A DNA stretch of 13,308 nucleotides from positions 1-13,308 of the forward strand of contig JAEOSZ010000091.1 in NCBI GenBank assembly GCA_016840095.1, given 5' to 3'. Position 1 is the stretch's first letter. Every line of letters begins with the position of its first letter. The stretch is from Candidatus Heimdallarchaeota archaeon (GTDB lineage Archaea > Asgardarchaeota > Heimdallarchaeia > Heimdallarchaeales > Heimdallarchaeaceae). This document shows, piece by piece, positions 1 through 13,308 of the stretch. The position numbers were made by a program, and so were the translations under genes. The notes under the pieces are model-generated. The model made no database searches and had not been told where the DNA came from. It saw only the letters and a program-made list of their open reading frames with translations.

Positions 1-2
1 AT

Positions 3-302
3 CGGAATGTAACAAACTTTGTGATGAGAAGAGGTTTACTCCACAGGATGATTGGTGGAGATAATTTTGGAGCTATTATCATTGAAACAGCAGGACAAGG
101 ACCCCAACAAGCTCATCCTGAGCAAAGAATTGTAGGAATCATGAATGTTGCAGAATATGCAGAAAAGATTCGAACCATACTAGCTAAGATGAAAGGACAA
201 GCTGGAGTTACTGCTGATACAGAAACAGCTTCTTCTTTAGATGAAGAGGAAATCCTGACAAAGATACTAGAGACTTTGAAACAGATAGAAAACAAACTCT
301 AG
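3..302 (+). CDS. C-terminal part of a bacterial PH (bPH_2/YdbS-like) domain protein, 5'-truncated by the window edge
   Basis: Frame 3 is open from base 3 (RNVTNFVMRRGLLHRMIGGDNFGAIIIETAG...). The GLLHR..G..FG.IIIETAG pattern resembles bPH_2 domains, followed by a short helical tail. The GTG start at 21 is probably internal. Confidence 0.7.
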   Translation, partial: RNVTNFVMRRGLLHRMIGGDNFGAIIIETAGQGPQQAHPEQRIVGIMNVAEYAEKIRTILAKMKGQAGVTADTETASSLDEEEILTKILETLKQIENKL

Positions 303-327
303 TTCTTTCTTTATTTTCCACTTTTCC
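303..327 (+). terminator. T-rich putative archaeal terminator between convergent genes
   Basis: ttctttctttattttccacttttcc lies immediately after the TAG stop. Confidence 0.35.
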
Positions 328-384
328 TATAGTTTTTCTGGAAAAAAGGATTAGGAATGAAGTGTTGCTTTTCTACTTTATTTC

Positions 385-1332
385 TTAATAATCCAAAACT
401 TCTGGAATAACTTCTTTTCCCATTACTTCCAGTGGTTTTATCTCATCAACATTTGGCATATTGAAAACAAGATGTTCGCATCCTGCATTACTCAATTTTC
501 TGCATATATTTAGAACATCAGATGATGACATCGATTCAGGAGATAATTCAATATAAGTTGTAGCAGTTTTTTCGACCTCTTCATAAGGTCTTCCAATATC
601 TTCACAATGACCTCTAAGAACCGCATACTTGTGCTCTAATCGTTCCTTCCAGAAATCCCAATCCTTGTCATCATCATATAATCTTCCAGCATTTTTGAAA
701 GTAGTACCAAGAACTATATTACAGGCATCAGCATATTTAGCTACAAATCGAAGAGTCTTCTTTTCTCCTGAACCTCCAATTAGAATAGGTGGATGAGGTT
801 TAGTAACAGGAGGAGGACTATTAATTGGTTCTTGAAGAGTAAAATGCTTTCCTTCAAAAGGTTCAGTTTTTCCTGCAAACATGTGTTTAAAGATTTTAAG
901 AGATTCTTCTAACATCTCAAATCGAATTTTTAGAGAAGGGTATTCATATCCGTAACCTACAGCTTCTCGTTCAAACCAACCAGCACCGATACCGAAATAG
1001 GCTCTACCTTTAGAAAGAACATCTAGGTTTGTAACCATCTTTACCAGAAGAGCTGGATTTCTAAAGAAATTACATGTTACTTGAGTCCCTAGCTTGATTT
1101 TCTTTGTTTTGCCAGCCAGATAAGAAATAGTAGTGTAAGCTTCAAGCATTTCAGCTTCTTCAGGTCCATGAACTATACCAAATTGATCACCTAGCTGAAA
1201 AACATGGTCCATCACCCAGATACTATAAAAATCGTTTTCATCTGCTACTCGAGCAATTTCTGTTAATTTATCAGAGATGTTTTCTGGACTACCTGGCCAG
1301 TGAAATTTTCCAATATGCAATCCTATTTTCAT
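385..1332 (-). CDS. Luciferase-like monooxygenase (LLM) class, probable F420-dependent oxidoreductase (Rv1855c-like)
   Basis: Motifs SIWVMDHVFQ, EAYTTISYLAG, RNPALLVKMVTNLDVLSKGR, GIGAGWFERE and PHPPILIGGSGEKKTLRFVAKYADACN. Confidence 0.9.
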   Translation of the reverse strand: MKIGLHIGKFHWPGSPENISDKLTEIARVADENDFYSIWVMDHVFQLGDQFGIVHGPEEAEMLEAYTTISYLAGKTKKIKLGTQVTCNFFRNPALLVKMVTNLDVLSKGRAYFGIGAGWFEREAVGYGYEYPSLKIRFEMLEESLKIFKHMFAGKTEPFEGKHFTLQEPINSPPPVTKPHPPILIGGSGEKKTLRFVAKYADACNIVLGTTFKNAGRLYDDDKDWDFWKERLEHKYAVLRGHCEDIGRPYEEVEKTATTYIELSPESMSSSDVLNICRKLSNAGCEHLVFNMPNVDEIKPLEVMGKEVIPEVLDY

Positions 1333-1354
1333 AAATTAAACAGATTAAATTGAG

Positions 1355-1384
1355 TATAAATAAATTCCCCACATTAGTTTTAAA
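1355..1384. promoter_or_regulatory. Divergent TATA boxes for the LLM (-) and DinB (+) genes
   Basis: TTTATA on the minus strand at 1360-1355 is 23-28 nt upstream of ATG 1332. TTTAAA at 1379-1384 is 25-30 nt upstream of ATG 1409. Confidence 0.45.
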
Positions 1385-1393
1385 ATATAGTAA

Positions 1394-1897
1394 ATGTTTA
1401 AGTCAAATATGAAAAAATCTCTTTTCATAGATATCTGTAGAGAAAATTATCTAGCTTTAATGAAGATGATAGAACAAACAATCAAACTTTGTCCTGATCA
1501 ACTGTGGGCAGATAAGTCTCTCCAACCTCAATTTTGGCAAGAAATCTATCATACTCTTTACTATCTTGATTTCTATTTTGGAACCAACTGGAAGAAACAA
1601 CCTGAACGATTTGAAGTTAAAGAGAATTTAGGAGAAGTACCAAAAACTATTCTTTCGAAGGAAGAGTTGTTAAGCTATTTAGATGAAATGAGAGAGAAAT
1701 GTGTAAATGTTTTGGATAACCTTACAAATGAACAAATACAAGGTAAGAACAGCTATTTCTGGACTGGTCCTACTTTAAGTCACAAACTAGTCTACAATAT
1801 TCGTCATTCTCAACATCATGTTGGAAAAATCAACAATATACTAAGTGCAAATGGGATAGAAGCTGCTAAATGGGTTATAGATCCGAAGAAGAAGTAA
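1394..1897 (+). CDS. DinB/YfiT-like superfamily protein (true start possibly ATG 1409)
   Basis: CPDQLW, FWQEIYHTLYYLDFY and YNIRHSQHHVGKI give the three-His metal site of the DinB four-helix bundle. Confidence 0.85.
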   Translation: MFKSNMKKSLFIDICRENYLALMKMIEQTIKLCPDQLWADKSLQPQFWQEIYHTLYYLDFYFGTNWKKQPERFEVKENLGEVPKTILSKEELLSYLDEMREKCVNVLDNLTNEQIQGKNSYFWTGPTLSHKLVYNIRHSQHHVGKINNILSANGIEAAKWVIDPKKK

Positions 1898-1911
1898 AGC
1901 AAATGATAAAT

Positions 1912-2652
1912 TCATCTAAATCTTCTTTTCACTAGTCTCGTAATTGCTAAGAGAGTCATTATGGCTATAATAGAAATAATTATAGAACTACTTCTTGTTT
2001 TTGTAGTTTCTACTACTTCTATAATTACACAATCTGAAGCAGTATTATTAGATTCATCAGTTAAGGATAGACAGTAAGTAAATGTTCCTAGTTCAGTAGT
2101 ATCTATTAAAAATTGAAATCTCACTTCACCTACCCAAGCACCCGAATCAACAACTATGCCATTTAGTTTCAATTCAAAACTTGCTGGATATGGATCTATT
2201 GCAGACCATTCAATATACTGCTCAGTAGAGTTTAATTCAACTATTTTATCTTCTGGTGATGTATAGATAGTTGGCGCAGCAAAATCTCTAACATGAACCA
2301 AAACAGTGTCATTGTTTGATTCAAAGAAATCATCAAAGACATGAACAACAAACTCATAGTCTCCAACCTTCAAATGACTAATACTGTGTGTTATTGGATA
2401 ATTTGATATCCAGTAACCTAACTCCACTAAAACATCGTCTTGGTAGACTTCATAAAAGAATGGATTTTCTGAATAAGCTGTCCAAGAGATTTTCTTGCCT
2501 GTGTCCCCTTCATTGAAAGTGATGTCATCTGGACTAGAAATTGTAGGGAGTACCGCATAAACAGAAGTGGTGAGACTAAATGAGATTAGAATCAAAGAGA
2601 CAAACAAAAGACAAAAACTGAGGACTTTAATGTTTCTTTGATTATTGTTCAT
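1912..2652 (-). CDS. Secreted, membrane-anchored surface protein with two tandem Ig-like beta-sandwich repeats
   Basis: The start is moved from TTG 2724 to ATG 2652 (MNNNQRNIK), which is followed by a signal peptide and has TTTAAA at 2678-2683. Repeats are PTISSPDD..ISWTA..NP..YEVYQDDVLVELGYW and PTIYTSPED..IEWSA..YP..FELKLNGIVVDSGAW. The C-terminus is a TM helix plus KRRFR. Confidence 0.8.
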   Translation of the reverse strand: MNNNQRNIKVLSFCLLFVSLILISFSLTTSVYAVLPTISSPDDITFNEGDTGKKISWTAYSENPFFYEVYQDDVLVELGYWISNYPITHSISHLKVGDYEFVVHVFDDFFESNNDTVLVHVRDFAAPTIYTSPEDKIVELNSTEQYIEWSAIDPYPASFELKLNGIVVDSGAWVGEVRFQFLIDTTELGTFTYCLSLTDESNNTASDCVIIEVVETTKTRSSSIIISIIAIMTLLAITRLVKRRFR

Positions 2653-2771
2653 AGATACTAAACTTATATTTACCTCATTTAAATAATATTGCTCTAGAAC
2701 AAAACCAGATACTGATAAACCCAAAATTGATTAAACACAAAAAATAAATAAAATACTGTTTATCTTAAACT

Positions 2772-3329
2772 GTGTCCTCAGAAACTGTTCAAAGAAAGGA
2801 TGTTCCATGGTGGTTGAGCATCTATTATTTATTCGCAGGTCTAATTTACATAATGATCTCAATGGTGATATTTGGTCTTCTAAACTCCAATTTGCAAGTG
2901 TCATTGGATCTTCTCAAGATTATTTTACTACTACTTGGAATATCTCGACTTTTATACGGTATTTTCTCCAAAGATCCAAGTAAATTGATTAGAATCTTGA
3001 AGACTTTGGTAGGAATAGGAATTATTGTACTAAGTAGTATAGATTTCTTTATCAGAGAAACTAATTTTCCAACACAAATTACTCTACTAGCTATTGGGAT
3101 TCTTATAATTGGTGTTTTGAGAATAACTGTTGGTTTATTAGATAAAAGTGAAGCAAATTGGTTCAGAATTATTATGGTTTCTATCGGTTCTATAACATTA
3201 ACAATAAGTATCTTGTTCCTAATCTTCACAGGCTGGGAAACAAGCATCTATGTTATCTTGTTAGCTGTAAGTTTTATTCTTCAAGGATTGACTAAAATCA
3301 ATTATGCTTTAGAAGTATTTGAGAAGTAG
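2772..3329 (+). CDS. Six-TM membrane protein, DUF308/HdeD-like
   Basis: Six hydrophobic segments with repeated LLLGISRL / LIIGVLRI / ILQGLTKI helix ends; GTG start. Confidence 0.65.
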   Translation: MSSETVQRKDVPWWLSIYYLFAGLIYIMISMVIFGLLNSNLQVSLDLLKIILLLLGISRLLYGIFSKDPSKLIRILKTLVGIGIIVLSSIDFFIRETNFPTQITLLAIGILIIGVLRITVGLLDKSEANWFRIIMVSIGSITLTISILFLIFTGWETSIYVILLAVSFILQGLTKINYALEVFEK

Positions 3330-3370
3330 GAGATTCTTTATTATGAAAGAAGAAAGAGAAGCCAACACAA

Positions 3371-3376
3371 TATAAG
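3371..3376 (+). promoter_or_regulatory. Putative TATA box of the MBL gene (leaderless-type spacing)
   Basis: TATAAG lies 22-27 nt upstream of ATG 3398. Confidence 0.4.
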
Positions 3377-3397
3377 TGTCTGAAGAACTAAATTACT

Positions 3398-4276
3398 ATG
3401 CAAGTACAGAAAATAGGTTCTCGAGGGATCTTGTTTAATCTTCCAAGCCAACCCTTTTCAGTTCAGATTTATTGTATTAACTCTCCAAATTATCTTTTTA
3501 TTATTGATACAGGTGTAGTTTTAGAAAATCAAATGGAGGATGTTAAACAATATCTTGTAGAAAATGAGTTTTTTACAAAACCTGTTGCTATCATCAATAC
3601 ACATCAACATCATGACCATATGGGAGGGAATCATCTAATAGATGCGGAAACCATTATAGGTCATTCTATGTTTCCAGAAAGATTGAAACAGACTATAGAA
3701 CTGCTTGTAAATTATGAAGCATATAAACTAGAAATTGAGAATTTTGCTCCCCCTACTCAAACCTTTGATGAGAAATTAGTCTTTGATGAAGAAGGCGTAG
3801 AACTATTTTATTCTCCCGGACACACAGAAGACTCAATTTCCATTTATGATAAAATCGATAAGATTCTCATTGTTGGAGATACCTTAGTTCATCCTCTACC
3901 CTCAATCAATTGGTATGATTTAGATCGATTTATTGAAACCTTAGAGACCTATAAGAAGATTGATTTTGAAAAACTGATACTAGGACATGAAAAAGTTCTA
4001 GAAGGAACTGAATTTATTGATGAAACAATAGAATACATCAAGAAGTTCAAAGCTCTTGAAGTTGACTTTACAGGTTTTACAGATGTTCATGCACTGATGT
4101 ACAGATGGGGTCTAGTGAATCTTGCTAAGAATCTTAAGAGAGCAGGAAAAGAGGAAGAAGCAAAGCGCTATCTCTTGAAAGCTAAAACTGACATTGAAAA
4201 TCCAATAATTAAACCAAAAGATGAAAGAGAGTATAATGGATTGATTGAGGAAATAGAGAAAGGACTGAAAGATTAG
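3398..4276 (+). CDS. Metallo-beta-lactamase (MBL) fold hydrolase with a C-terminal helical extension
   Basis: IIDTG, NTHQHHDHMGGN (HxHxDH), SPGHTEDS, VGDT and ILGHE. Confidence 0.92.
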   Translation: MQVQKIGSRGILFNLPSQPFSVQIYCINSPNYLFIIDTGVVLENQMEDVKQYLVENEFFTKPVAIINTHQHHDHMGGNHLIDAETIIGHSMFPERLKQTIELLVNYEAYKLEIENFAPPTQTFDEKLVFDEEGVELFYSPGHTEDSISIYDKIDKILIVGDTLVHPLPSINWYDLDRFIETLETYKKIDFEKLILGHEKVLEGTEFIDETIEYIKKFKALEVDFTGFTDVHALMYRWGLVNLAKNLKRAGKEEEAKRYLLKAKTDIENPIIKPKDEREYNGLIEEIEKGLKD

Positions 4277-4311
4277 TTCTTCCTCTCTTTTCAAAAAAAT
4301 GACAGAAGAAT

Positions 4312-4326
4312 CCCTTTAAAAAAGGG
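4312..4326 (+). promoter_or_regulatory. TATA box embedded in an inverted repeat
   Basis: CCCTTT-AAA-AAAGGG; the TTTAAA at 4315-4320 is 22-27 nt upstream of TTG 4342. Confidence 0.45.
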
Positions 4327-4341
4327 TTAAAATAAAGCTAA

Positions 4342-5271
4342 TTGAGTAAAATGCCAAGAAGACCTGATGCTGAATTAGTTAAGACATCTAAATTTCATGA
4401 AATAGAATTCCTTATCATGCGCAAGAAAACACAGAGTGAGTTGCATTATAAGGCTCAAATAGATCTTACTAAAACTAAAGAATTTCTAGAGAAGTACAAC
4501 AAGGATAAGGACGAAGGAGATAAGTTAACTCTTTTCCAAATTTATCTAACAGCTGCAGTTAGAGCAATAACCTTACGCCCAAGAATTAACAGATTCGTCT
4601 CAGGACGAAGATTGTGGCAAAGAAATAGGATTATCATTTCTTTTGTAGTTAAGAAAGATACAGAAGAAGGTGGAGAAGAGATCAATGCCATGATAGAGTT
4701 TGATCCTTTTGATACTCTGGAAACTGCTCAAAAAATTATTCATGCAGAAATTCATGAAGCAAGACATGGGGTAAATCCAAACGAAGAAGATGTCAACTTA
4801 GCTAAGAAAATGCCTCGATGGATGTTGAGATCGTTCTTTTGGTATTTGAGATGGTCAGACAGTCATAATTTTCCTCTTCATTCATTTACCAAAGATATAC
4901 CAATGTGGTCATCAATTTTCCTTGCTCATCTAGGTTCAATCGATATACCTGCAATTTATCATCATCTCTTTGAATTCGGAACAACTGGGATTCTGATTAC
5001 TTTTGGAAAAATGCATAAAGCTCAAGTTGTAGATCAAGAAACTGGTAAAGTCGATGTTCGTGAAGTAATGGAAATAAAAGTCTCAATAGATGATCGTATT
5101 GCTTCGGGAAGTTATACAGGTCCAACAATCAAATTAATGCAAGATTTAATAGAAAATCCTGAACCTCTGCTAAATCCCCCGGATTTGACTGATGAACAGC
5201 TAGATAAATTGATGCTGAAGAAATACAAGAAGGATAGAAAAGCCAGAGAAAAGATGAGAAAGAAGAAATAG
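4342..5271 (+). CDS. Stand-alone 2-oxoacid dehydrogenase E2-like acyltransferase catalytic domain (CAT-like fold), with no lipoyl or E3-binding domain
   Basis: IDLTKT, AAVRAITLRPRINRFV, SIFLAHLGSI and C-terminal VSIDDRIASG..LIENPE align with the E2 core (canonical DHRxxDG..lEnP). Confidence 0.8.
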   Translation: MSKMPRRPDAELVKTSKFHEIEFLIMRKKTQSELHYKAQIDLTKTKEFLEKYNKDKDEGDKLTLFQIYLTAAVRAITLRPRINRFVSGRRLWQRNRIIISFVVKKDTEEGGEEINAMIEFDPFDTLETAQKIIHAEIHEARHGVNPNEEDVNLAKKMPRWMLRSFFWYLRWSDSHNFPLHSFTKDIPMWSSIFLAHLGSIDIPAIYHHLFEFGTTGILITFGKMHKAQVVDQETGKVDVREVMEIKVSIDDRIASGSYTGPTIKLMQDLIENPEPLLNPPDLTDEQLDKLMLKKYKKDRKAREKMRKKK

Positions 5272-5355
5272 TTGTGTATGGGAAATTGGTTATTGCTTAA
5301 GATTTAACCATCAATTTTTTATATTTGGAATGATAGTTCTTTAAGATTAATTAAT

Positions 5356-5712
5356 TTGGTAAGGCATTTGTCCAAACACAGAATTTCCATTAGAAAATTT
5401 CTTTCAGAAAGTAATCCATTTACATTTGCTCTAATTTCTATTTTGATTATCTGCATAGTTTTAATCATCTTGGCTGCAAATTATCGAATAGGAGTCAGCA
5501 CAAGAATAGACACAATTGGCTTAGTTTTGAAGTTGAGCGCAACAGTTATCATGCTTGTTTCTGATTTTGTTTTTATTCCTTTGTGGAATAAATATAGAAG
5601 AAGTCACAATTTAGAAACAAAAGAAGTTTCTATTATTGTGTTATCTATTTTAGCAGTGATAATTTTTGCAATTACAAGTTTAGTTCATTACCTTATAATG
5701 ATCTTAGTGTGA
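5356..5712 (+). CDS. Hypothetical 3-TM membrane protein
   Basis: Three hydrophobic helices. It is homologous to the C-terminal domain of the next gene, which supports coding status. The TTG start is uncertain. Confidence 0.75.
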   Translation: MVRHLSKHRISIRKFLSESNPFTFALISILIICIVLIILAANYRIGVSTRIDTIGLVLKLSATVIMLVSDFVFIPLWNKYRRSHNLETKEVSIIVLSILAVIIFAITSLVHYLIMILV

Positions 5713-5814
5713 AAATACCCTATAGAGTAATTTTGCTGCTTATTTTCATATTTTCAGTAAGACTTTTATGCTTCAACTTTTGCTAGACTAGATTAGATTA
5801 AACTGTGATTGTAA

Positions 5815-6717
5815 ATGTTAAGATTCAATTCTTATAGAACAAAGCAGATCTTTGTATTGATCATATTTCTGTTAACAATCTTCAATGGAGTAAAATCGTC
5901 TCAAGCAGAAGGGAATTTAACTGAAACACTGGTGTTGACAGATTCACAATATTATGATCTCAATCAGTTCACTAATAATAAAGATCAAATGTTCAAGTTG
6001 AAAATTAAACTAAAAGATTCTTATGAAGATTATCAGTTAATAAGAATCTATTTTGCGATTTTCGAATCATCTCTTGAAACTGCTTGGATAAATTATCTTG
6101 ATAATTACTTCCCTGAGCCTAGTTTAGAAAAGCCACAATCTGTCTGGGAATCTAATGCAAGATTAGGATTAGAATGGGAGATTGAACTACAACAAGGTGA
6201 TTACATCGTAGGATTTGCAATGAGTGGTTTTACCGAAGTGTTTCTATCATTTACATTGAAATCAGCAGTATGGACAAAGTACTCTTGGGTTTGGATAGTT
6301 ACAGGCATTCTATCATTTAGTTTGATAACAGTAGTTGTATTATTGTCTTTTCAAAAAACCAGAATGCAATTCATGCAATTGTTGAATAAGATTAGAGTCT
6401 CTGTTTTCGAAAGAAAATATAATCCGTATAGTATTGCTCTATTTATTGTTTTGATTGGTTGTATCATAACAATAAGCTTCTCTGCAAAATACAATTTGGG
6501 TGTATCATCAACTGATAACATCAGCCTAATGTTGAAGTTAGTACCAACATTAATTATGTCTGTAGCTGATGTGATTCTCATACCACTAGGCAATAATTAT
6601 AGGAAGAAGCACAATCTAGATTCAGTTATTTTTGTCAAAATTCTTGCTATTTTCGCACTTTTGGTTCTTGCCTTTTTTACAGTTGCCCATTGGTTCATAG
6701 TAGGTATGATGTCGTAA
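5815..6717 (+). CDS. Hypothetical membrane protein: signal peptide, extracellular beta-rich domain, TM helix and C-terminal 3-TM domain
   Basis: N-terminal hydrophobic signal (..SSQAE), about 120 aa soluble region, TM WVWIVTGILSFSLITVVVLL, then a domain paralogous to 5356..5712. Confidence 0.8.
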   Translation: MLRFNSYRTKQIFVLIIFLLTIFNGVKSSQAEGNLTETLVLTDSQYYDLNQFTNNKDQMFKLKIKLKDSYEDYQLIRIYFAIFESSLETAWINYLDNYFPEPSLEKPQSVWESNARLGLEWEIELQQGDYIVGFAMSGFTEVFLSFTLKSAVWTKYSWVWIVTGILSFSLITVVVLLSFQKTRMQFMQLLNKIRVSVFERKYNPYSIALFIVLIGCIITISFSAKYNLGVSSTDNISLMLKLVPTLIMSVADVILIPLGNNYRKKHNLDSVIFVKILAIFALLVLAFFTVAHWFIVGMMS

Positions 6718-6863
6718 ATACTATGTATAATTCATATAAAAAATATTAATAAAATAGAGATCCACATAAATGCTCTAGTTCTACCAGAATATGCTTTCTT
6801 AAAGCCTTCAAATAGATTTAAATACTTTCAATCATATAATTAACCGTTTCGGAGAGTGATTAA

Positions 6864-7949
6864 TTGAACAAGAATAATAACAAAAATAAACGAAACTATA
6901 TTTTGAGCTTTTTTATAGTATTTTTTTTGGTATTACTGAGTATTAGTTTTTCAGCTCAACTAGCTCAATCTGCTGTATCTATTGAATTAAACCATGTTGC
7001 CACCTATGACACTCCAGGTAGTGCGAAAGGAGTGTTTGTTGTGGATGATAAGGCATATATTGCTGATCAACATTCTGATTTACAAATAGTTGATGTTTCT
7101 GATAAATCAAATCCAACATTCCTTGGTTCAGGATATTTTACAAGTTCTACAAGGTTTGGAATAGAAGTTCTAGGTGATTATTGTTTCATCTCAGGGTGGA
7201 ATAACAAACTGCCTATATTTGATGTAAGTGAGCCAGCCACTCCAGTTCTAGTAGAAGATGATTATTATCTGCCAATTAGTGATGCTTGTGATTTTGTAAT
7301 CAGAAATGATATCATCTATATAGCTGATTGGATACACTGCTTCTATATCTTTGACATCAGTAATCCTTCTTCACCAACAGCTTTAGGATCTTATGGTACA
7401 TTTCAAGCAAATGATATCGATATTAGAGGAAATTATGCTTATCTAGCCACATCTGCGGGAATAGTAATACTGGATATTTCTGATGTAAATAGTCCAAGTT
7501 TTGTTGATATTTATAATACTGCAAGTAGAGTGGATGGAGTAACGATTGTTGATGATTATCTATATGTTGCTGGAGGGTCACAAGGACTAATGGTTTTTAA
7601 CATTACAGATTCAACAAATCCAGAATTATTAGATTCAATTGATACACCAGGATTTGCAGTTAGAGTTGAGGTAAGGAGTAATCATGCTTTTGTTTGCGAT
7701 GGAACAGGAGGTTTAAGGATAATTGATGTGAATGATCCGTTTAATTTAACCTTATCAGATGCACTAATTGAATATAATCAATCTTCTAACATCTTCTTTC
7801 TAGATGATTATGCATATTTAACTAACAGTGACTATGGTTTAGAGATATTCAAAGTTAAAGAATCTACTAAAAAATCCAATTATTTCGCAATTAGTGGCAT
7901 TTTTGTCATTTTAATGGCAGTAATAATTAAACGAAAAAGAACTAGATAA
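6864..7949 (+). CDS. LVIVD-repeat 7-bladed beta-propeller surface protein
   Basis: Signal peptide, then seven ~42-aa repeats (e.g. AYIADQHSDLQIVDVSDKSNP, AYLATSAGIVILDISDVNSP, AFVCDGTGGLRIIDVNDP). The C-terminus is a TM helix plus KRKRTR. Confidence 0.9.
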   Translation: MNKNNNKNKRNYILSFFIVFFLVLLSISFSAQLAQSAVSIELNHVATYDTPGSAKGVFVVDDKAYIADQHSDLQIVDVSDKSNPTFLGSGYFTSSTRFGIEVLGDYCFISGWNNKLPIFDVSEPATPVLVEDDYYLPISDACDFVIRNDIIYIADWIHCFYIFDISNPSSPTALGSYGTFQANDIDIRGNYAYLATSAGIVILDISDVNSPSFVDIYNTASRVDGVTIVDDYLYVAGGSQGLMVFNITDSTNPELLDSIDTPGFAVRVEVRSNHAFVCDGTGGLRIIDVNDPFNLTLSDALIEYNQSSNIFFLDDYAYLTNSDYGLEIFKVKESTKKSNYFAISGIFVILMAVIIKRKRTR

Positions 7950-7963
7950 GAAGATTGAACTAA

Positions 7964-8332
7964 ATGATATTACAACAGGAAAAGAATTCAGAGAATGAAA
8001 ATTCTGATATAAAGAAGAGAAAAGAAGAAAGAGAAGCACGTAAGTATGTGGACATTGCTTTGCCTTTACTTGCAATAACTAATACAGTATTAGCAATAGT
8101 AGCACACGTCACAATGTGGAGTAATTGGGGCACTTATACTCTTGTATTACTTATTGTTTCTACAGCAATGCTCCCAATAGTACTATCTCTAATATTTTAC
8201 TTGAGTAACAAAGATAGAACAGCTTTGGTGCATAACACAGGGATACTTATTTCAAGCTTCCTAGTAGTTGTGATAATCGCTTCTGTACTTATTCAATGGA
8301 TACTTGCTGTTGTTTATCTACGAGTGATCTAA
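7964..8332 (+). CDS. Hypothetical 3-TM membrane protein
   Basis: Charged N-terminus followed by three hydrophobic helices; starts 14 nt after the LVIVD gene stop. Confidence 0.7.
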   Translation: MILQQEKNSENENSDIKKRKEEREARKYVDIALPLLAITNTVLAIVAHVTMWSNWGTYTLVLLIVSTAMLPIVLSLIFYLSNKDRTALVHNTGILISSFLVVVIIASVLIQWILAVVYLRVI

Positions 8333-8368
8333 TAATCATGTTACAAAACTACATCATAGGAATCTCAC

Positions 8369-8431
8369 AATGTAACAAATTTAGAGAAGTGGAAATTCTG
8401 TCTTTGCCTACATTCTCTAAAGTTGTTCATT
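8369..8431. repeat. Long imperfect inverted repeat (hairpin 1)
   Basis: aatgtaacaaatttagagaa (8369-8388) pairs with ttctctaaagttgttcatt (8413-8431) with one bulge and one mismatch. The inner gtggaaa/tttgcctac segment also pairs. Confidence 0.75.
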
Positions 8432-8487
8432 AATTCCGGAATACTGTTTTTCATTGAACTAGTGCTTTAAGATTATTTGAGATATGA

Positions 8488-8546
8488 TAATTGGAACCTT
8501 AGTATGTTCATGAGATTTCTCGCTTGGATTATACTAAGCACAATTA
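8488..8546 (+). promoter_or_regulatory. Long stem-loop in the probable 5' leader of the NTase-uvrA operon (hairpin 2)
   Basis: Stems are taattg/caatta, cttagtat/atactaag (perfect 8 bp), gttca/tggat and tgag/ctcg around an attt loop. TTTAAG at 8466-8471 lies upstream and SD-like tgagg at 8556-8560 lies downstream. Confidence 0.6.
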
Positions 8547-8567
8547 CTAAAAAACTGAGGAAAAGAA

Positions 8568-9503
8568 ATGAATCAGCAATTACAAGTAAAAAAAAGGTTT
8601 GATGATGCTCTTGATGCATTCATCGATTTTATCAAACAGGATAAAAGTATCCAAGTAGCTCTTCTTTTTGGTAGTTTGATTGAAGGAAATGTATGGGAAA
8701 AATCTGATGTTGATATAATACTAATAAGTACTGACGAAAGGAACCCCTACAAATTTTACTGGTTAGATCAAGACGAACTTAACTTTCAAGTTTCTATCTA
8801 TTCTAGAAATAGATTCAAAAGAATGTATGAACAAAATTTGTCCGGTTCATGGTTTCAACACATGATTAGTACAAGCAAGATCTTGTTCTCGAATGATGAA
8901 ACAATAAGTGAATATGTGCTCCAAGCTCAATCACCTGGAAAAAGAGATGTTGCATTACAGATTTTGCAAGTCGTTTCCATGGTCATAGGGGATCTGGAAA
9001 AGGCAGAGAAATTTCTACTAAGAAGAAAAGATGTTGCTCAGAGTTATCTATTTATCTCAAGATTATTAGATAATCTTGCCCAAATAGAAGTTTTACTTAA
9101 TGGAGAGATACCAGGAAGAGAAGTATTAGAACGAGCTCTAGAATTCAAACCTAGATTATTCTCCAAGATTTTTACTAGAGTCATAGAAGAGCAAACAACT
9201 CAAGACAAAATGGTGGAAATCATTGAACTAATTCGAGAATATTTGGTTGAAAGAACAGAAATAATTTTCAAACCTATAATTGATTATTTCAAAGAAGAAC
9301 AAGAAGTTAGAACATTAACAGACTTGACAATTCATCTAAACAAAATGATAACCTCAAGTTGGTGGGAGATCGCTTCTTTATCATATTGTCAATGGTTATT
9401 GCACCAGGGGTTTCTGGAAAGATATGTTCAGCCAATTAATCTAACCTCGAAAAGCTACATCCAAACTAATGAGATAGCTTACATTTACAAAGGAGAGGAA
9501 TGA
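8568..9503 (+). CDS. Pol-beta superfamily nucleotidyltransferase with helical substrate-binding domain and probable C-terminal winged helix (YgxA-like architecture)
   Basis: LLFGSLIEGNVWEKSDVDII (hGS..DxD), a helical bundle (GDLEKAEKFL..LAQIEVLLNG) and a C-terminal helix-helix-WLLHQGFLERY-beta hairpin. Confidence 0.85.
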   Translation: MNQQLQVKKRFDDALDAFIDFIKQDKSIQVALLFGSLIEGNVWEKSDVDIILISTDERNPYKFYWLDQDELNFQVSIYSRNRFKRMYEQNLSGSWFQHMISTSKILFSNDETISEYVLQAQSPGKRDVALQILQVVSMVIGDLEKAEKFLLRRKDVAQSYLFISRLLDNLAQIEVLLNGEIPGREVLERALEFKPRLFSKIFTRVIEEQTTQDKMVEIIELIREYLVERTEIIFKPIIDYFKEEQEVRTLTDLTIHLNKMITSSWWEIASLSYCQWLLHQGFLERYVQPINLTSKSYIQTNEIAYIYKGEE

Positions 9504-9504
9504 A

Positions 9505-12402
9505 ATGAAGAAGGATATAGAAATCGTAGGAGCAAGAGAGAATAACCTACAAAATATAGATGTAAAGATACCTAGAGAAAAGTTCACAGTTGTAACTGGA
9601 GTGAGTGGTTCTGGTAAATCAAGTCTTGTGTTTGATACTTTATTTGGAGAAGGACATAGAAGATTCATAGAATCTCTGACAGCTTGGGCGAGAACAAGAT
9701 TGCCTACAATGAAGAAACCTGATGTAAATATGATACTAGGGTTATCTCCTGTTGTTAGTATTCAGCAGAGAAGAGGAGTAGCCAATCCCAGAAGCACTGT
9801 AGCATCTTTGACAGATATAGGGAGCTATCTGCGATTGCTATACTCTATTGGTGGAACAGCCCATTGTCCTTATTGTGAGGATGAGATTCCTATCAAATCC
9901 TCAAATCAGATTGCTGACAAGATACTGAATCTTCCAAAAGATACAGCTGTCGAAATTCGAGCTGTTGTTTTCAAGATATATGATGAAGATTACAGGTATT
10001 TGTTTGATACAGTAAGAAATCAAGGTTATAGAAAAGTTAGAATTGATGGGGAAATAGTTGATACAAGTCAGGATATAGAATTAGACGAGGAGAAAGAATA
10101 CAGAATAGAAGCTATCATAGATAAGTTTGTTATCAATGGGGATTTGTACAAACAGTTAGTAGAATCACTAGAAGCAGCATTTTATGTAGGTCAAAAATTC
10201 ATTAGTGTAGAAATACTTAATCCAGAGAATCTGGAAGGAAAAATAGATGAATTCTATCAGGGATTAACTTGCTCTAAACACCATACAATAACAGGAGAAT
10301 TATTACCATGGTACTTTACTGCTAATGACCCAGAAAGTGCATGTCCTACTTGTATGGGTTTAGGTACATATATGCGTGCAGAAAGACAGCTGTTGATAGA
10401 GGATGAAAATCTAAGTCTGAGAGAAGGTGCTTTGGATAGATCTTTCTTTAACATGGATAATAGAACCTTCAAGAAATTTAACAACCCCACATATATGATG
10501 GCTTATAGTTTATCAGAACACTTTGGTTTTAGCTTAGACACACCCTTTAAAGATTTATCAGAAGAAATCAAGAACATCCTATTCAATGGTACAAAAGGTG
10601 AAAAAGTCGAAATTAAGCAACCTCCAGACCACTTTGTAAAAGAGGATAGGAATCTTGGAAAGAAGCTCCCTTATGCAGGATTAATCAGTAGAGTAAACAG
10701 AATGTATAAGGAATACTGGTCGAAGAATGCCGTTCAAGGATCAGTGGAAAATAGACATAAAACTAGATTGATGGTAGAACAAATTTGTCCTGACTGTGAA
10801 GGAGTTAAATTGAAAGAAAGTAGATTGTTGATAAAAGTAAACAGGAAAAATATCTATGAAACATCAACAATGCCTTTCAATAAGTTGAGTATATTTCTAA
10901 AAGAAATTGTTATACCAGAAGAGAAGGCACATTTAGGTAATCCTGTTCTGAGAGAACTAAAGAAAAGAGTAGATTTGATGTTAGAGATAGGATTATACTA
11001 TCTGGCATTGAATAGAAGATCAGATACACTTTCTGGAGGAGAGATGCAGAGAACAGTATTATCAACACAGATAGGAAGCGAGCTAATGGGGATGATGTAC
11101 ATTCTAGATGAACCCTCTATTGGCTTGCATCAGAAGGATGGAAATAAGCTAATTAGCGTACTTAAGAAACTAAGAGATTTGGGAAATACTGTGATAGTAG
11201 TAGAACATGATACTGAAACTATGGAAGCAGCTGATCACCTGATAGAGTTAGGACCAGGCCCAGGAATCCACGGAGGAAAAATTACTTTCGAAGGAACTGT
11301 AGAAGAAATTAAGAACCATACAAAATCTTTGACTGGGAATTATCTTGCTGGTAAGAAGAAGATAGAAGTTCCAGAGAAAAGAAGAGAAATTAATGGTCAG
11401 TATCTAACTATTTATGGAGCTCAAGAGAACAATTTACAGGATCTAGATGTAAAACTCCCTCTAGGATTGTTTGTTTGCATAACTGGTGTAAGTGGATCCG
11501 GGAAGAGTAGTCTAGTTAGAGAGATATTATACAAAAAGTTACATTATCTATTGAAGGATAAAAGGATAATTCCAGGCAAGCATAAGAAGATGGAAGGTTA
11601 CGAAGTAATAAAGGATATTAGAAATATAGATCAGTCACCTATCGGTCGTTCATCACGATCTAATCCTGCAACTTTTGTAGGTCTGTATGATAAGATAAGA
11701 GAAATCTTCACTGAACAACCAGAATCTAAACACAGAGGATATGAGCTGAAACAGTTCAGTTTTAATAATAATCAAGGAGGAAGATGTCTACATTGCAGAG
11801 GGTGGGGAATAATATTAACAGAATTACAGTTCATGCAGGATGTTGTATCAGTTTGTCCAGAATGTAATGGAGCTAGATTCAACAAAGAAACCCTAGAAAT
11901 TAAATACAAAGGTAAGAACATTGCGGAAGTGCTGGATATGACCGTGGAAGAAGGAATAGAATTCTTCAAAGATAATAGACTAATAAGCCACAAACTCAAG
12001 ACAATGAATGAATTGGGATTGGGGTATCTGAAACTAGGACAGCCATCTACTACCTTGAGTGGAGGGGAAGCCCAAAGGATAAAACTCTCAAGAGAGTTAG
12101 GAAAGATTAAGCGATTGAAGAATAATCTCTATATTCTCGACGAACCCACTACTGGACTTCACCTAGATGATATAAAGAAACTTTTATTCTGCATAAACCG
12201 ATTGGTCGATGAAGGAAACACGGTGCTTGTTATCGAACATAATTTAGAGGTCATTAAGACTGCTGATTATGTCCTAGATTTGGGTCCAGAAGGAGGAGAT
12301 GATGGCGGTTTCATTGTTGCTGAAGGAACTCCAGAAGAAGTTTCTAAAGTTACAGGATCATATACAGGTCAATATCTTAAAGCTGTTTTAAACAGCTCTT
12401 GA
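9505..12402 (+). CDS. uvrA: UvrA-family ABC ATPase (excinuclease ABC subunit A homolog, divergent)
   Basis: Two each of GA(R/Q)ENNL, Walker A GVSGSGKSS, signature LSGGE, Walker B YILDEP and H-loop VEHD/IEHN. Zinc modules are CPYC..CSKH, CPTC..CPDC and CLHC..CPEC. DQSPIGRSSRSNPAT is present. Confidence 0.95.
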   Translation: MKKDIEIVGARENNLQNIDVKIPREKFTVVTGVSGSGKSSLVFDTLFGEGHRRFIESLTAWARTRLPTMKKPDVNMILGLSPVVSIQQRRGVANPRSTVASLTDIGSYLRLLYSIGGTAHCPYCEDEIPIKSSNQIADKILNLPKDTAVEIRAVVFKIYDEDYRYLFDTVRNQGYRKVRIDGEIVDTSQDIELDEEKEYRIEAIIDKFVINGDLYKQLVESLEAAFYVGQKFISVEILNPENLEGKIDEFYQGLTCSKHHTITGELLPWYFTANDPESACPTCMGLGTYMRAERQLLIEDENLSLREGALDRSFFNMDNRTFKKFNNPTYMMAYSLSEHFGFSLDTPFKDLSEEIKNILFNGTKGEKVEIKQPPDHFVKEDRNLGKKLPYAGLISRVNRMYKEYWSKNAVQGSVENRHKTRLMVEQICPDCEGVKLKESRLLIKVNRKNIYETSTMPFNKLSIFLKEIVIPEEKAHLGNPVLRELKKRVDLMLEIGLYYLALNRRSDTLSGGEMQRTVLSTQIGSELMGMMYILDEPSIGLHQKDGNKLISVLKKLRDLGNTVIVVEHDTETMEAADHLIELGPGPGIHGGKITFEGTVEEIKNHTKSLTGNYLAGKKKIEVPEKRREINGQYLTIYGAQENNLQDLDVKLPLGLFVCITGVSGSGKSSLVREILYKKLHYLLKDKRIIPGKHKKMEGYEVIKDIRNIDQSPIGRSSRSNPATFVGLYDKIREIFTEQPESKHRGYELKQFSFNNNQGGRCLHCRGWGIILTELQFMQDVVSVCPECNGARFNKETLEIKYKGKNIAEVLDMTVEEGIEFFKDNRLISHKLKTMNELGLGYLKLGQPSTTLSGGEAQRIKLSRELGKIKRLKNNLYILDEPTTGLHLDDIKKLLFCINRLVDEGNTVLVIEHNLEVIKTADYVLDLGPEGGDDGGFIVAEGTPEEVSKVTGSYTGQYLKAVLNSS

Positions 12403-12421
12403 TTTTTTTCTTTTTCTATTT
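12403..12421 (+). terminator. T-rich putative terminator after uvrA
   Basis: A run of T/C (tttttttcttttt...) directly follows the TGA stop. Confidence 0.5.
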
Positions 12422-12517
12422 AAAACATAAAGATAAAAGTGTCCCTAAGATTGTATAGAATTGGAAATTAAATAATTTGTAAAGGCTATTTCAAAGAAAT
12501 TTCATATGTGATGTAAG

Positions 12518-12949
12518 ATGAAAGCTTCGAATGACACAGAAATAAAGATTGAGATTAAGAAAATTCTCCATGATGCTTTTGGGTGGGCTTTAACCAAGGA
12601 TAGAGCACTTTTTGAAAGCATATTTGCAGGAGATGATGATTTTTTTAGTTACTTCCCTGATTCCAAGAGTACTGCAATAGGTTGGAAACAATTTGAAAAA
12701 TTCTTGAACGGTTGGATGGACCCACGAAATATAGCTATAGGATATGAGATAAGAGATCTAAGAATTGTACTTTCTCAGAGTGGGGATGTAGCGTGGTTTT
12801 CTGCGATAGTAGACGATGAAGGAGAGTTCGATGGAAAACCATGGGGAGCTAAAGATATTAGATGGACTGGAGTTTTGGAGAAACGAGAAGGAAGCTGGAG
12901 AATCTGTCAACAGCACTTATCTGAAGCCAACGATTTAAAATCAACATAG
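12518..12949 (+). CDS. SnoaL-like / NTF2-fold protein
   Basis: IGWKQF, IRDLRIVLSQSGDVAWFS and RWTGVLEKREGSWRICQQHLS are typical of SnoaL_3-type domains. Confidence 0.88.
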   Translation: MKASNDTEIKIEIKKILHDAFGWALTKDRALFESIFAGDDDFFSYFPDSKSTAIGWKQFEKFLNGWMDPRNIAIGYEIRDLRIVLSQSGDVAWFSAIVDDEGEFDGKPWGAKDIRWTGVLEKREGSWRICQQHLSEANDLKST

Positions 12950-12972
12950 AAATATGAAAAGAAAGAAAAACA

Positions 12973-13086
12973 ATGAAATCTTGTGAATCTTACCACACAA
13001 AAAAGAACTTTTGTGAATTTTGCGGTTCAAAGTTAGTTAAAGATGCTGTAAAATGTCAAGAATGTTTTGCACCTGTGAGAGATTAA
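12973..13086 (+). CDS. 37-aa zinc-ribbon microprotein (not in the ORF track)
   Basis: Hand translation gives MKSCESYHTKKNFCEFCGSKLVKDAVKCQECFAPVRD*, with CxxCG-x9-CxxC spacing typical of zinc_ribbon_2 domains. Confidence 0.6.
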   Translation: MKSCESYHTKKNFCEFCGSKLVKDAVKCQECFAPVRD

Positions 13087-13147
13087 AAATCTAAACAAAA
13101 CTTCTTCAATTTTGTCTATAAAGAAATAAACGAGATATAAAGGTAAT

Positions 13148-13306
13148 TTATGCAGATTTTTCTTTCCAATCTTTGTATTCTTTTCCAATTTGGAATGTCT
13201 TTCCAGCAATTTTTCCCATTTCCCGATAGGTTCTATCATGATATAGTGCTAATGGGTTTATTTTTTCCAGGTCTGCCTTATCATTTAAGACACAATCTTC
13301 ATCAAC
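13148..13306 (-). CDS. C-terminal end of a flavin reductase / flavoredoxin family protein (5' part outside the window)
   Basis: The frame is open from the window edge: VDEDCVLNDKADLEKINPLALYHDRTYREMGKIAGKTFQIGKEYKDWKEKSA*. This resembles the flavoredoxin C-terminus (D..K..P......Y...G...G.aF.iGk). Confidence 0.7.
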   Translation of the reverse strand, partial: VDEDCVLNDKADLEKINPLALYHDRTYREMGKIAGKTFQIGKEYKDWKEKSA

Positions 13307-13308
13307 GA

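Follow-up and report, generated by a model that had tools for sequence, protein, structure and literature searches.

A conserved nucleotidyltransferase–UvrA gene pair of Asgard archaea and bacteria, probably an accessory DNA-protection system

UvrA is among the best-studied sensors of DNA damage, and each of its known paralogs is either a partner of UvrB and UvrC or a truncated protein of drug resistance. The 13,308-nt stretch of Candidatus Heimdallarchaeota DNA analysed here (the window) contains a gene for a full-length UvrA paralog that directly follows a nucleotidyltransferase (NTase) gene, with neither uvrB nor uvrC present in the window, and the question raised by this locus is what such a pair of proteins might do together. 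The pair is probably an undescribed accessory system of DNA protection; our search of the literature found no description of an NTase–UvrA pair.

Organization of the locus

The NTase ORF (8568–9503, forward strand) encodes 311 aa and the uvrA ORF (9505–12402, same strand) encodes 965 aa. As noted in the initial annotation, the two are only 1 nt apart: the NTase stop codon TGA (9501–9503) is followed by a single base, A9504, and then by the uvrA ATG at 9505, and a sequence resembling a Shine–Dalgarno site, GGAGAGG (9492–9498, forward strand), can be read within the 3′ end of the NTase gene, 6 nt before this ATG. Translation of the two genes may well be coupled through GGAGAGG. Upstream of the pair, positions 8433–8476 of the forward strand contain a candidate operator and an archaeal TATA-like box, made up of the palindrome ATTCCGGAAT (8433–8442), a second palindrome, TTCATTGAA, and then TTTAAG (8466–8471). 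In five orthologous loci the only upstream stretch that is well conserved is the GGAATAC/ATTCCGGAAT block together with the A/T box, and we infer operator and TATA roles for this segment; the one exact match to the ATTCCGGAAT motif in the window is not significant alone, at least one being present in 51 of 200 shuffles.

The pair had also been described as bracketed by a structured leader and a T-rich terminator, of which the terminator is probable and the leader weak and not conserved. The leader fold has a z-score of −2.16, with six of 200 shuffles folding equally well, and the leader stretch is deleted in one orthologue (L031). At the other end, a hairpin, AGCTGTTTTAAACAGCT (12381–12397), overlaps the end of uvrA and is followed, after the stop codon, by runs of seven and five T residues (12403–12415). 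Terminator-like patterns are no more numerous than expected from shuffles, and 12381–12415 (forward strand) is called a probable terminator because of its position and because oligo-T is the usual archaeal terminator, not because of the pattern count.

The nucleotidyltransferase

The 311 aa protein (gene at 8568–9503) comprises a Pol-beta NTase core (residues 1–120), a HEPN-like helical domain (125–233) and an acidic winged helix (229–311). It matches the generic PF18765 (Polbeta NTase, 39 bits) and PF01909 and, weakly, a YgxA-like substrate-binding domain, and no ANT family of Pfam or NCBIfam matches it. The best structural match of its AF2 model (pLDDT 91.8) is 3c18, with a Z-score of 20.8 over residues 10–309 (281 of 290 residues) that takes in all three domains; the ANT(4′)/KNTase fold matches with a Z-score of 15.9 over residues 4–255 (236–238 residues aligned, rmsd 4.3) and LinB with a Z-score of 12.5. 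The family as a whole conserves G35-S36, D47 and D49, and its GS and DxD motifs are nearly invariant, fused forms included. As modelled, the NTase has an ANT(4′)/kanamycin nucleotidyltransferase-like fold with an intact GS...DxD site and an extra C-terminal winged helix.

This winged helix is present in every member of the family, and in the window protein residues 229–311 match winged-helix regulators with Z-scores of 8–9. The domain is acidic (mean net charge −3.2), as is its recognition helix (−2.0), which makes DNA binding doubtful; of the probable DNA-binding winged helix in the initial annotation, the fold therefore stands and the binding is in doubt. In some members regions 2 and 4 of an ECF sigma factor, or a helix–turn–helix of the AraC type, are fused in front of the NTase, and a UvrA gene follows all of these. 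In the fused double NTases the catalytic residues are kept in one half and the other half is degenerate, and since these natural tandem fusions occur with one degenerate site, a dimeric mode of action is implied.

The UvrA paralog

The product of 9505–12402 scores well above the TIGR00630 cut-off (1119.2 versus 729.8 bits) but is borderline against PRK00349 (1147.8 versus 1147), and it aligns end to end with the solved UvrA 9gxk (984 bits). It contains a UvrB-interaction domain (PF17760, 81.3 bits, residues 132–237), a DNA-binding insertion domain (PF17755, 61.8 bits, residues 295–408) and two ABC ATPase modules (Walker A GVSGSGKS at 32 and 661, LSGGE at 509 and 851, ILDEP at 533 and 877), together with five CxxC motifs and CSKHH at 256. 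The latter is the second pair of Zn module 1, which reads CpeHH in the consensus of the NTase-linked clade and CxxC in canonical UvrAs. The UvrB-binding domain had been thought to be kept in altered form, and this is what is found: RKGE of the canonical domain is replaced by YDED in the window protein and by YGE(D) in the clade consensus, nearby basic residues are lost in the clade, and the surface facing the partner of UvrA is therefore changed. Further clade-specific substitutions are G278S, K726G and T870R. The mean column conservation of the UvrB-binding domain is 0.60 in the NTase-linked clade versus 0.56 in canonical UvrAs, and this speaks in favour of a partner protein, UvrB being one example.

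All NTase-linked UvrAs fall into one clade (FastTree support 100, stem 0.46; IQ-TREE SH-aLRT 100), separate from the housekeeping, fused-double and class II UvrAs, and no unlinked UvrA lies inside it among the 46 genomes surveyed. Orthology with housekeeping UvrA, with a shared clade and a single nucleotide excision repair (NER) copy, is not what the tree and the gene content of the genome show. Members of the clade score about 1070–1165 bits and the housekeeping copies of the same genomes 1330–1490; a higher-scoring canonical UvrA is also present in all five bacterial genomes checked, and canonical UvrA and UvrB in all five other Asgard genomes checked. The lack of uvrB and uvrC reported at the outset holds for the window but not for the genome, which carries uvrB–uvrC on contig C14 and, on C39, a fused double UvrA of the housekeeping kind. 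It also has a second NTase–UvrA pair on C37, behind an ArsR–GyrI regulator, and the uvrA of the window is not the only one. Neither of the two circumstances named as refutations in the initial annotation, an adjacency lost in other genomes or a sole, canonical uvrA, is what the genomes show. The NTase–UvrA pair is accessory, being additional to the ordinary UvrA, UvrB and UvrC.

Conservation of the pair and its neighbours

A UvrA gene lies directly downstream of the NTase homologue on the same strand at all eight loci of related genomes and at 75 of 80 loci from more than 10 phyla, among them Asgard archaea, Bathyarchaeia, Bacillota, Chloroflexota, Armatimonadota, Abditibacteriota, Gemmatimonadota, Latescibacterota, Acidobacteriota and Planctomycetota. 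The two genes also adjoin at 29 of 29 further Asgard loci, four of which have the reversed order, with uvrA preceding a fused double NTase. Adjacency therefore recurs at 112 of 117 homologous loci in two domains of life, a coupling far beyond chance. Five of the 80 loci have no downstream UvrA, and two of these, from Chthonomonadales, have enough flanking sequence to show that the NTase stands alone. The only genes common to 81 loci are those for the NTase and UvrA, the flanks being otherwise unrelated, and identity to the window NTase varies together with identity to the window UvrA (rho 0.74, n=67). The proposal that the NTase is a dedicated partner of this UvrA is supported by this adjacency across bacteria and archaea, which survives reversal of gene order, and by the co-variation. 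At one locus an AAA_21 (AbiEii-like) ATPase gene is inserted between the two. Within the Asgard archaea the distribution is patchy (38 of 400 genomes, 8 of 85 genera), and a search for homologues on plasmids or phages found none.

The pair is recurrently linked to ligand-sensing or stress regulators. A gene for an ArsR–GyrI, MerR–GyrI or stand-alone GyrI protein is directly upstream at 6 of 81 loci; GyrI-like regulators are the commonest neighbour and yet a minority, flanking about one locus in ten, and among 99 flanking genes the Cass2/GyrI-like family ties with GNAT for the top count. In Rob-type regulators a GyrI-like effector domain sits where the fusions described above carry the NTase. 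Glyoxalase/bleomycin-resistance and MFS families also recur in the flanks, although soil bacteria commonly have GNAT, MFS and glyoxalase genes in any case. A divergent WYL-HTH regulator is present at one locus; WYL regulators of the PafBC type control a response to DNA damage. No GyrI-like regulator accompanies the window's own pair, no antibiotic biosynthesis cluster surrounds the pair at the loci examined, the genes flanking the pair are not defence genes, and no defence-system partner was found among the window ORFs scanned against Pfam.

Possible functions

The function that we tentatively favour, with a confidence a little short of even, is inducible protection against DNA-binding genotoxins. 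The pair is a conserved accessory module of two genes that has spread by horizontal transfer, the Asgard copies having probably been acquired from Bacillota-like bacteria, and its expression would be induced by a signal of xenobiotic or genotoxic origin. At the expense of ATP, the UvrA paralog would locate sites at which a small molecule, bound or attached, distorts the DNA and would dislodge or expose that molecule, and the NTase would then nucleotidylate a hydroxyl of the compound or lesion and so neutralise it. Such a function is favoured by the likeness of the NTase fold to the small-molecule O-nucleotidyltransferases ANT(4′) and LinB, by the GyrI-type regulators, the glyoxalase/bleomycin-resistance and MFS neighbours and the sigma and AraC fusions, and by the precedent of the class IIa protein Ecm16 (PMC9328131). 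Counting against it are the rarity of GyrI-like regulators and their absence from the window pair, the retention of a UvrB-binding domain conserved as well as in canonical UvrAs, the lack of antibiotic clusters at the loci examined and of copies on plasmids or phages, and the DNA-binding-domain fusions, which could make the NTase a sensor and not a detoxifying enzyme. A more specific scheme, in which full-length UvrA recruits the NTase through the remodelled 'UvrB-binding' domain, replacing or supplementing UvrB, and DNA-bound toxins or lesions are resolved by nucleotidylation and not by excision in both bacteria and archaea, is doubtful.

The UvrA paralog could alternatively be a specialised entry into NER, passing to UvrB and UvrC DNA with a class of lesion that housekeeping UvrA deals with badly, with the NTase controlling UvrA (for example by AMPylation) or processing the lesion or DNA end. 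The PF17760 domain, conserved in the clade to the same degree as in canonical UvrAs, is what such a role would call for, as are the intact ATPase motifs and the apparently intact Zn motifs, with CSKHH in Zn module 1; the WYL-HTH regulator at one locus and the weak relationship of the NTase core to the protein-AMPylating antitoxin MntA point the same way. However, the replacement of RKGE and of the basic residues around it affects this very domain, the substrates of the nearest solved relatives of the NTase are small molecules instead of proteins or DNA, the score against MntA falls far short of the cut-off (28 versus 60), and the occurrence of uvrB in every pair-carrying genome checked is uninformative because UvrB is present in such genomes anyway. 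We regard this entry role as unlikely.

It is decidedly unlikely that the NTase is a ligand sensor or transcriptional co-regulator of the UvrA paralog, binding and perhaps modifying a small molecule so as to control the expression or activity of UvrA, with UvrA as the sole effector in the manner of DrrC or Ecm16. The ECF sigma and AraC-type fusions, each with UvrA next to it, the universal winged helix and the conserved operator-like motif upstream of the window pair would all suit a regulator, but near-invariant GS and DxD motifs, retained even in the fused forms, would not be expected in a protein that only senses, the acidity of the winged helix extends to its recognition helix, and operon neighbours can fuse without regulatory meaning.

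A defence against phages or foreign DNA, in which UvrA senses modified or distorted invader DNA and the NTase makes a signal or modifies the invader, seems quite improbable. It would accord with the patchy distribution shaped by horizontal transfer, with the resemblance of the NTase fold to the Hailong NTase HalB (Z 10), with the match of the C-terminal half of UvrA (residues 642–958) to the MADS protein mad3 (PADLOC, 284 bits) and with the AbiEii-like ATPase at one locus. Nevertheless, the UvrA matches in PADLOC reflect generic UvrA/ABC homology only, the NTase matches two candidate PADLOC families weakly (no more than 24.5 bits) and reaches 16.5 against an NCBIfam cut-off of 190 for HalB, the flanks have neither defence genes nor a nuclease or pore effector, and phage and plasmid copies were not found. 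Chance or purely syntenic adjacency without a functional link, for which the five loci lacking a downstream UvrA, two of them lone Chthonomonadales NTases, might speak, is effectively refuted by the conservation at 112 of 117 loci with unrelated flanks in two domains of life and through gene-order inversion, by the two genes being all that the loci share, and by a UvrA clade exclusive to the pair.

A third kind of UvrA, full-length, in a clade of its own and with an ANT(4′)-like partner, would couple UvrA-type lesion sensing to a different downstream chemistry, and would be one that bacteria and Asgard archaea have exchanged. If genotoxin resistance is its role, the NTase would represent a new family of drug-modifying enzymes and the GyrI-type regulators would point to inducers; if the module feeds UvrB, it defines a new sub-pathway of NER. 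With only two genes and with cultured carriers (many Paenibacillus species and Oceanirhabdus), the module is small and directly testable.

Comparison with known systems

Two NTases of known activity share the minimal core of the window NTase: MntA AMPylates its partner protein HepT, and HalB makes oligodeoxyadenylate. The window protein differs from MntA in its NF047752 score (28.1 versus 60) and in having UvrA and not a HEPN toxin as its neighbour, and identification as a type VII MntA antitoxin was rejected on that score and the lack of an adjacent HepT; identification as HalB was rejected likewise (NF051895 score 16.5 versus 190, no HalA-like neighbour). Membership of MADS was also rejected, since the mad3 match covers only the C-terminal ABC half of UvrA and none of the window ORFs scanned against Pfam resembles a defence partner. 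With ANT(4′)/KNTase and LinB the NTase shares the Pol-beta core, the HEPN-like helical domain and the GS...DxD motif, although identity to ANT(4′)/KNTase is only 11–14 % and the extra winged helix and UvrA linkage set it apart. All three domains, winged helix included, are matched in 3C18, a YgxA-like nucleotidyltransferase-like protein of Exiguobacterium sibiricum from structural genomics; this is the only significant PDB sequence match of the family profile (E=1.8e-6), though at 13–14 % identity to the window NTase.

The paralog was suspected to fit neither established class of UvrA, and the comparison bears this out. With class I (TIGR00630/PRK00349; structures 9gxk and 2r6f/3uwx) it shares the two ABC ATPase modules, the UvrB-binding and insertion domains and the C-terminal Zn finger, but it belongs to a separate long-stem clade with lower scores and clade-specific substitutions, and in every case the NTase-linked UvrA is additional to another copy and has an NTase as its partner. 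Class II UvrAs lack the UvrB-binding domain and first Zn finger (PMC9328131). The window UvrA keeps both that domain and the first Zn-finger region and so is not of class II, and the class II copies of one genome (G041; 761–849 aa) fall outside the NTase-linked clade. To our knowledge no NTase partner has been described for class II UvrAs. Like the window UvrA, however, the class IIa proteins (DrrC, Ecm16 and Deinococcus radiodurans UvrA2, PDB 2vf7) are accessory paralogs beside a housekeeping copy, and Ecm16, which confers echinomycin resistance without other NER proteins through ATP-dependent recognition of drug-bound DNA (PMC9328131), is the best functional analogy for the NTase-linked UvrA.

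The NTase–uvrA gene pair

Two adjacent forward-strand genes make up the unit. The first (8568–9503, ending in TGA at 9501–9503) encodes a 311 aa Pol-β-type nucleotidyltransferase (NTase; PF18765, 39 bits) with a weak Pfam match to a YgxA-like substrate-binding domain, and the second (9505–12402, starting with ATG at 9505) encodes a 965 aa UvrA paralogue. In the window sequence a single base separates the NTase stop codon from the uvrA start, and an SD-like GGAGAGG (9492–9498, forward strand) lies within the NTase gene. The UvrA paralogue is full-length, scoring 1119 bits against TIGR00630 (cut-off 730) and 1147.8 against PRK00349 (cut-off 1147); the UvrB-interaction domain (PF17760, 81 bits) and the DNA-binding insertion (PF17755) are present, and both sets of Walker A, signature and Walker B motifs are complete.

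A hairpin at 12381–12397 on the forward strand overlaps the end of uvrA, and T7 and T5 runs come after the stop codon. The structured leader proposed in the initial annotation is weak, with a z-score of −2.16, 6 of 200 shuffled sequences folding equally well and the stretch itself absent from the orthologous locus L031; an Rfam search of the window returned no families. The sole intergenic stretch conserved among five orthologous loci is a block (8433–8476) containing the palindrome ATTCCGGAAT and GGAATAC repeats followed by a TATA-like TTTAAG, outside which the upstream region has diverged, and this block is a candidate operator for some regulator.

Downstream of uvrA, on the same strand, lies a gene for a SnoaL-like protein (PF13474; 12518–12949) that is 83 % conserved in the orthologous locus L030 and is not conserved at the others; it may have been added in this lineage, or its position may reflect synteny alone. 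The window also encodes a luciferase-like monooxygenase (385–1332, reverse strand) and, on the forward strand, a DinB_2 superfamily protein (1394–1897), a metallo-β-lactamase-fold protein (3398–4276) and an LVIVD-repeat β-propeller (6864–7949), none of which is kept beside the pair in other loci.

Conservation of the pairing

The NTase and uvrA genes form a dedicated two-gene accessory unit, and the partnership proposed from the window alone holds across phyla. A UvrA gene lies directly downstream of the NTase homologue (31–100 % identity) in all eight loci from the window's genome and others of its genus. When a pattern scan was run with one genome per species, 188 loci were found and 80 kept, and a same-strand downstream UvrA is present in 75 of these; in 73 it follows the NTase immediately, and in the other two it is approximately 1.4–1.6 kb away with another gene in between. 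In the 67 loci where the UvrA match is long, the two matches lie a median of 37 nt apart. The loci of the scan are distributed among Asgard archaea, Bathyarchaeia, many Paenibacillus species, Clostridia, Chloroflexota, Armatimonadota, Abditibacteriota, Gemmatimonadota, Latescibacterota, Acidobacteriota and Planctomycetota. Among the five exceptions, three have less than 1.4 kb of downstream flank, and the NTase is truly alone in two Chthonomonadales loci. We note that an Abditibacteriaceae locus (L058) has an AAA_21 (AbiEii-like) ATPase gene (5928–7049, forward strand) between the NTase and UvrA genes.

Of 400 Asgard genomes, 38 (from 8 of 85 genera) have the NTase, and UvrA adjoins it in all 29 loci fetched. 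In four of these a fused double NTase of about 630–700 aa is encoded downstream of uvrA, and the linkage thus survives reversal of the gene order; the double NTases of this arrangement (loci L183, L186, L187 and L188, and proteins P0086–P0093) span about 610–700 aa overall. The identities of NTase and UvrA to the window pair are correlated (Spearman 0.74, n=67), and all-against-all ORF clustering of 81 loci revealed no conserved third gene, only the NTase and uvrA being common. One 313 aa protein (P0084) consists of approximately 250 NTase residues running into the final 50 or so residues of UvrA (VIEHHL..DLGPEGG tail), and looks like a pair collapsed through internal deletion or a chimeric assembly.

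A distinct clade of UvrA proteins

The NTase-linked UvrAs are a clade of their own. In a FastTree phylogeny of 98 UvrAs all 71 NTase-linked copies lie beyond one branch (support 100, stem 0.46), on the opposite side of which are the canonical UvrAs of bacteria and Asgard archaea, the two halves of each fused double UvrA described below, and the class II copies (DrrC, Ecm16 and UvrA2-type paralogues); the identical split was recovered with IQ-TREE from 49 rows (SH-aLRT 100). No unlinked UvrA falls inside this clade in 46 genomes picked through the NTase or by kinship. A separate canonical UvrA without an NTase, and of higher score (1327–1491 bits), is present in all of 10 genomes (five bacterial and five further Asgard) in which the NTase-linked copy scores 1067–1165 bits. 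Each of five Asgard genomes checked for uvrB has this gene as well as the pair, and one Clostridium-like genome has two NTase–UvrA pairs.

The module spreads by horizontal transfer. In the FastTree phylogeny the Asgard NTase-linked copies lie within Bacillota sequences, a placement indicating transfer of the pair into archaea. The acquisition is not recent, since the pair and the remainder of the window have similar G+C contents (35 and 33 %, respectively).

Other UvrA and repair genes in the genome

The window is contig C88 of a 3.44 Mb metagenome-assembled genome (completeness 89 %, contamination 7.8 %), and the closest homologues of its NTase are from Asgard archaea, Heimdallarchaeota or Kariarchaeaceae by name. 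The initial observation that uvrB and uvrC are lacking stands for the window and fails for the genome, since uvrB adjoins uvrC on contig C14 and contig C39 encodes a tandem double UvrA in one 1963 aa open frame (8484–14165, reverse strand; loci L001/L003). Such fused doubles, each comprising two complete UvrAs (about 1920–1963 aa), occur in nearly all of the 24 genomes sampled from the genus (also loci L142–L156 and L111–L115); the fused form is therefore the resident housekeeping UvrA, and contamination is ruled out as its source. In the order's other genera there is one canonical UvrA, scoring 1265–1405 bits. Two bacterial genomes (G043 and G044), from the Gemmatimonadota/Latescibacterota group, contain similar fused doubles. 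Within each group the two halves pair together in the tree, which suggests independent duplications.

A second pair is found in the same genome on contig C37 (locus L159), where the UvrA gene (3–2735), cut by the contig end, the NTase gene (2732–3685) and an upstream ArsR-GyrI regulator gene (3696–4559) are co-directional on the reverse strand as a three-gene operon; its UvrA and NTase are 60 and 47 % identical, respectively, to those of the window. Open frames of approximately 1590–1660 aa with two truncated UvrA-like units were also seen in several Asgard genomes (contigs G004:C97 and G006:C167, and genomes G071, G076, G079, G324 and G333). These units match the UvrA model only from about position 250–400 and so are class II-like and without the UvrB-binding region; with them Asgard archaea have up to four kinds of UvrA.

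Predicted structure of the NTase

The NTase is an ANT(4′)-like enzyme with a predicted intact catalytic site. Its AF2 model is confident (pLDDT 91.8, pTM 0.83) and comprises a core (residues 1–120), a helical HEPN-like domain (125–233) and a winged helix (229–311). The best structural match, over all three domains, is to the uncharacterized Exiguobacterium sibiricum nucleotidyltransferase-like structure 3C18 (Z 20.8), followed by ANT(4′)/kanamycin nucleotidyltransferase (Z 15.9 over residues 4–255), ANT(4′)-IIb (Z 13.2), LinB (Z 12.5) and the Hailong nucleotidyltransferase HalB (Z 10). The family is small yet widespread, with 251 representatives at E ≤ 1e-30 among 1.84 billion clusters, and G35-S36, D47 and D49 are nearly invariant. 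In the fused double NTases the catalytic residues are kept in the first half and the second is degenerate (SFID, SDIN), the pattern expected of an obligate dimer with a selected active site.

The initial annotation had assigned a probable DNA-binding winged helix to this protein. The fold is upheld by the model and by matches, with Z 8–9, to winged helices of the Fur, PerR and PadR types, a level that may mean a common arrangement only. DNA binding is doubtful because the domain is acidic (mean net charge −3.2, recognition helix −2.0), and contact with a protein seems the more likely role.

Regulators and neighbouring genes

The module is recurrently linked to ligand-sensing or stress regulators, although GyrI-like ones accompany it in a minority of loci. 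An ArsR-GyrI gene is found upstream, as on contig C37, in other Heimdall and Bathyarchaeia loci, and the same place is taken by a MerR-GyrI or stand-alone GyrI gene in two Bacillota loci. GyrI-like genes lie upstream in 6 of 81 loci as well as at the C37 pair, a count made with a small HMM that may miss divergent members; no such gene accompanies the window pair or those of Paenibacillus. The commonest families among 99 immediate neighbours are Cass2/GyrI-like and GNAT (six each), then ArsR (four), AraC HTH and glyoxalase/bleomycin-resistance (three each), and MerR and MFS (two each). N-terminal fusions of the NTase to an AraC-type HTH or to regions 2 and 4 of an ECF sigma factor (P0102, at L206 6001–7542; P0107, at L202–L204; P0126, at L205) all precede a UvrA of the NTase-linked type. 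A divergent WYL-HTH regulator was seen at one locus, AAC(3) upstream at another, and an APH-family kinase and a PNKP/ligase-like gene upstream at L206.

Possible functions

Our favoured, though tentative, reading is that the module shields DNA from small molecules that bind or damage it: the UvrA paralogue would locate a compound acting on DNA and expose it, and the NTase would inactivate the exposed compound.

A UvrB-dependent special branch of nucleotide excision repair, with the NTase as a modifier, is a less probable explanation, and the UvrB-binding domain bears on it. Among the clade-specific substitutions, for which conservation reaches at least 85 % in the clade and in the comparison group alike, RKGE at 159–162 of this domain becomes YGE(D) in the clade, with loss of nearby basic residues; others are CxxC to CxxHH in Zn module 1 (256–260), G278S, D581E, K726G and T870R. 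The domain is as conserved within the clade (0.60) as in canonical UvrAs (0.56), and so is in use, and may still bind UvrB. A sensory or regulatory role for the NTase seems unlikely. Defence against foreign DNA is very improbable, and a tblastn search of plasmids and phages gave no NTase match.

We found no description of an NTase–UvrA pair in full-text searches of the literature, the coverage of which excludes Marszalkowska's UvrA classification (class IIb etc.). Protection of DNA against small molecules would follow the precedent of Ecm16 and DrrC (PMC9328131), together with that of the antibiotic nucleotidyltransferases.
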